Of a DNA stretch of 64,000 bases, positions 1 to 64,000 are shown piece after piece. Numbering within the stretch: the stretch's first letter is position 1; each line of letters opens with the position of its first letter. The stretch is from a virus (lineage: Duplodnaviria; Caudoviricetes). The notes under the pieces were generated by a model. The model did no database searches. It was not told the DNA's origin and worked only from the letters and a program-made list of their open reading frames with translations. The translations under genes were made by a program, and so were the position numbers. The stretch covers positions 8,894-72,893 of the IMG/VR virus record IMGVR_UViG_2513237213_000006; one strand, written 5' to 3'.

Positions 1-1186
1 ACAAAGAAAATGTATACAGATAATAATTATCAATTAGCAAGTATGGCGGGATGACGGCTTATAGTAGGGTATAAACGATAATAAATGTAATACAAGCAAT
101 AGAAAATACAAGATAAAATAAAAATAATAGAATAGTATGACAATTGATAGGTAGGTGGTAGAATAGAAATATTTGACACAATAGAAAATGCAAGAACAAT
201 AAGAAAAACGATAATAGAAATCTGATAACATAATACAATTAAATTGCATACAACTGAATGTTTGCAGCTTGTCGATTTGTATAGATAAATAAAGGGAGAA
301 TGATTATCGAGATAACAAAATATAATTGCACACAATGAAAATAAAATATAAATTTTTTTGCGCGTATTATAGCAAATTTTGTTGTAACAGAACAGGGCAC
401 AAGACAAAACAAGAAAAGGGCGTGACCACTATATAAAGACAAAATACGGCGAACGTCCTGCATAAAACCATGTAAATAGCGTATAGCCTTAGAGCCGCAA
501 GGGTTCATGGTGTTTCTATTGCGTAAAATACGGAGTGACGAGCAAGGCAAATCGAAAACACTTGTAATGCACGATATATAAGGGCTGAGCGGGATTTTAA
601 GGACAGTTTAAAAAACAGTATACGACAAAACAATTATACATGTGCTTGTATAAAATTACACGACCTATATAGCATGTAATATCTATTCCGCGACCGTGTT
701 ACGTGTTGGTGTTCCATTGTTTCAAAGTAACAGGTACACGGGGCAATTTTTCACAAACCTATTGGACACAACAGAACAGGCTTCGCCCCCTTTGATTGGT
801 TCATGCATCTTGGCCATATTTTTATTTTTTTCAATCCAAATCGGAGAAACTGTCATTAGCTCCAACAGTGCGACCAGGGCAGCTCCATTGATGTGATTGG
901 CCGGAGGGCAGTTTTTGATATGCCTGTTTTTGTTTATATTTTTATATTGTCAGGGAGATTTTGCGGCAAAAATTTTTCTATATCCCTATATATTCGATTG
1001 TATACAATTAAATTTATTAGCTGAAAAAGCGGCGTTTCATCCAGCATCTATGCGGTGTTACAGGCTCGTCGGGAAATCTTGTTACAGCTGATACAAGTTT
1101 GTTCCGGCCCGGCGTTTGGACAGAAATATTTTGATTTGGGCGTTGGAAAGTGTCGATTTTCACTGTAGGTAAAAAGTAGAGAGAGT

Positions 1187-1534
1187 TTGCGTCGCGTTCA
1201 TCAGGAGGGAGGTGGATGTATGGGGGCAAATATTGTGACTGGCTGGCAGTTGGTAAGCTACGCTATCAAATCGGGTAAGGTAAGTCATTCGGCGGCGGTT
1301 TTGTTGTTTGTTTTGATTGATAAGTGGAACGCACTTCACAGGCCGTTTAGCTTGAATATGACCAATGCTGCGCTTATGCAGATGGCTCATTTTGGCAGTC
1401 ATGTTTCTTTGGACAAGGCGAAGCACGAACTGGAGGCCACTGGGTTTATCGTCATCAAGGCAAGCAAGAAGCGGTTCGGGACGGAGTATAAGATCTGTTT
1501 TGGGGCATGGCCGGGAATGGCTGATGGTGTCTGA
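1187..1534 (+). CDS. Winged-helix protein resembling the N-terminal domain of phage replication initiators; possibly truncated
   Basis: GGAGG SD before the internal ATG (MGANIV...); 'LLFVLIDKWN...TNAALMQ...LDKAKHELEATGFI' pattern. Confidence 0.5.
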   Translation: MRRVHQEGGGCMGANIVTGWQLVSYAIKSGKVSHSAAVLLFVLIDKWNALHRPFSLNMTNAALMQMAHFGSHVSLDKAKHELEATGFIVIKASKKRFGTEYKICFGAWPGMADGV

Positions 1535-2052
1535 ATCAGACCAACAACAGAAGAGTATTATATTTATCTAATACTAACGTATTATCTAAATATAAAGGTG
1601 AGTGGGTTCTTCAAAGGTGAATCCTTCCGATTTGGCAATCGGTTCAGGCAAAGCCTGAATGTCTTGCAAGCAAGCCAACCTTCGGTCTTTTAGTTTTCTC
1701 TTTTCTCTCCACATCGGAGGAATGGTCAGGCAAAAAGAGAGCAGCGCGAGGCTGGCGCCGGGCATGGATAAGCCTTTCCGATTTGGTGACCATCGCGAAT
1801 AAGTGGTATTGATGACCTGCCACGGTCTGAAATTGCCGTATAAGCGGCTGTTTCTCATATTGGTTTTGTGCAATCAAAAAAGTGACCGCGAGAAACGCCG
1901 TCTAAGGCCGTTGAAAAAGGAAACGCATATAAACTATCGCATCGGAGTGTAAAAGGCGGCTACGCCGCGAATAGAGCCGTTAGGCTTAATTTCTCCGATT
2001 TGCAATAAAAATTACCCGCAATGGTGGCTTAGATGGCCAACATGGGGGGAAT

Positions 2053-2379
2053 ATGGTGCAGGCAACTGCCAAACCATACATGAAGGAGGTGGAAAATATG
2101 TATATCCCAGTCAAAGAACAGGAAACTGTTATTCAGATTGACCGCACTGGCGACATTGCTCGGGTGTATTCCACGGATGCAACCATGATCTGCAAGCTGG
2201 ACAAAAAATATGAGCGATACCAAGTCCACAAGCAGAACAGGAAAATCGTTGGTGTCGAGTATCGCGTTGATAAGCGGCTTCTTTCGTGGCGGTCTGCTCC
2301 GGCTGTAAGTCACATGACGGACGAGCAGAAAAAGGCTGCAGGGGAGCGATTGAAAAAAGCTCGGCAAAAGAAGAAGTAA
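2053..2379 (+). CDS. Hypothetical phage protein
   Basis: AAGGAGG SD before MYIPVK; basic C-terminus; clean ORF. Confidence 0.65.
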   Translation: MVQATAKPYMKEVENMYIPVKEQETVIQIDRTGDIARVYSTDATMICKLDKKYERYQVHKQNRKIVGVEYRVDKRLLSWRSAPAVSHMTDEQKKAAGERLKKARQKKK

Positions 2380-2672
2380 AGCATCGATTCTAAGCCCGAT
2401 TTTCTACACCGCACGGTGTACCTGACATCTGAGCACTATCAGGTGCGATAACTTATTAGGGAGTCCATCTAAACGCACTGAACTCAAAATTTACCAAACA
2501 GGCCGTGAAGCCACATCGCAGTAGGGCTTACGGCTATTTTGTTTGCTGTTTTTGTGTTTTTTTGTAATTTTTTTTGAGATTTTTCCATTTCAGCCTCTGA
2601 AAATGTCGAATCTCACTATGAGTAATATATGGGGGGATAAATTTAGAGTCCTCCTAGAAAGGGGGCTGGCAC

Positions 2673-3218
2673 ATGGCAGGACAGTCCAAGATTGATAAAC
2701 TGGGGCTGGGAGCCAAGGTTCTCGCCCTTCGACAAGACCTCACCTGTGAAGAGATTGCCGACGAGATCAACAATCGGTATCTTCCTGCAGGTGCAGAGCC
2801 TGTCAACAAAATGACGATTTCGAGATACTGTACTTCCCACGGTATGACTGATATGAACCGAAACGACATTTCCAAGAGCGTCACCAACTTTGATGCGCTG
2901 GGCGAAGCCTGTAAGGTTAGGGACAGACTGGTCAAGCGCACCAACAAAATGGAGCGATTCCTCGATGAAATCAAAGAGGATGAGGAAAAGTTGTCGGAGT
3001 ATGCAAGTATCAATAACGCATACCTGAACTGCTTACGACAGTTGAATGACCTCAATGAGTCGGTATCGAAAATCCAAAAAGAACAGCTGGGAATGAGCAA
3101 AGTGCGTCAGGTTTTGGGAGTAGTCCTGACAACGCTGAACAAGTACCCATCTGTTCGAGCAGAGATTTTTGAGCAGCTTCGCAATTCGGAAGTATACGAA
3201 ACCATCAGAGCAATTTAG
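2673..3218 (+). CDS. Terminase small subunit-like (N-terminal HTH plus coiled coil)
   Basis: Directly upstream of terL; HTH-like start and helical body. Confidence 0.6.
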   Translation: MAGQSKIDKLGLGAKVLALRQDLTCEEIADEINNRYLPAGAEPVNKMTISRYCTSHGMTDMNRNDISKSVTNFDALGEACKVRDRLVKRTNKMERFLDEIKEDEEKLSEYASINNAYLNCLRQLNDLNESVSKIQKEQLGMSKVRQVLGVVLTTLNKYPSVRAEIFEQLRNSEVYETIRAI

Positions 3219-3226
3219 AGGTATTC

Positions 3227-4855
3227 ATGGCAAAGAAAAATCAGCTTAGATTCTTTGATGAACTTGCTGAGGCTATGGATAAGACCTCGAAAAAGGGGAA
3301 TGGCACAGAAGCATTGCGGGTGCGGGTTCGGGACTGCGCCACATCACTGGAACTGTTTGCGAAAACCTATTTCCCGGATGTTTTTACATCTGAGTTCTCC
3401 GAACTGCACAAAGAAATTTTCAAATCAGCGGAGGAAATGATTTTAAGGCGTAAACGCCGGAAGAATTACTATGTACGAGCCGCTCCGCGTGGCCACGGCA
3501 AAAGTCAGGTAATCAGCTACCTGTTGATTATTTGGTGCATTTGCTATAAGTACAAACAGAATATTCTACTCGTTTCTGATACGCTCGACCAGGCCAAGTC
3601 CTTCATTTCTGCCATTAAGACAGAACTGGAAGAAAATGAGCGTATTAAAGCCGACTTCGGCGACTTATCCTCTGAGGAGAAATGGGCACAGGACAAAATC
3701 ATCACATCCAACAAAGTTCAGGTTTATGGGCGCGGTGCTGGGCAGAAATTGCGCGGTAACAAATACGGCTCTATTCGCCCCGAGTTGGTCATCATTGACG
3801 ATCTCGAGAACGATGAAGCTGTTGAAACTGAGGCACAACGCCGCAAACTATTCAACTGGTTTATGAAAGCCCTGCTGCCAGTAGGAACGCCGACCACCGA
3901 CTATATCTTTATCGGGACAGTTTTGCATTATGAAGCATTACTGCAAAAGTTACTTACAGAGCCAACCTTCTCGATGTGGGACAGAAAGCGGTATCAGGCG
4001 GTCACAAAGTTTTCTGATTCTCCCTTGTGGGATGAATGGGAAACTATCATGCTGGACGAAAACAACGATAACGCTGGCGAGGATGCTTACAAGTTCTACA
4101 AAAAGAACAGAGCGGAAATGCTAGAGGGCGTTGAGAGTCTATGGCCTGCAAGCGGTGCTGACTACTACGAAAACATGATGGAGCTTAGGGTGTCAGATCC
4201 TAGTTCCTTCGCGTCCGAGTATCAGAATGAACCGATTGATCCCTCGCAAGCAGAATTTTTGCCGGAATGGTTTGATTATTACTATGAACTTCCTGAAATT
4301 GTGGAGGTTTATGGTGCGTGTGATCCATCTTTGGGTAAAGCGAAATCAGACCGAGCGGCAATCATTTGGGCTGGCAAGGATAAGCAAGGCTACCTTTACA
4401 TACTGGATGTGCTAATGGGAAGGTATAAACCTGACCGAATCATTGACCTCATTATTGCAGGTTCTATGAAATATCAAAGCCACCTGAAAAGTGTGGTCAT
4501 TGAAACAGTACAATTTCAGGCTATGTTCAAGGACGAGGTGGCCAAGCGTGGACTCAATGCGGGTATTCAAATTCCCATAACTGAGTTTAACGACAAAACC
4601 CCGAAAGAGGTTAGACTGCGCGGCCTTATCCCGCGTATCAAAAATAAATATATCAAATTCCGCAAAGACCAAACGGTGCTTGTAAATGAGTTCCTGCGGT
4701 TTCCAAAAGCGTCTGATGACGGCATGGATGCGGTAAATATGATTTGCTCTGCGGCTTTTCCGGTAACAGGGCAGAAACTTGTTTTTGGAGGTATATCCTC
4801 TAATATTAGACCAAAATTCAACCCGATGGGGGGTATATTCGCCAGATGGAGATAA
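3227..4855 (+). CDS. terL: Terminase large subunit
   Basis: Walker A 'APRGHGKS', Walker B 'LVIIDDLE', coupling motif 'IGT', nuclease 'GACDPS' and 'DDGMDA'. Confidence 0.95.
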   Translation: MAKKNQLRFFDELAEAMDKTSKKGNGTEALRVRVRDCATSLELFAKTYFPDVFTSEFSELHKEIFKSAEEMILRRKRRKNYYVRAAPRGHGKSQVISYLLIIWCICYKYKQNILLVSDTLDQAKSFISAIKTELEENERIKADFGDLSSEEKWAQDKIITSNKVQVYGRGAGQKLRGNKYGSIRPELVIIDDLENDEAVETEAQRRKLFNWFMKALLPVGTPTTDYIFIGTVLHYEALLQKLLTEPTFSMWDRKRYQAVTKFSDSPLWDEWETIMLDENNDNAGEDAYKFYKKNRAEMLEGVESLWPASGADYYENMMELRVSDPSSFASEYQNEPIDPSQAEFLPEWFDYYYELPEIVEVYGACDPSLGKAKSDRAAIIWAGKDKQGYLYILDVLMGRYKPDRIIDLIIAGSMKYQSHLKSVVIETVQFQAMFKDEVAKRGLNAGIQIPITEFNDKTPKEVRLRGLIPRIKNKYIKFRKDQTVLVNEFLRFPKASDDGMDAVNMICSAAFPVTGQKLVFGGISSNIRPKFNPMGGIFARWR

Positions 4856-6165
4856 AGGCATTTGGCAGGGTGTTTCAAATGAGATTCGGCAAGCACTCGG
4901 ACAGGGAGACGCGCTCAACGATTTTTGCGTTCGCGCAGACTGTTCCTAAAGCGTCAACGCCGAAACCCACAGAGAGAATGCTCCGAGATTTTTCTCGTTC
5001 TGCTATCCCTCACCGTGCGATTTCCCTTATCCGGGACGGTGTACTCGCACAGAATTGGAGGGTAGTACCTGCGAAAGCAGGTGATGGCCGGTCTTATAAA
5101 CAGGCTATCAGGGCGATTGAGAACATTATCAAGCACCCTAATGAAACAGACGATTACAGAACCTTTTGGGGACAGATTGTAAACGAAACATTGATAGGGG
5201 ACAACGGTGCTGCAGAGATTGTTTTTACAGGCAATCCGACACAGCCCATGAAACTTTATCCTGTCAATGGCTTTTCGCTGGAGTATTGCCACGGATTCTT
5301 TGAAAATCCGAAGCAGCCGCGATTCTGCCAGCGTCAAAATCAGTACAATCCTGTCTATCTTTATGACGAAGATGTTCTGTATATCCAACATAATAAAACA
5401 ACCGACAGTGCTTTTGGATTGTCCCCGCTGGAGTCAGCGTATCGGCAGTTAATGGCACTGGGTTCGGCAGAAGAATACGCCGCTTTGCAGGCTTCACAGG
5501 CCATGCCCCGAAATGCCTTAAACTTGGGTGAGGGCGTGTCCGAGAATGATCTGAAAGCGTTCCGAAAATACTTTGCCGAAGAGGTTTATGGTAGCGGTCG
5601 TTCCCCGATTATCGGCGGCACAAAAGGTGCGGGGAGTCTTAAAATTGGTGCTGAAGGTGACTCTGAACTGTTCCTCGAATGGCAGAAACACCTCATTACC
5701 ATTATTGCCCTGTCGTTCGGCATCGATCCGAAGAAGCTGGGGCAAGGCTCTAACACTGACCGCTCAACCGTTGAAGAACAGAATGAGTCTATGCAGAACG
5801 AGGCTATTCGCCCCATTTGCTTACTGATTCAGGACGCTATCAACGAAAAAATCATTCGCCGTTTGGGACTGTCCGATGCGGTAAAATTCGAGTTCTACTA
5901 CGAAGATACGCACGACCAAAAGATGAAAGCCCAGCAAATAATCGTAGACCAATGGAACACCAACGCCTTAACCTTTGCGGAATACCGCGAGAAACTAGGC
6001 TTACCCTATATTGACAGCCCATACAACGACATGACTCAGGCCGAGATGAAATCTGCTTTGAACAAAAAATACGCAGTTCAAACAGGCGGTTTTAATGGCG
6101 TGGGTAAAAACCAAAAAGATGGAGTTGACAAAAAGACCAATGGAGAAAAAAACACAAAGTCTTAG
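4846..6165 (+). CDS. Portal protein
   Basis: 439 aa after terL; 'GLSPLE' and 'IALSFGIDP' portal-type motifs. Confidence 0.9.
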   Translation: MEIKAFGRVFQMRFGKHSDRETRSTIFAFAQTVPKASTPKPTERMLRDFSRSAIPHRAISLIRDGVLAQNWRVVPAKAGDGRSYKQAIRAIENIIKHPNETDDYRTFWGQIVNETLIGDNGAAEIVFTGNPTQPMKLYPVNGFSLEYCHGFFENPKQPRFCQRQNQYNPVYLYDEDVLYIQHNKTTDSAFGLSPLESAYRQLMALGSAEEYAALQASQAMPRNALNLGEGVSENDLKAFRKYFAEEVYGSGRSPIIGGTKGAGSLKIGAEGDSELFLEWQKHLITIIALSFGIDPKKLGQGSNTDRSTVEEQNESMQNEAIRPICLLIQDAINEKIIRRLGLSDAVKFEFYYEDTHDQKMKAQQIIVDQWNTNALTFAEYREKLGLPYIDSPYNDMTQAEMKSALNKKYAVQTGGFNGVGKNQKDGVDKKTNGEKNTKS

Positions 6166-7123
6166 TGTAATCAGCTTCTCTTCCATGCAAGATGCGAGTA
6201 ATCCCGATGTACTACCGTTTGAGGCAGTCCTGGGGTATGTAGATACTCCTACGGACGCAACGCCCTGCGGCGGTTATAGTGGTTACAAAACTACGCTTAG
6301 TTCTGAAAATATTGACCTTGATTCCCTCGTGGGTAGCGGTGTCAATGTCTGCTGGTCTTACTGGCCGGAAGATAATATGACTCGGCACAACCCGCGTTTT
6401 AAGGTTGGAGTAATCGATGCTGCCGAATTGGACGGTACGGCAATTAAGGCAAAAGGGCACCTGTGGAAATCTGATTTTCCCGATGTGTGCGAGGTCGTGG
6501 AAAACGCCAAAGACAGCCTCGGTTTCTCTGTCGAAGTATATTCTGACGGAATTAAGATAGACCACAGCGAGAAAAACGCAACTTGCTTGGGAGTCCATTT
6601 TACTGGGGCTTCTATTCTGTATAAGTCGAAAGCGGCTTTTCAGAAAACCAAAATCATGTGCTCTATCATGGGCAACGAAAAGGAGATTGACGAAGTGAAC
6701 GAAGAAGTACAGAAAGCTCTTGACGAGCAGAATAAGGCTTTTGAAGAAAAGTTCGGTGCTCTCAATGAAACGGTTGGTAAGCTGACCGCAGCAGTTGAAA
6801 AGCTCTCTGCAAAGCCTGAAGAAAAGGAACCCGAACAGAAGGACGAGCCGCAGGCTATGGATTTTTCTGCTATGACGGATGCCATCAAGTCTGCAATCGC
6901 TGACGGTTTCAAGGCACAGAATTTCGGTGTACAGGAAAAGGCTCCGGAAGGTCGTAAGACTGAACAGAACCCCGGCACGGAAAAACAGCTGGATAACCAC
7001 GAAAAAACGGCTATGGAACTTTCCGCAGAAGTTCAGAAGGATGACAGCCTGACTCCCGCTCAGAAGTGGAGCAAGCAGCTGAGCATTTGGAACGAACATC
7101 GCGACGAGTTCGAGTCTAAGTAA
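6095..7123 (+). CDS. Prohead protease/scaffold protein (start probably ATG 6140)
   Basis: Between portal and capsid; 'GHLW...LGFSVE' protease-like N-domain and a charged coiled-coil C-terminus. Confidence 0.75.
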   Translation: MAWVKTKKMELTKRPMEKKTQSLSVISFSSMQDASNPDVLPFEAVLGYVDTPTDATPCGGYSGYKTTLSSENIDLDSLVGSGVNVCWSYWPEDNMTRHNPRFKVGVIDAAELDGTAIKAKGHLWKSDFPDVCEVVENAKDSLGFSVEVYSDGIKIDHSEKNATCLGVHFTGASILYKSKAAFQKTKIMCSIMGNEKEIDEVNEEVQKALDEQNKAFEEKFGALNETVGKLTAAVEKLSAKPEEKEPEQKDEPQAMDFSAMTDAIKSAIADGFKAQNFGVQEKAPEGRKTEQNPGTEKQLDNHEKTAMELSAEVQKDDSLTPAQKWSKQLSIWNEHRDEFESK

Positions 7124-7447
7124 TTAGGCAAACAAAGGGTAGGGGTTATTTATTAGGTGCACGCCTCAGCCCTGTGGAGGTTTTGATACAACTCCATGAA
7201 CTGAAAAAATAAAAACACCTAGTCGTGTGAGCAAAGAGAAACGAGACTCTTTCCATCACTTTTCTCATGGGTGTTCCGTCTTATCGTGGATGTTGAAAAA
7301 TCCCGCTAAGTATCTATAAGCGTTGTGGAAATACTTGTTCTTATCCAAGAGGTGTAAAACACTGCTCCGATAAAGAGGTATGGTAGTTGATTCCGAATAC
7401 TACTCACGAAAGATAAAACATGAGAGCCGCTTTTGCGGTCTTTTTTT
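7124..7447 (+). ncRNA. Candidate structured RNA between scaffold and capsid genes
   Basis: No ORF; nested stems TGGAG/CTCCA, AACACC/GGTGTT, AAAGAG/CTCTTT, TTATCG/CGATAA, AAGTAT/ATACTT, GTAGT/ACTAC. Confidence 0.45.
7424..7447 (+). terminator. Rho-independent terminator upstream of the capsid gene
   Basis: GAGCCGC-TTTT-GCGGTC followed by a T-run. Confidence 0.65.
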
Positions 7448-7480
7448 ATGCGATTTTTTATTTCAAAGGAGAAAAAATAA

Positions 7481-8482
7481 ATGGAACGTCTTTTTAACGG
7501 CGTAAGCCGTCAGATGAGTTTCGGCGCAGTAACTGCTGACTATATCGGCACTGGTGCTATCCATGTACCTGTTTTCGATAAGCCGATTCTCGACAACACC
7601 CGCAAGCGTGGTGTACTGCTTCAGCGTGTACCTGTAAAGGCAGCAACCGGCCACCCGACCCGCTATTTCGAGAAGGAGCCGCATGACAGCAAGCACCAGT
7701 TCATCAATCCTCGCAACATTGACCACAACCTCGATACGACTCTGGACTACACGGAAAAAAGTGCTCTCGTGCGTGGTTTGGTCGATGGTATCACGTTCTC
7801 CAAGTTCGACCGCGAGGTGTACTACGATTCCCAAGGCGCTGGCTTTGGTGACCTGCAGGCTGATGCCCTGAATGAAATGGTTACGGATATGCTGGATGCC
7901 CAAGACCGCGCTGTGTGGACTGGTAACGCAACCGACCTGATGGACACCAAGAACCCCGAGTATTGCTCTGTTCTCACTCAGGTTAAAAAGAAGGGCACGA
8001 TTGCTAAGGACTCCCGCATTGTTCTCGGTATCATTCAGAACGTGGCTGAACTGATGTACAACAAAAAGTACAATGTTCGCCCCAGCGCCATCTACATGAA
8101 CCCGCTGGATAAGGCATTGCTCGACGAACAAGAAATGCTGGAGAAGGACAAGCTCAAGACTTTCACGATGGAAGTCGTTCCCGGCATTAAGGTAGACGCT
8201 ATTATGACTGCTGCTGGCATCCTGCCCATCATCTGCGACATCTACTGCCCGGTCGGCAAGATTCTCGTTGTTGATGAGAAACAGCTCGAACGTCGTTATG
8301 TGGCCTCTGCTGCACCGCGTGTGTACCAGCTGGGCACGGAAAAAGACCTCGCAACCCGCTTTATCGCTGTTCTGTTCGATACGTTCATCGTTAAGGCTGG
8401 CGAGTATGGCCACAAGGTCATCACCATCGAAGGCCGCACCGAGGAAACTGTTACTCCGGCACAAGCTGCTGCTGGTAACTAA
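7481..8482 (+). CDS. Major capsid protein
   Basis: 333 aa, AAGGAG SD, strongly biased codon use, position in head module. Confidence 0.85.
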   Translation: MERLFNGVSRQMSFGAVTADYIGTGAIHVPVFDKPILDNTRKRGVLLQRVPVKAATGHPTRYFEKEPHDSKHQFINPRNIDHNLDTTLDYTEKSALVRGLVDGITFSKFDREVYYDSQGAGFGDLQADALNEMVTDMLDAQDRAVWTGNATDLMDTKNPEYCSVLTQVKKKGTIAKDSRIVLGIIQNVAELMYNKKYNVRPSAIYMNPLDKALLDEQEMLEKDKLKTFTMEVVPGIKVDAIMTAAGILPIICDIYCPVGKILVVDEKQLERRYVASAAPRVYQLGTEKDLATRFIAVLFDTFIVKAGEYGHKVITIEGRTEETVTPAQAAAGN

Positions 8483-8487
8483 GATTA

Positions 8488-8530
8488 GTAAACAGGCTGG
8501 CTCTTCCCGATAGGGAGGGGCTGGCTTTTG
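8488..8530 (+). terminator. Terminator after capsid gene
   Basis: CTCTTCCC-GATA-GGGAGGG stem and downstream T-run. Confidence 0.55.
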
Positions 8531-8551
8531 TTACTGAAAAGGGGTGTATAA

Positions 8552-8719
8552 ATGGCAAGAAAGAAAAAGGAAGAAATCACGGAAGATGGTTATGTAAACA
8601 TCGTTGATGGAGTGCATAGCATTACGCTGAAACACCGTACAATTCACTGTCCGAATGGCGTTGCTTATGTGACACCCGAGGAAAAGGAAACTATCAAGGC
8701 TATGGGGCTGATTAAATGA
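8552..8719 (+). CDS. Small hypothetical head-associated protein (55 aa, MARKKKEEITEDG...)
   Basis: Read by hand; GGGG SD; stop overlaps the next ATG (ATGA). Confidence 0.7.
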   Translation: MARKKKEEITEDGYVNIVDGVHSITLKHRTIHCPNGVAYVTPEEKETIKAMGLIK

Positions 8720-9291
8720 ACTGCTATCTGACGGAACAGGAGTTATTGCCGTATCAGAACATCATGGATGAACTCACGATGGAAGATGCGCAAATGGCTT
8801 CAAGTCTGATTGACGGTTATTTAGGACGGTCTTTCGCTTTATCGCAGTTCACAGACCGCATTAAATTGCGGAAGGGCAGAGGAAAACTCAGTCATTCGCC
8901 TGTGGCGAGTGTAGACAAGGTGGTGGGAGTTTCCCGCTCCATGTTTGGCAAGGTGAAGTCCGAAATGTCCCCTGAAGTGATTGATCTTGATCCCGAAATG
9001 GATGGTTATTTCACGCTCGAGAATGATTCAACAGACCTGACGGCAATGGTATTCAACACAGTTCCCGAAATGCTGCTTGTTACCTATACCAGCGGTTTTG
9101 CTGAGTATCCTCAACGACTGAAAGACGCTTGCGGGATGCTTGCTTGCAACATTCGTCAGGCAAAATCCTTCGCTGGGGCAAAGCAATTAACCTCTTTGGA
9201 CTTTCAGGTGCTTATGACGGATGATAGCTTCTTTACATCTGACATAAAACTGCTTTTGAAAGGGCTGAGTTACGATGTTCGCAATGTTTAA
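8716..9291 (+). CDS. Head-tail connector/adaptor
   Basis: 'YLTEQE...ASSLIDGYLGR...YTSGF...LKDAC' connector pattern; position. Confidence 0.7.
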   Translation: MNCYLTEQELLPYQNIMDELTMEDAQMASSLIDGYLGRSFALSQFTDRIKLRKGRGKLSHSPVASVDKVVGVSRSMFGKVKSEMSPEVIDLDPEMDGYFTLENDSTDLTAMVFNTVPEMLLVTYTSGFAEYPQRLKDACGMLACNIRQAKSFAGAKQLTSLDFQVLMTDDSFFTSDIKLLLKGLSYDVRNV

Positions 9292-9847
9292 TCGGTTCAA
9301 AACACCCATCAACATATACGGCAAAGAGCCGGAAAAGGCTGTTTTTGCTCGTGTGGGCAAGACTGGCTCATCCAATTTCAAATCCAATTTTGTGTATTCT
9401 GTCCTGCTTTCCGAAAAGACGAAACTGGAGAACGGCGATATTTTTACGGCAAAGACAGGTCTGCAGAAAAAAGAAAGCACATTTCTCGTTATATCGGTAC
9501 GCCGCGCTGACGAGTCAATCCAAGCAACGGTATACAGGTGTAATGGTGTGGCCGATATTTACCGCGCAACACCCGAGTATGATGAGTTCGACCAGGTCAT
9601 TGGCAATACCATAAAACTGGTTGATTCCGTAGCTGTAAACCATACTACAGTCAATGCCCAAATGCGACTACTGAACGCTGGCTTGTTGCCTAGCACTACA
9701 AAGGAATTTCGGATGCCCAAATGCGACATCAAAGAAATGGACAGGATTATTCTCGATGGGGAAAAATACTGCGTAGATGCTATCGACAAGACCAAATTTG
9801 ATGGTCTACTGGCGGTTCAGACTTCTAACGACAACAGAACGCTGTGA
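9275..9847 (+). CDS. Head-closure/neck protein
   Basis: Position; overlapping gene junctions. Confidence 0.5.
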   Translation: MFAMFNRFKTPINIYGKEPEKAVFARVGKTGSSNFKSNFVYSVLLSEKTKLENGDIFTAKTGLQKKESTFLVISVRRADESIQATVYRCNGVADIYRATPEYDEFDQVIGNTIKLVDSVAVNHTTVNAQMRLLNAGLLPSTTKEFRMPKCDIKEMDRIILDGEKYCVDAIDKTKFDGLLAVQTSNDNRTL

Positions 9848-10428
9848 GGAAGGACTACCAAAAGCACCTCCTGAACAAAATGCGGAAGATCCTCCGTAAA
9901 TACTGCAGGTTGGCTTGTGATGAAGTCCGGCAACAGTGGGGAGCATTGGACACGATTGATGGTGAAGCAGCCATCGAACAAAAAGAACTGGAGATAACGC
10001 AAGATACGGTGGCTAGAGCCTTGTGCGCTTATGGGCAGAAAGCATGGATAGCCGAGTTTGGTAAGGGTTCGCTGATGGACAAGTCCACAGAGGAAAATCC
10101 TTTCCTGCAAGATTACCTGCGCAACAATCCTGATGTGAACTGGGACAGAATGGCCCACAATATGGCTGTTGTCGGTAGACCGTATGGTTACTATTCCGAC
10201 ATTGACGGCAATAAGCATTTTTCCCACGGCACATTAAAGGGTGTTCCCATCGAAACATGGTACGGCCAGCCGTTGTTTACTCCGATTCGGGGAAAGCACA
10301 TTATCAGCAATATCCTCGAAAAAAGCGGCCTGATTGATGAAATGAACGAAGAAATACAGACCGCAGTCATGGATATTTTGTATGAGCTAGTGGGCAGGTT
10401 CCCAAAGGAGATAAAAATTGTTAAGTAG
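9844..10428 (+). CDS. Neck/tail-completion protein (HK97 gp10-like)
   Basis: 'AWIAEFGKGS' resembles the gp10-like 'EFGT' motif; position. Confidence 0.55.
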   Translation: MRKDYQKHLLNKMRKILRKYCRLACDEVRQQWGALDTIDGEAAIEQKELEITQDTVARALCAYGQKAWIAEFGKGSLMDKSTEENPFLQDYLRNNPDVNWDRMAHNMAVVGRPYGYYSDIDGNKHFSHGTLKGVPIETWYGQPLFTPIRGKHIISNILEKSGLIDEMNEEIQTAVMDILYELVGRFPKEIKIVK

Positions 10429-10819
10429 GCGAGAGTTATTTGGCAAGATATATCAGGAACTATGGAAGGACGCAGATCTTGCGAAGTTGCTGGGCAACCC
10501 TAAAACCCCCCAGGAACGCAGTGAGCGCATCCGAATGGGTATCACCCCGCTTTCCTATGCTACTGCAGATAAAGTAAATTTTATCAGTATGTATTTGTCC
10601 TCTACGACAGAGACTGAAAATATTTATGCAGTCAGGGCTTTCCTGAATGTTGACTACTACGGCAAAAGCTACTCCGATTTGTTACAAATGAGTGAAATCG
10701 TGGGGAGAGTTATGGAGCGGCTGGGTATTCTATGTGATAGTTCCTATGATGTGGCTTCAAACACCAAGGGTGTATACATTTATACCCAAAAATATAGACC
10801 TATTATATGGTCGCAATAA
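10418..10819 (+). CDS. Tail terminator-like protein
   Basis: 133 aa immediately before the major tail gene. Confidence 0.55.
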   Translation: MLSRRELFGKIYQELWKDADLAKLLGNPKTPQERSERIRMGITPLSYATADKVNFISMYLSSTTETENIYAVRAFLNVDYYGKSYSDLLQMSEIVGRVMERLGILCDSSYDVASNTKGVYIYTQKYRPIIWSQ

Positions 10820-10902
10820 CCCGATGGGGTATCAATATGAAATAGACAGCTCTCTAACGAGAGCGTTTTTTTATTATCAATTTTTTCAAAGGAGAAAAAT
10901 AA

Positions 10903-11682
10903 ATGGCAGAAGTAAAACTCAATCGTAATTTCTTTGTCGAAGGTACTGGCAAGGCAGTAGTCGGCGGCAAGAACGGCAAGGTCGGTTATATCCACCTGCA
11001 AAACGCAACTTTCGAGTTCAGCTCCAAGATGGAAAATATCGAAGGCGGCGAATCCAATGCAAGCCTGTTCTCTTATCAGACCGAAAAGGACGGTAAGGTC
11101 ACGTTCCAAAACGCTTCCATGGATGCGCAGACCGTGGCTCTTACGCAGGGCGTGACGGCTTCCAAAAAGGCTGTTGTGTTCGCAATGGAGGAAAAAGTTA
11201 AGGTTGACACCGATGGTACGGCTACGCTGGCTCACGCTGCTACTGCTGACCTTGAAACGCTGGTTCTCTCCACGGACGAGGGCGAGTATGTTCCGTATAA
11301 GGATGGCAAAGTTGACGCTAAGTATGCCAATCAGACGCTGGTTGCTACTTATGCGTACAGTGTAAATCAGAACGCAGTGGGCGTTGACGTTAAGACGACC
11401 TCTGTACCGGGCTATGTGACGATTTTCTTCCGTTCTAAGCCTGTAAAGCAGAAGGACGGCCGCATCCTCCGCCAGTTCTTGACGATTTACAAGGCACGTT
11501 CTGACGGTTCCCTGAAGGTTGACTTCAAGCACAAGAACGCCTTTGCTCCCGAGCTGACCTTCAACATCGTTGATCCGGAACGCACTGACGAGAAGTTCTG
11601 GGCATATTCCTGGCAGGATGTGACCGAGGAAGAGGCTGGCAACCCGGACGTGGTTGTGCCGACTGAATCTGCTGGCGAATAA
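10903..11682 (+). CDS. Major tail (tube) protein
   Basis: AAGGAG SD, biased codons, beta-rich, followed by chaperone and tape measure. Confidence 0.8.
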   Translation: MAEVKLNRNFFVEGTGKAVVGGKNGKVGYIHLQNATFEFSSKMENIEGGESNASLFSYQTEKDGKVTFQNASMDAQTVALTQGVTASKKAVVFAMEEKVKVDTDGTATLAHAATADLETLVLSTDEGEYVPYKDGKVDAKYANQTLVATYAYSVNQNAVGVDVKTTSVPGYVTIFFRSKPVKQKDGRILRQFLTIYKARSDGSLKVDFKHKNAFAPELTFNIVDPERTDEKFWAYSWQDVTEEEAGNPDVVVPTESAGE

Positions 11683-11700
11683 GCCACTGAGTAAAAAGAA

Positions 11701-11745
11701 AAGGGGTGTCCAATCTTTTATGGTTGGATGCCCCGTCTTTTTTGG
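11701..11745 (+). terminator. Terminator after major tail gene
   Basis: GGGGTGTCCAA...TTGGATGCCCC stem and T-run. Confidence 0.65.
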
Positions 11746-11771
11746 TGTACGAACAGAAAGGAGTTTAACTT

Positions 11772-12137
11772 ATGACTGATAATTTTATTAAATGCCGCGA
11801 TGGCAAAGACCGTGAAATTTTTCCGGCACTGATTAAAGACCGCAAGCGCATCCAACACTTTATTGTAAAGTTCCGTACCGATATGGCTATTCTTAATCTG
11901 CTGTCCCCTGACCTCGCAAAAGTGGCAGAGATTGGAGATTTTGAAGCAGCTTCGGCTTTCTCCGATGAGCCATATGACGCAATGATGGAAATGCTGGTAA
12001 TGGCGTTTGGCAATAAATACACCGCAGAGCAGCTGGAGGAATTTGTCGATGTGGCAATGGTTCCCAAAATCTTTGATGTATTCTTTGCTATCAGCGGCTA
12101 CAAAGATACAAAAAAAAAGACCAGCAAGAGCAAGTAA
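11772..12137 (+). CDS. Tail assembly chaperone (G-like)
   Basis: Between tube and tape measure; ends at a slippery A-run. Confidence 0.8.
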   Translation: MTDNFIKCRDGKDREIFPALIKDRKRIQHFIVKFRTDMAILNLLSPDLAKVAEIGDFEAASAFSDEPYDAMMEMLVMAFGNKYTAEQLEEFVDVAMVPKIFDVFFAISGYKDTKKKTSKSK

Positions 12138-12349
12138 GCTGGGACGAGCTGGTCGCAAGTATCGTAAAAAACACCAGTATGACTGTAAAAGATATAGGCG
12201 AAATGAGCTACCCTGAACTTGAGGGGCTTATGGACGGCATGGCCACCAACGCTAAAAAGGAAGAAGCCTACCTGAAGGGCGAGGAAGAAATCACTGAGAA
12301 TGGTGACGCTAATGACTTCATGCAGTTTATGATGAACGGCGGGATGTAA
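12110..12349 (+). CDS. -1 frameshift extension of the tail chaperone (G-T-like; DQQEQVSWDEL...MMNGGM*)
   Basis: A9G run at 12110-12119 contains A-AAA-AAG; the -1 frame is open to TAA 12347-12349. Confidence 0.8.
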   Translation, partial: KKKDQQEQVSWDELVASIVKNTSMTVKDIGEMSYPELEGLMDGMATNAKKEEAYLKGEEEITENGDANDFMQFMMNGGM

Positions 12350-12997
12350 TCAGCCCCATTTTTGGGAGTGTTTGTATATTTCTTGTTTTATCTCGTATTC
12401 GTGTTTGGGTTCAAAAAAAGCGAGTTTTCCCGTTTCGTGGTCTTTAATCGAGTTGTAATATCCAAAGGCAACTGTTTTTATTGCGAGCAGTATCAAAGCT
12501 ATGAGAGAGTAGTCTATGATGTCCAGTAAGGCTCGCTGAGCCTCTATGAATGTCTCGCATCTTGCTTGTTGGTCAGCTATTTGCGCCCACATTATAGATT
12601 GCTCACGCGGCGGGACATTAACTGCCCAGCTGGTTGCCGAATTGGGGTCTAGGCAGTTTGTCACAAAAAGGTATGCCGCGAAAGACGTGAACGGCAGAAG
12701 TAACACAAGGCTCATTGTCATCGCCTTTGCCAGTTCTTTCCAATCGACTTTATATTTCAATTTATTTTTAATCAATAAAAGCCAAAAAGCAACAATGGGA
12801 GCCGTAACAAGCGCTAGTGATAGGTGTTTTAGGTTTGCAACTCTTAACAAAACGTGCTGAGTCCCAGTTGCTAGCGTCCCTAACCCTAGACCTGCCCAAA
12901 CTGCAGGAATACTAAAACACACTGTTATCCCTATGCAGGAAAAGACAAAGATTGTAGCACCCAAACTCATGGGAAACAGAAAAAACATATCAATCAA
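12350..12997 (-). CDS. Multi-pass membrane protein, reverse-oriented moron
   Basis: 215 aa with several hydrophobic segments; AT-richer; opposite strand inside the tail operon. Confidence 0.75.
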   Translation of the reverse strand: MIDMFFLFPMSLGATIFVFSCIGITVCFSIPAVWAGLGLGTLATGTQHVLLRVANLKHLSLALVTAPIVAFWLLLIKNKLKYKVDWKELAKAMTMSLVLLLPFTSFAAYLFVTNCLDPNSATSWAVNVPPREQSIMWAQIADQQARCETFIEAQRALLDIIDYSLIALILLAIKTVAFGYYNSIKDHETGKLAFFEPKHEYEIKQEIYKHSQKWG

Positions 12998-13066
12998 CTC
13001 CCTAAATTTTCTGTCTATATTATACCATACTGCCTTTTAATAACTCTACAATACAGGAGGTAAAAT

Positions 13067-16000
13067 TTGGATAAAAACCAAGAACTACGGACAAATCTCG
13101 TGCTTGAGGCCAACTCTGCATTAACCGCAATCAGAGAGCTTTCCGATGGGCTGGACAAAATCAGCAAATTGAAGTTTGATAACGTAAAAAGCGGTTTCGA
13201 TTCGCTGACCAAGGCTTTTCAGGCGGCTCAGAAAATGTCCTCTAAGGTGGCTAAGACTCAGGTAAAAGAGGAAGAAGAACTGCAGAACTTAATGCAAAAG
13301 CGAAAGAAAATTATCGCTGACATGATGAACCAGTTTTCAAAAGAAAAGACTGGCTTATCTGTAAAGGTCGATATGTCTGCCGCTCAAAAGGAACTGCAGA
13401 AAACCACCCGCATGGTTGCCGATATGTACGATGCACTGGGGCAAACGGGAAAAGCTAAAACCCTGATGGGCGAGGCTCTTAATGTTCTCGCGAAACTCAG
13501 TAATGGGGGAGCGAAAGGGATAGGTCTAGAGTCTGCAAAAAGAGAATACAAGGACTTTGAGCGACAACTCCAAGAAAACAAGGCCATGAGGGCTGAACTC
13601 GATCGACAGGTAGCCAACGGCATAGCCGAACAACACCGCCAAGAAGCTGTGAAAAAAGGGAAAGACCCGTATTCCGACCCGGTTTATGCAAATTCTGAGG
13701 CTGGCAAAAAGGCAAAAAAAATAAAAGACCAGCAAGAGGCCGAGGCCAAGGCCAAGGCGGAGCAGCAGAAAAAAGATACTGAAGCTCTGCAGAAATACCT
13801 CGAACAAAAAGAAAAGGCGTATGCAAGAGAGCTGGAAGCAGAAGCTGCGCTGGCTCGAAAACGCAAAGAAAATGAAAACCAACGGATTGAGGCCACCAAA
13901 AAACGCCAAGAGCTAAACAAGGATGAGTGGGCTGCTGTCCAAAAGGCTCTCGGGGAAAAGGAACGTGACCCACACCGTAACGACCTCTACAAAACCACTG
14001 GCACATATTATCCCGAAATGAATCGCAGGGAACGGTTATCGGCTACTCCGTCCGAAGCGGATGAGTTAGCTAAAATGCGAGCGGAGGACATCAATAATCG
14101 TCGTTTGGCCAGAGAATCGGCTGAGAAAAAACGTCAGGCACAAGCCGAGGAAAAGGCTGAGCTTGACAGAATGAAAGCCCAAGAGATTAACAACAATCGA
14201 CTGGCTCGGGAGCGACTGGAACGAGAGCAACAACTTACCAATGCTAGGTTAGATAATGAGAAACGTGTTCAAGCTGAAATAAAGCAAAATGAAGACCGCA
14301 TCAAAAAGAACCGCGCAGATGCTCAAAGCGGTTTTACGAAATATTTTAACCTTCAGGATAAGCTGGGTAAATTTACGAGAGATATAAACTTCCTTAGCGG
14401 GAAAGAAGTTTCCGAAACGAAAATGCACCAACTCCTCGAGGAAATGGAAAAAATTAGGCGCAAGGCGCTTGATATTGGTGCCACGGATATTGCCAGCAAG
14501 CTGACCAAAAACATGCTGAGTGGCGTTAAGGTAGTTACTGAGGCCGAAAAAGAGGCAGCTAGAGAGAAAAAGAAAGCTGACAATGAAGCTCAGAAACGCC
14601 TTAAAGAGCAAGCAAAACTCATAGAAGATATTGCAAAGCTCTGGAAGGACATTGAAAAATACCGAGGCGCAGATGGCCAGAGTTTGTCTAAAAAGGGCTA
14701 TGACAATATGCTGGGCAGAATTAGCAACCTGCGTGACAGGGCAGTGGAGCAAGGTTTACATGGCGATGCAACATTACTGAACCCTTCCCTGCTGAACGGC
14801 GTAAACACAAAGCTGGGGCAGTTTAATAATCGCCTGTCCGAAGCGAAAGACAAAGCGCAACAGCTCTATATGAGGTTTCGAGAAACTGGCAAAGAGGCCG
14901 ACAAATTGAACTTCTTGAAAGCCAAGGCAGACCTCAAAGAAATGAACAACCTCGCTGAGGATTTTGATCGAGCCATCAGCAAGGCTAGACGGCATGAGCT
15001 GACGCTGGGGAATATTGCTAAAAGGGCGCGAGAGTCTGCTAACTGGCAAATCGGTGGCCGAATCGAAAACACCGTCGTTGATTTTCCGAGCGAAGTTATC
15101 TCGTCTGTTAGTAAATATGAGCTGGCTATGGCTGGTATTGCACAGGTGTTGCCAAAAGTTGAAGAAGGGCAGTCTGCTGCTAACGCTCAATTCGGTAAAT
15201 TTGCAGATATTGCCGCTCGTTATGGGCAGTCTCTCGATAGTGCTCTCGAATCGGCAAAATCAATAGGTAGAATGTATGGTCAGGCCGACGGAAACCACAA
15301 CAAAGGAGCAGAGAATACCTCTCTTTTGACCGCACAAGCAATGAAAATGGCAACGGTCGACAACTTTGACCCCATTGAAGCTACTCGCGGTCTCGAGTCT
15401 GCGTTATCACAGTTTAACTTACAGACCGAGGACACTAACCTTTTGATGGAACGCTCGGGAAAAATCCTTGACGTTTGGACAAAGCTGGCACACAATTCGG
15501 GTGCTTCTGCTCAGGATTTGGTTCAAGGTGTAAACCAAGCAGGCGCGGCTGCTCATCAGTGTGGTGTGTCTTTCGAGACACTGAACTCGCTCGTGGCTGT
15601 GGGTATTCGCTCCACTGGCAAGACAGGCAACGAGATAGGCACGACTCTAAAAAGTATGTTCTCTTCTATCCTTTCCGATAAGAACATCAAAAGCATGGAG
15701 CAGTTTGGCGTTAGAGTGTACGACATTGGAGAAAACGGTAGCAGAAAACTTCGAGATATGAAGGATATTATTCTGGATATTTCTCGCGTTCTAAGTACTG
15801 GCGGCAAAGACGCCAAAGAACTCCGTGACTTTATGATGCCTATTGCTGGTGGTAAACAGCAGTATTCAAAAATCGATGCTATTCTTGCGAACTACAAAGA
15901 GTTACAGCGTACCATGGGAGAAGCTAGTGACTCTGCAGGTTTTACGGATAAGCAGTTGGAACTTCAGCTCAATACAATTTCTCGTAAGTGGGAAACCCTA

Positions 16001-19000
16001 AAAACTAATGTCTCTCACTGGTTTGCTAATAGCGGCGCGGATGGGTTGGCCAACGATCTGAAGTGGATTCTCGATACGCTAAATAGAATTGTAAATGCCG
16101 TTATGGACGCAGATACTCATTTTTATCAATGGGCAAAGTTGGGAGTTCAAATTGTTATCGCGTGGAAAGCTATCCCTGCTCTTATAAACATGGCGGCTCG
16201 TGCGGCTGGACGCTTTGCAGCTGCTAGTACGTTTAAGGGTGGAGCCTCTGCTGGAGTTGCTTCGTTAGGCAGTGGGTTAGCAACACAATTTAGCGCAGCA
16301 AAGTATGGCGAGATGAGAAAGCAATTACAAGCGGGAAATGTCCAAATTGCTAAGGCCAATAGCCTTATGACAATATGGAACGGCTTGATGACCAAAGGTG
16401 CTAGGGCATCTTCGGTTGCCGCTTTTGGGGTAAAATTGTTTTCCGGCGCGATAGGTACTCTTCGGGGAATAGTTGCCGCGTTAGGCGGCCCTATGGGGCT
16501 GGCGATTACGGCTGCGATGTTACTAAGTGAACAGTTCATAGCAAGTGCTAACGATGCGGAGGTTTTAAAAGAGAAGCAGGAAGATATAATTCAAAAATCT
16601 GAAGAAGTGGCTACCACCACCGCTCTAGAGCTGGAGAAGCACGATGAAGCCGCAAAAAAAGCGCAAGAGCTCGCAGACCAATACAATATGCTGGTTGATT
16701 CTTTGAACGCTTTAAAAGCCGCTGATGACGGTTCTGCTGAGTCTGCACAACGGCAAGCAGACGTTCGTAAACAAATGGGGGCGATTAGTGACGAGGTTCA
16801 ACAAATACTCCATGCCAACGCTATTGAGTTCGACAAAGACGGAAAAATAAACAAAGACACCATTGAGAGCCTAGCTGAAGCCGATAAGGCTAAAACGATA
16901 GAGAAAATAGATAATGCTCAGTCTGAAATAACAGCAGAAAAAGACCGCCTTGATGCTAAAATCGAATCAGCAAAGATCATCTTGGAGGCTCAAAAGGCTG
17001 AAATCAACAGTACCTATGCCGTTGCGACTGCATATAAAGCTCTGTACGCCACCGTTACTGCCCTTGAAGGGTTGATGGCTGGTTTTGATTTCGGGATGCA
17101 AGGAGCTCTGGAGTCTACCATGATTGGTGGAGCTTCTCGTTTTGTTTTCGGTGATGCTAAAACAGATGAATGGATTGCGTCTTTTAAAAGCTCCGCTCAA
17201 TCTCATGCTCAAAACTTTGCTAATAGGTTGGATTTTTTAAGCTCTGGCAAAAATATTCTTGCTCTGCAAAATGTAATTGAACAACAGAAAATTATAGACA
17301 GTCTCCAACCTCAAGTTGACCGTTTAAGTGACAGGTGGAATAGTCTTGAGGCCGTAAAGCGTGGAGTCGGATATGACCAAGATAAACATGAGTATTATGA
17401 GAAAAGGGAAGATATAGACACTTCCGGCAGAATCCCCGGTGGAGGCAAAGAGCATCCTCTGTCAGAAGCAGAGAAGAAGGCTGCTGCCAAAGAAGCCGCT
17501 AAGGCCAAACGCGAGGCTGCAAAAGCTGCTAGAGAACAGGCTAAACTTGAACGACAGAAAGAGATTGTCTCTTTCCGTAATGACGAGCCTATGGACTATG
17601 TAAATACTGTGTCTAAAGAAACTGGCGCTCTTACTATCGGTCAGTTACTGTCGTTTGCGGCGGCTCTTAATGGTCATAACGACCCGTGGAAGGTTCATGC
17701 GGACTATTTCTCCGATAAGAATATTTTCAAGGTTCCCGAGGCACTGACAAACCAATATGCCGATGGAAAGACCGATGAGGAGTCTCGTTTTTGGGCGTTC
17801 TCTAAATGGTTACAGAATAACCAGGCGCGATTTGGCGGATATGAAGGGGCACTTGAGGCTTATTACAAAACTATCCATCCGCAAACCAGTGATGAGGAAC
17901 TGAAGCGTAAGGCAGAGGCGTGGATGAACGAGGGCGAGTATTTCGACTCCAAACACGATTACAACAAAAACAAATCTGTGCTGACTCATCATAGTGCCTA
18001 TGGTACTGGCTATGCAAGCGGGGACGTTATTACTGGCTCCCAGTATGACGATTATATTAACCGCATGGCCGAGCGGTATGGTGTCGATAAGGTGCTGGCT
18101 CATCAAATCGCAGAACGAGAATCAACGCATGGTCAATATTCCAGTAATGTAATGCAGGTTGAATCCGCGACAGGTAGAGAAATGGGCTTCTCCGATATGA
18201 GTGACCCTTTCCAGTCTATCGAGGCCGGACTCAAATATTTTGCGAAGATGTTAAACGACAACAACGGCAACATCGAAGCGGCGCTTAGGGCGTACAATGG
18301 CGGCGGAGACCCGAACTATGTTGAAAATGTTTTGAAGCACAAATATACTCCTGTAGGTGTAACAGGCAATAGTTCTATTTGGGATAAGGCGGCAGAACAT
18401 CTTAGCGACCAAGGACTTTTGGACTACGGAGCCGGGGCAGAAAACCTCGGTCTGCAATGCGCTGCCTTTGTTTCCAAGGTGCTTGTAGAGGCCGGGGTAA
18501 AAGGACTTAACTCTATCAATGTAGACGAATTGGCCAGACAGGCTGATGCGCAGGGGCTTTATCATTCGGCAGACAGTGGCTACCAACCACAAAAGGGCGA
18601 TATTTACATTTGGGGACATCACACTGGATTTGCTGATGGACAAGGTAACTATATAGCCCGTAACTCCACTGAGGGGGTTCACTTCGGGAATGAGCTTGAC
18701 TACCGGGCAAATTTTGGCGGTCTTAGGGGATATATCTCCACTGGCTCTGCACTTGGTGGCAGCAGCAAGCAAGCGGCTTTCCAATGGAAAAATAGCGAGT
18801 CGGATGGACAGCCTACTTTATTGAATTGGAGACCAAACCAGCAAAATGTTGTACAGAATTGGTATGAACGCCAGCAAGACCTGTTTAAACTTCAAGAACA
18901 AGAAGTAAAAATGCTAGAAGATGCTGGTCAAATGGCCGAGTCAATCAAAGAGCAGTCTCAAACGGCTAGAGACAAAGCTAATACGCAGGCTACTTATCTT

Positions 19001-20539
19001 GCGATTACAAAGCGGAATGTGCTAGAAGCCTATAAACTGTTCATTAAGAAAATGTCTGAGGACAGTGATGTACAGGCTGCGTTGAAGCGGAATGGCACGA
19101 CCATTACCAATATTTCTCCTTCCGATATGGATGACCTTATCCAGCGCATGAAAAATGCCAAAAAGAACACCGAGGAGCTGGAGCGATTGTGGAAGGTTGT
19201 CAAAGAGTTTAAGTTCGACTCTAACGGCAACAGTACAAAGCTACAAGAAATTGACCTCAACGAAAAGCAACAGCGAATCGAAGCGGCAAAAGCATCCGGG
19301 TATATGACACCCCAAGAGGAAGAAGATTATGCTCTGAACTCGTTGGACTTGTGGTATCAGCAAGAATCCAGCGGCAAAATATTCCAAGACCCTCGCATGG
19401 AAGAGGAATATCACAGACAAAGAGCCACTGTTTATCAGACACGGCTGGAACGTCTGCAGGTAGAAGCTGAAAAGGCTGACGAGGATGCCCCAGCTGTCAA
19501 GGAGGAATTACGTCAAAAGGTATTAGCTGCCAAGAACAATGTTGACAGTAAAGAAGCCGCTCTCCATAACGCCAGTACGCCAGAGGAAATCGCAAAGGCC
19601 AAAAAGGAACTTGACGAAGCGCAAAATGCACTTGACCTGCAGAGCGAAACGTGGCGAAATGTTGAGCAACACGGCACCGATGCGCAGCGCAAAATTGCGC
19701 AGGAAACGTCAAAGACAATAGCCAACCTAAACAAAGAAACTAAGGCCGCCGACAAAGTGGGTACGGAGATAAAGCAGAAAATTGGTAATGGTATAAAAAC
19801 CATGTTCTCCGATGTGCTTATCGAGGGTAATAACTTCAAGGACGCATGGAAAAACCTTTGGACAGATATAGGCAAGTTTGCACTTGACCGTCTGTTGGAA
19901 ATCCAAATGTCGAAATGGTTCACCCCAATCGGCAAAGCCACAGGTGGCTCTGTTAAGGCTGGTGCCACTGGTGGCATGGTTACTAATCTCTCCGGCATTG
20001 CTCGTTTTGCCAACGGTGGTTATACTTATACAAATGGCCTGATCCAAGGGGCAGGGACAGGGACTTCCGACAGTATCCTGACATACCTTGCGCACAGAGG
20101 ACAGTTCATCGCTACCTCCAACGGCGAATACATCATCAAAAAATCCTCGGTAGACAAGCTGGGTGTTGGTTTCCTCGACACGTTGAACAATAACCCTGAA
20201 GCAATCGGGGCATTGAACGGCCTTAAACGATACGCCAACGGCGGCAACCTCGGGGAGTCTTATGCGCCTTCTATGAGTCTGAAAGGAATCAACGGCTATA
20301 AGACCTTCAACAAGTCCAATATGGAAAAGCAAATGAGTTTCTCTACCCGAAAAATGGAAACGCTTCTGCAGGGACTCCGGCAAGACGTACAGGATGGCAA
20401 CAAGTCTGATGGTTCGGTCGCACAGCCGATTATCCTGAACACGCAAGCTGACAGCGCATCCGTGATGAAAGCTATTGCAAAGAACCCGAGAGCATTACAG
20501 GCCATCTTGGGGAATAACCAGCGAAGGGGGTTTAGATAA
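13067..20539 (+). CDS. Tape measure protein with SLT lytic transglycosylase and CHAP/NlpC-like domains
   Basis: 2490 aa, TTG start with AGGAGG SD; TP901-type core; 'IAEREST...VMQV...ALRAYNGG' (SLT); 'QCAAFVSKVL...WGHHTG' (CHAP-like). Confidence 0.92.
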   Translation: MDKNQELRTNLVLEANSALTAIRELSDGLDKISKLKFDNVKSGFDSLTKAFQAAQKMSSKVAKTQVKEEEELQNLMQKRKKIIADMMNQFSKEKTGLSVKVDMSAAQKELQKTTRMVADMYDALGQTGKAKTLMGEALNVLAKLSNGGAKGIGLESAKREYKDFERQLQENKAMRAELDRQVANGIAEQHRQEAVKKGKDPYSDPVYANSEAGKKAKKIKDQQEAEAKAKAEQQKKDTEALQKYLEQKEKAYARELEAEAALARKRKENENQRIEATKKRQELNKDEWAAVQKALGEKERDPHRNDLYKTTGTYYPEMNRRERLSATPSEADELAKMRAEDINNRRLARESAEKKRQAQAEEKAELDRMKAQEINNNRLARERLEREQQLTNARLDNEKRVQAEIKQNEDRIKKNRADAQSGFTKYFNLQDKLGKFTRDINFLSGKEVSETKMHQLLEEMEKIRRKALDIGATDIASKLTKNMLSGVKVVTEAEKEAAREKKKADNEAQKRLKEQAKLIEDIAKLWKDIEKYRGADGQSLSKKGYDNMLGRISNLRDRAVEQGLHGDATLLNPSLLNGVNTKLGQFNNRLSEAKDKAQQLYMRFRETGKEADKLNFLKAKADLKEMNNLAEDFDRAISKARRHELTLGNIAKRARESANWQIGGRIENTVVDFPSEVISSVSKYELAMAGIAQVLPKVEEGQSAANAQFGKFADIAARYGQSLDSALESAKSIGRMYGQADGNHNKGAENTSLLTAQAMKMATVDNFDPIEATRGLESALSQFNLQTEDTNLLMERSGKILDVWTKLAHNSGASAQDLVQGVNQAGAAAHQCGVSFETLNSLVAVGIRSTGKTGNEIGTTLKSMFSSILSDKNIKSMEQFGVRVYDIGENGSRKLRDMKDIILDISRVLSTGGKDAKELRDFMMPIAGGKQQYSKIDAILANYKELQRTMGEASDSAGFTDKQLELQLNTISRKWETLKTNVSHWFANSGADGLANDLKWILDTLNRIVNAVMDADTHFYQWAKLGVQIVIAWKAIPALINMAARAAGRFAAASTFKGGASAGVASLGSGLATQFSAAKYGEMRKQLQAGNVQIAKANSLMTIWNGLMTKGARASSVAAFGVKLFSGAIGTLRGIVAALGGPMGLAITAAMLLSEQFIASANDAEVLKEKQEDIIQKSEEVATTTALELEKHDEAAKKAQELADQYNMLVDSLNALKAADDGSAESAQRQADVRKQMGAISDEVQQILHANAIEFDKDGKINKDTIESLAEADKAKTIEKIDNAQSEITAEKDRLDAKIESAKIILEAQKAEINSTYAVATAYKALYATVTALEGLMAGFDFGMQGALESTMIGGASRFVFGDAKTDEWIASFKSSAQSHAQNFANRLDFLSSGKNILALQNVIEQQKIIDSLQPQVDRLSDRWNSLEAVKRGVGYDQDKHEYYEKREDIDTSGRIPGGGKEHPLSEAEKKAAAKEAAKAKREAAKAAREQAKLERQKEIVSFRNDEPMDYVNTVSKETGALTIGQLLSFAAALNGHNDPWKVHADYFSDKNIFKVPEALTNQYADGKTDEESRFWAFSKWLQNNQARFGGYEGALEAYYKTIHPQTSDEELKRKAEAWMNEGEYFDSKHDYNKNKSVLTHHSAYGTGYASGDVITGSQYDDYINRMAERYGVDKVLAHQIAERESTHGQYSSNVMQVESATGREMGFSDMSDPFQSIEAGLKYFAKMLNDNNGNIEAALRAYNGGGDPNYVENVLKHKYTPVGVTGNSSIWDKAAEHLSDQGLLDYGAGAENLGLQCAAFVSKVLVEAGVKGLNSINVDELARQADAQGLYHSADSGYQPQKGDIYIWGHHTGFADGQGNYIARNSTEGVHFGNELDYRANFGGLRGYISTGSALGGSSKQAAFQWKNSESDGQPTLLNWRPNQQNVVQNWYERQQDLFKLQEQEVKMLEDAGQMAESIKEQSQTARDKANTQATYLAITKRNVLEAYKLFIKKMSEDSDVQAALKRNGTTITNISPSDMDDLIQRMKNAKKNTEELERLWKVVKEFKFDSNGNSTKLQEIDLNEKQQRIEAAKASGYMTPQEEEDYALNSLDLWYQQESSGKIFQDPRMEEEYHRQRATVYQTRLERLQVEAEKADEDAPAVKEELRQKVLAAKNNVDSKEAALHNASTPEEIAKAKKELDEAQNALDLQSETWRNVEQHGTDAQRKIAQETSKTIANLNKETKAADKVGTEIKQKIGNGIKTMFSDVLIEGNNFKDAWKNLWTDIGKFALDRLLEIQMSKWFTPIGKATGGSVKAGATGGMVTNLSGIARFANGGYTYTNGLIQGAGTGTSDSILTYLAHRGQFIATSNGEYIIKKSSVDKLGVGFLDTLNNNPEAIGALNGLKRYANGGNLGESYAPSMSLKGINGYKTFNKSNMEKQMSFSTRKMETLLQGLRQDVQDGNKSDGSVAQPIILNTQADSASVMKAIAKNPRALQAILGNNQRRGFR

Positions 20540-21240
20540 TGGAGGATTTACAGACTTTTAAACTGAACCCCAAAGGGCAGGTAAAGATTTCCCTCGCATG
20601 GGCACCGAAACGGACTGATTTTATGTCAGGCAAATCCCAGTTCCAACGCAGGAGAATTAACGCAAAAAAAGCCTACTCGTTCACGGTCTGCGGAGGTCGC
20701 AAGGATTATGACTACCTGATGGAGTTTTATAATTCCCACTTCGGACAGTTAAAGCCCTTCTACTTCGACTATGACGGCAAGACGGAAAAGGTTTATTTTG
20801 GCTCGGCTCTGCAGGTAAAAATCAAAAGGGAGGTCGGCAAGATCGTCGGCTTCTCTGCTAATATTTCACTGGACATTGACAAGCGCGGAAAAATCGACAA
20901 GATTACACCGTCAGAAAGCGATGTACTCCCAAAGGCAACCCCGGCTGTTACCTATTCTTCCGATTGGAATACAAAGGTGTATAGCAGCTCCCCAGCGGTC
21001 AATCGCCGTAAAGAGTACAACAAGCCTCGGGAGAAACTGTCTGTCAAATTCAAGGGGCTGAAGAAAGAACGTGACAGGGTCATTGATCTGTATGAGTCCC
21101 ATGCCGATTTACCGTGCCTATTCCCTTTCGATGGAAAAAAGGTAAAAGTGCGACTCCCCGACTCCATAACCATCACAGATTACAGGGAGGTCAAGAAAAT
21201 TGTTGGCTATGAGTGCCAAATGGATTTAGAAATAGTGTAA
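20539..21240 (+). CDS. Distal tail-type protein with two similar halves
   Basis: After tape measure; 'FYNSHFGQLKPFYFDYDG' paralleled by 'LYESHADLPCLFPFDG'. Confidence 0.6.
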   Translation: MEDLQTFKLNPKGQVKISLAWAPKRTDFMSGKSQFQRRRINAKKAYSFTVCGGRKDYDYLMEFYNSHFGQLKPFYFDYDGKTEKVYFGSALQVKIKREVGKIVGFSANISLDIDKRGKIDKITPSESDVLPKATPAVTYSSDWNTKVYSSSPAVNRRKEYNKPREKLSVKFKGLKKERDRVIDLYESHADLPCLFPFDGKKVKVRLPDSITITDYREVKKIVGYECQMDLEIV

Positions 21241-21245
21241 GGATC

Positions 21246-21282
21246 AAGGCTCGTTTCCGATATGGAGGCGAGTCTTTTTTTG
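21246..21282 (+). terminator. Terminator
   Basis: GGCTCG...CGAGTC stem and T-run. Confidence 0.5.
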
Positions 21283-21340
21283 TTTTCGCCTGTTTTTTAT
21301 GTCGATATTCACCATGAGTAAAATATAGAGGAGTGTTTAA

Positions 21341-21757
21341 ATGAGTTTTGACACAGATAAATATATAGGAATCGTGCATCGAACCAACGGTGACACCTTC
21401 AAGGAGTGCGACTGTGTGGGGCTTGCCCGATTGTTTTATAGAGAAAATGGCTGGCCGGAGACCTTTTGGGATGACGGCGAACCAATAACCCATGAAAACT
21501 TCAACACAGGAGCGACGTGGAAGCGCTTATTAAGATACCTCAATGGACATATGGAAAAAACCAAGGACATAAATTCCTTGCGATATGGGGCGTGTGTGGT
21601 GTTCGTTGTCAACGGGGACATGCACTTAGGCGTATATGTTGGAAAAGGTATGGTGCTGGCTATGGCCGTGCCTGTCAAAGAAGGAAAAAGCACGTCGACA
21701 CTCTATCATAAGCGTGTATGGGCTTTGGCGTTCAAAAGGGGGTATAACCGATGTTAG
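21341..21757 (+). CDS. NlpC/P60 tail assembly protein (lambda K-like)
   Basis: 'CDCVGLARLFY' and 'HLGVYVG' catalytic Cys/His motifs. Confidence 0.85.
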   Translation: MSFDTDKYIGIVHRTNGDTFKECDCVGLARLFYRENGWPETFWDDGEPITHENFNTGATWKRLLRYLNGHMEKTKDINSLRYGACVVFVVNGDMHLGVYVGKGMVLAMAVPVKEGKSTSTLYHKRVWALAFKRGYNRC

Positions 21758-22542
21758 TTTTACCTGTAAGCATGAAAGAGGCTGCGTCTAGTGGCAATCC
21801 GTTTTTTATCGAGTTATATATCATCACTCTGCGTACCGCAACGCTGTTTTTAGCAGCAGCAGACGAGGACATAGAGTTTGCTGGACAGAAATATATCGCC
21901 GTACCTATCAAGAGGGACGAGTTGAATAGGTCTCTGGACAGTATAACCAATGATTGCTCCTTGGAGGTCTCGGACTGCTCTGATGACCTTTTGCGATACC
22001 TTCTTAGCGGCTACGATTTTAGATCCTGCCGTTGCAATATTATTCGCATCCAATACCCTGACAGTTTGGAGGACGAAACAAACTTCTCTTGGGTGTTCTC
22101 GGGCGAGATTGATGAGCCGTCTTTTTCCGATGGGGTATTTACCTGCAAGGTTGTTCGGGAGTTCCCACAGATACAAGTCCCTTCGCGGGATTTTAGATTG
22201 GCCTGTAACAGCGAGTTTGGCGATGAAGATTGCCGTATGGACATAGGCAAAGAGCAGCTGACTGTAACCAAGGTCACTCCGAATACACTGCGCCTTCCCA
22301 ATTCTTATGACAAGAATTACTGGAAGCACGGCACGATTACGATGGAGGGTGAGTCGCGAACCATCACCAAGTCAGACGGCAACGAGATAACCATTAACCT
22401 GAACTTCCTGCAAGAGTTTTCTTCACGTTCTGCGGAGCTGGTAAGGGGTTGCGACAAAACCAAAACCATGTGCCAAAAATACAAGAACATGATGCATTTC
22501 AGCGGATTCCCCGCGATTCCGTTTGAAAATGTTTATAGATAG
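21751..22542 (+). CDS. Tail tip protein (DUF2163/lambda L-like)
   Basis: 'CNSEFGDEDC' and C-terminal 'GCDKTKTMCQKYKNMMHFSGFPAIP'. Confidence 0.85.
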   Translation: MLVLPVSMKEAASSGNPFFIELYIITLRTATLFLAAADEDIEFAGQKYIAVPIKRDELNRSLDSITNDCSLEVSDCSDDLLRYLLSGYDFRSCRCNIIRIQYPDSLEDETNFSWVFSGEIDEPSFSDGVFTCKVVREFPQIQVPSRDFRLACNSEFGDEDCRMDIGKEQLTVTKVTPNTLRLPNSYDKNYWKHGTITMEGESRTITKSDGNEITINLNFLQEFSSRSAELVRGCDKTKTMCQKYKNMMHFSGFPAIPFENVYR

Positions 22543-22553
22543 GTGGTGAGAGA

Positions 22554-25500
22554 TTGAATTTTGATGCAAAAAACACCATATCGGACGAAAGATTTGCAGA
22601 AGAACTTTTAAAACCTTTTGTTCCCGGAGAGTTTAAAATCGACCTCCAGTTGTTTGGTAAGTCCAAAGGTAAGACTGTGGGTAAGATTTTGATTACGGCT
22701 GCAGCATTCGCTTTTGGTGCTGGCCATGTGGGCATGAAGCTGTTTGGTGTAACCAAGTCATTGGTTGGCGGCATTATGGCATCTTCCTTGGTTGGCTCGA
22801 TTTGGATGATGGCTTCCTCTCGAAAAATGAACCAAAGTAGCCCTTCTATTCAGCGATTCGACAAAGCTCAAGAGAGCATGAGTAGCACGGCTCAAATCCC
22901 GGTTGTGTATGGTATGCGTAAAATTAGCGGAAATCAGACGTACCATGAAACCAACGCGAAACAGAACACCCTTCATAAACACGTTGTCCTTTGTGAAGGT
23001 GGCATCGAGGGCATTGTGTCTGTGTGTGCCAATGATTTGCTTATCCCGACCGGAGAGCAAGTTAAAGGCACTGTTTTTACAATTCAAAACGTCAAGTATG
23101 AGGACGCACAAGCATGGAAAGACGGGAAAAACTTGCACCTGTATGCCAACGGAAAGGACGAGGTTATTTATCTGTGTAACAAGAAAGACGCAGACAAGTC
23201 TGACACGTTTTATGAATGGCAAGCAAGCACTAGCTCTTTGATTTCGTATATCAACCGTATGCGCATGGGCTGGCAGGCGTTTCCTTATGCAACGTCCTCA
23301 AAGTACCCGGGAGACCTGAAAGTTGAAACTCCTCAGCGTGAGCGGAGAGTTACCATTGGTACTTCCGAGGATTGCGATGAAAAAATATCAAAAGACCAGT
23401 TGACCACTTATGAAAATTTGTGGAATGGGAGCTATAAGGTTTCTTTTGGTGAAGGTTCTGTCGGTGTTGCGATTGGCAGGTCTATTTTAAAGAAAAAGTA
23501 TCACATCACGGGGCGTTTGTCCGATGAGGTCTTTTATCGGGATGAGACATATTATGACCGTGGCTGCTACATGAATCCCCTTAGCGTAACTGCTAGCACC
23601 GTAACAGGCGGCACAAAATATACCTTTCACGATTGCGAAGCTCCCGATAACTACGAGGAGGTCGGCGGTTATCCGCATATGGCGTGGCTGGACATGACAT
23701 TCCAGACTTCCAACGAGTTGAACGGCAATCCGTCTGTGGACTGTATCGTCAAAGGGCGCAAGGTTTATGACCCCCGCTCAAAAACAACCGCATACAGTAA
23801 TAACCCAGCCTTATGTGTGTTAGACTTTCTCACTAACAGGCGATATGGTTTAGGCGAGTGGGTAACAGAGGCTGACATTGACATTGATTCCTTTATTGAA
23901 GCTGCGAATTACTGCGATGAGGAAATCACGGTCTACGATGCTGACGATACTCCGTTGAGGTCTAAGCGTTATGAGCTGAACATGATTGTTGACGAAAGGC
24001 AAGACGCTTCTCAGTGGCTTCAGGATATGTTGGCGAATTTCTGTGCATGGCTTGTAATATCCAAGGATAAAATCAAGCTGATGGTGGAGCAAGAATCTCC
24101 TGTCGTTCACAAGTTCGACGATGACAGTATTACCAGTATGACCATCACACCGATCAAAGCTAGCGATGTTCCTAATCATTATGAGATTTCCTTGTGTAAT
24201 CCTGAATCGAACTGGCGCGTAATTCAGGTTGTCTGTGACGATTATGCTGACCAAAAGCAACGAGGGAAAGTAATTTCCAAGACTGTTGAACTTAGTGGCG
24301 TAACTTCGCAGTCCCAAGCCCTCCGATTGGCAAGATTTTACAGTGACTATAACCTGAGCTGTCCTATCGTGGTCAGCTTTACCACTGGCATTGAGGCTAT
24401 GGCACTGGAGCCGGGGGATGTAATCTCTGTTTCTTATCGGGATGCCTTAAAAGACATGCCTGTACGCATATCGGAAATCAGGGAAACGGACGAGAACGAG
24501 TTTGAAATAACGGCGCGGCAGTATAACGGCGATATATACAGTGACGAACTCGGCGGCGGAATACAGACAAAGAGCTACACCATTGCAAAAGACATATCCG
24601 ACGAGGACTCTCCTTATTTTGTATTGACCAATGTCACGAACCTCAAGGCAATATCCCAACATCGAAAAAAAGAAGATGGCACAGTCGCATACGACATAGT
24701 TGTTTCCTTCGATCTGCCAACTCAGTATACGGTAAAATCCGCCAATGTCTATTATAAGCAAAACAACGCCCCTGTGAGCGAATCAGGCGTTATCCCAGAG
24801 GGGGTTGCTGCAGACGAGATAGGGTATCAATCGGAGTGGCGATGTGCGGGAGAATCTACTGGAACACTCAAAATCCCCAATGCGAAAATAGGCGATGTGT
24901 ATAAAATCCGAGTGGCCACCATAAGTAAAAGCGGGAAAGAACAGGACATCGAAGACTGCCCCGAGGTGTTGTGCAGGGTTACTGCGAGAGAAACAATTCC
25001 CTCTCAACCGTATAATCTGACCTTTGATTTTACGAACGACTTTAGCTTTTCATGGAGCGACGTAGTGGATTCAGATGTGGTTTATTACGAACTGCGTTCT
25101 GACACCAATAAAGGGAACCCAGTCGGTCTACTTGTAAAAACTGCTGCTCCTACTGCCACTGTGAAGCTGACCAGCAGGTCTGGTAAGGCTTATGTATATG
25201 CAGTTAACCAGCAAGGAAAATACAGCTATCCTGCAGAATGTGAGTGGAACTACCCGAAGCCCGAAGCTCCCGACAAGATTACATTTAGTGAAACTCCCCG
25301 GGGTGTGCGAATCACTACACCGTTCTTCCCTGCAGGGATAAAAAAGGCAAGGCTTTACATTACGGGGGCGTCGTCTTCCGATGTGATTGACACTTTAAAT
25401 CCTGTGTATGATTTCAAGGGGTCTCCGTCTGTCTACTCTATTAGAGCGTGTTGGATTGACCTAATCGGAGAAGGATATGTTTCCCAGGAGTATTCGTTTA

Positions 25501-27332
25501 CGGTAAATCCCACGTTCAACCCTGACTGGATAGCCGATGGGAGCATGTCACTGGAAAAGATGGACGGTGTTATCAAAGGCGCTGTTAAGGACGCTCAAGA
25601 CTCCGTTCCTCGCTTGAAAGAGATTACAGAAAACATTGACTCCATTGGAGTTGACATAACCGGTATCAACACCAGCATAGAAGGAATCAGCACAGACATA
25701 ACCGGTATCAACACCAACATAGAGGGAATTAACACCAATATTCTAAGCATTGAGGGGAATATAACGGAGCTGAAGAAGGCTGACGGCGAAATAACTGCTA
25801 CTATCACCAAAACAAATACTGAAACGCAGGAAAAATTTGCCAGTCAGCTGACACAGAAGGCCGAATCCATCATGGCCACTGTTGCAGCCAATAAAAAAGA
25901 CCAAGAGTCAGAAGACGCTGCTCTTGCGTCACAAATCAAGCAAACGGCTGATAACATTAGTTCTGCGGTTGAAAAGAAAATCAGCGGTGTGAGAACTGAC
26001 CTCTCTAAGTTAGACCAGAAGGCCGAATCCATCATGGCCACTGTTACCAAAAACAAAAACGAACAGGCCAAGACAAATGAAGACCTGGCTTCTCAAATTT
26101 CGCAAACGGCAGAAAGTATCAGTGCTACTGTCGAGACAAAAATAAAGGGCGTAACCAGCGATATTTCCAAAGTAGACCAAAAGGCTGACGGTATCAGTGC
26201 CACGGTCGCTGCTAACAAGAAGGCACAGGATACTAAGAACGCTGAGCTGACTTCTCAAATCAAGCAGTCTGCCGATTCGGTAACTTCTGCTGTCCAAAAG
26301 AAGATTGACGGTGTTGTAGGTGACATCTCAAAAGTAAGTCAACGTGCTGATTCCATAGAGTCTACTGTCTCCAAGAACAAAAAGGATTTCGACGAACAGC
26401 TGGCCAGTCAGCTCAAGCAAACGTCAGACTCTATCCTTTCGACGGTCGCTGCTAACAAGAAGGCACAGGATACTAAGAACGCTGAGCTGACTTCTCAAAT
26501 CAAGCAGTCTGCCGATTCGGTAACTTCTGCTGTCCAAAAGAAGATTGACGGACTTACTTCCGATATTTCCAAAGTAGACCAAAAGGCTGACGGTATCAGT
26601 ACCACTGTACAGAACCGCTTAGACGGCGAGGTCAACCCTAAAACTGGAAAGCGCGAAGGCGGCATAGTTGCTAGTATTTCCAAAGTAGACCAAAAAGCTG
26701 ATGGGATTAGCTCCACTGTACAAAAGAACAAGAAAGATACCGATTCGGAAATATCCCAAATAAAGCAAACCGCAAGCGCTCTTAGCACAACAGTGCAAAC
26801 CAATAAGACGAACACAGACAAAAGCATATCGGGGTTATCGTCAACAATCACTCAGCAGGCCAATTCAATCACTGCTATTGTTACGAACCTCGGCAAATCG
26901 CCTACAGCAAGCGGATATAGCGCCCTGACTCAGCTTCAAAATGGTATTAATGCGCGTGTAGTCAAAACGGATTTCAACGGCAAAAACATCATCAACCAAA
27001 TCAACCTCACGGAAAAAGGTACAACCATTGATGGCCAATATCTGCATATTACAGGAACTACTCAAATCGAAAAAGATGTTATTGTGGGGGGCATGATAAA
27101 AGCCGGTTCAATTTCTACGCAAAAAATAGCCGCCGAGGCTGTTACATCTGACAAAATATCGTCAAGAGCTATTACTGCTGACAAATTGAATGTTAGCTCT
27201 TTATCAGCTATTAGCGCCAATATTGGTACGTTAAGAACAAAAGAAAGCGGTGCTCGTGTTGAAATTAGTAACAACTTAATACAGGTGTTTGATGAAAACG
27301 ATAGATTGCGTGTTAAATTGGGGGTATGGTGA
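22554..27332 (+). CDS. Central tail fibre/host-specificity protein (lambda J-like)
   Basis: 'IPVVYG', 'VKGRKVYDPR', 'YSNNPA', FnIII-like middle, coiled repeats, C-terminal 'RLRVKLGVW'. Confidence 0.88.
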   Translation: MNFDAKNTISDERFAEELLKPFVPGEFKIDLQLFGKSKGKTVGKILITAAAFAFGAGHVGMKLFGVTKSLVGGIMASSLVGSIWMMASSRKMNQSSPSIQRFDKAQESMSSTAQIPVVYGMRKISGNQTYHETNAKQNTLHKHVVLCEGGIEGIVSVCANDLLIPTGEQVKGTVFTIQNVKYEDAQAWKDGKNLHLYANGKDEVIYLCNKKDADKSDTFYEWQASTSSLISYINRMRMGWQAFPYATSSKYPGDLKVETPQRERRVTIGTSEDCDEKISKDQLTTYENLWNGSYKVSFGEGSVGVAIGRSILKKKYHITGRLSDEVFYRDETYYDRGCYMNPLSVTASTVTGGTKYTFHDCEAPDNYEEVGGYPHMAWLDMTFQTSNELNGNPSVDCIVKGRKVYDPRSKTTAYSNNPALCVLDFLTNRRYGLGEWVTEADIDIDSFIEAANYCDEEITVYDADDTPLRSKRYELNMIVDERQDASQWLQDMLANFCAWLVISKDKIKLMVEQESPVVHKFDDDSITSMTITPIKASDVPNHYEISLCNPESNWRVIQVVCDDYADQKQRGKVISKTVELSGVTSQSQALRLARFYSDYNLSCPIVVSFTTGIEAMALEPGDVISVSYRDALKDMPVRISEIRETDENEFEITARQYNGDIYSDELGGGIQTKSYTIAKDISDEDSPYFVLTNVTNLKAISQHRKKEDGTVAYDIVVSFDLPTQYTVKSANVYYKQNNAPVSESGVIPEGVAADEIGYQSEWRCAGESTGTLKIPNAKIGDVYKIRVATISKSGKEQDIEDCPEVLCRVTARETIPSQPYNLTFDFTNDFSFSWSDVVDSDVVYYELRSDTNKGNPVGLLVKTAAPTATVKLTSRSGKAYVYAVNQQGKYSYPAECEWNYPKPEAPDKITFSETPRGVRITTPFFPAGIKKARLYITGASSSDVIDTLNPVYDFKGSPSVYSIRACWIDLIGEGYVSQEYSFTVNPTFNPDWIADGSMSLEKMDGVIKGAVKDAQDSVPRLKEITENIDSIGVDITGINTSIEGISTDITGINTNIEGINTNILSIEGNITELKKADGEITATITKTNTETQEKFASQLTQKAESIMATVAANKKDQESEDAALASQIKQTADNISSAVEKKISGVRTDLSKLDQKAESIMATVTKNKNEQAKTNEDLASQISQTAESISATVETKIKGVTSDISKVDQKADGISATVAANKKAQDTKNAELTSQIKQSADSVTSAVQKKIDGVVGDISKVSQRADSIESTVSKNKKDFDEQLASQLKQTSDSILSTVAANKKAQDTKNAELTSQIKQSADSVTSAVQKKIDGLTSDISKVDQKADGISTTVQNRLDGEVNPKTGKREGGIVASISKVDQKADGISSTVQKNKKDTDSEISQIKQTASALSTTVQTNKTNTDKSISGLSSTITQQANSITAIVTNLGKSPTASGYSALTQLQNGINARVVKTDFNGKNIINQINLTEKGTTIDGQYLHITGTTQIEKDVIVGGMIKAGSISTQKIAAEAVTSDKISSRAITADKLNVSSLSAISANIGTLRTKESGARVEISNNLIQVFDENDRLRVKLGVW
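25645..25740 (+). repeat. Coding tandem repeat (42-bp period) in J
   Basis: GACATAACCGGTATCAACACC repeated; encodes DITGINT(S/N)IEGI. Confidence 0.8.
26202..26551 (+). repeat. 110-bp perfect direct repeat (26202-26311 and 26442-26551) in J
   Basis: Identical copies 240 bp apart, compared by eye. Confidence 0.9.
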
Positions 27333-27670
27333 TGCCAGCGGGATTGTCTGTTTTTGACGATAAAGGAAATAGTCGCCTGTGTTCGTCAAACTTTATTTTT
27401 AATGAAATAGGTACATTTGTGGCACAACACGGCCTCCCCCAAGAGATTACCGACGATAGAATTATAGGAAAAAGGATTGCATGTTTTATAAAGTCCGTTG
27501 AGCAGATACAAGACGGCGCGTATATATCTTATGCTTATCCAAATGGCATATCCATTGACAACAACAAAATACAATGGAGTTATAATGGTAATTTCAGCTA
27601 CGACAAACGCGCAGGTCTTTCCGAATCGTATAAAATTTATAGAGTTATTTATTCTTATGGGTGGTATTGA
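27326..27670 (+). CDS. Tail-tip accessory protein
   Basis: 'MPAGLSVFDDKG' start typical of small genes downstream of J; AT-rich. Confidence 0.65.
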   Translation: MVMPAGLSVFDDKGNSRLCSSNFIFNEIGTFVAQHGLPQEITDDRIIGKRIACFIKSVEQIQDGAYISYAYPNGISIDNNKIQWSYNGNFSYDKRAGLSESYKIYRVIYSYGWY

Positions 27671-28486
27671 ATGAGCACATACTTAGAAGTAAAAAACGAT
27701 CTTGACATCGTACAGGTAGATGATACTCATAAAACTTTAAAAATAATCAGAGAGGGAACGCTGTCTGCCTCTTATTCTCGAGGAGAAATGTGCGGCTTTG
27801 CCTTAGAGGAAAATGAGTGTTTTGCTGTTTTTGCTGTTGCGTCAGGAGTGCTGTTGTGTGTCTCTCCCTTAATTTACGATGGCAAGTTGGTATACTACGT
27901 GTCAAGCGATGGCGCCCCAATATCATATAAGACAATAGGGTATTTGTGCTCATCCGATAAAATGCTTCACGGGGCCGGCATAGAGGTATACACCGATAAG
28001 GGCGAATTGACTTATAGTTCTTTTTTCAAGTCAATGAATTATGTCTTATATAAAAACATCCCCCCTAGTTCTAAAATATGGTCAGGGACAGGACGTGACA
28101 CCCCAGAGTCAAAGGCACAATCTCGACTGATAGATAATGGCAATTATTGGGAAAGCTACGCTTACAATGGGCAATCTCCTTTTGTCTTACCGCAGTCTAT
28201 TCCCTGTGTTCACAGTGGCTCTATAAACCCATTTTATACAGGGTGGCAAGGGGCTAACCCCAACTATGGAGCATTTACCTGTGGAGGCTTTCGTTTTACC
28301 GATAGAAACAAAATCGAAATTCTTTCTCCTCTCATTGAGTTTGGCGCTCAAAAAATAATCGGAGTTGGCGATTTTAGTCAGCTCACTTACAGAGATTACC
28401 ATTCTGGAAGTGGAATGAACGAGGTAAACCATTATAGCGGGGCTATGGCAATATACTATGATTTTCATATTTTTGAACCCATATAG
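27671..28486 (+). CDS. Tail-tip accessory/receptor-binding candidate
   Basis: Contains a 'GIEVYTDKGELTYSS' repeat like its neighbour; AT-rich. Confidence 0.65.
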   Translation: MSTYLEVKNDLDIVQVDDTHKTLKIIREGTLSASYSRGEMCGFALEENECFAVFAVASGVLLCVSPLIYDGKLVYYVSSDGAPISYKTIGYLCSSDKMLHGAGIEVYTDKGELTYSSFFKSMNYVLYKNIPPSSKIWSGTGRDTPESKAQSRLIDNGNYWESYAYNGQSPFVLPQSIPCVHSGSINPFYTGWQGANPNYGAFTCGGFRFTDRNKIEILSPLIEFGAQKIIGVGDFSQLTYRDYHSGSGMNEVNHYSGAMAIYYDFHIFEPI

Positions 28487-28502
28487 TAAGGAGTGATTTG
28501 TT

Positions 28503-31500
28503 ATTTACAATCAGGGATTTCAATTCTTAGAGCAAAGAGATTCTGACGATACTATCCAGCGGGAAGGCGTCGTTTCTAAAAAAAGCCCATTTAGTACATC
28601 AGATAACAAAGGTATTTATGATGTGATTGCGGAAAATTTGCGCTGGTTGAAAGATACACTGGATAGCGTAAGCAATTCGGATGAGCTTTCTGCCATCCGT
28701 GATGACATTCAAAACATGTATAACGACATGAGAACCAATGAGAAATTCGGTTCGATTGAAGCTACGGAACAGGCTAAGATTGCTACGGAACAGGCCAGCG
28801 TTGCAACAGAAAAGGCTGTCGAAGCGGCTCAGGCTTTGTCCGATATGAAAGCGGAAACATCGTCTGTGGCCGACAATATGCGGGTAATCAAAAACAACAT
28901 CGCAGACATAAAGAAATATCTTGAAGAAATTGCGGCATTGCAAAAGGACGTTGCGGATAATGCTCAGGTCGCCACCAATCATGCTGGGGTTGCAAAAACC
29001 AAAGCAGCTGAGGCTGCTGTCTCCGAGACCAATGCAAAAAATTCTGCGGATAACGCATCTTTGTCTGAAGCTAATGCGAAAACGTCTGAAAACAAGGCTC
29101 TTGCTAGTGAAAAGGCAGCCAAAACTTCCGAGACCAATGCTAAAGCCTCCGAAACGGCTAGTAAAGCCAGTGAAACCAACGCAAAAAACTCTGAAACGGC
29201 TAGTAAGGCTAGCGAAACGGCCAGCTCCTCCAGTGCGTCTGCGGCCAAAACTTCCGAGACCAATGCTAAAGCCTCTGAAACGGCTAGTAAAGCCAGTGAA
29301 ACGGCGGCTAAAGCATCCGAGGCCAACGCTAAAGCCAGCGAACAGGCAGCAAGTGCCAGCGAGAGCAAGTCAAAAACCAGTGAGGCTAATGCGCGAAACG
29401 CCGAGGCCGGGGCCAAAACATCCGAAACTAACGCAAAAAACTCCGAAACGGCTAGTAAGGCTAGCGAGAAAGCGGCTAAGACCAGCGAAGAAAACGCCCA
29501 AAAATGGAGCGAGGGCACGCCTGATAGCACTATAGACAGTGACGGCAATGTGATTAATCATTATTCCTCTAAGCACCATGCAGAGCAGTCTACCTTGAGT
29601 GCAAGTGAAGCTAAGGCTTCTGCAACCAACGCCAAAACGGCGGAGGCCAACGCCAAAAGCCATGAGCAAAAATCACTGGAATATAGAGATAGCGCTGGAA
29701 TGCAAGCAAAAAACGCAAAAGATAGCGCAAAAAACGCAAAAGATAGTGAAACCAACGCCAAGGAATACGAGTCGAAGTCTAAGGAGCATAGAGATGATGC
29801 TATGAACTGGGCTGAAGGTTCTATCCCCGACTCCGTGGACGAAAACGGCAATCCTGTAAAACATTGCTCTGCCAAACATTATGCTGAAAGCGCTAACGAC
29901 TGCTCCGACAAGGCAAAAGCCAGTGAGACGCAGGCTAAAGCCTCCGAAACAAAAGCGGCGGCATCAGAGTCCAGCGCCAAAAAAAGCGAGACTAATTCCA
30001 AAACATCCGAGACCAACGCAAAAAACTCCGAAGCAAAAGCGCGGAGCTGGGCAGAATCTTCCGATGTCGTGGAAACAGAAACGGTGTCTGGTGAAACTAT
30101 TAACCACTATTCCTCTAAACATTATGCTCTTGAGGCCGAGAAGTCTTATAATAGCGCGTCTGCAAGTGAAACGGCTGCACAGTCCTCTATGAACAAATCG
30201 AAAGAGTATATGGAGAAAGCGGCAAAATCCGAGACTAACGCAAAGGCCAGCGAAAATCTTGTAAAAGGTTATTCCGATAGTGCCACTGCTTCGGCAAACA
30301 CTGCTAGCGAACAGGCTTCCGCTGCCAAGACTTCCGAGACTAATGCGGCAAACAGCGCAAGTTTAGCAAAAAAATGGGCTATGTCTGATACATCTCCAGA
30401 CGGAGGGTTCGACGCTGTTGGGACTGGTGGTAAAACGCAATCAGCAAAAACATGGGCGACTCAAGCCAAGGAACAGGCTGTATCGGCAACAAACAAAGCC
30501 GCAGAAGCGTCCGAATATACCAAAACGGTAAAAGACGTACTAAAGCAAGCGCAAAGTATTCAGGCCACAATCGCCTCATCAAAAAGCGCAATGGAGTCAT
30601 TAGCAGAACAAACTAAAAATGCTCTTTCTGAGTCAAAATCCATTCGGGACAGCCTCTCCGACGTGGTGAAATACAAGGGGTCTGTCGAAAATTACTCCGA
30701 TTTGCCGAAGGAAAATAATAAAATTGGCGACATGTATAACGTAAAAAACGCCGACAAAGCCAATGGTTGTAATGCCGGGGACAATGTTGTCTGGAACGGC
30801 ACTGGCTGGGATAACCTGGGGGGCTTTATTGATGTTGATGACATTCTGAACGGTGGTAAAAATGCCAAGCTCGGTGAAGTAATAGCAACGTCTTTTACTG
30901 GTAAACTTATCGGCAACGCCGATACAGCTACCACGGCTGACAGTGCAAAGTCGGTCGCATGGGCAAATGTAAGCGGAAAACCAACCTCTATGCCCGCAAA
31001 CGGCGGTACTGCTGACAGAGCGTTAAAAGCTGACGTATGTACAGGCAACGCGGCCAGTGCTTCGAGTGTCGCGTGGGCTAATGTATCAGGTAAGCCTACT
31101 TCGTTCACCCCTGCTTCTCATAACCACGATTCTTCTTACCCATCAACAACTGGAACAAGAGCAAGCGGAACGTGGGAAATTAGTATCACAGGTAAAGCGG
31201 CTACTGCTGGAACAGCCGACACCGCAACCGCATTGAAAATGAACGAGGGGACAAATGATAAATATCGCCCTGTTTGGTTTGAAGATGGTGTCACAAAATA
31301 TAGAACGAATTATAACGACAAATTCCAATACAATCCCGCAACTGATTCTCTAAAAGTCGGTAGTATCACAGGTAAAGCGGCTACTGCTGGCACTGCCGAC
31401 TCAGCTAAAGCTGTAGCGTGGGGCAATGTTAGTGGTAAACCGAGCACTTATCCTGCAACGGCACATAACCATGATAGTTCTTATCCGTCTACCACAGGAA

Positions 31501-33707
31501 CAAGAGCAACAGGCACTTGGGGAATTTCCATCAGTGGCAAGGCAGCTACGGCTGGCACGGCCGATGTGGCGAACAGTGTCTCTTGGGCTAATGTGTCAGG
31601 TAAGCCATCCTCTATGGCCGCAAATGGAGGCACATCGTCTTATACCAACAACATCAATATAACCCGAGGAAACGAAATTGTTCTGAATAAAAACGGTCAG
31701 AATGACGGAGGAGACTACTGGTTTGGCTATAGAAACGATGGAGCAACAAAAGCAACAACAAGTTATATATTTGGCGACGGACTTGCAAAAGGCGGTTTAG
31801 CTAACCTCAAAGCAAAAACCTTTATTGGTAGTCTGCAGGGCAACGCGACCAGCGCCTCTAGTGTCGCATGGGGGAACGTAACGGGTAAGCCGTCCTCTTT
31901 CACGCCAGCTTCTCACAACCATGACGGCAGTTATCCCTCGAAAACAGGCTCGGGCGCATCGGGGACATGGGGTATCAATGTAACCGGTTCGGCTGGCTCT
32001 GTGGCTTGGGGTAACGTGAGCGGTAGACCGAGCAGCCTTCCTGCGAACGGCGGTACATCCGATGTGGCAAACAAAATCGCTGGCACTTACTCTGGTAGCG
32101 GTGGCTGTCAAGGGCCGGGGTATTATGGCCGGTATCGTGCAGGATTTCTTATGTCCAACCAGTCAATTAATGGTGATAGCAGCTATAAGAACTGGCTCTA
32201 TATGGACAACTACGGCAGTGATGATGCTGGTGGTACGTCTGCAATCGGCGTTTCTCGGGCAGCAGCAAGAGCCTTTATTATGTCTTCCGATAAGAACCGC
32301 ACGTCATGGAACTGGTCAGCAGAACTTCTGAGCACGGCAAACTATAATAGCTACGCTCCTACGAAAACAGGCTCGGGCGCATCGGGGACTTGGGGTATCA
32401 GTATCAGTGGCAAAGCCGCTACGGCTGGCACTGCTGATAAAGCTAATGCTGTCGCATGGGGAGCTGTGTCTGACAAACCAGCGACTGCCACAAGGTGGCC
32501 GAGCTGGGGAGAAGTAACAGGAAAGCCTTCTACTTATACCCCCTCTAGCCATACCCACGCATGGAGTCAAGTAACAGGCGCTCCTGCAACTGCCACAAGA
32601 TGGCCTAGCTGGTCGGAGGTAACAGGAAAGCCATCTGTAATGACTACAGGTGGTGGCACTTTTACAGGAAATATTGTAGTTCCCACGGCAAGCTCCTCTT
32701 GGAGGGACGGACGCACAAAAGCAGCTATTCGCACGACAAGCATAAATGGTTATACGCCTGTTCTTTCTGCGAAAACAACCAATGGCTCTTGGGACTACGG
32801 TGTGTACGATGGGAATATTGCTCATTTCACATATTTCACTGACGATAACTATAACAAAAATAACAACACACAAACGGTCGATGTTCAACTGAAGCCAAAC
32901 GGTGAGGTGCAAGCTCCTGCTTTTAGAGGTCGTTTGTATGGCACAGCGGATGCCGCTAACAGCGTCGCTTGGGCTAACGTATCGGGAAAACCCAGCACCT
33001 TTACTCCAGCTAGCCACACCCACGCATGGTCGCAAGTCACAGGCGCTCCTGCTACTGCTACGCGGTGGCCTTCATGGGGCGAGGTGACCGGAAAACCTAG
33101 CTCGTTTACACCAGCGTCACATAATCAGGCATGGAGTACGATTACAGATAAACCAGCACAGGCTACAAGATGGCCGAGTTGGAGTGAAGTTACCGGCAAG
33201 CCTACGTCTCTCCCCGCTAATGGTGGCAACGCTGACAGTGTAGGCGGTGTAACACTTAATGACCTTTATCGCACACTTTCAGGAAGAAAAAGACCCCAGA
33301 TGACTGATATCTTAAAAACAATAGTGAAGTCTAGCTTCAGCGGCACAAATGTAACACCAGGAACGCAAACAGATGCGAAGCATGTACAAACTGACAGCGG
33401 GAGAAATATAGTTTATTATACAAACTGGAATCACATCCAGCTGACGCAGCCTTTCACGAATTTTGATAAGATATTGATTATAACAAGTAATGGTGGTGAT
33501 TACGGTCAGCATGTATTGTGGGAAAGCTGGGAATTGGCACACGCAATCAGCTGGCATTATCGATTTGCGTTATTGAAAGACACGAACATATATTGGTGGT
33601 GCTGGGGGGCACAAGGAACAAACCACCCACATAGTGATACTACTAACTTCTATTGTCAAAACAGCAATATCAATATTTCGGGAATATTCGGCATAAACTA
33701 TGCATAA
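28503..33707 (+). CDS. Long tail fibre (Stf-like Ala/Ser repeats and repeated 'AWGNVSGKP' modules)
   Basis: ORF track 28623-33707; frame open back to 28497 with an AAGGAG SD at 28488, so the start may be ATT 28503. Confidence 0.85.
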   Translation: MYNQGFQFLEQRDSDDTIQREGVVSKKSPFSTSDNKGIYDVIAENLRWLKDTLDSVSNSDELSAIRDDIQNMYNDMRTNEKFGSIEATEQAKIATEQASVATEKAVEAAQALSDMKAETSSVADNMRVIKNNIADIKKYLEEIAALQKDVADNAQVATNHAGVAKTKAAEAAVSETNAKNSADNASLSEANAKTSENKALASEKAAKTSETNAKASETASKASETNAKNSETASKASETASSSSASAAKTSETNAKASETASKASETAAKASEANAKASEQAASASESKSKTSEANARNAEAGAKTSETNAKNSETASKASEKAAKTSEENAQKWSEGTPDSTIDSDGNVINHYSSKHHAEQSTLSASEAKASATNAKTAEANAKSHEQKSLEYRDSAGMQAKNAKDSAKNAKDSETNAKEYESKSKEHRDDAMNWAEGSIPDSVDENGNPVKHCSAKHYAESANDCSDKAKASETQAKASETKAAASESSAKKSETNSKTSETNAKNSEAKARSWAESSDVVETETVSGETINHYSSKHYALEAEKSYNSASASETAAQSSMNKSKEYMEKAAKSETNAKASENLVKGYSDSATASANTASEQASAAKTSETNAANSASLAKKWAMSDTSPDGGFDAVGTGGKTQSAKTWATQAKEQAVSATNKAAEASEYTKTVKDVLKQAQSIQATIASSKSAMESLAEQTKNALSESKSIRDSLSDVVKYKGSVENYSDLPKENNKIGDMYNVKNADKANGCNAGDNVVWNGTGWDNLGGFIDVDDILNGGKNAKLGEVIATSFTGKLIGNADTATTADSAKSVAWANVSGKPTSMPANGGTADRALKADVCTGNAASASSVAWANVSGKPTSFTPASHNHDSSYPSTTGTRASGTWEISITGKAATAGTADTATALKMNEGTNDKYRPVWFEDGVTKYRTNYNDKFQYNPATDSLKVGSITGKAATAGTADSAKAVAWGNVSGKPSTYPATAHNHDSSYPSTTGTRATGTWGISISGKAATAGTADVANSVSWANVSGKPSSMAANGGTSSYTNNINITRGNEIVLNKNGQNDGGDYWFGYRNDGATKATTSYIFGDGLAKGGLANLKAKTFIGSLQGNATSASSVAWGNVTGKPSSFTPASHNHDGSYPSKTGSGASGTWGINVTGSAGSVAWGNVSGRPSSLPANGGTSDVANKIAGTYSGSGGCQGPGYYGRYRAGFLMSNQSINGDSSYKNWLYMDNYGSDDAGGTSAIGVSRAAARAFIMSSDKNRTSWNWSAELLSTANYNSYAPTKTGSGASGTWGISISGKAATAGTADKANAVAWGAVSDKPATATRWPSWGEVTGKPSTYTPSSHTHAWSQVTGAPATATRWPSWSEVTGKPSVMTTGGGTFTGNIVVPTASSSWRDGRTKAAIRTTSINGYTPVLSAKTTNGSWDYGVYDGNIAHFTYFTDDNYNKNNNTQTVDVQLKPNGEVQAPAFRGRLYGTADAANSVAWANVSGKPSTFTPASHTHAWSQVTGAPATATRWPSWGEVTGKPSSFTPASHNQAWSTITDKPAQATRWPSWSEVTGKPTSLPANGGNADSVGGVTLNDLYRTLSGRKRPQMTDILKTIVKSSFSGTNVTPGTQTDAKHVQTDSGRNIVYYTNWNHIQLTQPFTNFDKILIITSNGGDYGQHVLWESWELAHAISWHYRFALLKDTNIYWWCWGAQGTNHPHSDTTNFYCQNSNINISGIFGINYA

Positions 33708-33756
33708 ATCAATTCGTATGCAGACTAAATCTATGTGAAGAAAAGGTGGTGGTATT

Positions 33757-34011
33757 TTGAATGGCGAAACCTTAGAATTTGCTCTTGCCAAAATTGACAA
33801 GCAGTTGACCAGCATATCGGAGGAATTAAAAGACCTTAAAAATAATTTGCCAAACCTGTATATATCAAAAGAGGTATACCGCAGTGAGTTGTCCGATTTG
33901 GAGCGGCGTGTGGCTGTCCTAGAAGCCAATTCGTCGAAAGTGACCTGGGCAGTCCTCGGCGCAGCAGGTAGCGTTTTGTTCACAGTCGTAAAAGCGTTTT
34001 TAGGTATATGA
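33757..34011 (+). CDS. Holin-like protein (XhlA-like coiled coil plus C-terminal TM)
   Basis: 84 aa; coiled N-terminus, hydrophobic C-terminus; after the fibre gene. Confidence 0.6.
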   Translation: MNGETLEFALAKIDKQLTSISEELKDLKNNLPNLYISKEVYRSELSDLERRVAVLEANSSKVTWAVLGAAGSVLFTVVKAFLGI

Positions 34012-34123
34012 GCAGGAGAAATCACGACGATATAGAATTATATCAATACGGGTAATTCTGCCCGAATATTTCTAAATAAATTATCTCGCATTAGGCTGGT
34101 TTGAGAGCATCCCCCATGGACTC

Positions 34124-34393
34124 TTGGACTGGCCTTTTTGCGTTGGGGGTGAAAATTTGAGAGAAGTAATAGAAGGTCTGAAAGGGTTATGGCAGAGGCT
34201 TAAAAAGGAGCCGCTTATCGTAAGAATCAAAGTGCTAGTCTGTTTTATCCCTGCTCTGATTCTTTTTGCAATCACCTGCATGGGCGAGTTTGCTGAAAGT
34301 GCTGGCATGAAAATGGTTGGCTGGGCATGGCGTGACCCTCGGTTCGGTAAAAACCTTGCGGGGGAGAAACCGTATTGTCCGAAGGAGGTATGA
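34124..34393 (+). CDS. Small membrane protein (probable TTG start 34157)
   Basis: One TM segment; in the lysis region. Confidence 0.45.
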   Translation: MDWPFCVGGENLREVIEGLKGLWQRLKKEPLIVRIKVLVCFIPALILFAITCMGEFAESAGMKMVGWAWRDPRFGKNLAGEKPYCPKEV

Positions 34394-34394
34394 G

Positions 34395-34613
34395 TTGAAA
34401 GTATTAGAGAAAATTGTAGATTGGTCTTTGGACAAGGTTTTAGGGGTTGGCTTAGTGCTGACCCTTTTAATTTCCCTGTTTTTAGGCTATGACACAACGA
34501 TACAAACAAACATCATAAGCGGTTTGATTGGCTATATGTCAAAAACTGTAGTACAAGAAAGGAAAGTTGAAAATGAAAAAAGTAAAAAATCTCATCGAGA
34601 AAGTAGCAGGTAA
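34395..34613 (+). CDS. Holin-like two-TM protein
   Basis: AGGAGG SD and TTG; 'VLGVGLVLTLLISLFLG...IISGLIGYM'; charged C-terminus. Confidence 0.6.
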   Translation: MKVLEKIVDWSLDKVLGVGLVLTLLISLFLGYDTTIQTNIISGLIGYMSKTVVQERKVENEKSKKSHRESSR

Positions 34614-34854
34614 AGCCGAAAGCGGCTGTAAGAAAGTCGCTAAGTTTGGCTATGGACTTGTAGGTGCGATCGTGGGTGCTATCGTACTAACGGCAGTGGT
34701 TATGCTTATCCTAGCTGGTGCGCTGGCTGTTGCTTGCGGTCTACTGACAATCGTTGCGTGTGCGGCAGTATTTTTGGCTCATATCCTCGGTTTATCCACT
34801 GGCTGGGCTATCGCGTTTTTCTTAGCTATGATTTGGCTCTTTTGGCGTAAATAA
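34567..34854 (+). CDS. Hydrophobic membrane protein
   Basis: Long hydrophobic stretch; tight gene packing. Confidence 0.6.
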   Translation: MKMKKVKNLIEKVAGKAESGCKKVAKFGYGLVGAIVGAIVLTAVVMLILAGALAVACGLLTIVACAAVFLAHILGLSTGWAIAFFLAMIWLFWRK

Positions 34855-35048
34855 TGGAGCTGTATATCAAAGACGTAGCCGGGAAAGAGGTAACTGTGGG
34901 GACGAGAGTTGCTTTTATCGTTCCTCAGTTCCGTTTCCTGAAAGTAGGTATTGTTGATGCAGTAACCCCGCGGGGGGTAAAGATTCTCTACGATGGGCAC
35001 TGGGTAACACATCGGAAAAGGAATCAGATTTCAAGGATTGAGGTGTAA
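34854..35048 (+). CDS. Hypothetical SH3-like small protein
   Basis: ORF abuts its neighbours. Confidence 0.55.
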   Translation: MELYIKDVAGKEVTVGTRVAFIVPQFRFLKVGIVDAVTPRGVKILYDGHWVTHRKRNQISRIEV

Positions 35049-35050
35049 AA

Positions 35051-35248
35051 ATGCAAGGTATTGTGGAATGTCCTGATTGTCATGTACGGCATGTTCGCCT
35101 GATTAAAAAGGACATCAGTAAAAGCGTGATTGATATTCACTGCGGTGGATGCGATAAAGTTCTCGGCAGTATCCATGACTACATGGTGGATGAGCCGTCT
35201 GTAAAGCAGGTTGCGACTTTGGACGAACTGGAGGCAGATAATGCGTAA
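35051..35248 (+). CDS. Zn-ribbon small protein
   Basis: CPDC and CGGC motifs; GAGG SD. Confidence 0.6.
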   Translation: MQGIVECPDCHVRHVRLIKKDISKSVIDIHCGGCDKVLGSIHDYMVDEPSVKQVATLDELEADNA

Positions 35249-35834
35249 GGTCACATTGGACGAATTAAGACAGATTGCCGAAGAACAGCGTGAGGCTGTT
35301 TGGGCAGAGGCGCGTTCCGTAGGGCGTGAACCGAAGGTGTATCTTCATTGGACGGCAGGTCACTACTTCCAAAAATTTGATGATTACCATATCAACATCA
35401 CTGCCAACGGCGACATATGGCTGGCTACGGATGACTTGTCCGAAGTGTTAGCGCATACATGGCGCAGAAACACTGGCTCTATCGGCGTAACGCTCTGTTG
35501 TTGTGCAGGTGCTACGAGTGCCGACTTGGGCGATGAACCTCCGACTCCCCAGCAAATCGAGTGCATGGCTCAGGTTATTGCTACACTCTGTAATGCTCTG
35601 TGGCTGACTATCGACCGCGAAAGAGTTCTGACTCATGGCGAGGCCGCAGATAACGCAGACGGATGCTGGTGTCACGAGGAATATGGCTGCTTGTCTACTG
35701 TCGAGCGTTGGGATTTGCAGTATCTCGGAACAGAGGAAAGCCCTGTTTATCTCAAAACCTATGACGATGAGCGCACCGGGGGTAACATCCTGCGCGGAAA
35801 AGCGAACTGGTACGCCTCCGAATGGGCTGACTAA
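35241..35834 (+). CDS. Endolysin, N-acetylmuramoyl-L-alanine amidase (Amidase_2-like)
   Basis: 'YLHWTAG', 'DYHINI', 'HTWRRN', 'LTHGE' motifs. Confidence 0.9.
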   Translation: MRKVTLDELRQIAEEQREAVWAEARSVGREPKVYLHWTAGHYFQKFDDYHINITANGDIWLATDDLSEVLAHTWRRNTGSIGVTLCCCAGATSADLGDEPPTPQQIECMAQVIATLCNALWLTIDRERVLTHGEAADNADGCWCHEEYGCLSTVERWDLQYLGTEESPVYLKTYDDERTGGNILRGKANWYASEWAD

Positions 35835-35853
35835 AAGAAAGGAAGATTGACGA

Positions 35854-36426
35854 ATGAATAAAATCAAACAGCTTGTAAACTGGATCACCTTGAATAGCAA
35901 ATATGCCCTGATGTTGCTGGTAGCTGGCGTGGCGTTCTACGCTGGCTTTTTTGTTTGTCAGCACTACAACAAGAACGTGGTGGAGGTGCCAGTGGAGATT
36001 GAAAAGACCATTGAAAAAACTGTCCCCATTGAGGTTCCAGTGGAGGTCAAAGGAGATACTGTTATCCGATATGTGGAGAAACAGACTCCATCGGACGCTG
36101 ATGTAGAGATTACGAATCCTGCCCCTGTGGTATCGGTGGCCTATAACGGTGAAAAGACCGAACTTGCTGGCAACGTATCGGAAAAGCAGAAATTTGAAAA
36201 CGGCAAGCTGCAGGTCGAACAAAAGACCGAAACTGTTTTAGATGTGACACCTATCGTAGAGCGTGAGGTCAACACTGCAGTAAACAAAGCAGTACAGGAA
36301 AACACCGACAAACTGAATACCGAACATCAAGCAGAATTGAAACAGGAAAAGCACAAACGGCATAAACGAGAGATTGAAACATACCTCGCCGGATTGGGGA
36401 CGGCTGGCCTGTTGTTGTTGTTCTGA
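35854..36426 (+). CDS. Spanin-like protein (N-terminal TM, coiled region, hydrophobic C-terminus)
   Basis: Directly after the endolysin; topology read from sequence. Confidence 0.5.
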   Translation: MNKIKQLVNWITLNSKYALMLLVAGVAFYAGFFVCQHYNKNVVEVPVEIEKTIEKTVPIEVPVEVKGDTVIRYVEKQTPSDADVEITNPAPVVSVAYNGEKTELAGNVSEKQKFENGKLQVEQKTETVLDVTPIVEREVNTAVNKAVQENTDKLNTEHQAELKQEKHKRHKREIETYLAGLGTAGLLLLF

Positions 36427-36596
36427 TGAGTAAGAAAGACATTTGGGTGCGGGCGCAGCCTTCGGCTGTGTCTGTGCCTATTTTGTTGAACGATACTCCA
36501 GCAGAGGGTGATCCGCCGTGTTCGGAATGTCCCGATGCGGAAATGTGCGAGAGATACCTTGAACAGTTCGGTTGTGGCTTGTGTGGTGGTAACTGA
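36426..36596 (+). CDS. Small Cys-rich protein (56 aa, MSKKDIW...CSECPDAEMC...CGLCGGN)
   Basis: Read by hand; TGATG overlaps at both ends. Confidence 0.55.
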   Translation: MSKKDIWVRAQPSAVSVPILLNDTPAEGDPPCSECPDAEMCERYLEQFGCGLCGGN

Positions 36597-36793
36597 TGTT
36601 TAAGTGCTCTCTAAAAAAACTCTGCCGTAAATGTCGCGAGGTTGCCTGTGACAAGTGGTGTTTGTGCTTGGCCTGTGTCTATTGGATTGACGGAAAATGT
36701 ACAGGCGAACCATTCAAACGCTGGAAAGGTTGGAAATCCTGCAGACAAGGCAGACGTTGGCGAGATATGTATGAAATGTTGCACGACTTATAA
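36596..36793 (+). CDS. Small Cys-rich protein
   Basis: Coupled to the previous ORF. Confidence 0.5.
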   Translation: MFKCSLKKLCRKCREVACDKWCLCLACVYWIDGKCTGEPFKRWKGWKSCRQGRRWRDMYEMLHDL

Positions 36794-36816
36794 TCAGATT
36801 TTATAACAGGAGTTGA

Positions 36817-36999
36817 TTGAAAATGCGTAAAGACGGCGTAATTTGGTACGACAACGAGCGACGTAAATTCCGCGTTGCTATTGGTATCGGACAGAAACAC
36901 CATATCGGACGATATAACACCATGAAAGAGGCCAAGGCTGCGCTCCATGCGGCTATCCGTGGTTATCGGTACGGCTGGAATATGGGTGTAGTTTGCTGA
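36817..36999 (+). CDS. AP2-like DNA-binding domain protein
   Basis: 'GVIWY...KFRVAIG...HIGRYNTMKEAKAA' AP2 pattern. Confidence 0.6.
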   Translation: MKMRKDGVIWYDNERRKFRVAIGIGQKHHIGRYNTMKEAKAALHAAIRGYRYGWNMGVVC

Positions 37000-37679
37000 T
37001 AAACAAGATTGTGAAGGGCGATTGCGTAAAGGGCATGAGGGAAACCATCAAAGATGCGTCTATTGACCTTATCGTGACCGATCCTCCGTATCTTGTTAGC
37101 TATAAAACGAACTACCGCAAGAACAAAGAGCATAAATTTTGCAGTGAAATAAAAAACGACAACAACCCCGATTTGATAAACGATTATATCAAGGAGTGTT
37201 ATCGTATCTTAAAGCCTAATTCGGCTATGTATATGTTCTGTTCCTGTGTCCACATCGACAAATTCATGCAGATGGCTCGGGATGCAGGTTTCAATATCAA
37301 AAATAATATCGTATGGGTAAAAAACAACTGGACGGCGGGGGATTTACAGGCAGCTTTCGGCAGACAACACGAGTATATCCTGCTCCTGAACAAAGGCCGT
37401 AAAAAATTCCACGGCAAACGCCTGACCGATGTATGGTACTTTGACAGGGTAGCTGGCTCTGAACAAGTCCACCAAAACCAAAAGCCCATAGAACTGATAA
37501 AACGGTGCATTGAGTATCACAGTGAACCAGGGCAGGTTATCTTTGACGGCTTCATGGGTTCAGGGACTACTGCAGTAGCGGCTCTTGAAACACACCGCAA
37601 TTTCGTGGGCTTTGAGCTGGATGACGAATACCACAAGGTGGCCACTGCTCGTATTGATGAATGTAAGAAAATGAGTTAG
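36993..37679 (+). CDS. DNA methyltransferase (N4/N6, beta class)
   Basis: 'VTDPPY', 'HQNQKP', 'FDGFMGSGTT'. Confidence 0.92.
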   Translation: MLINKIVKGDCVKGMRETIKDASIDLIVTDPPYLVSYKTNYRKNKEHKFCSEIKNDNNPDLINDYIKECYRILKPNSAMYMFCSCVHIDKFMQMARDAGFNIKNNIVWVKNNWTAGDLQAAFGRQHEYILLLNKGRKKFHGKRLTDVWYFDRVAGSEQVHQNQKPIELIKRCIEYHSEPGQVIFDGFMGSGTTAVAALETHRNFVGFELDDEYHKVATARIDECKKMS

Positions 37680-37733
37680 AATATATATCGTGGTTGGTGT
37701 CGTTAGTGCTTTCCCTTCGGGGAGGTGAGGCGC

Positions 37734-37814
37734 ATGACGCTATATGAGATGTTATCCCTATTACTGGGTACTCTGACGCTGATTGTGGCAATCCTTGGAC
37801 TGCTGAAAAAATAA
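37734..37814 (+). CDS. Type I toxin, holin-like peptide (26 aa, MTLYEMLSLLLGTLTLIVAILGLLKK)
   Basis: Read by hand; one TM and a KK tail; GGAGGTG SD held in a hairpin. Confidence 0.8.
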   Translation: MTLYEMLSLLLGTLTLIVAILGLLKK

Positions 37815-37917
37815 ACGCATGAAAAAAGCCGCCTAGCCTTCTGCTCGACAGCCCTTTTCTAACACTAATTTCGTTTTGGGAAGGTGCCAGCGGGTCGAAA
37901 CGCCAGCCACTTCTTTT
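37815..37917 (-). ncRNA. Candidate antitoxin RNA convergent with the toxin
   Basis: Minus-strand TTGAAA-N17-TATAAT at 37952-37924; ends in GGCGGCTTTTTT. Confidence 0.65.
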
Positions 37918-37963
37918 GTCAATATTATAACTCTTTCGTATAGATTTTTCAAGGTAAACCATC

Positions 37964-37993
37964 AGACCGCTCCGCAAGGGGTGGTCTTTTTTT
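37964..37993 (+). terminator. Terminator of the toxin transcript
   Basis: AGACCGCTCC-GCAA-GGGGTGGTCT and T-run. Confidence 0.7.
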
Positions 37994-38007
37994 GTATGCA
38001 GGAAAGG

Positions 38008-41000
38008 ATGATTATTTTGTTTATCGGCTTACACAGACACAGCCATTATAGCAAGCGTGATGCCATCGCCAAGATTCCCGATATGGTAGAGCGCATCGGC
38101 GAATTAGGCCAATCAGCATGGGCACTCACAGACCACGGCACAACCTCGGGACTGATGGAGGCTTATAAAGTCACACAGAAATACAACAAACAGCACAACA
38201 CCAATATCAAGTTTATTTTCGGGTGTGAAATGTACTGGACACCAAACGTGTTCATCAAAGACCGCAAAGCCACCTGCCACCTGCTGGTACTGGCAAGAAA
38301 CGAGGTCGGCTACAAAAACCTGCTGCGGCTTACGACTATCGGTTACGGTGACAAAGGAAAGAGACCGGATCAATATTTTTACAATATGCGGGTAACGACC
38401 GAGGACATGGTGGAATGTAAAGATGGCCTTATTTTCACTTCAGCGTGCATGGGAGGCGTCCTAAATCCAAAGGTATATGATGGTATAGACTGGGATAAAA
38501 ACCTCGCCTACGAGCGTGCCACGAAGTTTAAGGGGCTATTCGGAGATAGTTTTTACCTTGAAATTCAATGCTCCGATACGCCAACCCAGCGGGAATACAA
38601 CAGGAACATCATTCAGATGGGCAAAGACCTCGACATTCCTGTAATCGTGACAGAGGACAGTCATTATGTAAACCAGCACGAGGCTGACATCCACCGCAAA
38701 TGGCTGGGAGTAGAAATCGAACCCGACAACCCTGACGCATACTATCAGACCGATGATTATTTTATTCACTCCGAAGAACAGGTAAGAGAGGCTATTGGTT
38801 ATCTTCCGGCTGATACTGTCGATATGCTGATAGACAACACGCTCAAACTGGCTGACTCCATCGAAACTGTCCACCTGAAATTCGGCGGCAAGAACTTCCC
38901 CGAACTGGATTTAGGCGGTAAGACTCCGCTGGAGGCCGTAAAGGAAAAGTGCAGGGCTGGCTGGAAAAAGAAAATGCAGAGCGTTCCCCGGTCGGAATGG
39001 CCTGTATATGTCGAACAGTTAGAGCATGAGTTCAAGGTACTGGAGAAGTGCGATTACTTGACATACTTTCTGATGACTGAGGACTTTATCAGCTGGGCGC
39101 GGTCGCAAAACATTCGTATGGGTATTGGGCGCGGTTCTGTTGGTGGCTGTCTAGTGGCGTATCTTATGGATATTACACGGATTGACCCCATCAAATATGG
39201 CCTGATTTTCGAGCGTTTCGCACATGACAAGAGAGTGTCCCTCCCTGATGTCGATATTGATATGCCAAACTCACGGCGGCAGGACTGTATTCAGTATCTT
39301 GTCGATAAGTATAAAGAGGTGTTCCACGTTCGCACCTTCGGTAAAATGGCCGAGAAAGCGTCTATCCAACGTGCAGCACGGTCGCTGAACTACACTCCCG
39401 AGGAAGTCAGGGCACTATCCAAAGCGGTTTCATCCATCGATGAGGTTTCAGATCCCGAGTTACGCCAGCTGGCAAAGTCGTATCAGGGCATTATCCAAAA
39501 CTACGGCTGTCACGCATCGGCGGTAATGCTGTTCCCCAGTGACGCTAATCAGTGGACGGCGATTGAGAAGCAGGGTGATGACTATGTATGTGCGTATGAA
39601 TACCACGACCTCGAAGCTATGGGGCTTTTAAAAGAAGATTGCCTCGGGATTAAGACGCTGGATTGCATTGATGAGTGTGTACGGCTGGTAAAAGAACACC
39701 ACGGTGTTGATGTTGATGTGGATGCGCTCCCCGACGATGACGAAAAGACCTTCAAAATGCTCCAAAAGCTGGATGTAAAAGGGTGTTTTCAGATTGAGTC
39801 CGGCGGCATGATTAAACTGATTGACCAAATGAAACCGACCTCGGTCTTTGATTTAGTCCCCCTGGTCGCACTGTACAGACCTTCGACAATCCAATCAGGT
39901 ATGCTTGATAGCTTTGTGAACCGCAGGGCAGGGACAGAGAAAACAATCTATCTCCATGACAAACTGAAAGGGTGCTTATCGGAAACCTACGGCGTTCTGT
40001 TATATCAGGAACAGGCGATGAAGATTGTTCAAGTAATGGCTGGGTATGACTTGGGCGTTGCGGATATGTTCAGACGTGCCATAGGGCGCAAGATACCGTC
40101 CGAAATGGCTGAGCTTATCCCTAAATTCGTAAAGGACGGCGAAGCCCTCGGGATAGATGCGCGAACCATGAATAAGCTGGCTGAGTGGCTGACGAACTGT
40201 GCGGCGTATCAGTTCAACAAATCCCATAGTGCTGCCTACGGCGTGACCTGTTATCAAACAGCATATCTTAAAGCCCATTATCCGGCAGAGTATCTGACGG
40301 CGTTTCTGAACGCATACAAAGGGGACAAGCAAGAAGATCTGCTCCCATACGTTCGCGATGCGAAAGAACACGGCATAAAGATTCTGCCACCTTCGGCTGA
40401 CAGTGATACCTGTGGTTGGACTTGTGGTGTAGACGCTGACGGCCAGCCTTGGATTCGTGTTGCCTTGAATTTCATATCGGGCGTAGGAGATTTGCCAGTA
40501 CCACTCGACAAAGACAGCTACCTAAAACTCCCTCGGGACAAAGTGGAGAACCTAACCAAAGCCGGAGCGTTGGATTTTGTGGGGGACAGAGCCAAACTGC
40601 TGGAGAAGCTGTATAAAGGCGGTCAGCTGGAACGATTGCAGAAACAACTCGACACTGCTGCAGAACGGCAAGAAAAGAATCGTATCCTGTATGAATCAGC
40701 AAAAGAGGGCACAAAGAAAAAAGAGGATGCCAAACGCAAAATGCTGAAATATTCCGAGCAGAAGTGGGACATCCAGCAACGTATAGACGAGGTCAATGCG
40801 CTGAACTGCAAGGACTTTGACCAGTCAAAAGCAGAAATGGAAGTGCTGGGCATGACTTTTGTCGATGTGTTCGCCGGATATGACCTGTCCAAATACTCCA
40901 CACCTGAAGTAGACGAGAACGGAAAACCAGTAGAGAGCACCCCAAATCGGAGGATTGTGCTAGGCTGTGTCAGACGCTGGAAACCGTGGAAACAGAAGAA

Positions 41001-41148
41001 CGGAAAACCTATGGCCTTTTTCTCCATAGAGTGTCCTGACGGTAGAACCTATGACCTTGTAATGTTTAACTATGTTTATGCGCAATTAGAGCTAAACAAG
41101 GTATATGGCTTTGTCTTGCAGGGCAATAAATTCAAAAAAACATTGTAA
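38008..41148 (+). CDS. dnaE: DNA polymerase III alpha subunit (phage DnaE)
   Basis: PHP 'HRHSHYS', 'GRGSVGG', 'PDVDID', 'FNKSHSAAY'; real start at 38008 or 38017, not 37876. Confidence 0.95.
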   Translation: MIILFIGLHRHSHYSKRDAIAKIPDMVERIGELGQSAWALTDHGTTSGLMEAYKVTQKYNKQHNTNIKFIFGCEMYWTPNVFIKDRKATCHLLVLARNEVGYKNLLRLTTIGYGDKGKRPDQYFYNMRVTTEDMVECKDGLIFTSACMGGVLNPKVYDGIDWDKNLAYERATKFKGLFGDSFYLEIQCSDTPTQREYNRNIIQMGKDLDIPVIVTEDSHYVNQHEADIHRKWLGVEIEPDNPDAYYQTDDYFIHSEEQVREAIGYLPADTVDMLIDNTLKLADSIETVHLKFGGKNFPELDLGGKTPLEAVKEKCRAGWKKKMQSVPRSEWPVYVEQLEHEFKVLEKCDYLTYFLMTEDFISWARSQNIRMGIGRGSVGGCLVAYLMDITRIDPIKYGLIFERFAHDKRVSLPDVDIDMPNSRRQDCIQYLVDKYKEVFHVRTFGKMAEKASIQRAARSLNYTPEEVRALSKAVSSIDEVSDPELRQLAKSYQGIIQNYGCHASAVMLFPSDANQWTAIEKQGDDYVCAYEYHDLEAMGLLKEDCLGIKTLDCIDECVRLVKEHHGVDVDVDALPDDDEKTFKMLQKLDVKGCFQIESGGMIKLIDQMKPTSVFDLVPLVALYRPSTIQSGMLDSFVNRRAGTEKTIYLHDKLKGCLSETYGVLLYQEQAMKIVQVMAGYDLGVADMFRRAIGRKIPSEMAELIPKFVKDGEALGIDARTMNKLAEWLTNCAAYQFNKSHSAAYGVTCYQTAYLKAHYPAEYLTAFLNAYKGDKQEDLLPYVRDAKEHGIKILPPSADSDTCGWTCGVDADGQPWIRVALNFISGVGDLPVPLDKDSYLKLPRDKVENLTKAGALDFVGDRAKLLEKLYKGGQLERLQKQLDTAAERQEKNRILYESAKEGTKKKEDAKRKMLKYSEQKWDIQQRIDEVNALNCKDFDQSKAEMEVLGMTFVDVFAGYDLSKYSTPEVDENGKPVESTPNRRIVLGCVRRWKPWKQKNGKPMAFFSIECPDGRTYDLVMFNYVYAQLELNKVYGFVLQGNKFKKTL

Positions 41149-41189
41149 AAACATACAAGAAAAACCATAACGACAGTGACCTGCTGTTA

Positions 41190-41219
41190 TTGACACACAC
41201 ATATAAACGACCATATAAT
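41190..41219 (+). promoter_or_regulatory. Sigma70-type promoter
   Basis: TTGACA-N18-TATAAT; spacer contains ACACATATAAA. Confidence 0.7.
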
Positions 41220-41263
41220 TGTATATAGAGCAAAAAGAAAGAATCACAAAAGGAGTGGTAACT

Positions 41264-41752
41264 ATGGCAAGGGGAAGAACCAAAGGTGACGTAGATTACG
41301 ACAAAATCCTCCAAAAATGGAATATCTCTTACGAACTTTATGATAAATGGGTATCGGCAAAAAAAGTCGTATACATTTTAGACCAGTATAAACAAGAACT
41401 TGGGATAGAAACAGATCGAGAACTGGCCGAAAAAACAGGGATACTAAAGCAAATTATCTCAGCCACTAGGAGCAAAGCCCGCAAGGGGAGCCGTTTGCAA
41501 GCGCTTGGAGCAATAACACTGATTGATGCATTAGGGATAGACCCTCGCGTTATCCTGGTTCAAAAGGTAAAGCCAATCGAACTGACACTCAATCCTTACG
41601 ATGCGCTTTTTCTTGACTCTTTCCCCAGTGACGTAGACCGGGCAAACCTGATGAAATACAAAAACGAAATCCTGTCGTACCTGCACAAGCTGGTTGATGA
41701 ATCCAAAAAGAAAAACATTGCCGAAATGGAAAGATATGTGAACTCAAACTAA
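41264..41752 (+). CDS. HTH-type regulator candidate
   Basis: AAGGAG SD; 'TDRELAEKTGILKQIISATRS' HTH; own promoter and terminator. Confidence 0.6.
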   Translation: MARGRTKGDVDYDKILQKWNISYELYDKWVSAKKVVYILDQYKQELGIETDRELAEKTGILKQIISATRSKARKGSRLQALGAITLIDALGIDPRVILVQKVKPIELTLNPYDALFLDSFPSDVDRANLMKYKNEILSYLHKLVDESKKKNIAEMERYVNSN

Positions 41753-41753
41753 A

Positions 41754-41780
41754 AGCCGCCGAAAGGCGGTTTCTTTTTTT
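41754..41780 (+). terminator. Terminator (probably bidirectional)
   Basis: AAAAGCCGCC-GAAA-GGCGGTTTCTTTTTT. Confidence 0.8.
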
Positions 41781-41794
41781 ATGCCTTTTTCGTC

Positions 41795-41990
41795 TGTATT
41801 TATTTGTGTGTTTATATATTTACGTATTTTTATACTTGTTTATGTATGTGTATAACTACGTATTTATGCACGCCTACACATGCCCTTCTATGCGTTTATG
41901 CACGTTTGTATGCACCTGTGTTTTTATACTTATTTATGTATGTGTTTTATTGTGTACTTATGTATTTGCTTATATATACACATAAAAAAA
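41795..41990. repeat. Degenerate TATG/TGTG tetramer tract, candidate parC centromere
   Basis: About 200 bp of low-complexity pyrimidine/purine alternation directly downstream of parR. Confidence 0.55.
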
Positions 41991-42021
41991 GAGTGCCTTC
42001 CGGCACCCTTCGGTCATTGGC

Positions 42022-42615
42022 TTATATCATTTTTATAGGTCTTCTCCGTTTGGACTTCCCGCTGTTTTTTATCACATCGGAAACATCCTCTGGCGTAGGG
42101 TCGTTCTCGGTCTGCTCGTTTTTTTCGGTCTTTTCTTTTTGCTGTGGCTTTGGCATATATTCAGGATGCGGAATATATTCTTCGTCGGGTTCTTCCGCTG
42201 GCTCGTCCACGGTGTCCACACCCGGCCCATCGTTCGCCTGGTCTGCCTGAGCTTCAGCAACCTTGGCTTCTTCCTCGGCCTTCTTCATCAGCTCTTTGCC
42301 TTTTTCGACCTTAGCTCGTTTGCTCACTGCCTGACTTACGCTATCCTTGAAATCATCTTCCAACTCAAAAGCCGCCAGTGCGTCACCTTTATGCGTGGGG
42401 ATGATGGTTCTTTTTGTTTCCTTCTTCATAGCTTTGATTCGAGCCACCTTCTCCGCCAGCATCTTGTCCTTTTCATCCCTCAGTATCTTGAAGAAATCCT
42501 CGCGCAGAACAAGCTCAGATATATAGGCCGACATATTAAGCCCCATCGCATCAGCCTGAACCTTCAGAAGCTCCTTTACTTCCGGCTCTATTGTGATTGT
42601 CATATTAACTCGCAT
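42022..42615 (-). CDS. ParR-like ribbon-helix-helix adaptor
   Basis: N-terminal 'MRVNMTITIEPEVKELLKVQADAMGLNMSAYISELV' RHH; acidic disordered tail; follows parM. Confidence 0.75.
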   Translation of the reverse strand: MRVNMTITIEPEVKELLKVQADAMGLNMSAYISELVLREDFFKILRDEKDKMLAEKVARIKAMKKETKRTIIPTHKGDALAAFELEDDFKDSVSQAVSKRAKVEKGKELMKKAEEEAKVAEAQADQANDGPGVDTVDEPAEEPDEEYIPHPEYMPKPQQKEKTEKNEQTENDPTPEDVSDVIKNSGKSKRRRPIKMI

Positions 42616-42621
42616 ATTTTA

Positions 42622-43509
42622 TCAGTCCTTTTCTCCTGCATAATATCCGTAAGCATTTGCAAATACCGCTGTCATTTCGTCCAGTGGTTTATATGCAGTA
42701 TCTTTAAAGTGGGGGGCAATGAAAGAGGTGCCACCGCCGACGATGTAAAGAGAGTCCATCAGTTCGAGATTCCAATGGTTAATTCTGAGATTGTTCTTGA
42801 TAGTCTTTGCCATTCTCTCAAAGGCTTTGTCAGCCTCCTCGGGTACTTTGTCAATGTATAACTTCGCTTCATAGCTCTCAATATCATTGTAGCCGACATT
42901 TTCAAGAGCTTTCACAATATCCCGATAAGCATTGATAACGCCTTTCTCTAAGCTGCCGCTGTTCTCTGGGACGTAAGTGCCGCGCTTGAAGTAAGCAAAA
43001 TCGACGGTTTTCTGTCCAATGTCAACGATGCCAATCACTTTTCTTTTGATGTCCTTATCGTCTTTGGCAATCAGTTTGTAGACAGCTTCCGACTGGGCAT
43101 ATACGGAGATTTTCTTGATGTCAACGGAGCACTTCTTGCCATTATAGGACACTTCATACTTGCCTTTTAGCTTCGTTAGAGCGTCTTTCATGGCCTTGTA
43201 ATCGCTAATGGGTAGTCCAACCGCAACCGAATCGGAGAAGCTCTCTGTGTCCGTCATAGCACAGATAGCAGTCAACATGAAAATCTTGTGACGTAACATA
43301 TCAGTACGGTCAAATGGAGCTTCGCCGCCACGGTTCAAGGCGGTCATACCAACATGGTACTTAACACCGTCCAATTCAAGCAGCTGATCGTCCGGATCAG
43401 TAGTGGGAATGTAATCCTCCGATGCTTCCATGTAAACAGACGGGAAAGCCGTAACCTCCTCGCCGTCATACACCTTCACATTACCAAATCCAACATCGAT
43501 ACTAAGCAT
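42622..43509 (-). CDS. parM: ParM/StbA actin-like segregation ATPase
   Basis: Actin motifs 'IDVGFGNVK', 'QSEA', 'VDIGQKTVD', 'VGGGT'. Confidence 0.9.
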   Translation of the reverse strand: MLSIDVGFGNVKVYDGEEVTAFPSVYMEASEDYIPTTDPDDQLLELDGVKYHVGMTALNRGGEAPFDRTDMLRHKIFMLTAICAMTDTESFSDSVAVGLPISDYKAMKDALTKLKGKYEVSYNGKKCSVDIKKISVYAQSEAVYKLIAKDDKDIKRKVIGIVDIGQKTVDFAYFKRGTYVPENSGSLEKGVINAYRDIVKALENVGYNDIESYEAKLYIDKVPEEADKAFERMAKTIKNNLRINHWNLELMDSLYIVGGGTSFIAPHFKDTAYKPLDEMTAVFANAYGYYAGEKD

Positions 43510-43702
43510 AGATACAACATCCTTTCAATATGTATTTGTTTATGTGCGGTTCCCGACTGGTTCCCCGCAACAACCATATTATAGCACACGTACATATTTA
43601 TTTGCAAGCATATTTATTTTATATGTATGGTTATATTCGTTTACATACGTATTTGGAAATTATAAAAACGAAGAGTGTATTATATTTATGAAAAACTTGG
43701 GC

Positions 43703-43732
43703 TTGACTCCATCATATATGGTGTGTTATTCT
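43703..43732 (+). promoter_or_regulatory. rep leader promoter
   Basis: TTGACT-N18-TATTCT with extended TG. Confidence 0.55.
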
Positions 43733-43769
43733 TGATGCATAGACATTTTGAACACGGACAACAAAAAAG

Positions 43770-43927
43770 GACAACAAAAAAGGACTTCTCCCGCGCCAAC
43801 GGTTGAAATCCTTTAGTCCACATAGCCTGCAGCCACAGGCACTTGTAGGAAGCGACGCCAATCGCAAGACCTACTTTGAAAGCAACTACTGATTTGTGTA
43901 CGGAATCAGCAGAGCATTGTTTTCTAT
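43770..43927 (-). ncRNA. Candidate countertranscript RNA (copy-number control) in the rep leader
   Basis: Minus-strand TTGCAT-N17-TATAAT at 43962-43934; terminal hairpin with TTGGCG loop and T6. Confidence 0.6.
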
Positions 43928-44083
43928 TACTATATTATACAGTAATGGAGTAAATAATGCAAGAGTTATAGCTGTATTTTGCTATATTTCTATACGCATA
44001 TTCGGGAGCATTTTCAGACCTGTGGTGTTGGTTTGAGGATGCTCCTTTTTGGTATGTCTAAAACAGGAAAAGAGGTTATTGGT

Positions 44084-44785
44084 ATGGCATGGACAGTAAA
44101 CGGTATAAAACTGAACAACACGCATCTCGCCGTATACAACTGCGTAAAACGCTTATCGAAGAAGCAAGGATACTGCTCTGCATGGAACGAGCAAATCGGG
44201 AAGGACTGGATGGTGAATCGTTCTCCTGATCGCGTGAGCCACATTTTAACCGACCTGCGTAGAGCTGGCCTGGTTGCCGTGCTTTGCATTTACGAGAAAG
44301 GCAGAAACTTTGTGAAGCATCGTAAACTCACCATTGTTGGGGACTTCCTGAAGGCCGTAACCCCCAGTCTTTCCTCTATCGCTACAAATAACGAGGTACA
44401 TTCCGTAGGATGTAATAATAAGACAAACAACAACGACGGCGAGCCACTCAAGAACCTGATGCGGTCTGCCATGAAGCTGGGTATATCCCCATATCGGGTA
44501 AGTGTTGCCATTAGAAAATGGGGCATTAAGTACGTTCAAGAAAAGATGGCCATTGTTGCCAACTCCCGCACGGTAAAGAATCCGGTGGCTTATTTCCTGA
44601 GAGCATTACTCTCCGATTGGAAGCCCAATAAACGCGCATCTAAGCATATCGGACAACCCTGCGACTATACCCGCAAGACCGTATTCACTGTGAACTACGA
44701 AAACCATGAAGCAGATGCCGTTGTCAAAACACGTTCCCTCGATGAAATAGCCAAGGACTCTCCATTTGCTAAGTTTCTGCGATAA
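44084..44785 (+). CDS. Plasmid-type replication initiator (wHTH) candidate
   Basis: N-terminal winged helix; C-terminal 'VKNPVAYFLRALLSDW'; AAGAGG SD; flanked by par, antisense RNA and AT-rich DNA. Confidence 0.65.
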   Translation: MAWTVNGIKLNNTHLAVYNCVKRLSKKQGYCSAWNEQIGKDWMVNRSPDRVSHILTDLRRAGLVAVLCIYEKGRNFVKHRKLTIVGDFLKAVTPSLSSIATNNEVHSVGCNNKTNNNDGEPLKNLMRSAMKLGISPYRVSVAIRKWGIKYVQEKMAIVANSRTVKNPVAYFLRALLSDWKPNKRASKHIGQPCDYTRKTVFTVNYENHEADAVVKTRSLDEIAKDSPFAKFLR

Positions 44786-44899
44786 GAGCATAGATATTCC
44801 CTGACAACTCCATACTCTACGCATCAGGCGTACTCTATTCATTTTTAGGGACTTTATGCCCATTATTTTAAATGCGGGTAATTTCTGAAAATAATTTCT

Positions 44900-45260
44900 T
44901 TGAGTATTCGTCATACTTTCTAATGTGTCAATAGACACTGGCTCTCCTTGTATTTATTGGGGTCTTGCTTATGGTATTTCTTTACAGAGATAAAGCGACA
45001 CAGGGAATGCGACCAAAGTCATAATATCTTTGCTTGACATTACATTCGTCACAGTCTATTATTAAAATCACATTAGAAATTGAGGCAAAAAAAAAAAAAA
45101 ACACCAATTCTGACATTTTCCATCGGGGAAACACGTTTTACCATTCGTAGCTCACTTTTTTGCACATCTTCAACTATTCGGGAACGTAAACCACTTATAG
45201 TCTATTTGTAAAATGATACTTTTAATAAAAAGAATTTATTTTATAAAAATGTATTGTTTT
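44900..45260. other. Candidate replication origin
   Basis: Non-coding, after rep; DnaA-box match TTTTGCACA (45158-45166), A15 run, AT-rich stretch 45200-45260. Confidence 0.4.
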
Positions 45261-45317
45261 TATGTGTATACTGTGGTAGACTGTATTTAGTTTACAAAAC
45301 AGGAGGTTCTTTTCATC

Positions 45318-45500
45318 ATGCAAAAATTCCCCAAGATTTTCCGTTTTCTCGGTAAAGACATCAAGATTGACTCTCTCGAAGAAGAGAAGAAGATTTTAGA
45401 CGGCTTATCGAGGCTCGTTCGCGATAACTTTGAGTGCGGGTTCCAAGGGCATGACGGAAGAGAACTTCCCATTAGAATACAGATTGGAGATGCGTGTTAA
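45318..45500 (+). CDS. Small hypothetical protein
   Basis: AGGAGG SD; promoter-like TTGTTT-N17-TAGACT upstream. Confidence 0.6.
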   Translation: MQKFPKIFRFLGKDIKIDSLEEEKKILDGLSRLVRDNFECGFQGHDGRELPIRIQIGDAC

Positions 45501-46232
45501 TTGGCTAAAAAGAACGATGTCGAGGCTCAGCTGAAAGCTCCTTTTCCGCTGGCTGACCTTGAGTGGCGTGTTGGTTCCACTTTCAAAGAGGGTACAAAGG
45601 GGATTTTATTGCCTTTTGTGACAGCCCGAGCAATTCAGGAACGGCTCGACCAGGTGTTCGGCGTTGAGGGTTGGAAGAACAAACCGGATATTTACGAGCA
45701 GGGTGTTGTGTGCACTCTGACGGCTACAACCGCCGATGGTAAGGTGATTGAGAAAGCTGATGGCGCAGAGTTCTCACAGGTTAGTGGCCTGAAGGGTGGC
45801 ATCAGTGGTGCTCTGAAAAGGGCTGCTTCTGCAATGGGCATTGGCAGGTATCTGTATGATCTGCCGGTTATCAACGTAGAACTCGACCACAAGCGGTTCA
45901 AAGGCAAGGTCGTGGCTCTCCCCGATGAGTTTGTTCCCGAATCGGAGAAAACTGGGGCGACGGAAGTTAAGATTGAGTATTACGGTTTCGCTGGCTCTGA
46001 CGGCGGTTACAACAATCATAGAGGCGCATCCAATAGTGCACCCTTAGGTAACGTATCGGAAGACGAAATCAAGGCCGCTATGGACTTTGTGGTGCGTAAT
46101 GACAAATACAACGAGGGCAAGAAGATGTCCGAAGTGTGGGAGAAATCCCTGCGCTTCCTTGCAAATGGTCGCGACAAAGAACAGGCCAGAGCAGCTCGAA
46201 TTGTAGCTCGGCATAAGGGCATCGCACTGTAA
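45501..46232 (+). CDS. Rad52/Rad22-family single-strand annealing protein (Sak-like)
   Basis: 'LKAPF...EWRV', 'ARAIQERLDQVFG', 'SGALKRAA...GIGRYLY'. Confidence 0.88.
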   Translation: MAKKNDVEAQLKAPFPLADLEWRVGSTFKEGTKGILLPFVTARAIQERLDQVFGVEGWKNKPDIYEQGVVCTLTATTADGKVIEKADGAEFSQVSGLKGGISGALKRAASAMGIGRYLYDLPVINVELDHKRFKGKVVALPDEFVPESEKTGATEVKIEYYGFAGSDGGYNNHRGASNSAPLGNVSEDEIKAAMDFVVRNDKYNEGKKMSEVWEKSLRFLANGRDKEQARAARIVARHKGIAL

Positions 46233-46543
46233 GTATTTATGTATGTAAGTGCATATGTGTTTGTTTGTGTATGTAGTTATTTGTGTAAATATGTATAGTG
46301 GAGGTTTGCTGTGTTACGTTTAACAACCATATTTCTAGCCGGGTGCGGGGCCTATGTATTGGTTGGCACCTATATGGTACTGTGCCTCCTAAATCGTTGC
46401 ACTCTTTCTTCAACAGATAGCTACAATATGTGCGACGTTATGCGTACTTGTGCTCATATTATAGGGTATCACCTGAAACTCATAGAGTGTGCAATATCCA
46501 CACAAACACACAACAACATAAACAAATATGTGTGTAAATATGT

Positions 46544-46906
46544 ATGTGCATAGATATTGAGAAATTCGTGGGGTTGCCTTTTAAGAGCCAGCTCCACCAA
46601 TGTTGCCTGATGTACTGTCTAGCCAATGGCGTATCAGCATTTAAGAACAAAAAGCCCTCGCCTGATTACTTCAAGTGCAGAGCGTATCTGTTTAAACTGC
46701 CAACACAGGACATCAAAAACATTGCATTGATGCTCATGAAAGAGCGAAAACCTGTCTACCTCTATGACCTATTAAAAAAGGCACAGGAGTATGTAGAGCG
46801 GGAGCGTACAGAGGAAAATAAAAATAAGATTGACCGTCTTGAGAAAGCGTGTAAAAACGGCAATTCTTACGACATGGATGCAGCTTTGTTAGATTTTTTA
46901 GGATAA
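46544..46906 (+). CDS. Hypothetical protein
   Basis: Clean ORF in the operon. Confidence 0.55.
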   Translation: MCIDIEKFVGLPFKSQLHQCCLMYCLANGVSAFKNKKPSPDYFKCRAYLFKLPTQDIKNIALMLMKERKPVYLYDLLKKAQEYVERERTEENKNKIDRLEKACKNGNSYDMDAALLDFLG

Positions 46907-46909
46907 CAT

Positions 46910-47260
46910 ATGTTAAGAAAAACGATAGCGACATTGACAGTGACAACGGTTCTAGGTGTCGGACTGTGGTTCATTGATGACTTTTACACAGAGAAAACAT
47001 TAGAATGGTACGAAGACTCCTATGCTTATGCTTTTGAGAAGACCAACGAGAAGCCCGATGAGGATAACGAACTTGGTCGTATGACATGGCTTTTGTGCTG
47101 GCGTATAGCGAATAATTTTACGCCGTCGCTGTCAGATTGGCTCGACCCACCACCAAAAGTGGGAAAAAGAGAAACAGTTGAGTACATACAGAAACAGGGG
47201 TATTATTACGATGCGTGGAAAGGAACTCTCGTAGAGATACCCGAATCGGAGGAAAAATAG
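46910..47260 (+). CDS. Hypothetical protein with N-terminal TM/signal segment
   Basis: Hydrophobic N-terminus; operon context. Confidence 0.6.
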   Translation: MLRKTIATLTVTTVLGVGLWFIDDFYTEKTLEWYEDSYAYAFEKTNEKPDEDNELGRMTWLLCWRIANNFTPSLSDWLDPPPKVGKRETVEYIQKQGYYYDAWKGTLVEIPESEEK

Positions 47261-49227
47261 ATGTAAAAACCCTTGTAGGTCAGGTCGATTTAGTCGAGTT
47301 CGCTGAGAAGTACACGGATTTACAGAAGCAAGGTGATGTGTACCGGGGAATATGCCCTGTTTGTCAGCACGATAACAACAGTGAATTTGTTATATACGAC
47401 CACAAAACCTACCATTGCTGGGCGTGCGGCTCATCGGGCGACGTTATCAATCTGTTGCGGGATAAGTATAAGCTGGACTTTTTCGCGGCGGCTGAGAAAC
47501 TTGCCGATATGATGAACGTAGATTTAACCCATGACAAAGGCTATAAGGCCAGAAAAGAAGCGGTAAATAAAAGACAGGAATGGGCGAGAGCCTGCCAGCG
47601 CAATCTGAAGGTAGTCAAGGACTATCTCACTAAGGTGCGCGGCCTGTCAGACAGCACAATAGACTATTTTCAGTTAGGTGCGGATGAGCACGGAAATGTA
47701 TCTATCCCCCTGATCGACGCAAACGGTCGCTATGTAAGCTGGGCAGTTCGCCGCTTTGAAGGTCAGCCAAAATATTTGACTGGTAAGAATGACGAGATTT
47801 TTACTAAAGCGGAATTTCTCTTTAATATGCGTGGCGCAAAGGAGAGAATGACGAACACCCTCTACTTAGTGGAGGGCTTTTTTTGTGCCATGAGTTTGTA
47901 TGAAGCTGGTTTTGCGGCAGTGGCATACAATAGCAGCCAACCCTCGAAACAGCATATACAGAAGATGGCAGCACTTTTGAAATATCATCCTGAGCTGACA
48001 GTGGTGCTGGTGCCGGATAATGACGGCGTGGCCTACCCGCTGGTCGAAAAAGTCAGGAAGAACCTTCTGCGATATGCTCCTGAGTTACCTGTGGAAGTGC
48101 TGATGTTGCCGGATGGCATGAAGGATGTCAATGACTTCTTTGTTGCTGGTGGCACATCGGAAGGATTTGCACAGTTGCCGAAAGAGCCGATTGACCTGTT
48201 TGTGTTGAAGCAGGAACTGCAGAAGTGCGGGAGTCGAACGGCAGAGCGCAAAATGGTGGAGTCATACGCCAAGACAGTCAAGGATAATCTTACCCTGCTG
48301 CAGATCGCGAGTTATCTTGCTGGCAAATGGGGAGTCACGACAGAGGCCGTAGACGACTTCCTGCAGGTGTCCCGGCAAGGCATGGATTTAGACAGTGATT
48401 TCAAAGACCCCGACCAATGTATCGCGGAAACCGTGAAAATGCTGAAAGAGCCAGTTATGTCATATGGTGTCAAGACTCTTGATGATGGTATCAGGGGGGC
48501 TGGCCGGAGAAAAGATGTAACCATTGTTGGTGCGTGTTCCTCGGTCGGCAAGACATTCTTTGTTGTCTGTATGGCGGCAGATATGGTGGTGCGTCAGCGT
48601 AAGCGTATTGTGTTCTTCTCGCTGGAAATGAGCGCGGGGGCGTTGTTTGAGCGTCTTATCGCCTGTTTGCTGGGGCGCAGTTCGGATATTGTCGATAAAA
48701 TGCTCATCGAAGGAGATCCGCTGGCCTATTCCGTACTGGAGAAGTTGCGCGAATACATCTATGTTGTCGATAAGAACGGCCTGACCATCGAGGAAATTGA
48801 TGCCTATGTCAAAACCGCGAACAGTAAAATGTTTGATGGCCAGTTAGACTGTGTGTTTATTGACTATCTGCAGTATATGAAAGGGTGTTCCGAGTATCAG
48901 GTGTTGGCTGAAACGGCGAAAGGGCTGAAACCACTGGCGAAAAACAACAACATCCATGTGGTGGCTCTCAGTCAGTTGAACCGTGGTGTTAATCCGTGGG
49001 AGCGTCCTGACATGGGCAAACTAAAAGGCGGTGGCGACATCGAAGCATCCGGGGATGAAATTCTGCTGCTTTGGAGGCCGGAAAAAGATCCGAACCTGTT
49101 ACCAGACGAACGAGAGTTAAAGAAAAACAAGGTTATGTGTGCGATAGGAAAGGCTCGTCATGGTGCTCGTATAGACGAAACAGAGCTGATTTTTGATCCA
49201 GCCACATCGAGAATAAGAGGTGTATAG
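47215..49227 (+). CDS. Primase-helicase (CHC2 Zn finger, TOPRIM, DnaB-like)
   Basis: 'CPVC...HCWACG', 'LVEGFF', 'PDND', Walker A 'ACSSVGKT', 'FIDYLQ', 'SQLNR'. Confidence 0.92.
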   Translation: MERNSRRDTRIGGKIDVKTLVGQVDLVEFAEKYTDLQKQGDVYRGICPVCQHDNNSEFVIYDHKTYHCWACGSSGDVINLLRDKYKLDFFAAAEKLADMMNVDLTHDKGYKARKEAVNKRQEWARACQRNLKVVKDYLTKVRGLSDSTIDYFQLGADEHGNVSIPLIDANGRYVSWAVRRFEGQPKYLTGKNDEIFTKAEFLFNMRGAKERMTNTLYLVEGFFCAMSLYEAGFAAVAYNSSQPSKQHIQKMAALLKYHPELTVVLVPDNDGVAYPLVEKVRKNLLRYAPELPVEVLMLPDGMKDVNDFFVAGGTSEGFAQLPKEPIDLFVLKQELQKCGSRTAERKMVESYAKTVKDNLTLLQIASYLAGKWGVTTEAVDDFLQVSRQGMDLDSDFKDPDQCIAETVKMLKEPVMSYGVKTLDDGIRGAGRRKDVTIVGACSSVGKTFFVVCMAADMVVRQRKRIVFFSLEMSAGALFERLIACLLGRSSDIVDKMLIEGDPLAYSVLEKLREYIYVVDKNGLTIEEIDAYVKTANSKMFDGQLDCVFIDYLQYMKGCSEYQVLAETAKGLKPLAKNNNIHVVALSQLNRGVNPWERPDMGKLKGGGDIEASGDEILLLWRPEKDPNLLPDERELKKNKVMCAIGKARHGARIDETELIFDPATSRIRGV

Positions 49228-50121
49228 TTGCCATACAACAAATATATCTGTCCTGATGGGCAGACTTGTGATATTGATAAATGCCTGAATGAGTGTCGTA
49301 TTCCTGAAATGTTTGAGGCAGACCGTTGTTTATCTCATCGGACACTTAAAGCGATTTCCGAACAGAGAACATGGAACGGTCACCCCTCGGCTACCCAGTT
49401 ACTGAGCGGCACTCGGGAAGAGTACCTGAAGATAAAGAAAAACTATGCCATTGACCCGCAGTCATCCATCTTTGCTATCTTTGGTACTGGCTGTCATGCG
49501 TTCCTCGAAGGATTCCTCGAGAATGACAAGATGATAGCGGAAAAACGACTGATGGACGCGACAGGGACTTACACAGGCCAGTTCGACTGCTACGATGGAA
49601 AAAGGCAGATTCTCTACGATGTGAAAACCTACGGTAGCTTCAAAACCGCGCATTTGATGGGGTTGGTCAAACATAGGGAGCCGATTTTAGATGAAAATGG
49701 AGTGCAGAAAAAATACAAAAACGGCAGGAAGATGTTTAAAACTTTCTTTACAGTCGGCCGGAGAAGCAATTTTGATGTTGCTGTTCAGCTTAATGCTTAT
49801 CGGATGATGGTTGAGCACGCTGGCTATCCTGTCAAAGATATGCAGGTTGAGGTGTTTACTCGTGACGCTGGGACGTTCGCGGCAAAAGACCGGGGCGTTA
49901 TGACCAACATGCAGCTGGTGCGTATCAACTTTATTTCTGACCGTTGGATTCAGCGGTTTATGCTGACCAAAGCCCACCGACTGATTGAGGCCGTTGAACA
50001 GGATAAGTTGCCCCCTCCGTGCTCGTATCGGGAATGTTGGGGAGGCCGGAAGTGTCAGGATTACTGCGCGGTGTGGAAGTGGTGCGATAAGGGCAGGGAG
50101 ATTCATGGCGAAACGACCTGA
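49228..50121 (+). CDS. Cas4-like PD-(D/E)XK exonuclease
   Basis: 'GTGCHAFLE', 'GQFD...YDVKT', 'VQLNAY', C-terminal Cys cluster. Confidence 0.8.
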   Translation: MPYNKYICPDGQTCDIDKCLNECRIPEMFEADRCLSHRTLKAISEQRTWNGHPSATQLLSGTREEYLKIKKNYAIDPQSSIFAIFGTGCHAFLEGFLENDKMIAEKRLMDATGTYTGQFDCYDGKRQILYDVKTYGSFKTAHLMGLVKHREPILDENGVQKKYKNGRKMFKTFFTVGRRSNFDVAVQLNAYRMMVEHAGYPVKDMQVEVFTRDAGTFAAKDRGVMTNMQLVRINFISDRWIQRFMLTKAHRLIEAVEQDKLPPPCSYRECWGGRKCQDYCAVWKWCDKGREIHGETT

Positions 50122-50635
50122 AACCCTTGAACTGGAAAACGCGTTGATGGCAAAGACGGTCGAGTTTAGGACGTTCGGATGCCCCGAAGTAACCATTGGC
50201 TGGTACGGTAGAAAGCGCGTAGACTTCATGCAAACGAATACGAAGGGTATTATATGGTGCTATGAAATCAAAGTGACTGTAAGCGATTTTCACAGTAAGC
50301 ATGGCCATAATTTTATGGGGCACTATAACTACTACGTTATGACACCTGAACTATACGAACAGGTCAAAGGCGAAATCCCCAGTGAGGTTGGTGTACTGGT
50401 TGGCAAATACCTTGACTGTAAGAAGAAGTCCAAGCGTAAGAAGCTGACCGCAGAACAGGCCGAAATGATGCGGTTGTATCTGACCAGATCAATGGCTCGT
50501 GAAGTCAAAAAGAACTGGAAAAGCCACAATGGGGACATCATCAACGAATATGAGCGGCGAGTCGCATACTGGAAACGCGCATACGAAATCGAGCGAGAAA
50601 GAAACGCCGACAGAATACAATACAGAAGGAGATAA
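50105..50635 (+). CDS. MmcB-like PD-(D/E)XK protein
   Basis: 'EVTI...RVDFM...CYEIKVTVSDF...YYV'. Confidence 0.7.
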   Translation: MAKRPETLELENALMAKTVEFRTFGCPEVTIGWYGRKRVDFMQTNTKGIIWCYEIKVTVSDFHSKHGHNFMGHYNYYVMTPELYEQVKGEIPSEVGVLVGKYLDCKKKSKRKKLTAEQAEMMRLYLTRSMAREVKKNWKSHNGDIINEYERRVAYWKRAYEIERERNADRIQYRRR

Positions 50636-50637
50636 CG

Positions 50638-50838
50638 ATGGAATTTCCCAAAACAGTGATTATAAACATTGACCATCCACAGGGGCTGCCCGACGTGGAG
50701 TGCAGAGGACAGATGGGCACTGCTCTCAGACCAATCGACAACGGCGATTATTGGGAGGTGCGCTTCTATGGCTTTGGTGAGCCTGACAGATATTATGAGG
50801 CGGCATTTCACAAAAACAGCTTGGAGGTGGTAGCGTGA
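50638..50838 (+). CDS. Hypothetical protein
   Basis: AGGAG SD; overlap with the next gene. Confidence 0.6.
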   Translation: MEFPKTVIINIDHPQGLPDVECRGQMGTALRPIDNGDYWEVRFYGFGEPDRYYEAAFHKNSLEVVA

Positions 50839-51530
50839 AAAAAAGATTTGAAAATGGCAATACATACGCAAGCAAACTGTATCAGCTTTTGACAAGTTCC
50901 AGTAAGACAATCAGGGTTTATTCTGTAAAGACGCTCCGAATGTTGCTGGGAGTTCCTGCGGGTTCTTATCAGACAGGAAGTGTGCAGTTGCTTCTGAAGT
51001 CTATTGTCTACGAGCCGGTGGAAACAATCAACCAAAAGACAGCCCTGAAGGTGTGCTATGAAAGCATCAAAGTAAAGGGCGAGGTTGTTGCAGTCAAGTT
51101 TACTGTAAAATACCCCACAGCCAAGGCCGAGCAGCCGCGACAGATGGAGTTTAGTGCAGCACCCAATTCGCATATTGTTCCCACAGTAGACGAAAAAGGG
51201 AAAATGTGTTTTGCGACCGTTTCGGAAAATCCGATTATCAACAAGACAACCACGAAGGAAGAAGTGCCAAAATTCCTTGCTATTGAAGGTAAGCCCTTGA
51301 CTATTGATGATGCAGTTTCTCATCCCAGTCACTATACAGATGGGCGCATCGAGGTTATCGAATTTATACAAGACAAGAAGCTGGACTTCTGCAGAGGCAA
51401 CATTGTTAAGTATGTCAGCAGAGCCGGGAAGAAGGGGGACAAATCGAAGGAGCTGGAGGATCTGAAGAAGGCTCGTCAGTATTGCGATTTCGCTATCAAT
51501 CAGTTGGAGGGCAGAATATGGAATACTTAA
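50835..51530 (+). CDS. Rep_3-like winged-helix domain fused to a DUF3310-like domain
   Basis: N-terminal 'YASKLYQLL...LRMLLGVP...EPVETINQKT.LKVCYE'; C-terminal 'AVSHPSHY...FCRGNIVKYVSRAGKK'. Confidence 0.65.
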   Translation: MKKRFENGNTYASKLYQLLTSSSKTIRVYSVKTLRMLLGVPAGSYQTGSVQLLLKSIVYEPVETINQKTALKVCYESIKVKGEVVAVKFTVKYPTAKAEQPRQMEFSAAPNSHIVPTVDEKGKMCFATVSENPIINKTTTKEEVPKFLAIEGKPLTIDDAVSHPSHYTDGRIEVIEFIQDKKLDFCRGNIVKYVSRAGKKGDKSKELEDLKKARQYCDFAINQLEGRIWNT

Positions 51531-53275
51531 AACTGCAAACTCTTATCGAAAGCAAATTCGGTAAAAGCCAGCATGTGCGTTGTTATATGGAAGGACAGAT
51601 TGGTAAGGTCGTAAAAATCAAACTCGACACAGACGAAGAAAACAAGCGCACCTTCTACTATCTGTTGGAGTTAGACAACGAAGAGCGGAGCTGGTACGCA
51701 GAGAGCGAATTGGAGGGACTTCCGGGGGACAGGGCAATATGATTCATATTTCGATTTATGATGGAAGTCTGAAAACGCCCTTTCGAGAAATCGGAACAAA
51801 TATTAGTAGCACCGCAACGAAGGAAGAAATTGCTTCTGAAGTGATGGGGCTGTTAAAGTCTCACGACAAATTAAGACATGGCGAAACGGCTATGCAGAAA
51901 GCGTATCGCGATGAATAAAATTACAGACTTCTACGGCACGGGACTTAACAGCGAGCATATCTCTTTTGCGAATAGATTTCATATCAGAGGCGTTCACAAA
52001 GAGGGTATGACTGTACGCCAACTTATTCACGAGTTGCAATTACAGAACATGGACAGCAAGGTTATCTGGTATGACAAGGACGGCTGTACTCACAAGGTAA
52101 TTGATGTAGTTCAAGACGGTAAAAGAGTGGTGGCGATATTTTGACGGACATACAATTCTTGGCTGTTTGGTTCGGAGCATGGGCGTTGGGCTATCCCACT
52201 CTTATGTCGCTGTTTACTTGCCAGTGGAGAGATTTTGGCTACATTCTGCTTATTGATTATTTGTATATTTTTATTTGCGGGGTGGTGCTGTTTTGACGCA
52301 GGGCGATTTGTTTTGCTGGGTAGTGACGGTCTGTGCGTGTATTGGCTTAACGGGCTTCACAGGCTGGGCGATAACCTGTTTGGCTTCCGATGTGAAAAAA
52401 CGCATTGAAGAAATGATAAGCGGTAAGAAGGATAGGTGGTAAGGTCAGTGAATGAGTTTGTTAATTTTCTTACAACGACAGACCCAAAACTTGTTATGGA
52501 TTGGGCGATGGCTATATTCATTTCGGTGCTTTCCCTGTTCTTAGTGATTTTAGTGGGTTCGCTGGTGGCAAAAGAGTTCATTGAGATATGGGGGTTAGAC
52601 GAATGACTGTAGATGAACTTATAGCAGAACTACTGGAACAAAACCCCGAAGCAGAAGTGCGTTTCCTGAACTGGGGAAGAACAGAAGGATTTGAACCTAT
52701 GCCAATCGAGGGTGTAGGCAAGGACGATAAAGGAGTTGTTATCTATTGAATCACATCAAACTTAAACCCGAGGACGTATCGCGGGAACCCCCGTGTATCA
52801 GGTGTCATAGACCAGCCTACGAGCATTGCTACTCGGATGCCGGACGGCGGGAAGTGAGTATCAGCGGCCTGTGCGAAGAGTGCTTTGACGAGATTTGCGA
52901 CGCGATGGAGGCTGAAGATTGATGAAAAAATATGTTATTGGGCTGATTTTTGGCCTTATCATGGGGATGGCTGGAGCGGCGTATGCGAGTAGTTACGAGG
53001 TTAATTACTGGACTGACCCCGACACGAAGGTGCAGTATTTGGTCGTGAGAGAATATTGGGACGGAGTAGCCATTGGTATTTGCCCTCGCTATACATCTAA
53101 CGGAAACATCATGTATGTTGGTTCTGAAATTGTAGAAGGAGATTAAGATGGATTTTGGTTTATTTATTTACGGTTTGACGATTGGTGCTGGTCTGTGTAC
53201 TGGCGTTATTGTAGCAGATACGATTTTCTACTGCGGTAAAAAACTCATCGGGAAGTATATCCATATTGGCTGATT
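51518..53275 (+). other. Run of small tightly packed hypothetical ORFs (e.g. 51518-51742, 51739-51918, 51911-52144, 52141-52296, 52919-53146)
   Basis: Overlapping start/stop codons; several are hydrophobic. Confidence 0.55.
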
Positions 53276-53901
53276 GCGTGGTTAAACAGTATTGTTTGAC
53301 TGGCGAAAAACGTGGTGAGTGCAGAAAATGCAAGGAGTACAACAAGTTTGAACGCAAAAAGTCAAAGTCCCGACAGGCAACTGGTAGGGCAAACAAACGG
53401 AAGGGGAAGGAGTCAGAGAAAAAACTGTTACTTCACTTCCAAAGACAGGGACTCGAGAGCCGCATTATTGAGGGTTCGGGAGCGTATAAGAAAAGCAAGG
53501 GAGAAGGGTTTGATTCAGATCTGAGAGTCACCATTCTCGATAAAGAGCGCAAGGTGGAGAATAAGAAGTATGCGTCCAAGGCATCGGCTCTCCATCGGAT
53601 TAGACGGCTCATCGGAGAAACGGACATCCTTTATATCACAGGCTTTTGTTATATCATGGATGAAAATATTTTTTACGATGTGGTCAAGAACAGTGAAAAT
53701 TATAGCGTGGGCGAGGCTGCCAATATTAAAGCCATTCACACCGCAGAGAACACTTACAAAATTCGGGAGGTGTCTGACCGCGACTTTGGCTGGCTTCACA
53801 AGTTCTTTGAACAAGACTATGCCGACATTGTGTCGTTGGATGAGTCATACCGGGATTTCCTGTTCTGCTTACAGACTGGGTTCTTCAAAGAGATTATCTA
53901 A
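53266..53901 (+). CDS. Holliday-junction resolvase-like PD-(D/E)XK protein
   Basis: 'GRANKRKGKESE', 'GSGA...SDL...KVENK'. Confidence 0.55.
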   Translation: MADCVVKQYCLTGEKRGECRKCKEYNKFERKKSKSRQATGRANKRKGKESEKKLLLHFQRQGLESRIIEGSGAYKKSKGEGFDSDLRVTILDKERKVENKKYASKASALHRIRRLIGETDILYITGFCYIMDENIFYDVVKNSENYSVGEAANIKAIHTAENTYKIREVSDRDFGWLHKFFEQDYADIVSLDESYRDFLFCLQTGFFKEII

Positions 53902-53956
53902 CTATACACATATAAACAATACAAATAAAAATAAGAATTTATTTTATATAAAAGTA

Positions 53957-53985
53957 TTGACAACACATATAAAAAGGTGTACTAT
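53957..53985 (+). promoter_or_regulatory. Promoter of the RNA island
   Basis: TTGACA-N17-TACTAT; spacer contains ACACATATAAA. Confidence 0.7.
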
Positions 53986-54238
53986 AATCAAGGATTAAAA
54001 AAAAACAGTTTCTACATTGTTTATATCTTCTAATTTAATCATTGTTACTGTTGTTTTTGATTTCCTCTTTTCACAGCATAGGGTTTACTGCCCTGTGTAC
54101 CGTTCCTGATGGTTTTGAGTCGCTTCTTTCCTTCGGGTTCGGTATAGAGTGCAGTAAGATTTGTCTTTCTTAGGCAGTTGTTGCACCTCCTTATAATTTC
54201 TTTTCACATATACGAGGCCACCAACTGGTGGTTCTCAC

Positions 54239-54313
54239 AGGGGTATAGCCAAGTGGTTAAGGCATCGGACTTTGACTCCGACATCGGTGGTTCAACTCCA
54301 CCTGCCCCTGCCA
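54239..54313 (+). tRNA. trnQ: tRNA-Gln(TTG)
   Basis: Full cloverleaf; TCGGA-CTTTGAC-TCCGA arm; encoded CCA. Confidence 0.93.
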
Positions 54314-54360
54314 ATATGCACTCCAGCGGGTTAACGCCTGTCTTGCGGGTGCTCCAAATC

Positions 54361-54527
54361 ACCGTATTAGTTCAAAGGTAGAACAGTGTTTTTCCGTATT
54401 ATGTACTACGGCTTTTTCGATAACGTCGTTGATACGTCCGTCAACCATAGTCATCTTGTTTTCCGCATAGCCACGGTATAAAGCAAAGAAAAAACGCAAG
54501 CACGGGGTTCGATTCCCCGATACGGTG
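54361..54527 (+). ncRNA. tRNA-like RNA with a ~95-nt insert at the anticodon loop
   Basis: Acceptor ACCGTAT/ATACGGT, D-arm GTTC/GAAC, stem GTGTT/AACGC, T-arm CGGGG-TTCGATT-CCCCG; no CCA. Confidence 0.75.
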
Positions 54528-54533
54528 CTCCTT

Positions 54534-54617
54534 GGGCGAGTAGCGAAGTGGTTAAACGCAGCAGACTGTAAATCTGCTCCTTCGGGTTCGGTGGTTCAAA
54601 TCCACCCTCTCCCACCA
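54534..54617 (+). tRNA. trnY: tRNA-Tyr(GTA)
   Basis: Cloverleaf; GCAGA-CTGTAAA-TCTGC arm, long variable arm, CCA. Confidence 0.92.
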
Positions 54618-54619
54618 TA

Positions 54620-55165
54620 TCATCAGAGTGCGACTCCTTTCAAATCCCTTTGGATATGTCTGATGTGTCTGCGCTGCATTAGATAATTCTTTCTTCATCC
54701 CCTATGAAGTTTCTTATCAGCACTCTGGCCAGAATGAATTACATACCGACAGTGCCGTGTTAACCAATGGTTTACTGATGTCGTAACAACTGTTGGAATG
54801 TATTCAGATAGACTAGAGCCTGTCAACAATTTGGTGAAGAACTCTTACATACTACAATGAGTTGGCATGGTTCAAATCAAAAAAATGGAATATCTGTAGT
54901 CGCATGAACAACCCGTCAGGGGTGCGTGGTGAATGTTGCAGATGTTCCGAAGTCTAGCTAGACAAAACTACCTAACTTATTTACGGCTATCTCCAACCGG
55001 CAGACCTCTTTGGATGAGTTGAGGCGAGGCAAATCGAGAGTCCTGAACATGACATAACTGTTCCGACAAGGGCCAGTCGTTAAAAACCAGCGGGGAGACC
55101 AACCAATACTCTCCCTGCTTATCATGGGCTGGACGAGGCGAAAGTCTTTGACGGCTCTTTTTTTA
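54620..55165 (+). ncRNA. Large structured RNA, probably ROOL-like
   Basis: About 550 nt with no ORF, after tRNAs; many stems and a GTCTAGCTAGAC palindrome; family assignment from memory of motifs, not searched. Confidence 0.6.
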
Positions 55166-55191
55166 TAATTTGCTGACAGGAGGTTTTTCTT

Positions 55192-55413
55192 TTGGAATCA
55201 GTCACCCTGAAAGGTTGTAAGGTTCATTATGACCCAAAGAACATCAGCAAAGAAGCGGCACTCGAACAGGCAAATAGCCGAATCGAAGAATTAAGAAAGA
55301 CAGGAGCGAAGCTGAAAAGTTTCACAGCATTCACCCCGCACAAGGGTGAGGAATGGTACGAGCAACTCCGCAAAGTCAGAAAGGAATTGAGCAATGGAAA
55401 AATTCGCAGCTGA
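55192..55413 (+). CDS. Hypothetical protein
   Basis: AGGAGG SD and TTG start. Confidence 0.6.
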   Translation: MESVTLKGCKVHYDPKNISKEAALEQANSRIEELRKTGAKLKSFTAFTPHKGEEWYEQLRKVRKELSNGKIRS

Positions 55414-56017
55414 AAACATTATGCACCTTCTGATGGAGGCTACTCAGCGTAGCATCAAAAAAACCATCAATGAAGCAGCCAGGGCTGGACTGCCGAAAGG
55501 GCAGGTGGAGCGGCTGGCTCAACTCGAAATGGCGGAACACAGGGGACTTATCGACGAAATGCACGAATTGGTCAAGAACCCGCGTGGCTTTGAGGTGGCA
55601 CACGGCTTTGAAGATAAGGGCGTGAAGCTGCCGAAAAGGGCGACCATCCTGTCAGCTGGCTATGATTTCAGAGCATTGTCCGATGTGACGATTGAACCTC
55701 ACAAAACAGCCAAGGTAGAAACAGGCGTAAAGGCTTATATGATGGGCGACGAGGCACTTATGCTTTATCCACGTTCCAGCATGGGCATTAAGCGCGGGAT
55801 CAACCTTGCAAACGGCGTAGCGGTAATCGATGCCGACTATTACAACAACAAGGACAACGATGGCCATATCATCATTTGTCTTTATAATATGACGGACAAC
55901 CCACAGGTCATCAAGGCCGGGGAGCGTATCGCGCAGGGCGTTTTCACGAAATACCACACTGCAGGGGACATTCCTTGCAATATCAGAACAGGTGGCACAG
56001 GGAGCACCGACGCGTGA
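55394..56017 (+). CDS. dut: dUTPase with N-terminal extension
   Basis: 'SAGYDF', 'PRSSMG', 'VIDADY', 'GERIAQ', 'RTGGTGST'. Confidence 0.93.
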   Translation: MEKFAAENIMHLLMEATQRSIKKTINEAARAGLPKGQVERLAQLEMAEHRGLIDEMHELVKNPRGFEVAHGFEDKGVKLPKRATILSAGYDFRALSDVTIEPHKTAKVETGVKAYMMGDEALMLYPRSSMGIKRGINLANGVAVIDADYYNNKDNDGHIIICLYNMTDNPQVIKAGERIAQGVFTKYHTAGDIPCNIRTGGTGSTDA

Positions 56018-56313
56018 ACCTGAAACCTGTCCACGACCGCATAAGACAGCTACGGCTCGGGCTGATGTTACACAGCTATATCTATTACAAGCTGGGCAAG
56101 TCCATCATATCCGACGCAAAGTGGGATGACAGGGCAAGAGAGCTGGTCAGACTGCAGAAGAAATTTCCATCTGTGGCCAAGAAGGTGCGGTTCGCAAAAT
56201 TGTATCAGGATTTTGACGGCAGTACAGGTTTTCATCTAGCCGGGGAAGTTGATGCTGCCATGATACGCAAAGCACATTTTTTATTAGCAATAGAAAAGGA
56301 GTTTTCCAAATGA
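56014..56313 (+). CDS. Stand-alone LigA subdomain Ia-like protein
   Basis: 'LHSYIYY...IISDAKWD...ELVRLQ' matches the N-terminus of NAD+-dependent ligases. Confidence 0.7.
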   Translation: MNLKPVHDRIRQLRLGLMLHSYIYYKLGKSIISDAKWDDRARELVRLQKKFPSVAKKVRFAKLYQDFDGSTGFHLAGEVDAAMIRKAHFLLAIEKEFSK

Positions 56314-56624
56314 ATAAACAGGAATTTTTTGGTCGTGTAGTCGCAGACCCGCAGTTGAAAGTGGTCGGTGGGGATAAGCAGGTGTGCTCTTTCCGATTGG
56401 CAATCAACGGTCGCACTAAAAATGATCCGCCTATTTTCATCAACTGTGAAGCATGGGGCAAACCTGCAGAGGTTATCGCTCGTTACTGCCCGAAAGGCTA
56501 CCCGCTGGGGGTTGTTACGCGCATGAAACAACACACTTATGAGAAGAACGGCGTGAATATCACGGTGGACGACTTTGTGGTCGAGGATTTTGACCTGCTG
56601 GGGAGCAAACAGAATGAGCAATAA
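56310..56624 (+). CDS. ssb: Single-stranded DNA-binding protein (short)
   Basis: 'GRVVADP', 'FRLAIN', 'FINCEAWGK.AE'. Confidence 0.85.
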   Translation: MNKQEFFGRVVADPQLKVVGGDKQVCSFRLAINGRTKNDPPIFINCEAWGKPAEVIARYCPKGYPLGVVTRMKQHTYEKNGVNITVDDFVVEDFDLLGSKQNEQ

Positions 56625-57231
56625 TTTCGCATCGGACAATATCAAGATTTTCAATGTGCAGGTCTATGGCATCCGTGAGGCTCTTATCCGCGCTGGCTAT
56701 CCCATGAAGGACGTTGTAAACATGGACATGAGTCTTGACCTTCGCACGGTTGAAGATATGCTGAGGCTGGGCAATACGCTGGGCAGCAGTCCTATCGGGC
56801 ACGGCGATGACAAGTTTCTGCGTCAGATCATGGTGTCGTTTGATGTGCTGGCTCCGCGCTATTGGTGGCAGCAGTTTGCGACGTATCATCATACTGTGAT
56901 GAATAGTCAGAGCACGATGCACAAAGGCAAGGCTCTCGATTACGACCTGATGGCGAATAAGCACGTTGATCCGGTCATTCTCGGACGCTTCAAAGAACTG
57001 GTAAAAGAGTATCAGGACAACCCATCGGAAAAGACACTGATGGCCGTTAAGTCGAACCTCCCTGAAGGTATTCGGCTGGCTGCTGGTATCAGTACGAACT
57101 ATGCACAGCTGAAAACCATCTATTATCAGCGCAAGCATCATAGACTGCCGGAGTGGAGAGATTTCTGCGAATGGATTAAAGAGTTGCCGTATGCCAAGGT
57201 GCTGGGAGTTACTAGACAGGTGGATAAATAG
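56614..57231 (+). CDS. ThyX-like (FAD-dependent thymidylate synthase fold) protein
   Basis: 'GHGDDKFLR', 'APRYWWQQF', 'LPEG', 'QRKHHRLPEW'; signature motif degenerate. Confidence 0.7.
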   Translation: MSNNFASDNIKIFNVQVYGIREALIRAGYPMKDVVNMDMSLDLRTVEDMLRLGNTLGSSPIGHGDDKFLRQIMVSFDVLAPRYWWQQFATYHHTVMNSQSTMHKGKALDYDLMANKHVDPVILGRFKELVKEYQDNPSEKTLMAVKSNLPEGIRLAAGISTNYAQLKTIYYQRKHHRLPEWRDFCEWIKELPYAKVLGVTRQVDK

Positions 57232-57233
57232 GC

Positions 57234-58085
57234 GTGACTTTTCATAAAAGCCCGCTGAACTATATCGGGAATAAGTATAAGCTGTTACCGCAACTTGTAC
57301 CTCTGTTCCCGCAAGATATAGGGACGGCGGTTGACCTGTTCGCCGGTGGGTGTGATGTTATCACGAACATTGACGCGAAGTATAAGGTCGCGAATGATAG
57401 GAACGACAAACTTATTGAACTGGTGCGCTGGATAAAGGAAACGCCGACTGACGCATTGGTCGATTGGATGGATAGTACGATTGAGCTTTATGGTCTGTCC
57501 AAGACAAATCAGGAGGCTTATTACCAGCTCCGCGCTGACTATAACGAGAGAAACAATACGGCTCCGATGCTTTTTGCCTGTATCTGCTACTGCTTCAACA
57601 ATCAGATGAGGTTCAACAAGCAGGGCAAATTCAATTCGGCATTTGGGAAAAACAGGTCATCGTTCAACGAGGCTATTCGGGGACGCTTACAACAGTTCCA
57701 CGATAACCTGCAGGACGTTGCTTTGGGTTCGTCTGATTTCCGGCTGGCTTACGCATGGTATGAGCTGGGCGAGGGCGATTTCGTCTATTGCGACCCGCCG
57801 TATCTGATTTCTGAGGCTTATTACAACGAGTCAAAGAAGGGCTGGAATGGCTGGAACGAGCAGGATGATTCGGATCTGGTTGAACTGCTGGACAAGCTGG
57901 AGGCGCAAGGCGTGAAGTTTGGTATGTCCAATCTTATGCGTCACAAGGGCAAGACCAACGAAGGTCTGCTGGCGTGGAGCAAGAAGTACAAGACATACTA
58001 TCTCGATAAGTCCTATAAGAACTGCGTGTACTGCTGGAAACCATCTGACGAGCCGACACAAGAGGTCTATATCACAAACATTTGA
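57234..58085 (+). CDS. dam: Dam-like N6-adenine DNA methyltransferase
   Basis: 'YIGNKYKL', 'DLFAGG', 'VYCDPPY'. Confidence 0.88.
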   Translation: MTFHKSPLNYIGNKYKLLPQLVPLFPQDIGTAVDLFAGGCDVITNIDAKYKVANDRNDKLIELVRWIKETPTDALVDWMDSTIELYGLSKTNQEAYYQLRADYNERNNTAPMLFACICYCFNNQMRFNKQGKFNSAFGKNRSSFNEAIRGRLQQFHDNLQDVALGSSDFRLAYAWYELGEGDFVYCDPPYLISEAYYNESKKGWNGWNEQDDSDLVELLDKLEAQGVKFGMSNLMRHKGKTNEGLLAWSKKYKTYYLDKSYKNCVYCWKPSDEPTQEVYITNI

Positions 58086-58099
58086 TAGAGAGGTATCGC

Positions 58100-58354
58100 A
58101 TGAACGAGTTAGCACTGATTGCCCATTCACTGGTCGCACAGGGGAACTATAAAGGCGCGGTGATTGCCGCACAGCATAAAGAGGACGTACTGCTGGAGGG
58201 GGCAGGGACTCTGCAGCTAGGCAGATTAGTAGTCACCCTTCTCGCCGCGTATATGCGGGAAATGCCCGAAGAAAAGCGCGACATGATGGGAAATTATGTC
58301 TGCAAGAAAGCAAAGGAATTGGCTAAAAATGCACCTGCACCGACCGAAGCGTAA
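58100..58354 (+). CDS. Hypothetical protein
   Basis: GAGG SD. Confidence 0.55.
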   Translation: MNELALIAHSLVAQGNYKGAVIAAQHKEDVLLEGAGTLQLGRLVVTLLAAYMREMPEEKRDMMGNYVCKKAKELAKNAPAPTEA

Positions 58355-58574
58355 CCGCAAGGCTACTCGCGTGTTGTGTTGTGGATGTGGCACCATCATC
58401 AGAACCCATGACAACCAGATCAGGAAGTGCAAGTGCGGGGATATTACGGTATTCCAGTACAGGCGAGGCTTCTACGATGTGGCATATCGGAATAATGCTC
58501 GTTATGAGATACTCAGCGATAATAGGCACGGTGGCCGGGTTGGATGGCTGAAAGATATAAAAGCGGGGGTATGA
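58296..58574 (+). CDS. Zn-binding small protein
   Basis: 'CCGCG...CKCG' motif; true start uncertain. Confidence 0.5.
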   Translation: MSARKQRNWLKMHLHRPKRNRKATRVLCCGCGTIIRTHDNQIRKCKCGDITVFQYRRGFYDVAYRNNARYEILSDNRHGGRVGWLKDIKAGV

Positions 58575-58638
58575 TGATGTCTGTTATAAATCGTAAACCT
58601 GTGTGGTTTGAGAATTTGAAAAAACTCGGTGTCATTAT

Positions 58639-59010
58639 TTGGATATGTTATCTGATAAAGCGGCATCGAAAAATGCTCACTTTGGAACATTGGGAGATTC
58701 GGACAGCTTGAAGGGCTATCATTTCTTCTCTATTGGCATGGGGAGTGAGTGTTATACAATCATTGTGTATGGTAACAAAAAAGACGCGGAGGAAGGTCTG
58801 ACTGCACATTTTAGCAGAGTTCAATTCCTGCGAACCGAATACAAAGACCGCCGTGACTGGCATGGAAACAGACCGCTGAAAGATTGCATTATCAAAGCAT
58901 GTTATTTTTCGGGGATGTTCTCACCAAAGCGAACTCGACCGCTGGCTGATCCGTGCGATAGCTACGAGCTGTATCAAAGTGAGGCGTATCAAAGCGAGGA
59001 TGCTGCTTGA
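58639..59010 (+). CDS. Hypothetical protein (start uncertain)
   Basis: ORF abutting the next gene. Confidence 0.4.
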   Translation: MDMLSDKAASKNAHFGTLGDSDSLKGYHFFSIGMGSECYTIIVYGNKKDAEEGLTAHFSRVQFLRTEYKDRRDWHGNRPLKDCIIKACYFSGMFSPKRTRPLADPCDSYELYQSEAYQSEDAA

Positions 59011-59753
59011 AGCTGGATTCTGTAATCGACTATCTCTCCATTGGTGATACAGATAGTGAATTGATAGCAGAAGAATGTGCTCGTAAATACGGCATCGGAG
59101 CCGACGAGGTGCTGGAAGAAAAACAGCGCAGAGTAGAAGTGCTGGAACATCTGAAGGTAATCATGGGCTGGTTGACGGAAACGCAAAAGTCTGTCCTGTT
59201 GTTGACCGGGGCAGGGTATAATCAGGTGGAGATTGCCGAGGAACTGAACACCAGTGAACGAATGGTGCGGTTTAACAAAAAGTCGATACAGTCAAAACTG
59301 GAGAAGGAAACAAGCGAGGATAGGATTAATTTCCTGAAGGGTGAAATCGAAAGACTGTCCCAAACCTCTCGCGGTAGACACAGCCAGTTATACAAGGACT
59401 TTGCGACAGAGCTGGAGAAACGGCTACGGTTAAAGCAGAGCATGAAGATGTTGTTTGTGCTTTTGACACCGCCTGAGTCCACAAAAGAGGCCGATGGTAA
59501 ACTCAGTATGCCAGCTTATACGTTTGAGCGCGTTATGCGTATCGGAGAAGGTATGCGGCAAGGCATCGAGAACGGCAAGAAGGTCATGAAAACCATAGTG
59601 AAGTGTCGTTTGCCTGAGTATATGATTGATACATTCGGGGATAGATTTACCTGCTGTACTTTGTGCGCCACCTGTACTCGCAAAAAAGATGTGCAAGGTC
59701 GGGCTGGGTACGACAAGTATGGACTGGAAAAACAAATCAGACCCCTTGAATAA
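59007..59753 (+). CDS. Sigma-70 region-4/LuxR-type HTH regulator, possible late activator
   Basis: 'LTETQKSVLLLTGAGYNQVEIAEELNTSERMVR'; C-terminal Cys cluster; last gene of the + operon. Confidence 0.75.
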   Translation: MKLDSVIDYLSIGDTDSELIAEECARKYGIGADEVLEEKQRRVEVLEHLKVIMGWLTETQKSVLLLTGAGYNQVEIAEELNTSERMVRFNKKSIQSKLEKETSEDRINFLKGEIERLSQTSRGRHSQLYKDFATELEKRLRLKQSMKMLFVLLTPPESTKEADGKLSMPAYTFERVMRIGEGMRQGIENGKKVMKTIVKCRLPEYMIDTFGDRFTCCTLCATCTRKKDVQGRAGYDKYGLEKQIRPLE

Positions 59754-59877
59754 AATATAAATATTTGCTATAATAACTATTAGCATAGATACAAACATAA
59801 ATGTGGCCCAGTTGACTTCGGTTGGCTGGGTTTGTTTCGCTTATAATAATTGACTAAATCAACTAATATAGCAAAAG

Positions 59878-59905
59878 AAAAACCACCCGAAGGTGGTCGT
59901 TTTTA
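59878..59905. terminator. Bidirectional terminator between convergent operons
   Basis: AAAACCACC-CGAA-GGTGGTCGTTTT. Confidence 0.75.
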
Positions 59906-60109
59906 ATGTGATAATGCACCTCTGTATCTATTCAATGCTTCTTCAGCGGTCATTTCGTCGAAAGCATGTCCCATCGTATCAAGCAGTTCCATAGCGTCCT
60001 TGTGAGGCGTGTTAGCGGCCTTCATGGACAAAACAAGATAAGCCAGCACAATGTCGTTGAAGCGTCCTGAGTCGAATAATCGGCAGTTTTCTTTTTCAAT
60101 CTGTTCCAT
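59903..60109 (-). CDS. Small acidic hypothetical protein
   Basis: AAAGGA SD; last gene of the minus operon. Confidence 0.65.
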   Translation of the reverse strand: MEQIEKENCRLFDSGRFNDIVLAYLVLSMKAANTPHKDAMELLDTMGHAFDEMTAEEALNRYRGALSH

Positions 60110-60592
60110 TCACTTTATCCTTTCTACTCTGTCAATCCAATCATAACTAAACCAAACGGTGCTCTCACAATCCCAACAGTGGAAGGGCATAAAACCATCC
60201 TTGGCCATCCATTTATACTGCACATCGAGGTGAAAGCCATCATAGCCCTGCAGGGCGTACCATCCGAAGTCGATATGCGGGAAAGGAAGAAAATCTGTTT
60301 CTTGAAGCTGAAGGTCGGCAATATCGGTCGGCTCAAAGACTTTCAGGTCTTTCTTGGGATGCAGGAGGAAGTGGTGTTCTCCGCAGTGATAAGGGGTTTC
60401 TCGACACCATTTTTCCCAAGCGGAAATATACGGCGAGTCGGTGTATCTCGTGGAAGTCCACAGGCCAATGTTAGGTTTATTCAGCAATGGCTGGCCAGTT
60501 ATCATGTTGCGGTCGAGGTCAAAGAAAACAAACTCCTCGCTGTCTGTGCAAAATATTTGGTCAGGAAGTTCGTTTAATACTTTCATAAGCAC
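60110..60592 (-). CDS. Hypothetical protein, possible ART-like fold
   Basis: 'KPNIGLWTS...W..WC', 'YDGFHL', 'WDCES'. Confidence 0.55.
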   Translation of the reverse strand: MLMKVLNELPDQIFCTDSEEFVFFDLDRNMITGQPLLNKPNIGLWTSTRYTDSPYISAWEKWCRETPYHCGEHHFLLHPKKDLKVFEPTDIADLQLQETDFLPFPHIDFGWYALQGYDGFHLDVQYKWMAKDGFMPFHCWDCESTVWFSYDWIDRVERIK

Positions 60593-60593
60593 C

Positions 60594-61388
60594 TCAGTGA
60601 ATCAAAGAATAGGCTTGGGGGCTGTGTTTCCGCAGGATCTCCAAAGGGATAGAGCACTGACCGCATTTGCAGTGTTTGACATTTTCTCCTAGCTTCTGCA
60701 GATCATTGTCAATGGTGCCAATCGGGGGACAGAGCCGGGACTCACCAAGGGCAATAGAGCCGTCTATATTGATGCGCGGAGTGCAGTATTTGCCGACAGG
60801 CATGGTGTTTACGATGTGCCTAAAACTTGTTTCGGGGATTTGGTTGGCTATGAGCCGGAGGTTTACGCACTTCGGGGCTTTTGTTTCCCAGCGAGCGTCT
60901 TTGAGGTTCAGGGCGCGACCTTGCGGGTAAAGATAAATCTCGCTGACCTCGTCAACTACAGAGCAGTTTTTTATTTTACTCAGCCAGTACAAGTCCTTTT
61001 CGATAAGGCGCTTTGGATAATACTCCTTGACCGCAGTAACCTGTGTGAGAAAATTTTTAGCGCGGTTCTTTACAAAATCTCTGTACCAGTTATACAGGTC
61101 TTTATCATGCGCAAGCTGATACCCATTGGTGGCGATAACAACGCCCACTCGAGGGAATCTCTTTTGATATTCCGCAATCGTTTCCAATACCTGTTTTATC
61201 TGCGGGTGCTCAAAAGGCTCTCCTCCGCTGAAAACAATACACTGCATGGTGGAATAGCCGATAAGATCATAAGCAAAATCCAAATTCCTTTTCAGCTGTT
61301 CCAGCGTGATGTGCTTTCCGTCTGTGGTACAATCGCTCAAGCAGTGGGGGCAACCCATCGAGCAGTAGTCCGTAAGAGCTATTAACAT
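60594..61388 (-). CDS. Radical SAM protein
   Basis: 'CSMGCPHC' CxxxCxxC, 'FSGGEP', 'IATNG'. Confidence 0.9.
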   Translation of the reverse strand: MLIALTDYCSMGCPHCLSDCTTDGKHITLEQLKRNLDFAYDLIGYSTMQCIVFSGGEPFEHPQIKQVLETIAEYQKRFPRVGVVIATNGYQLAHDKDLYNWYRDFVKNRAKNFLTQVTAVKEYYPKRLIEKDLYWLSKIKNCSVVDEVSEIYLYPQGRALNLKDARWETKAPKCVNLRLIANQIPETSFRHIVNTMPVGKYCTPRINIDGSIALGESRLCPPIGTIDNDLQKLGENVKHCKCGQCSIPLEILRKHSPQAYSLIH

Positions 61389-61460
61389 TTTATCACCTCA
61401 ATATTATCCTCTTTTCGTGCTATATTTGCGGCGTTGAGCGCGGTGTTTTTATTTGCCATA

Positions 61461-62204
61461 TCATACCTCCTGTATCTTGTCTGTTATCTTGAACACATCG
61501 ACCACCAGTTCCTTCTCGTTACGGTCATCTATATAGCATAGCACATATTTGCGGCTGACGGTAGCGGTCAACAGGACTCCTGGCTTGCCGTTTTCATACC
61601 TTGACTTGAACCACTCGGCCTTTTCTCTGTTGTCTGTCCAGCTGAGTCCATAACGCTCTCTCCCCGGCGATACGCCCCTGTATATGGTAATGGTGTCGGG
61701 CAGGTTGTTGTAGTATTCGAGATCCGCGGGTTCCATCAGGTGCTTCTTCGATGCGCTTCGGAAAAAATTGATTGCCTCTTTACGGCTTACGTTTATGTCT
61801 TGGTTCGGGTCTTCCTCGTCCAGCCAGCATTGCTTCAGATATTTTGCATAGTCCTTCTCGCTCATGTACTCACGGCAGAGCTTGAACCATGTCATTTTAT
61901 ACGGTCTGTTGATTAAGAGGTACAGATGGCCAACGTCGCTCCTGTCAATCAGCTCCATCATAAACTTGCGGTAAACCTTGTAGCCATCGGGGGTGGTTAA
62001 ATCCAACACTTCCCCGGTCTGTGGGTTCATGGAAATAGTGGAGGTGGTGAAGGGGTGAGAGCATATTCCCAGCCCCGGTAGGGCTTTGTTTTCTTCGATT
62101 GGCACTGCGTTAAACAGCAGTTTTGTTGTATGGCGTATTTCTTCAAGGTTGGTTTTCAAAATCTTATCCTCACTCTTCAAAATATTTACAGATACCTTTT
62201 TCAC
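61461..62204 (-). CDS. ADP-ribosyltransferase-like protein (R-S-E signature)
   Basis: 'TIYRG', 'GLSWT', 'RNEKELVV' in the canonical order. Confidence 0.6.
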   Translation of the reverse strand: MKKVSVNILKSEDKILKTNLEEIRHTTKLLFNAVPIEENKALPGLGICSHPFTTSTISMNPQTGEVLDLTTPDGYKVYRKFMMELIDRSDVGHLYLLINRPYKMTWFKLCREYMSEKDYAKYLKQCWLDEEDPNQDINVSRKEAINFFRSASKKHLMEPADLEYYNNLPDTITIYRGVSPGRERYGLSWTDNREKAEWFKSRYENGKPGVLLTATVSRKYVLCYIDDRNEKELVVDVFKITDKIQEV

Positions 62205-62352
62205 CTAATTCGATTGCAACATCCATGTCCTCGGTAGCCACATTGGGATTGTGACATTCCTCTACGTTTACAAGAGTACAACCTCCACCAAAAGAGGGGT
62301 CATAATCTCCTCCAAATGCTACGGCGTGTTTGCAGTTTTCACAAGTGTTCAT
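62170..62352 (-). CDS. Small Cys-rich protein
   Basis: AAGGAG SD; 'CENCKH...C...C...CKYF'. Confidence 0.65.
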   Translation of the reverse strand: MNTCENCKHAVAFGGDYDPSFGGGCTLVNVEECHNPNVATEDMDVAIELGEKGICKYFEE

Positions 62353-62367
62353 TTTTATATCTCCTTA

Positions 62368-62396
62368 TTTACAAATAATCTGAAAAGTATTATAAT
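62368..62396 (+). promoter_or_regulatory. Promoter P1 of the repeat-mimic cassette
   Basis: TTTACA-N17-TATAAT. Confidence 0.7.
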
Positions 62397-62411
62397 CTTA
62401 TATGTAGACAG

Positions 62412-62442
62412 GTATTCGCCCCGCATTGGCGGGGATGTATCA
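62412..62442 (+). CRISPR. Solitary type I-E-like repeat
   Basis: GTATTCG-CCCCGC-ATTG-GCGGGG-ATGTATCA; same stem and 8-nt handle layout as E. coli GAGTTCCCCGCGCCAGCGGGGATAAACCG. Confidence 0.6.
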
Positions 62443-62527
62443 GAAAATCAAATTTTATAATTTGAGAGCTGTGTAATATTTAAGGTCAGCCTGTCTGCGA
62501 TTGTAATTCCCTAAATATTCCTCGCTA

Positions 62528-62536
62528 TGGTATGAT
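62528..62536 (+). promoter_or_regulatory. Extended -10 promoter P2
   Basis: TG-G-TATGAT, 27 nt upstream of the first I-F repeat. Confidence 0.5.
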
Positions 62537-62562
62537 GGGGGTTACAAAGCAGGTCAGCCGCA

Positions 62563-62639
62563 GTTTACCGCTGAATAAGTGGCTTAGAAAGTATAAGCGG
62601 CCTAGAACGACCTGTATGTTTACCGCCGAATAGGCGGCT
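62563..62639 (+). CRISPR. Type I-F-like mini-array (28-nt repeat, 27-nt spacer, 22-nt repeat)
   Basis: GTTTACCGCTGAATAAGTGGCTTAGAAA and GTTTACCGCCGAATAGGCGGCT; 20/28 and 18/22 identical to GTTCACTGCCGTATAGGCAGCTAAGAAA, with compensatory stem changes. Confidence 0.85.
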
Positions 62640-62714
62640 GTCAGGCTTCGGCCTGTGGATTGAAACACTTTATTTTTCTATTAAGGAAAAGGAAAAAGTC
62701 CCCCGCAAGGGGGC
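62640..62714 (+). CRISPR. Type I-C-like repeat, 31-nt spacer and GTC-led hairpin
   Basis: GT-CAGGC-TTCG-GCCTG-TGGATTGAAAC carries the exact 11-nt I-C handle; spacer is followed by GTCCCCCGCAAGGGGGC. Confidence 0.75.
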
Positions 62715-62720
62715 TTTTTC
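62697..62720. terminator. Bidirectional terminator
   Basis: CCCCC-GCAA-GGGGG flanked by A- and T-runs. Confidence 0.8.
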
Positions 62721-62726
62721 GTGTTT

Positions 62727-63020
62727 TTATTCTTCCACTTCGCCCCATATGGCCTCATATTCTTCGACCGTCATAGCGTTTTCTGCCCAGCGTTTTGCTT
62801 CATCCTCCGTGATAGGCTCAATGGCTTCATCATAATACGGTGTATTGGCACCGCCGTTCCGATGCAGGAAGAACTCGCCTGTTTTCTTCAGATACAGAGT
62901 GCTTTCCTGATAGTTCATATCGTTGCAAGCGATAATGTCGCGCCCATTGATATTGTCTTTGTGTCCCAGTTCTTTTGCGGTTTCAGTGTCATATTTCTTG
63001 CCGCCGATGATTTTCTTCAT
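62727..63020 (-). CDS. Small acidic phage protein (MKKIIGGKKYDTETAKEL...)
   Basis: AAGGAG SD; acidic 97 aa. Confidence 0.8.
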   Translation of the reverse strand: MKKIIGGKKYDTETAKELGHKDNINGRDIIACNDMNYQESTLYLKKTGEFFLHRNGGANTPYYDEAIEPITEDEAKRWAENAMTVEEYEAIWGEVEE

Positions 63021-63022
63021 GG

Positions 63023-63358
63023 TCACTGCTCCTTTTTCTTTCGTTCCAAACACTTTCTGATCCTCAGCGCGTTGAGAGTGGGGGAGTCGCTTCTATACTC
63101 GCCCTTACTGTATGGAATATAGTTGTTTGCCAGTTTGGTTGATATTCCCAGTCGTTCTGCTGCCTGTTCTATACTCAATCCCTGTTGCATAAGTTTCGTC
63201 AGTTCGTCGGTTCGCTCATAACGAACTGCACCTTCGGTTATAAGGATTTTTCGCACTTTGCCAAAGCTGAGACCGCTTTTTCGGGCAACCTCTTTGATAG
63301 ACTCGCTGGCCTTGTACTCCCTAACTATCGCTTTTATATTCGCCATACCTGTACACAC
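63023..63358 (-). CDS. Tandem HTH protein
   Basis: 'SIKEVARKSGLSFGKVRKIL' and 'LSIEQAAERLGISTKLANNY'. Confidence 0.75.
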   Translation of the reverse strand: MCTGMANIKAIVREYKASESIKEVARKSGLSFGKVRKILITEGAVRYERTDELTKLMQQGLSIEQAAERLGISTKLANNYIPYSKGEYRSDSPTLNALRIRKCLERKKKEQ

Positions 63359-63426
63359 CTCCTTTTTGACAAAATCGGGTAAACAATTTTTGACATATTT
63401 TTTTCGATATGACGGGCCGAAAATGC

Positions 63427-63984
63427 TTAGTTTCGTTCTTTGAATATATCCCCAATATCAACACTCACATCTATGGATTCAACGAGTGTCAAGTGGGGGT
63501 GTTCGTCTTTTTCTTCGGCGGTCATTTGCATCCATTCTTCAGGAGGGATAAGCGTATAGATGTTATCCAGTCTATAATTGCTATAATGCAGTTTGTAGAC
63601 CTCAACCGCCTTATCTCTAGGGCTGACAATCCAATATTCAGGCACGCCGATTCTTGCATACAACTCTTTCTTTACAGTCATATCTTTTTTGCGAGTGCTG
63701 GGGGAGAGTATTTCTGCAACAAACACAGGAACGCTTGTTATGAGGCCGCTTTCGGTATGCTCTATAGGCTTTTGGTAAACGGCCAAATCGGGATAAACAA
63801 CATCGCCTTTACTGGGGATTAAGCCGACATCCTGAGTTAAAAAGAACTGCGTCGAGTCCAGTGAATTTTCTATGATGTTCGTTAAATTCTTGTCTGCCAT
63901 GAAGTGGAAAAGGCTAGTAGGGGACATTCTATACTTCACTCCTCCGATATATTCTGATGGGATTTTCTCTAATAACGCATCCAT
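63427..63984 (-). CDS. Uma2-family endonuclease-fold protein
   Basis: 'YPDLAV', 'PVFVAEILSPST...D...KKELYARIGVPEYWIVSP'. Confidence 0.9.
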   Translation of the reverse strand: MDALLEKIPSEYIGGVKYRMSPTSLFHFMADKNLTNIIENSLDSTQFFLTQDVGLIPSKGDVVYPDLAVYQKPIEHTESGLITSVPVFVAEILSPSTRKKDMTVKKELYARIGVPEYWIVSPRDKAVEVYKLHYSNYRLDNIYTLIPPEEWMQMTAEEKDEHPHLTLVESIDVSVDIGDIFKERN

Positions 63985-64000
63985 GAAAAAACACCTCCAA

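Follow-up and report, generated by a model that had tools for sequence, protein, structure and literature searches.

Several classes of CRISPR-like RNA have been described with which a viral cassette can be compared. [quoted passage not shown] The known Cracr targets are cas or creT promoters, reached through similarity to the host CreA or CreR. Solitary repeat units, the Racrs, are likewise established and by definition have no functional spacer (Camara-Wilpert et al. 2023, PMC10651486). Viruses also bear mini-arrays for inter-virus competition, which commonly target relatives of the carrier (Medvedeva et al. 2019, reviewed in PMC11656645).

The stretch analysed here, 64,000 nucleotides hereafter called the window, belongs to a contig (C5) that represents a phage: it encodes a large terminase and members of other phage families, two tRNAs and no cas gene, and its relatives in IMG/VR are 66–71 kb long with terminal repeats (Table 1). 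The names of distant homologues, together with the ruminant gut origin of the sequencing runs that share C5 DNA, suggest a rumen Selenomonas-like host. The host chromosome (contig C1 of the same assembly) carries a complete I-F system on one strand, in the order cas1, cas2-3, array and csy1-4; over G000:C1:1013555-1015930, the array lies between cas2-3 and csy1, with the same strand used throughout. There is no I-E or I-C array in the host assembly, and zero host spacers match the phage. The fifth host spacer has a 22/23 match on a second contig of the assembly (G000:C2:226871-226893). In the phage, the cassette adjoins the gene for a 247-aa phrog_4776 protein (window 61461-62204, minus strand), homologues of which, at 55–58% identity, occur on C1, C2 and C3. 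No RNA sequencing runs containing the cassette region were listed.

Table 1. Positions of the features discussed in the text; numbers without a prefix refer to the window.
Feature	Position	Strand	Details
Window	C5:8894-72893		contig of 72,893 bp, 45.7% G+C; 3.63-Mb, 10-contig assembly
Host I-F array	C1:1013714-1015844		36 identical repeats; Cas1 and Cas2-3 upstream, Csy1-4 downstream
Terminal host repeat	L010:18-45		10-of-12 promoter-like site from L010:53; csy1 start at 130
Non-coding leader	1572-2052	+	about 480 nt, between a 115-aa gene (conserved in relatives) and the packaging module
11-nt motif TTCCGATTTGG, three copies in the leader	1625-1635, 1776-1786, 1993-2003		third copy with two changes
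Extended hairpin containing the site	1829-1854	+	5 bp, 1x1 internal loop, 5 bp, tetraloop; interrupted T-rich tail next
PAM-like CC plus 11 nt	1836-1848	+	the 11 nt equal guide positions 1-11
phrog_1709 protein	2053-2379	+	
181-aa protein	2673-3218	+	conserved beside TerL
Large terminase	3227-4855	+	
Promoter-like site, cassette head	62368-62396	+	11/12 consensus matches
First I-F repeat mimic	62563-62590	+	full 28-mer, hairpin intact, CTTAGAAA handle; own covariance model 43.1 bits, E 6e-9; Rfam CRISPR-DR4 30.1 bits
Guide-like inter-repeat segment	62591-62617	+	27 nt; positions 1-18 equal host repeat positions 11-28 except at 6, 12 and 18
Second I-F repeat mimic	62618-62645	+	hairpin intact, 3′ handle replaced; covariance model 22.5 bits, E 0.002; Rfam 19.6 bits
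Terminator-like hairpin, cassette end	62692-62720	+	
G226 mini-array	L019 (G226:C19), about 1540-1400	minus	same genus, bacterial, 26-nt guide

Both our covariance model and Rfam recognize the two repeats of the cassette, a crRNA-like mini-array, and CC lies on the correct side of the candidate target, which bears out the initial annotation in its reading of an I-F cassette with a spacer. Where that annotation has to be corrected is in treating the spacer as an ordinary one. The "spacer" is a repeat fragment: its first 18 nt are the loop, 3′ stem and handle of the host I-F repeat, in which CC (repeat positions 9–10, within the stem) stands directly before the same 18 nt. By a whole-assembly search for CC plus the seed, all 36 host repeats present CC followed by matches to guide positions 1–5, 7–11 and 13–17. 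Guide and host repeat thus agree at 15 of 15 pairing positions plus the PAM, making the repeats far better targets than any site in the phage, and differ only at positions 6, 12 and 18, which are flipped out and unpaired in type I complexes, as known from I-E and I-F structures and from seed studies. Three mismatches over 18 positions would land exactly there with a chance of 1/816 (our own arithmetic), a figure that is weakened because some natural repeats of the family likewise have an A at guide position 6 and the homology ends at position 18; under stricter assumptions, the periodicity statistic ranges from 0.007 to 0.12. The phage's own two mimics carry a seed mismatch at position 2 (a different loop base), and the first has CT, not CC, so the guide would not bind its own locus; natural repeats of the genus include this position-2 loop variant, so it is not proof of design. 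The host I-F locus contains no CreR-like element, and no other guide target was found in 262 host-family genomes, nor any strong one elsewhere in the host assembly; the repeats are therefore the only strong targets.

Among these, the terminal repeat ends 8 nt before the promoter-like site of csy1-4. As a target it offers the PAM and 15 pairing positions, only 5 of them contiguous by a naive count, and the 27-nt footprint of the guide on it would extend to L010:54. The best explanation for the locus, one that we hold tentatively and at a little under even confidence, is that the cassette encodes a Cracr-type anti-CRISPR RNA whose guide would be directed at the host array repeats and the csy promoter, and that the matching site inside the phage is a hairpin. 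Host Cas6f would process the phage transcript and host Csy proteins would assemble on the 55-nt product, giving complexes that would bind the host array and the csy promoter but neither cut nor recruit Cas2-3, as pairing is limited to the 18 PAM-proximal nt. Csy would be soaked up and transcription of the array and of csy1-4 damped, combining sequestration with silencing as has been proposed for Cracrs, with the repeat as the operator.

This repeat-directed reading, drawn as it is from sequence, has its weak points: it comes from one genome, the guide is 27 nt long, and it pairs with the template strand of the host array, which is the weaker orientation for blocking elongation in type I-E CRISPRi work. 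A further one lies in the predicted minimum-free-energy fold, where leader nucleotides 62549-62560 pair with the middle of the guide (62597-62614) and enclose the first repeat hairpin; given this predicted pairing with the leader, part of the guide sequence could be structural. An I-E-like repeat hairpin (window 62413-62443) lies on the same transcript as the I-F mini-array. The I-C-like guide of the same cassette has no notable PAM-flanked match in the phage, the neighbouring small proteins show no similarity to solved anti-CRISPR structures, and no acrIF24-like gene was recognized beside the cassette. If the guide is indeed repeat-directed, it would represent an undescribed anti-CRISPR route, in which the array itself and the effector operon are occupied and silenced. 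The target would be present in every array of that repeat type, and a changed promoter would offer the host no escape; the origin of such guides would also be laid open, with the CC within the repeat stem making the repeat a legitimate protospacer.

The phage contains a shorter match to the same guide. GTATAAGCGGC occurs exactly twice in the window, both times on the plus strand, at 1838-1848 and 62591-62601. CC at 1836-1837 precedes the first copy; the second follows directly on the full I-F repeat ending CTTAGAAA and hence represents guide positions 1–11, oriented correctly for a 5′-CC PAM (CC is the type I-F PAM and lies on the 5′ side of the target). The identity of 1836-1848 with CC plus spacer positions 1–11, as first annotated, is thereby confirmed. 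Past position 11, site and guide share scattered identities only, for 14/27 overall. When the 72.9-kb contig was simulated in 1500 first-order Markov replicates, a CC-flanked match pairing at 10 or more positions (6, 12 and so forth left out of the count) arose in 5 (P = 0.0033), which comes close to the chance of about 0.002 originally estimated. The site is also the best match outside the CRISPR array in the 3.63-Mb assembly, the runner-up having 9 pairing positions (C1:2403632); by our own arithmetic, about 0.4 matches of this quality would be expected across the whole assembly. The match is thus not trivially chance, and what is unusual about it is that it falls in the phage and in a non-coding gap, such gaps making up 8–13% of the contig. 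[quoted passage not shown]

The surroundings of the site suggest a more local explanation. Its 13-mer forms the loop and 3′ arm of the 1829-1854 hairpin, in which five pairs extend past the repeat-like core and whose predicted stability (-12.2 kcal/mol, z -3.4) was equalled by 0 of 200 shuffles; the hairpin passes a simple terminator scan, although its T run is interrupted. Most probably, the match arises since the guide is itself hairpin-derived, and the hairpin is a terminator or some other local structure. Locally, the site resembles the host repeat core at 14/15 nt and the second mimic at 15/17, including three bases 3′ of the seed; most of this repeat similarity follows automatically, because the site matches a guide that is repeat-derived. 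There is no full repeat at the site: a covariance model built from 26 family repeats and run unfiltered over the whole window finds the two cassette repeats only, with zero matches in 1.5–2.1 kb at E up to 10, and Rfam yields zero in 1540-2080. Two 10-mers of the cassette occur within 240 nt of the site, at 1797 and 2024, and eight such matches are found contig-wide, about the chance level. Units at 1789-1815 and 2011-2037 were considered as further repeat mimics and rejected, the covariance model being negative and the second unit being conserved in cassette-less relatives.

Between positions 1300 and 2300, no promoter, and so none overlapping the site, reaches 9 of 12 consensus matches, although late promoters of phages may depart from the canonical form. 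An 8-of-12 arrangement can be picked out by eye (1833-1838 and 1856-1861, 17 nt apart), a quality of match that is common. Taken at face value, it would set the protospacer between -35 and -10, as in CreR targets and in the G226 element discussed below. The site lies about 200 nt upstream of the packaging genes, and the 3′ 130 nt of the leader, directly before the first gene of the packaging module, are conserved in relatives. Variants of the TTCCGATTTGG motif recur in two relatives of the same architecture (L053 and L060), making it a candidate regulator or packaging-site motif.

Relatives of the phage were compared at both the cassette and the site. Neither the ten complete IMG/VR relatives, whose TerL is about 80% identical, nor two Logan relatives of the neighbouring 247-aa gene hold the cassette or any repeat-like unit, and their sequence at the position of the site is unrelated. 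A goat gut contig (X6) that differs by one base over 1542-2049 is the same phage and so uninformative. In a metagenomic relative about 85% identical (X2), a 2-nt deletion falls at 1847, within the seed, and another diverged one (X1) is alignable only from 1858 onward. No cassette-bearing relative turned up in the collections searched; blastn of both window ends against GenBank phages gave zero matches, as did exact-protein look-ups for two window proteins. One 2.7-kb Logan contig has an identical neighbour gene and a gap of the length of the cassette.

How much of this can be accommodated by a regulatory role of the site? The initial annotation had proposed that the phage may use host Cascade to regulate its own region upstream of the packaging genes. 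In its full form, the proposal makes 1836-1848 a genuine Csy operator at which phage RNA guides host Csy to repress or attenuate transcription of the packaging genes, so that late expression would sense host CRISPR status. The PAM, the seed and the non-coding leader location held up, and with them come the low chance expectation of an exact PAM plus 11 nt, the rank of the site as the best match outside the array, its pairing beyond the minimum of 9 bp for such RNAs, and the start of X1 homology just past the site, which fits a transcription unit beginning there; the logic of guided repression is, moreover, taken as proven in the same genus by G226. Against it, no promoter reaches the 9-of-12 level, and the hairpin, terminator-like, provides a self-sufficient explanation. 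The cassette is 60.7 kb away in the contig, the 36 host repeats are stronger competing sites, X2 has lost 2 nt at the site and X1 is not alignable there, the ten complete relatives have neither cassette nor site, and a phage would draw no obvious benefit from repressing its own packaging genes when Csy is present. We accordingly regard self-regulation of the phage as unlikely. A composite is more doubtful again: the guide would bind every one of the 36 repeats, also that next to the csy promoter, tolerating change only at flipped-out positions, and a weaker target copy in the packaging-operon leader would couple late expression to free complex. The likeness of site to guide might instead reflect shared descent from a repeat, the site being a decayed mimic left by a solitary unit or a recombination scar. 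Its 14/15 and 15/17 identities to the host repeat core and the second mimic, and the two cassette 10-mers within 240 nt, would fit such a relic; but neither the covariance model nor Rfam finds anything there, the 10-mer at 2024 sits in an element conserved among cassette-less relatives, and eight 10-mer matches in the contig are about what chance provides. We consider a relic very unlikely. Should the site prove functional, this phage would be the first seen to tie its late genes to host Csy; should it not, seed matches to repeat-derived guides will need to be judged against repeat-like hairpins and not against random sequence.

The cassette, for its part, could be a pure decoy in the manner of Racrs, which would only sequester Cas6f and Cas7f; the 27-nt segment would then be a truncated repeat that guides nothing, and the internal match a product of chance. 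Racrs are well established (PMC10651486), repeat mimics are widespread in related viral contigs, among them single I-F units fused to the same downstream module (L066, L068 and L074), and the transcript bears an I-E-like hairpin in a host that has no such system. That two repeats enclose a crRNA-sized insert, however, makes a mini-array of the cassette and not a solitary unit; the truncated repeat begins exactly after CC and departs from the host repeat at 6, 12 and 18; and the CreR-like element of the same genus indicates a use of this repeat family in guided repression. A mere decoy therefore seems improbable to us. Fainter still is the prospect of an inter-virus weapon, the guide of which would target a rival phage's allele of the region or its repeat-mimic locus, with the carrier's own copy having diverged past the seed to escape. 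Viral mini-arrays commonly target relatives (PMC11656645), and the carrier does keep a partial match only; yet no full protospacer was found in IMG/VR, the GenBank phages or 262 host-family genomes (rumen phages being poorly sampled), and a random phage protospacer would not copy 15/18 nt of a CRISPR repeat. A Cracr-type RNA with an unusual target, the host's own repeats, would remain the most likely identity of the cassette.

Searches for comparable junctions between repeat and repeat-derived guide covered viral, metagenomic and bacterial sequences. A strict junction pattern gave zero matches in viral contigs; its sole match among metagenome contigs lies inside an apparent coding region and was rejected as chance. 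A looser pattern found L065 among the viral contigs and, in 185,579 species genomes, one Moraxella array along with chance matches in coding sequence. The cassette DNA, compared with 262 host-family genomes, matches only ordinary I-F arrays and a few mini-arrays. L065 (IMGVR_UViG_3300020169_000468, minus strand, about 6350-7160) is a five-repeat viral array in which three guides share the seed TATTAATRTAC, as in Cracr arrays, and a fourth opens with the loop and 3′ stem of the repeat, its register being that of the phage guide. In the Moraxella oblonga NBRC 102422 array (NZ_BCYQ01000024.1, L091:1-520, minus strand), most I-F spacers have at their start the array's own repeat in reverse complement, beside CC, and one opens with the loop, 3′ stem and handle of the repeat; own-repeat spacers are found on both strands. 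Apparently, this array has incorporated its own sequence, or that of repeat mimics, as spacers, and because these were taken from its own repeat beside CC, the CC inside I-F repeats can serve as an acquisition PAM. The case explains the register of the phage guide and does not prove its function.

Other contigs carry I-F mimics in different arrangements. One (L017, minus strand, about 1530-1440; G034:C81) has a promoter, two I-F mimics 14–15 nt apart, mutually pairing flanks and a terminator, and looks like a structured solitary-repeat RNA. The viral contigs L066, L068 and L074, of 147–236 kb, each contain a single I-F mimic fused to a hairpin plus GGATTGAAAC module. The same module lies 3′ of the second mimic in the window and recurs in unrelated large phages.

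The closest bacterial parallel is the mini-array of G226. About 80 nt downstream of it lies a CC-flanked partial target that matches the guide at positions 1–5, 7–11 and 13–15, with mismatches exactly at 6 and 12. The target falls within the promoter region of a gene that is cas3-like in having Cas3 HD and helicase signatures, each just short of the Pfam cut-off; an I-F array is found 7 kb away on the same contig. This arrangement is the CreR layout, and the element lends independent support to guided repression by this repeat family. Its first repeat is near-identical to the phage mimic at both ends; the repeat is common to the two elements and the guide is not. In both, the guide is 26–27 nt long, the PAM is CC and pairing is partial, with mismatches tolerated at 6 and 12. 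Bacterial CreR/CreA elements sit beside their target promoter within a CRISPR-Cas locus; next to the phage cassette there is no target, the candidate one within the phage lying 60 kb off.

Compared with the viral systems, the cassette shares with inter-virus mini-arrays the presence on a virus of a cas-less array using host Cas proteins; it differs in that no protospacer match is found in related viruses, in its degenerate repeats and in a guide that is shortened and comes from a repeat. With Racrs it has in common I-F repeat hairpins in an anti-defence-like island, and its second mimic and downstream module recur in solitary form in other viral contigs; unlike Racrs, it has two repeats that bracket a crRNA-sized insert with guide-like features. 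The likeness to Cracrs goes furthest. As in these, a degenerate repeat, a guide and a second degenerate repeat of the host's subtype lie on a mobile element outside any CRISPR-Cas locus, the guide is shortened with PAM-proximal partial complementarity, and the unit forms part of a multi-unit transcript in an accessory island. In contrast to known Cracrs, the phage guide measures 27 nt and not 17–21, and it resembles no host CreA- or CreR-like guide; a phrase search of the literature on repeat-targeting guides returned unrelated papers only. On the strength of this sequence analysis, a repeat-copying guide directed at the array would be new, as would a target within the phage, neither being described in the literature searched. 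What would set the cassette apart from every Cracr described there is that its guide copies the CRISPR repeat itself, so that each repeat of the host array becomes a target.

Follow-up and report, generated by a model that had tools for sequence, protein, structure and literature searches.

A candidate anti-CRISPR RNA cassette with look-alikes of four CRISPR types in a phage-plasmid of a Selenomonas ruminantium-like host

Why would a phage without cas genes carry, in one 350-base non-coding gap, a chain of elements resembling the guide RNAs of different CRISPR types? The gap occupies positions 62368-62720 (+) of the window, a 64,000-nucleotide stretch of the phage contig. The contig is a tailed phage with a partition gene, kept as a separate replicon in the genome of a rumen bacterium similar to Selenomonas ruminantium. 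No Cas1, Cas6f, Cse1, Csd1 or Cas9 RuvC_III match falls on it. The initial annotation described the gap as a composite cassette with I-E, I-F and I-C repeat mimics, two promoters and a terminator, and inferred that whichever host system is present would cut the transcript and release a matching decoy or guide. All the elements it listed are present on the + strand, and this observation is confirmed. Its interpretation is partly supported: the core idea of a candidate RNA anti-CRISPR chaining mimics of several subtypes holds, but the cassette contains four types (I-E, II-C, I-F and I-C) rather than three, and the I-C and I-F units look like guides rather than plain decoys. At least two of the look-alikes appear built to turn the host's own Cas proteins against the host's CRISPR loci.

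Anatomy of the cassette

The promoter P1 (62368-62396, TTTACA-17-TATAAT) matches the consensus at 11 of 12 positions and diverges from a 60-aa gene; its function is inferred. It is followed by an I-E-like unit at 62412-62442, which starts with GTATTCG and has a 6-bp stem CCCCGC/GCGGGG (62419-62424 / 62429-62434), the loop ATTG and the 8-nt handle-like tail ATGTATCA. The hairpin is predicted at -15.6 kcal/mol (z -2.3). The unit shares the layout of the genus I-E repeat GTATGCCCCACGCATGTGGGGATGAACCG (GTAT start, 6-bp stem, 4-nt loop, ATG-A-C tail), but its handle matches the genus handle at only 5 of 8 positions, making it the weakest of the assignments. The spacer-like stretch after it (62443-62474) has no site better than chance in 15 I-E loci of the family, four of them from the genus. 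A 13/15 site at the cse1 start of two genomes (G205 and G219) lacks an I-E PAM and has a seed mismatch.

The initial annotation took the next element for a second promoter, P2. We find that this stretch, 62499-62536, is also a type II-C repeat mimic, GATTGTAATTCCCTAAATATTCCTCGCTATGGTATGAT, whose 3' end (62528-62536, TGgTATGAT) is an extended -10. It resembles the array repeats of two same-genus genomes, G221 and G210, and of the family genomes G180, G188 and G193. The predicted duplex with the G221 tracrRNA anti-repeat reaches -38.8 kcal/mol, compared with -42.5 for the native repeat and -11.1 +/- 2.8 for shuffles, of which 0 of 500 were as good. The guide-like stretch 5' of the mimic (62475-62498) has no match near cas9 or tracrRNA promoters in four II-C loci. 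A 14-nt exact match in an amidase gene beside the G180 II-C locus recurs in a coding region of the host (C1:1879474); both are judged to be chance and are probably codon-driven. On the 3' side, an arm at 62537-62561 (GGGGGTTACAA...GCAGGTCAGCC) pairs back onto 62489-62511, giving a long hairpin around P2, although the predicted fold (-27 kcal/mol, z -1.8) is not significant. We also considered a minus-strand reading of the II-C unit as a tracrRNA-like gene, since the alignment score was higher (44.5 against 29.5). It was rejected as the main reading because that strand has no promoter, nexus hairpin or terminator.

The first I-F unit (62563-62590, GTTTACCGCTGAATAAGTGGCTTAGAAA) has a stem with one G-U pair and the handle CTTAGAAA. 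It scores 30.1 bits (E 2.9e-4) on Rfam CRISPR-DR4, whereas genuine host repeats score 34.7. After a 27-nt spacer-like sequence (62591-62617) comes a truncated I-F repeat at 62618-62639 (hairpin CCGCC/GGCGG, no handle; 19.6 bits), with a stem identical to that of the host repeat. It is followed by CT and would form the 3' hairpin of an I-F crRNA-like RNA. The I-C unit (62640-62666, GTCAGGCTTCGGCCTGTGGATTGAAAC, ending GTGGATTGAAAC) has a 5-bp stem, a UUCG loop and an 11-nt handle identical to the genus I-C repeats and CreR units. Hairpins are predicted for both the first I-F unit and the I-C unit. A 31-nt spacer-like sequence follows (62667-62697, ACTTTATTTTTCTATTAAGG...), and then GTC, a CCCCC/GGGGG hairpin and a T run at 62698-62719. 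A terminator scan places the terminator at 62700-62719, and its hairpin is also the probable 3' hairpin of the I-C crRNA-like RNA. Rfam detected neither the I-E nor the I-C unit, and their assignment rests on comparison with genus repeats. Chance is excluded for the I-F, I-C and II-C units. The cassette does not have the form of a bona fide CRISPR array: the two I-F units are 86% alike over 22 nt, the spacers are 27 and 31 nt long, repeats of other types intervene and cas genes are absent from the contig.

Fits to host CRISPR-Cas loci and related phages

The host has an intact I-F locus with 36 repeats and no other CRISPR type, so three of the four units have no partner in this cell. All mimicked types, however, occur in the genus: I-F in 11 of 24 species genomes, I-E in four, I-C in three and II-C in two. 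CreR-like regulators are found in Selenomonas I-C and I-E loci. Two same-genus I-C genomes, G214 and G215, carry a solitary repeat-plus-spacer unit between cas3 and cas5, whose spacer fits a TTC-flanked site upstream of cas5 at 15 of 15 pairing positions. The phage I-C spacer fits the same two sites at 14 of 15, with positions 1-11 identical in G215. The next best site reaches 10-11 of 15, and 16 of 2000 shuffles reach 13 of 15. The phage unit shares the handle and the first 18 nt of the spacer with these CreR-like units, but has a shorter repeat stem (27-nt versus 32-nt repeat), lies outside any cas locus and is fused to other types.

The I-F spacer matches the host repeat itself, which the initial annotation missed. 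Its first 18 nt match the 3' part of the repeat behind a CC PAM, with mismatches only at positions 6, 12 and 18, which Cascade-type complexes flip out. The genome contains exactly 36 CC-flanked sites matching at 15 of 15 pairing positions, and they are the 36 repeats. Forty shuffles gave no site of 14/15 or better, and three mismatches placed at random would fall on 6, 12 and 18 in 1 of 816 cases. The A at position 6 is nevertheless a natural repeat variant (genome G008), so only two of the three mismatches are phage-specific, and the spacer could be a decayed partial repeat. The phage's own units escape through a CT PAM, or through a mismatch at position 2 together with further mismatches beyond position 12. 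The terminal host repeat ends 7 nt before the predicted -35 of the csy operon; the matched sites are the array repeats and not a promoter proper, and no solitary I-F unit was found in the host locus. A 22/27 match of the I-F spacer in a prephenate-dehydrogenase-like gene (C1:1093224) lacks a CC PAM and is judged to be chance. None of the host spacers targets the phage contig.

A second phage lineage (loci L089 and L090) chains I-F, I-F and I-C units. Its I-F spacers fit the csy promoter of the genome G213 (15/15, CC PAM, next to TTGACA) and the csy operon of G213, G214 and G215 at 14/15. Two more lineages, L232 and L272, carry an I-C unit alone. In L089 and L232 the matching terminator stem-loop GCTCCCTTCGGGGAGC nearly equals the I-C repeat stem-loop of G214. 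The gene next to the cassette (62727-63020, -) encodes a 97-aa protein with 639 homologues, mostly viral, and no Pfam or PHROG hit; members of this family lie next to crRNA-like units in four phage lineages. The following gene (63023-63346, -) encodes a double HTH protein (Pfam HTH_28, HTH_58 and HTH_23), a candidate Aca-like regulator by inference.

The whole cassette has no match in INPHARED phages, PLSDB plasmids or, by junction or spacer patterns, IMG/VR. The only IMG/VR relative of the 247-aa neighbour (55% identity) lacks the cassette. IMG/VR pattern hits for the I-C handle plus spacer and for the 3' part of the II-C unit were coding regions or promoters, except for one true viral I-C mini-array (L051). 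Short family-wide BLAST hits to the promoter, I-E stem, spacer ends and I-F/I-C junction lie in coding regions and were discarded, and a loose pattern scan of genome contigs returned only chance hits in AT-rich genomes. The closest homologues of the neighbouring genes occur in SRR29904083 and GCA_024712465.1; of the two contigs with one of these homologues, L072 has only 63 nt upstream of the gene.

A multi-type array of candidate anti-CRISPR RNAs

We read the gap, with fairly good confidence, as a multi-type array of crRNA-like anti-CRISPR RNAs, transcribed from P1 and internally from the promoter built into the II-C mimic, and ending at one terminator. Whichever processing system the cell has (Cas6e, tracrRNA/RNase III/Cas9, Cas6f or Cas5c) would release and load its matching unit. 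The I-C unit, a viral copy of the host regulator CreR, would guide I-C Cascade to the cas5-cas8c-cas7 promoter and shut it off without cleavage. The I-F unit would be a complete short crRNA with handle, 27-nt spacer and 3' hairpin. We propose that it parks Csy complexes on the array and on the terminal repeat, which would block pre-crRNA and csy transcription and use up Csy. The II-C unit would pair with the host tracrRNA like a viral scaRNA or decoy while doubling as a promoter, and the I-E unit would act as a decoy or as a guide with an unsampled target. What the analysis shows is the sequence anatomy, the fits to host DNA, the occurrence of all four types in the genus and the related cassettes elsewhere. 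Transcription, Cas-dependent cutting (which the initial annotation predicted after 62434, 62582, 62637 and 62655), binding and repression are inferred from sequence alone.

Further, every I-F repeat contains a CC PAM followed by its own loop, 3' stem and handle, so one short phage crRNA could load Csy complexes onto all 36 repeats and onto the repeat abutting the csy promoter, if an 18-nt partial match on repeat DNA is enough for stable binding and repression. With mismatches at the flipped positions only and no pairing beyond 18 nt, Cas2/3 would not be recruited. This reading remains tentative, and somewhat less likely than not.

Several kinds of related RNAs have been described, one CRISPR type at a time. 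Cracr RNAs (10.1101/2024.10.29.618823) are viral regulators copied from host CreR/CreA, with a repeat-like unit, short spacer-like sequence and terminator, with several units stacked in one transcript in Cracr arrays, and with I-F spacers shorter than 32 nt. The I-C unit agrees with this description in its layout, its mobile location outside cas loci and its spacer, which resembles the host CreR spacer and matches at least nine PAM-proximal bases of a cas promoter; the I-F units of L089 likewise fit a cas promoter with a PAM. That work states that units within one array always target the same subtype, whereas four types, including a class 2 type, are chained here, and L089 mixes I-F and I-C units. 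Term searches of its main text, the supplementary tables not included, turned up no repeat target like that of the I-F spacer. Racrs, such as RacrIF1 and RacrIC1 (PMC10651486), are phage-borne repeat mimics with a conserved stem-loop and handle and their own promoter, located in accessory or anti-defence islands and matching host subtypes. The I-E unit and the second I-F hairpin fit this description best, yet Racrs were defined as solitary, while five units of four types are linked here and at least two carry spacers with specific host targets. Racrs are further characterised by binding Cas6 and Cas7 and forming aberrant subcomplexes that inhibit interference. Viral scaRNAs, whose truncated guide matches the cas9 promoter and is shared with a host scaRNA or tracr-L, and vsgRNAs, both directed against Cas9 (10.64898/2026.06.01.729453), share with the II-C unit a guide plus a repeat mimic that can pair with the tracrRNA anti-repeat, next to small accessory genes and an HTH gene. 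The II-C unit, however, has no guide match to a cas9 promoter in the four II-C loci, is embedded among type I mimics and also carries a promoter. It is not a vsgRNA, in which crRNA-like and tracrRNA-like parts are fused, with nexus and terminal hairpins: it has only an 11-bp repeat/anti-repeat-like stem, its alignment with the genus tracrRNA stops after the anti-repeat, and there is no tracrRNA-like tail or nexus hairpin.

The same sequences could be explained differently. Pure decoys that soak up Cas6, Cas7, Cas5 or tracrRNA would leave the spacer fits as by-products of descent from host CreR genes and repeats. Solitary I-F, I-C and I-E repeat units are validated inhibitors (PMC10651486), the I-E and II-C units have no detectable target, and the I-F spacer looks like a partial repeat. 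We consider this unlikely, since the I-C spacer keeps 14 of 15 pairing positions while the phage lineages differ elsewhere, the I-F mismatches fall only at flipped-out positions, and the L089 I-F spacers fit csy sites with a CC PAM. It is also unlikely, though slightly less so, that only the I-F and I-C units are real, with the I-E-like hairpin a 5' stabilising stem and the II-C-like stretch a promoter or operator. The weak I-E similarity, the extended -10 within an inverted repeat that could be an operator, and the I-F and I-C composition of L089 favor this view. Against it, the II-C mimic matches the genus repeat along its full length (29 of 36 positions by eye) and is predicted to pair with the tracrRNA almost as well as the native repeat, the I-E unit has the genus layout, and both systems occur in the genus.

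Viral mini-arrays that direct host Cas proteins against rival phages or plasmids are known (PMC11656645), but here this role is very unlikely: the short spacers match no record in the phage or plasmid collections and none of the host's other replicons, and fit host CRISPR-Cas DNA instead. Decaying debris of host CRISPR loci, suggested by the truncated or degenerate repeats and not contradicted by any expression evidence, appears almost as improbable. The layout is ordered, on one strand, between a strong promoter and a terminator, with units joined without waste; comparable cassettes with conserved handles and seeds occur in other lineages, and the mismatch pattern is non-random.

RNA anti-CRISPRs are a very recent discovery. 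Targeting of the CRISPR repeat is a new proposal, and would represent a target class that nobody has reported. If it holds, a spacer-independent way to silence any I-F array follows directly, usable as a compact, programmable off-switch for type I-F tools and as a search rule for new anti-CRISPR RNAs: spacers that match repeats with mismatches at every sixth base. The set of units matches the CRISPR-Cas types found across the host genus, not just in the current host. A single 350-nt transcript covering four types, spanning class 1 and class 2, would show that phages assemble modular, broad-spectrum RNA counter-defence.

Anatomy of the cassette and its replicon

The non-coding gap at 62353-62726 separates two minus-strand genes, a 60-aa Cys-rich ORF (62170-62352) and a 97-aa ORF (62727-63020). 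On the plus strand, the gap begins with the putative promoter P1 (62368-62396, TTTACA-17-TATAAT), followed by a I-E-like unit with a 6-bp stem, a 4-nt loop and an 8-nt tail (62412-62442), and by a 56-nt stretch that is first I-E spacer-like and then II-C guide-like (62443-62498). Next come a 38-nt II-C-like unit (62499-62536), I-F unit 1 (62563-62590), a 27-nt spacer (62591-62617) and the truncated I-F unit 2 (62618-62639). The I-C unit follows on directly (62640-62666), and is succeeded by a 31-nt spacer (62667-62697) and by a hairpin with a T run (62698-62719), which is the only plus-strand terminator-like site inside the gap. The Rfam CRISPR-DR4 model scores I-F unit 1 at 30.1 bits, while the genuine repeats of the host score 34.7 bits on the same model. 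All of the hairpins are predicted by folding. The elements described for this gap in the initial annotation are therefore present, and its description is accurate.

The sequence analyzed is the last 64 kb of a 72.9-kb contig, which shares nothing with the nine other contigs of a 3.63-Mb genome. The contig encodes a terminase, a portal protein, a tape measure protein, its own DNA polymerase and primase-helicase, and a ParB-like partition protein (phrog_691; 42622-43509, minus strand). This is a tailed phage kept as a plasmid; the partition protein, in a phage genome with its own DNA polymerase and primase-helicase, fits a phage-plasmid lifestyle. Host proteins fall in 90%-identity clusters whose named members are Selenomonas ruminantium, and the presence of TonB-dependent receptors fits a diderm Negativicute. 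The host has one CRISPR-Cas system, of type I-F, in the order cas1, cas2/3, an array of 36 repeats (GTGTTCCGCCGTATAGGCGGCTTAGAAA) and the genes that end in cas6f; the latter are taken to be csy1-4, although only Cas1, Cas2/3 and Cas6f were confirmed by Pfam. No I-C or I-E array was found in the host, and neither Cse1, Csd1 nor the Cas9 RuvC_III domain has a match in this genome. No host spacer matches the phage. One spacer of the host I-F array (spacer 5 of the array at C1:1013714-1015844 on the chromosome) matches the 285-kb replicon C2 of the same genome (C2:226871-226893) at 22 of 23 aligned bases, a possible partial self-target.

A II-C repeat mimic and the CRISPR types of the host genus

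A family-wide DNA search with the cassette hit arrays with a 66-nt period at query positions 142-180. The same-genus genomes G221 and G210 carry type II-C loci with cas9, cas1, a tracrRNA gene just upstream of cas9, and an array (L085:9580-10405 and L086:9423-10055, respectively). Their repeat is GTTGTAATTCCCTATTAAACCTCGCTATGGTACAAT, and the phage stretch GATTGTAATTCCCTAAATATTCCTCGCTATGGTATGAT matches it along its whole length. Like those repeats, the phage stretch ends in an extended -10 box (TGnTAYRAT); II-C repeats of Neisseria carry such internal promoters. The initial annotation had read this stretch as a second promoter, P2, and had counted three mimicked subtypes: P2 remains plausible as a promoter, but it is a repeat mimic first, and the interpretation offered there is supported only in part. 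The predicted duplex of the mimic with the G221 tracrRNA anti-repeat is -38.8 kcal/mol, whereas the native repeat gives -42.5 kcal/mol and 500 shuffled sequences give -11.1 +/- 2.8 kcal/mol, none of them reaching the observed value. The guide-like stretch of the II-C unit yielded no promoter target in four II-C loci. The 14 bases GTCAGCCTGTCTGC just 5' of the mimic recur exactly in an amidase gene beside the II-C locus of another genome, G180 (L088:586-605), and once in the host chromosome (C1:1879474), which is more often than expected by chance and is probably a codon-usage effect. The long hairpin predicted around P2 could be an operator or an RNase III site.

To determine whether the mimicked types occur in relatives of the host, we searched 24 species-representative genomes of the genus for marker proteins. 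Type I-F (Cas6f) is found in 11 genomes, type I-E (Cse1) in 4, type I-C (Csd1/Cas8c) in 3 and type II-C (Cas9 RuvC_III) in 2. The cassette thus mirrors the CRISPR types of the genus rather than those of the one cell it sits in. The assignment of the I-E unit is the least certain one: it shares the layout of genus I-E repeats, but only 5 of 8 handle bases, and no target was found for it in 15 I-E loci. By contrast, the I-E locus of genome G205 has its own CreR-like unit (L083:3915-4011), consisting of a partial repeat and the spacer TTGTTTTTCTTTAAG..., with an AAG-flanked target between it and cse1.

Fit of the I-C and I-F spacers to host CRISPR-Cas DNA

The I-C unit is a viral copy of CreR. 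In the same-genus genome G214, the gap between cas3 and cas5 of the I-C locus contains a solitary unit, a degenerate I-C repeat followed by ATTTTGTTTTTCTATTAAGAC... and a terminator, which is transcribed away from cas5 (L074:10250-10345). A second genome, G215, has the same arrangement (L075:10668-10765). The spacer of each unit fits a TTC-flanked site just upstream of cas5 at 15 of 15 pairing positions, and in G214 the mismatches fall at positions 6, 12 and 18. This is the architecture of the Cas autoregulator CreR. The phage spacer ACTTTATTTTTCTATTAAGG fits the same two sites at 14/15, while the next best TTC site in those loci scores 10-11/15, and only 16 of 2000 shuffled spacers reach 13/15 anywhere. 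The phage unit thereby conforms to the published definition of a Cracr (10.1101/2024.10.29.618823). A viral I-C mini-array with three full repeats (GTCGCTCCCTTCACGGGGAGCGTGGATTGAAAT) is present in another IMG/VR record (IMGVR_UViG_3300045988_027597; L051:11990-12224); its second spacer starts with ATTTTGTTTTT, the seed of the G214 CreR, so it is probably a same-type Cracr array.

The I-F spacer fits the repeats of the host itself. The first 18 nt of the spacer, GTATAAGCGGCCTAGAAC, align with the part of the host repeat that follows its internal CC (...CCGCC|GTATAGGCGGCTTAGAAA), and the three differences are at positions 6, 12 and 18. In type I effector complexes, crRNA bases at every sixth position are flipped out and do not pair. 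Genome-wide, exactly 36 CC-flanked sites match at all 15 pairing positions, and they are the 36 repeats; 40 shuffled spacers gave no site of 14/15 or better. The alternative, that the stretch is only a decaying repeat copy, would require three random changes to fall on exactly these positions, which is expected 1 time in 816, and the bases at positions 12 and 18 occur in no natural I-F repeat of the family. The fit is perfect for the commonest repeat of genomes G000, G210, G220 and G226, and is one seed mismatch short (position 2) for the commonest repeat of the others, some of which also hold GTATA-loop repeats. The phage's own units are spared: unit 1 has a CT PAM, unit 2 has the position-2 mismatch and diverges after position 12, and the spacer's own DNA is preceded by AA. 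In the host, the terminal repeat ends 7 nt before the predicted -35 of the csy promoter. We therefore propose that this 55-nt crRNA-like RNA loads Csy and parks it on the array and at the csy promoter, without recruiting Cas2/3. While the layout of the units, their fits to host DNA and the occurrence of the four types in the genus are read directly from sequence, the production of this RNA, its loading, binding and effect on transcription are inferred. A term search of the Cracr preprint, short of a full reading, found no mention of repeat targets.

Related loci and described anti-CRISPR RNAs

The 97-aa neighbour (62727-63020, minus strand) belongs to a large, mostly viral family of unknown function, which sits beside crRNA-like units in four phage lineages. 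It is a candidate partner of these units, either an Acr or a regulator working with the upstream double-HTH gene (63023-63346). Two metagenome contigs, L089 and L090, have a 63%-identical homologue and carry on one strand a promoter, a I-F repeat (Rfam 35.5 bits, above the gathering score), a 24-nt spacer, a second I-F unit, a 29-nt spacer, a I-C repeat, the spacer ACTTTAATTTTCTGTTACC and a terminator whose stem-loop nearly equals a I-C repeat stem-loop. The first of their I-F spacers fits the csy promoter of the same-genus genome G213 at 15/15, with a CC PAM and directly beside TTGACA, and the second fits a site inside the csy operon of G213, G214 and G215 at 14/15. Mixed I-F/I-C arrays therefore exist in a second lineage, and they obey the same pairing rule. 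Among 80 further metagenome loci with this gene family, L232 has a I-C unit whose spacer is identical to that of the present cassette over 16 nt, and L272 has a different I-C unit, whereas I-F-like motifs in those loci did not exceed the shuffled background. The same phage appears elsewhere: a Logan contig (SRR29904083) encodes the identical 97-aa protein in the same gene order, with a 375-nt gap. The only IMG/VR relative of the 247-aa neighbour gene, L010, contains a type II hammerhead ribozyme above the Rfam gathering score (41.4 bits; L010:7265-7331).

Three kinds of phage anti-CRISPR RNA are described: Racrs (PMC10651486), Cracrs and Cracr arrays (10.1101/2024.10.29.618823), and vsgRNAs/vscaRNAs (10.64898/2026.06.01.729453). 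The Cracr preprint states twice that the units of one array target the same subtype. In a term search of the vsgRNA preprint, vsgRNAs were found reported with protein Acrs, and no mention was found of co-encoding with type I RNA mimics. On sequence evidence only, the cassette belongs among these described RNAs but departs from them in its composition: it chains four types across both CRISPR classes, and it adds a candidate new target, the repeat.

Follow-up and report, generated by a model that had tools for sequence, protein, structure and literature searches.

The composite cassette in the phage window

The window analyzed here, a stretch of 64,000 nucleotides, covers positions 8894 to 72893 of contig C5 (72,893 bp, 45.7% G+C). 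Because structural and replication genes are encoded on it (terminase, portal, tape-measure protein, DNA polymerase, primase-helicase, and exonuclease), C5 is taken as a phage replicon within the ten-contig genome G000. The host is a rumen Selenomonadaceae bacterium (family f1) of the Bacillota, and related DNA is present in contigs from bovine and sheep gut metagenomes; no close DNA relatives were found in INPHARED. C5 has no cas genes or CRISPR arrays of its own. The host type I-F locus sits on the chromosome C1, where cas1, cas2-3, an array of 36 repeats, and csy1-4 follow one another and form a complete system. The array holds 35 spacers of 32-33 nt, none of which matched the phage; spacer 5 matches another replicon of G000 (C2:226871-226893) at 22 of 23 nt. 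In G000, simple pattern searches for I-C, I-E, or II-C arrays were negative.

Within this replicon, the following features make up a short cassette:

62368-62396, plus strand: promoter-like site P1 (TTTACA-17-TATAAT), 11 of 12 consensus matches, from a consensus scan only
62500-62536, plus strand: type II-C repeat-like element, 88-93% matches to arrays with a 66-nt period in five genomes of the family
62528-62536, plus strand: candidate promoter P2, an extended -10 element (TGgTATGAT) lying inside the II-C-like element, some 20 nt upstream of R1
62563-62590, plus strand: R1, I-F repeat-like unit, a 28-mer ending in the intact 8-nt handle CTTAGAAA; stem CCGCT/AGTGG, loop GAATA, and CT instead of CC at positions 9 and 10
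62591-62617, plus strand: pseudo-spacer (guide), 27 nt
62618-62645, plus strand: R2, I-F repeat-like unit with the perfect stem CCGCC/GGCGG
62583-62637, plus strand: predicted mature crRNA-like RNA, 55 nt (8-nt handle, 27-nt guide, 20-nt R2 hairpin)
62640-62666, plus strand: type I-C repeat mimic, a hairpin plus TGGATTGAAAC, overlapping the end of R2
62692-62720, no strand assigned: bidirectional intrinsic terminator that closes the cassette

The earlier note on this DNA had missed that the I-F unit is one module of a composite cassette. P1 could drive the cassette as a whole, and an I-E-like hairpin (CCCCGC, 4-nt loop, GCGGGG) follows it directly at 62405-62440. The II-C-like element may act as a decoy for tracrRNA/Cas9, as a promoter, or as both; in one of the family arrays with a 66-nt period, the repeat ends in TGGTATAAT. 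By analogy with what is known of II-C repeats, the embedded P2 could serve as a promoter. In the I-C unit (62640-62720), a single repeat mimic is joined by a pseudo-spacer some 25 nt long and by the terminator, and a true I-C array of the family was found in L098. The start of this pseudo-spacer (ACTTT, any base, four or five T, ...TTA) recurs in L044, L082, L097 (a prophage of G175), and G041 (L100), which suggests a conserved I-C target.

On the minus strand, the surroundings of the cassette (window 59903-63984) are made up of small genes of unknown function, and the neighbors include a 60-aa Cys-rich protein, a 97-aa protein, and double-HTH, Uma2-fold, phrog_4776, and radical SAM proteins. 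The 97-aa protein has more than 400 homologs in gut metagenomes. This gene region looks like an anti-defense island, although no match to a known Acr family was obtained among the cassette-neighbor genes and acrIF24 was not identified nearby. An Rfam scan returned two tRNAs and nothing else.

Repeat-like units and related cassettes

R1 and R2 are two 28-nt units placed 55 nt apart. Both form a hairpin whose 5-bp stem has the C6-G20 pair at its base and a loop of 5 nt at its top. R1 shows every feature of a type I-F repeat (28 nt, 5-bp stem, 5-nt loop, and 8-nt 3' handle), and R2 shows all but the handle: repeat-like sequence extends over the initial 22 nt, and the final 6 nt form a degenerate handle that runs into the next module. 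Over the first 22 nt the two units differ by three changes, all in the stem-loop; their tails are unrelated. Pair 10-16 is T-A in R1 and C-G in R2, and pair 8-18 is G-T in R1 and G-C in R2. The description of R1 as a full 28-mer with the CTTAGAAA handle and the compensatory stem differences reported in the earlier note were both borne out. The note had suggested selection on the hairpin; in all 22 related units compared (phage repeats, host repeats, and host CreR pseudo-repeats), the stem pairs are intact, and pairs 8-18, 9-17, and 10-16 vary through standard pairs only. Throughout the related units, the handle is always present on the upstream unit and never on the downstream one. A degenerate repeat pattern allowing up to three mismatches gave two matches in the window and none in 100 shuffles. 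The handle of R1 is identical to that of the host repeat, and the whole unit differs from the host repeat at 6 of 28 positions.

The boundaries of the predicted 55-nt product assume that Cas6f makes its canonical cut behind G20 in both units (PMC10651486). Folding of the whole 178-nt transcript gave z = -4.1, and the leader before R1 (62549-62561) was predicted to pair with the guide (62597-62615) through two helices of 7 and 5 bp. This leader-guide helix (GCAGGUC/GACCUGU) is not seen in the relatives. An alternative hairpin between the 5' arm of R1 and the AGCGG of the guide is possible in the window and is not kept in the related loci L062 or L066.

Scanning metagenomes with the phage-type repeat revealed homologous cassettes, and in L049, L071, and L074 a true I-F array whose repeat is identical to the first 22 nt of R2 and continues there with CTTAGAAA. 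The L044 cassette has at least three units with guides of 20 and 21 nt, followed by an I-C mimic and a terminator. A homolog of the 97-aa gene pointed to L082 and L083, where two units and a 19-nt guide occur together with an I-C mimic and a terminator. The guides of the sister cassettes measure 18-21 nt. In L062 and L066, the guide is 25 nt long, and here too a repeat-like 18-mer stands at its start. These two loci (L062, minus strand, about 3120-3200; L066, plus strand, about 790-870) represent a second cassette family, in which the 18-mer has a GCACA loop and a handle-like CTCTGAA and the cassette is flanked by I-C-like and I-E-like mimics. In IMG/VR, pattern scans for the R1-guide junction, the phage-type repeat, and a generic handle-loop-arm arrangement gave nothing or chance matches in coding sequence, and no I-F-like repeats accompanied the distant homologs of the flanking genes; a scan of the genome collection gave chance matches in coding sequence only.

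When four gut metagenome runs were compared with the region, R2, the I-C mimic, the terminator, and the 97-aa gene emerged as a conserved block, and the part of the cassette upstream of it proved to be mosaic. One contig has a solitary R2-type hairpin; in another, a solitary R1-type hairpin is fused to an I-E-like hairpin that replaces the I-F guide and R2; a third has a multi-unit array with an 18-nt guide. The solitary orthologous copies on two of these gut contigs retain the R1-type and R2-type stems within a shared sequence context. A solitary I-F hairpin is therefore all that some natural variants of the cassette have, so the guide is not essential to the cassette. These two variants, together with the single-repeat mimics of other subtypes in the cassette, would suit a pure decoy. 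Such an RNA, expressed at a high level, would compete as a non-targeting crRNA or in the manner of a Racr and tie up Cas6f, Cas7f, and Cas5f/8f, and its repeat-like guide would not address any site. I-F interference is lowered by non-targeting crRNAs as well as by RacrIF1 (PMC10651486). A decoy does not explain, however, why the 5' handle, which is absent from Racr, has been retained here, nor the features of the guide described below, and we regard it as unlikely.

Guide match to the host CRISPR repeat beside the predicted csy1-4 promoter

The 27-nt spacer had been described as short for an I-F crRNA, which agrees with the 32-33 nt of the 35 spacers in the host array. What had been overlooked is that the spacer is itself repeat-like. 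Guide nucleotides 1-18 (62591-62608) match positions 11-28 of the host repeat, and the remaining 9 nt (62609-62617) have no match. Within the matched stretch, the guide differs from the repeat at positions 6, 12, and 18 only, the positions that are flipped out by the Cas7 backbones in I-E and I-F complexes (also in PMC10120712). The window guide thus shows 15 of 15 pairing positions, 0 of 3 sixth positions, and then no match against the repeat, a 3x(5+1) pattern. Directly 5' of the matched stretch, positions 9-10 of the host repeat are CC, which is the I-F PAM.

In a mismatch scan of the host genome, the host repeats were the best matches of the spacer. With genome-wide scoring that required a CC PAM and ignored every sixth base, at least 15 contiguous pairs were found at all 36 host repeats; the next best sites reached 10 and 9. 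A match of 22 of 27 guide nucleotides at C1:1093224 was set aside, as it has no CC PAM and contains seed mismatches, and a repeat-like 18-mer at window 1832-1849 was at chance level. R1 has CT at the PAM position, and R1 and R2 both mismatch the guide at position 2, in the seed; the phage's own repeats would consequently escape.

The earlier note had proposed a search of the spacer against host and phage genomes. No full-length phage or plasmid protospacer was found. None appeared in IMG/VR even when the sixth positions were left free, and none in INPHARED and PLSDB, where the best E-value was 0.8, to unrelated coliphages. This result bears on inter-virus competition, the commonest role proposed for viral mini-arrays (PMC11656645), in which the guide would direct the host I-F system at a rival phage or plasmid. 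Besides the missing protospacer, the spacer is 5 nt below the host norm and the repeats are not identical to those of the host, which makes this role a very remote prospect.

The regions upstream of csy1 were compared in eight congeners. In six of them (G171, G191, G179, G175, G144, and G167; L089-L094), a CreR-like mini-array precedes csy1, in which a pseudo-spacer of about 19-23 nt separates an upstream unit bearing the CTTAGAAA handle from a handle-less downstream unit; within a few bases, it is followed by CC and an operator abutting the csy1 -35 box. In G000 and G131, the long array occupies the place of this mini-array, and the G000 locus has no CreR-like unit and no CC-flanked operator. 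The order in G000, for which the coordinates of repeat, PAM, -35, and -10 were verified, is the terminal repeat, 6 nt, TTTTAC (-35), 17 nt, and TATAAT (-10). This -10 aligns positionally with that of the congeners, and the csy1-4 promoter is predicted here, with the terminal repeat of the array 6 nt upstream of the predicted csy1 -35 box. Since the host lacks an operator and has a terminal repeat at this distance from the -35 box, the guide would address that repeat.

Guides from sister cassettes (L044, L082, and a metagenome contig) match the operators of G175, G191, G179, and G171 at 15, 15, 15, and 14 of 15 pairing positions, respectively, with 0, 0, 1, and 1 matches among the three sixth positions, and the matches stop after position 18. 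Over these four reference pairs, the contrast between pairing and sixth positions gave a Fisher p of 1e-9. One close relative, which shares the block of R2, I-C mimic, and 97-aa gene, has a different 18-nt guide that fits the G171 operator. The window guide is unlike the pseudo-spacers of the congeners, which begin with TCTAT or TTTAT. The start of the target lies 96-108 nt before the start of the Csy1 alignment in the congeners and 102 nt before it in G000, and in all five guide-target pairs the 3' end of the guide lies between -2 and +3 nt relative to the -35 edge. In G000, the PAM is 24 nt from the -35 box, so a 27-nt footprint reaches 3 nt into the box, and the length of the guide is accounted for by this distance, given that guide 3' ends sit at the -35 edge. 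The 15/15 versus 0/3 pattern, the CC PAM, and the positional equivalence with the congener operator are what the decoy leaves unexplained.

The 18-nt match could also derive from a repeat by deletion or recombination, which would weaken the statistics of the single pair, and phage repeats with the same AGCGG arm do exist (L082 Rb and X5). If the stretch is repeat-derived, the periodic signal comes down to just two derived changes, at positions 12 and 18, and p is then about 0.02. In its stronger form, this origin would make the element a decayed remnant, a longer Cracr array that lost a spacer and the first 10 nt of the middle repeat and whose RNA has no selected function. Sister cassettes of at least three units, some of them with repeats in which the AGCGG arm is followed by CTTAGAAA, and the strongly mosaic state of the region in metagenomes fit such a loss. 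However, the loop of the fragment in the guide is GTATA, as in the resident host, and the flanking R1 and R2 loops are GAATA; the other departures from the repeat fall at the silent positions 12 and 18 only; and the R1 handle and the R2 hairpin are intact. A remnant is accordingly improbable, and a recombination origin of the 18-mer is compatible with present function.

Considering these observations together, we interpret the mini-array, with a probability of about 0.7, as the type I-F module of a phage RNA anti-CRISPR cassette, a Cracr-like repressor of csy1-4, and this interpretation is drawn from the sequence. The guide most likely turns the host CRISPR complex into a repressor of itself. 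Transcription of the cassette would start at P1, at the promoter inside the II-C-like element, or at both, and host Cas6f would cut after the R1 and R2 hairpins to leave a 55-nt RNA with a host-type 5' handle. This RNA would load a Csy complex with about five Cas7f subunits, and the complex, bound to the terminal repeat, would cover the upstream edge of the csy1-4 promoter. The expected outcome is binding without Cas2-3 recruitment or cleavage, repression of csy1-4, and competition with host crRNAs. The processing, five-Cas7f, binding, repression, and competition steps are modeled on published work on I-F crRNA-like RNAs. For the Csy complex about one Cas7f short that the earlier note had envisaged, the stoichiometry is an analogy with the 54-nt CreA2, which assembles with five Csy3 by cryo-EM (bioRxiv 10.1101/2024.10.29.618823). 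Its non-interfering or regulatory interpretation had depended on hosts carrying I-F repeats of this type, and the host has a full I-F system; at the level of sequence, the regulatory reading is supported by the CC-flanked 18-nt PAM-proximal match at the host csy1 promoter with no PAM-distal match, and by the sister-cassette guides that match the csy1 operators of congeners in the same pattern.

The crRNA would pair with the template strand of the array. In other Cascade systems, template-strand pairing is the weaker roadblock orientation. As their sequence is identical, the other 35 repeats would be addressed too. It is possible, though doubtful, that a single guide places Csy on every repeat of the array and on the effector promoter, cutting both crRNA supply and effector synthesis whatever the spacers are, with loop variation among the repeats of congeners (GTATA, GAATA, and GCATA) then being in part an escape from guides of this kind. 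The same 36 PAM-flanked sites with intact seeds could make the guide a self-targeting weapon: Cas2-3 would cut the host array, or priming would begin there, and the CRISPR locus or the chromosome would be lost. Yet the genome that harbors the phage replicon retains an intact array and intact cas genes, nine PAM-distal nucleotides stay unpaired, and such partial matches repress and do not cleave in the I-F crlRNAs studied (bioRxiv 10.1101/2024.10.29.618823), and a weapon of this kind is highly improbable.

Relation to known crRNA-like regulators

The window element is best read as belonging to the Cracr kind, described in 2023-2026, in both architecture and predicted action. Like the viral I-F Cracrs (CracrIF1 and CracrIF2; Liu et al., bioRxiv 10.1101/2024.10.29.618823), it is borne on a mobile element and combines a Cas6f hairpin, a 5' handle, and a shortened pseudo-spacer whose PAM-proximal part is complementary to a promoter site of the host I-F locus, and a smaller, non-cleaving Csy complex is predicted for it. 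It is phage-encoded outside a CRISPR-cas locus, with hairpins and an upstream handle, and has a PAM-flanked match at the predicted csy1 promoter. It departs from these Cracrs in that its target lies inside a CRISPR repeat present in 36 copies, not in a unique cas or creT promoter operator; in that the guide is no copy of, and has no similarity to, a host CreR/CreA pseudo-spacer; and in that the guide is 27 nt and not 17-21 nt long, a length above that of viral I-F Cracrs which the earlier note had not recognized. Moreover, its host is a member of the Selenomonadaceae (Bacillota) and not a beta- or gammaproteobacterium, and the cassette mimics I-E, II-C, and I-C repeats as well, whereas the arrays of Liu et al. 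aim at a single subtype. New here are the target type (a CRISPR repeat as operator), the guide length, and the multi-subtype cassette.

The viral crRNA-like regulators described so far copy guides that hosts use for regulation and are directed at unique cas or toxin promoters. Here the host has replaced regulator and operator by a full array, and the phage guide would address the CRISPR repeat. If this is true, CRISPR repeats have a built-in weakness in the form of an internal PAM followed by invariant sequence, the loss of the host autoregulatory site gives no protection from such anti-CRISPRs, and the element represents a natural one-guide, many-sites design for array silencing. The match pattern of the five guide-target pairs documents, cleanly and in natural sequences, the 5+1 rule by which Cas7 backbones pair. 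In a published survey, viral mini-array spacers were not enriched for matches to CRISPR repeats (PMC10120712).

RacrIF1 and other solitary-repeat Racrs (Camara-Wilpert et al., PMC10651486) are likewise phage RNAs that mimic I-F repeats and compete for Cas proteins, with Cas6f binding to a hairpin with the C6-G20 base. A Racr consists of one repeat, and its active product has no 5' handle, so that Cas5f and Cas8f are excluded; the window element, in contrast, has two units, an intact handle, and a guide with a target, and falls outside the Racr definition. Nor does it show the host-identical repeats and full spacer with a protospacer that characterize inter-virus mini-arrays.

Host I-F regulatory mini-arrays and their phage copies have been described (PMC10120712). 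With the host CreR/CreA elements (Shmakov et al., PMC10120712; CreA2 in Liu et al.), the window element shares a handle-bearing upstream unit, a pseudo-spacer in the 19-27-nt range, a handle-less downstream unit, a CC-flanked target just upstream of the csy1 -35 box, and tolerated sixth-position mismatches, and its RNA of 55 nt compares with 54 nt for CreA2. It differs in being phage-encoded and outside the cas locus, and its resident host has neither CreR nor such an operator. The prophage regulatory mini-arrays of Acinetobacter, Moraxella, and P. aeruginosa (PMC10120712) resemble the present case in that the I-F locus has a long array in place of a mini-array of its own; their guides, unlike the one in the window, copy host regulatory spacers and target the cas8f promoter operator.

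Follow-up and report, generated by a model that had tools for sequence, protein, structure and literature searches.

A Selenomonas phage carries a cassette of CRISPR-RNA mimics that ends in a probable crRNA-like repressor of type I-C cas genes

The DNA analysed in this work, hereafter the window, is a 64,000-nucleotide stretch of a viral sequence (IMG/VR record IMGVR_UViG_2513237213_000006, positions 8,894 to 72,893) that constitutes the right-hand 64 kb of a 72.9-kb contig. The window contains genes for a large terminase, a portal protein, a DNA polymerase and a primase-helicase, and it is therefore assigned to a tailed phage; the G+C content of the phage contig is 45.7%, compared with 50.7% for the chromosome. 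The host is a rumen Selenomonas, placed in the ruminantium group. Its genome, which carries the phage, contains a complete type I-F system with a single CRISPR array made up of 36 repeats of GTGTTCCGCCGTATAGGCGGCTTAGAAA (G000:C1:1013713-1015850), flanked by cas1 and cas2-3 on one side and by csy1-4 on the other, and a whole-genome search detected in it no Cas5c, Cas8c or I-C array. None of the spacers of the host array matched the phage contig, and none of the spacers in the genomes of the genus was seen to match the first 20 kb of the window, a comparison in which many of the relatives' arrays read as N. Several of these arrays are present in the genome collection as runs of N (e.g., L105:9620-10405 and L025), which limits the matching of spacers to phages.

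Our computational analyses have identified, within a 374-bp gap separating minus-strand genes of this phage, a cassette of CRISPR-RNA mimics of about 315 nt (62403-62720), of which the I-C unit examined here is the last. The cassette lies on the plus strand, opposite to every neighbouring gene, and begins at a sigma-70-type promoter (62368..62396, plus strand; TTTACA-17-TATAAT, 11/12 matches, predicted start near 62403), the sole plus-strand promoter called within 62200-62800, which is divergent from the ORF upstream of the gap (62170-62352, minus strand). At the other end, a bidirectional intrinsic terminator (62698..62720, both strands, with GTCCCCCGCAAGGGGGCTTTTT at 62698-62719) closes both the cassette and a convergent minus-strand ORF of 108 aa (62727-63053) that has no family match. 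This ORF and a 111-aa helix-turn-helix protein, which together occupy 62727..63358 on the minus strand beside the terminator, form a candidate acr arrangement of the Aca-like kind. The genes adjoining the cassette match PHROG families, and the minus-strand accessory island around it (window positions 59903-63984) encodes Uma2-family nuclease-like, helix-turn-helix and radical SAM proteins, members of PHROG 4776 and PHROG 8582, and small ORFs without a family match.

The cassette and the surrounding 20 kb match nothing among GenBank phages, and neither the exact I-C unit nor its handle-plus-guide pattern was found in IMG/VR, where the intergenic region is missing from the sole relative of a flanking gene (L027, 55% identity). 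A scan of the window with Rfam returned two tRNAs only. The whole gap folds far better than its shuffles (z = -5.6), and the hairpins of the II-C and I-C units described below are both present in the fold of the entire intergenic region. The homologous units that are closest to those of the cassette come from Selenomonas ruminantium, i.e., from the genus of the host.

The units of the cassette were assigned to CRISPR types by family-wide BLAST searches of the gap and by inspection. Unit A (62412..62443, plus strand) is a G+C hairpin (stem 62419-62424 / 62429-62434, loop ATTG) with the look of an I-E repeat. We found neither an array with its stem nor any I-E-type array in the 24 genomes of the genus, and the best match of the AT-rich stretch downstream of it falls inside a coding gene; unit A is at most a tentative I-E mimic. 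The form CGCCCCGC-NNNN-GCGGGGA of this unit recurs 3' of ordinary genes in two genomes, G002 and G011 (L109, L110 and L112). Unit B (62500..62549, plus strand) is a type II-C repeat mimic, consisting of a 37-nt mimic (62500-62536) and an anti-repeat-like tail, GGGGGTTACAAAG (62537-62549), that can pair with the 5' end of the mimic. Homologous 36-nt repeats occur in arrays of G238, G231, G242 and G005, the last of which is a genome of the same genus where the array lies beside Cas9 (1098 aa) and Cas1 in a II-C layout. Unit B lacks a tracrRNA tail of the type of the G005 tracrRNA, and in the II-C loci of G005, G013 and G238 nothing convincingly matched the 16-nt and 11-nt sequences just upstream of the mimic. 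The 3' end of the unit carries a -10-like TGGTATGAT.

The next part of the cassette is an I-F mini-array (62563-62639) that comprises a full repeat, a 27-nt spacer and a hairpin-only repeat. The first repeat-like unit (62563..62590, plus strand; full 28 nt, handle CTTAGAAA, with CUUAGAAA beginning at C62583) aligns to the I-F arrays of the host and its relatives, and it is followed by the spacer-like stretch (62591..62617, plus strand) and by a second repeat-like unit (62618..62639, plus strand) that has no handle and directly abuts the I-C unit. The latter hairpin is identical to the I-F repeat of the relative G021 in 20/22 bases, including its GAATA loop. The three unit types verified in the cassette (viz. 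II-C, I-F and I-C) are the same three CRISPR types that were detected in the genus (viz. I-F, II-C and I-C).

The I-C unit starts with a repeat-like part, GTCAGGCTTCGGCCTGTGGATTGAAAC (62640..62666, plus strand), in which GTC is followed by a 5-bp cUUCGg hairpin (C62642-G62655 through C62646-G62651, TTCG loop) and by the 11-nt I-C handle TGGATTGAAAC (62656-62666). The handle is identical to that of the I-C array repeats of the family (e.g., in G033 and G112), in which the stem is of 6-7 bp rather than 5 bp. This part is the predicted binding and cutting site of Cas5c. A spacer-like guide of 31 nt, the AT-rich ACTTTATTTTTCTATTAAGGAAAAGGAAAAA (62667..62697, plus strand), lies between the handle and the terminator, and no promoter of the unit's own is present directly upstream. 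The original prediction, made from the letters of the sequence, of an exact I-C handle 3' of a shortened 5-bp stem, a 31-nt AT-rich spacer, and a GTC-led 3' hairpin doubling as a terminator agrees with our reading of 62640-62720 in all three respects. Its further suggestion that the 3' hairpin resembles the 5' part of an I-C repeat is poorly supported, the likeness being confined to GTC and a G+C-rich stem, with no handle and no identity to the first stem. Matches to the handle 10-mer alone are within chance expectation (5 with at most one mismatch in the window, 6.1 expected), and the 11-mer occurs twice in the 3.6-Mb genome; hence, the significance of the unit derives from the combination of its features and from its homologues, not from the handle alone. 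The handle together with the start of the spacer recurs in the I-C cas loci of relatives.

The nature of these homologues became clear from 30 cas5c loci collected from Selenomonadaceae, 9 of which carry a solitary unit lying antisense between cas3 and cas5c (L054:3580-3780, L055:170-372, L059, L060, L064, L072, L075, L077 and L079). Each native unit consists of its own promoter, GTC, a hairpin, GGATTGAAAT, a spacer and a terminator. In all nine loci, the first 11-17 bases of the spacer match a site just upstream of cas5c that is preceded by TTC, the PAM in 9/9 cases, and both spacer and target vary between genera yet stay matched to each other. The mismatches between them are found mainly at positions 6, 12 and 18. 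These are the flipped-out, non-pairing positions in type I Cascade known from structural work. The stems of the native units differ in sequence and still pair, and the handle is invariant across these nine units and two solitary ones, viz. that of the phage and one at a contig start in G090. The native solitary unit is a putative CreR-like autorepressor of the I-C cas genes. The native units end in terminator hairpins unrelated to that of the phage unit and have no second repeat. Imitation of a second repeat by the phage 3' hairpin need not be assumed and has poor support.

Other solitary elements with I-C-like features were also observed. The G090 unit (L031:15-130) has a long stem, the exact handle, a guide ATTTATATTTTTATTAAGG like that of the phage and a terminator; it adjoins genes for a DUF4870 protein and a VanY-type peptidase in a genome that has no Cas5c. 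G009, which belongs to the genus of the host, has at L014:1480-1535 (minus strand) a solitary I-C-like repeat of 33 nt whose stem is weak and AT-rich and whose handle is exact; no Cas5c was found in the G009 genome. Six copies of an element of about 60 nt ending in CTACCGRCGTGGATTGAAAC are scattered over contigs of G026 (L018, L020-L024); they resemble the terminus of an intron or mobile element rather than a CRISPR unit.

In family-wide BLAST searches, the sequences most like the handle and spacer of the phage were found in two Selenomonas metagenome-assembled genomes, G018 and G021, whose units lie inside I-C cas operons, on the opposite strand, in the gap between cas3 (~745 aa) and cas5c (219 aa); an I-C array is present in G021 at G021:C23:26569. 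Over positions 1-20, the guides read ACTTTATTTTTCTATTAAGG in the phage, ACTTTGTTTTTATGTTAAGA in G018 and ATTTTGTTTTTCTATTAAGA in G021, and 17-18 of the first 20 bases of the phage guide are common to the two native guides. The stem, promoter and terminator of the phage unit all differ from those of G018 and G021, and at guide position 6 the phage has the base of the target, not that of the host regulators. The site in G018, TTC|ACTTTATTTTTATGTTAA, which begins behind its TTC at L054:3584, lies directly against the -10 box and spans the predicted start of the promoter that reads into cas5c (12/12 consensus); it is matched by the phage guide perfectly at positions 1-11, with mismatches at 12 and 14 only (16/18 overall). 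The corresponding site in G021, TTC|ATTTTATTTTTATATTAG, is mismatched at positions 2, 12 and 18 (15/18 overall). No I-C locus with a perfect match to the guide was found, the real mismatches lying at position 14 in G018 and at seed position 2 in G021.

A pattern consisting of TTC and the phage guide, with N at positions 6 and 12 and at most one mismatch, has matches at two places only in the 24 genomes of the genus, and both of these are the I-C cas5c promoter sites described above; within each of the two loci, 0/200 shuffles matched TTC plus the guide. The I-C system is present in 3/24 of these genomes, one of which (G022) has no intergenic target, and the genome carrying the phage has no TTC plus guide site. 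In the entire family, the pattern has 15 matches compared with 8 for a reversed control, weak matches being common because the guide is AT-rich; given this control, the other family-wide matches (including that in G270) are treated as AT-rich chance. Ten loci among these matches (in G080, G105, G128, G228 and others) were rejected as they lack an I-C handle in the expected arrangement, and in L100, one of the ten, the only I-C handle lies ~540 nt from the match and on the other strand. The I-C locus of G112 was likewise rejected as a target of the phage guide: it has no TTC-PAM match and possesses a different guide and target of its own. The distal 11 bases of the guide matched nothing anywhere that was searched. 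The search for a TTC-flanked seed match in cas promoters that the original prediction called for was positive at the G018 and G021 sites, and its proposal of a crRNA-shaped RNA, released by a single Cas5c cut and guided to a host promoter in the way of CreR or crlRNA rather than acting only as a decoy, is supported by these PAM-flanked matches and by the near-identical native guides.

Variants of the cassette are found in metagenomes. Nearly the same I-F hairpin and I-C unit are present in contigs of runs X1 and X7, which belong to two rumen or gut studies; in a contig of run X5, which belongs to a third, the same hairpin and I-C unit are preceded by an additional I-F unit that has a different guide. 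In an 11-kb contig of run X2, a unit-A-like hairpin separates the I-F hairpin from the I-C scaffold, which is the same as in the phage and carries a different guide. The identical 27-nt scaffold with other guides is found in L104 and in contig X2; one of the contigs sharing this scaffold is from rumen and one, rich in G+C, from a fermentation metagenome. The parts of the cassette behave as reusable modules.

The Selenomonas units have in common with the phage unit the handle and about 20 guide bases, and the guide has TTC-flanked matches in cas promoters; the I-C unit is therefore best read as a crRNA-like repressor (Cracr), and we consider it probable that it represents a phage copy of the RNA that regulates the I-C cas genes in the family of its host. 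Transcription of the cassette, processing by Cas5c, loading into Cascade and repression are steps that we infer from the sequence. Cas5c would cut at the 3' base of the cUUCGg hairpin, the processing of I-C crRNAs by Cas5 being established (cited in PMC10651486). The product, comprising the 11-nt handle, the guide and the terminator hairpin, would load into I-C Cascade in competition with immune crRNAs, and its guide would pair with about 17 PAM-proximal bases of the TTC-flanked site at the cas5c-cas8c-cas7 promoter. Such pairing would be too short for cleavage by Cas3 and long enough to block transcription, so that the phage would both tighten the autorepression of the host and deplete its Cascade. 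As the genome carrying the phage has no I-C system, the I-C unit cannot act there and must serve other strains; these would be I-C strains such as G018 and G021.

The phage could also have kept the unit as a pure decoy of the Racr type that ties up Cas5c and Cas7, in which case the likeness of its guide to the host guides would be a leftover of its origin. We regard this as unlikely, although a solitary I-C repeat mimic, RacrIC1, is known to inhibit I-C in vivo by sequestration (Camara-Wilpert et al. 2023, PMC10651486), the same repeat-like part is joined to unrelated downstream sequence in L104 and contig X2, and the targets in G018 and G021 are matched imperfectly. Compared with the host units, the phage unit has a new stem, a new promoter and a new terminator, but it retains the handle and the 20 PAM-proximal guide bases; the target's base at guide position 6 also speaks against a leftover. 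Sequestration is already part of the Cracr mechanism, and the decoy explanation therefore differs from it only by denying the guiding step.

There is even less in favour of an inert fragment of a host cas3-cas5c intergenic region that was captured and has no function in the phage. Phages do acquire host DNA and the present host is without I-C, but the flanks expected of such a fragment (viz. the target site, the cas5c promoter, the promoter of the regulator and the cas3 terminator) are absent, and the unit fits exactly between the I-F hairpin and the terminator with a strong promoter upstream. The near-identical copies in contigs of three other rumen or gut studies, and the companion mimics that match the CRISPR types of the host genus, also argue against this explanation, which we consider very improbable. 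Least probable of all is a guide aimed elsewhere, for example at another host gene or, in superinfection exclusion, at a competing phage. Viral mini-arrays often target other viruses (10.1101/2023.03.03.530964), and no match was found for the distal 11 bases of the guide. Within the genus, however, the guide has PAM-flanked matches nowhere but at the two cas5c promoter sites; it is unmatched in GenBank phages and IMG/VR, and it is common to the hosts' own regulators, which adjoin their target.

In the I-F part of the cassette, the first 17 nt of the guide match every repeat of the host I-F array behind a CC PAM, with exact matches to CC+GTATANGCGGCNTAGAA at 36 sites (C1:1013722-1015843). The guide agrees with the host repeats at 15/15 pairing positions and is mismatched only at 6, 12 and 18; three mismatches placed at random among 18 positions would fall at exactly these positions in 1 case in 816. 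Its first five bases are the loop of the host repeat (GTATA), and the loop in the I-F repeat-like parts of the phage is GAATA, the same as in G021. In G010, of the same genus, a native I-F regulatory mini-array whose spacer is 26 nt long was observed just upstream of a Cas3-like gene (L037:1400-1560, minus strand); its target is CC-flanked (1408-1424), adjoins TATAAT and is mismatched at spacer positions 6 and 12. The repeat-like part of this mini-array is nearly the same as that of the phage, with CAGTTTACCGCTGAA common to it and the first phage I-F unit. The phage I-F unit therefore seems, from this near identity and from a guide that matches the host repeats, to be a retargeted copy of a native I-F regulator. 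Silencing of the array by Csy complexes bound at its repeats is speculation. Two further I-F elements were observed in the course of this work. In G093, an I-F-type mini-array (L035:1420-1560, minus strand) with a TTGACA-17-TACAAT promoter and a 19-nt first spacer lies beside a DNA methylase gene and may be another mobile-element unit. At the end of the G021 I-F array (L030:1720-1760), the terminal repeat is degenerate and its hairpin is followed by a T-run, resembling a terminator.

Taken as a whole, the cassette raises the possibility, which we put forward tentatively and hold to be somewhat less probable than its converse, that one transcript hijacks several unrelated Cas nucleases, viz. 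Cas6f of I-F, Cas5c of I-C and, by way of the II-C mimic, tracrRNA and Cas9, with the I-F guide directed at the repeats. Cas6f would release the I-F crRNA-like RNA and Cas5c the I-C one, and the II-C repeat mimic would engage tracrRNA and Cas9. Csy complexes of the host would then coat the host's own array upstream of csy1-4, and this coating would block crRNA production and spacer uptake and possibly read-through into the effector genes.

Two features of the cassette look new, viz. the combination of I-F, I-C and II-C units in one heterotypic cassette and the I-F guide that matches host repeats; the available portions of the cited Cracr, mini-array and Racr literature contain no description of a heterotypic cassette or of repeat-directed silencing. 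The I-F unit points to a possibly new class of target, the CRISPR repeats themselves. The I-C unit provides an independent case of a phage copying a host cas autoregulator, beyond the genera named in the available text of the Cracr preprint, whose main text makes no mention of Selenomonas (10.1101/2024.10.29.618823), and infected I-C cells would probably shut off their own CRISPR genes. The nine co-varying native pairs of guide and target offer unusually clean comparative support for autoregulation of type I-C, for which CreR-like elements were noted only briefly in the accessible part of an earlier report (10.1101/2023.03.10.532045). In addition, the minimal 27-nt cUUCGg scaffold, which is naturally reused, may serve as a compact guide scaffold for I-C tools.

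Four kinds of known RNA are comparable to these units. The phage I-C unit resembles the host CreR and creA-like mini-arrays (10.1101/2023.03.10.532045; 10.1101/2023.03.03.530964) in its handle, in about 20 guide bases and in its inferred target, as well as in the partial complementarity that suggests repression without cleavage; it differs from host CreR in lying outside a cas locus and distant from its target, in its hairpin and terminator, and in that it would serve the phage, not the host. Like Racr (RacrIC1, PMC10651486), it is a solitary mimic of an I-C repeat, carried by a phage in anti-defence surroundings, and would compete for Cas5c and Cas7, but Racr are defined by sequestration only and the guide of the phage unit has a PAM-flanked match in a cas promoter. 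The viral single-guide and scaRNA-like RNAs against Cas9 are phage copies of a Cas9-regulating RNA (10.64898/2026.06.01.729453), a logic of phage copying that recurs here, and the II-C unit of the cassette may, by analogy, belong near them; unlike these RNAs, the II-C mimic has an upstream sequence for which no target was found and has no tracrRNA tail like that of G005.

The closest correspondence is with Cracr, the viral crRNA-like repressor RNAs already described by Liu et al. (10.1101/2024.10.29.618823), an idea foreshadowed by Shmakov et al. (10.1101/2023.03.03.530964). According to the available portions of the Cracr preprint, these consist of one repeat-like part, a spacer-like part and a terminator; 219 are predicted, and the cases tested are V-A, I-E and I-F, with I-C among the predicted candidates only (10.1101/2024.10.29.618823). 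The I-C unit resembles Cracr in several respects: a tailed phage encodes it away from any cas locus; its one degenerate repeat keeps the hairpin and the cognate handle; and its guide, which is close to that of a host CreR (as found in G018 and G021), matches a cas promoter next to the correct PAM at 9 or more PAM-proximal positions (11 in G018). As in CracrVA1, it is composed of a repeat-like part, a spacer-like part and a rho-independent terminator, and it lies in a multiplexed transcription unit beside a helix-turn-helix gene and small ORFs. As all of the sequence-level features of Cracr are present in it, the I-C unit belongs to a kind that is already known. It differs from Cracr arrays in being fused to an I-F mini-array and placed downstream of a II-C mimic, apparently on one transcript; this arrangement suggests that a single precursor can combine RNA anti-CRISPRs against different CRISPR types, counter to the published observation, as given in the accessible text of the preprint, that all units of an array are invariably directed at a single CRISPR type or subtype (10.1101/2024.10.29.618823).
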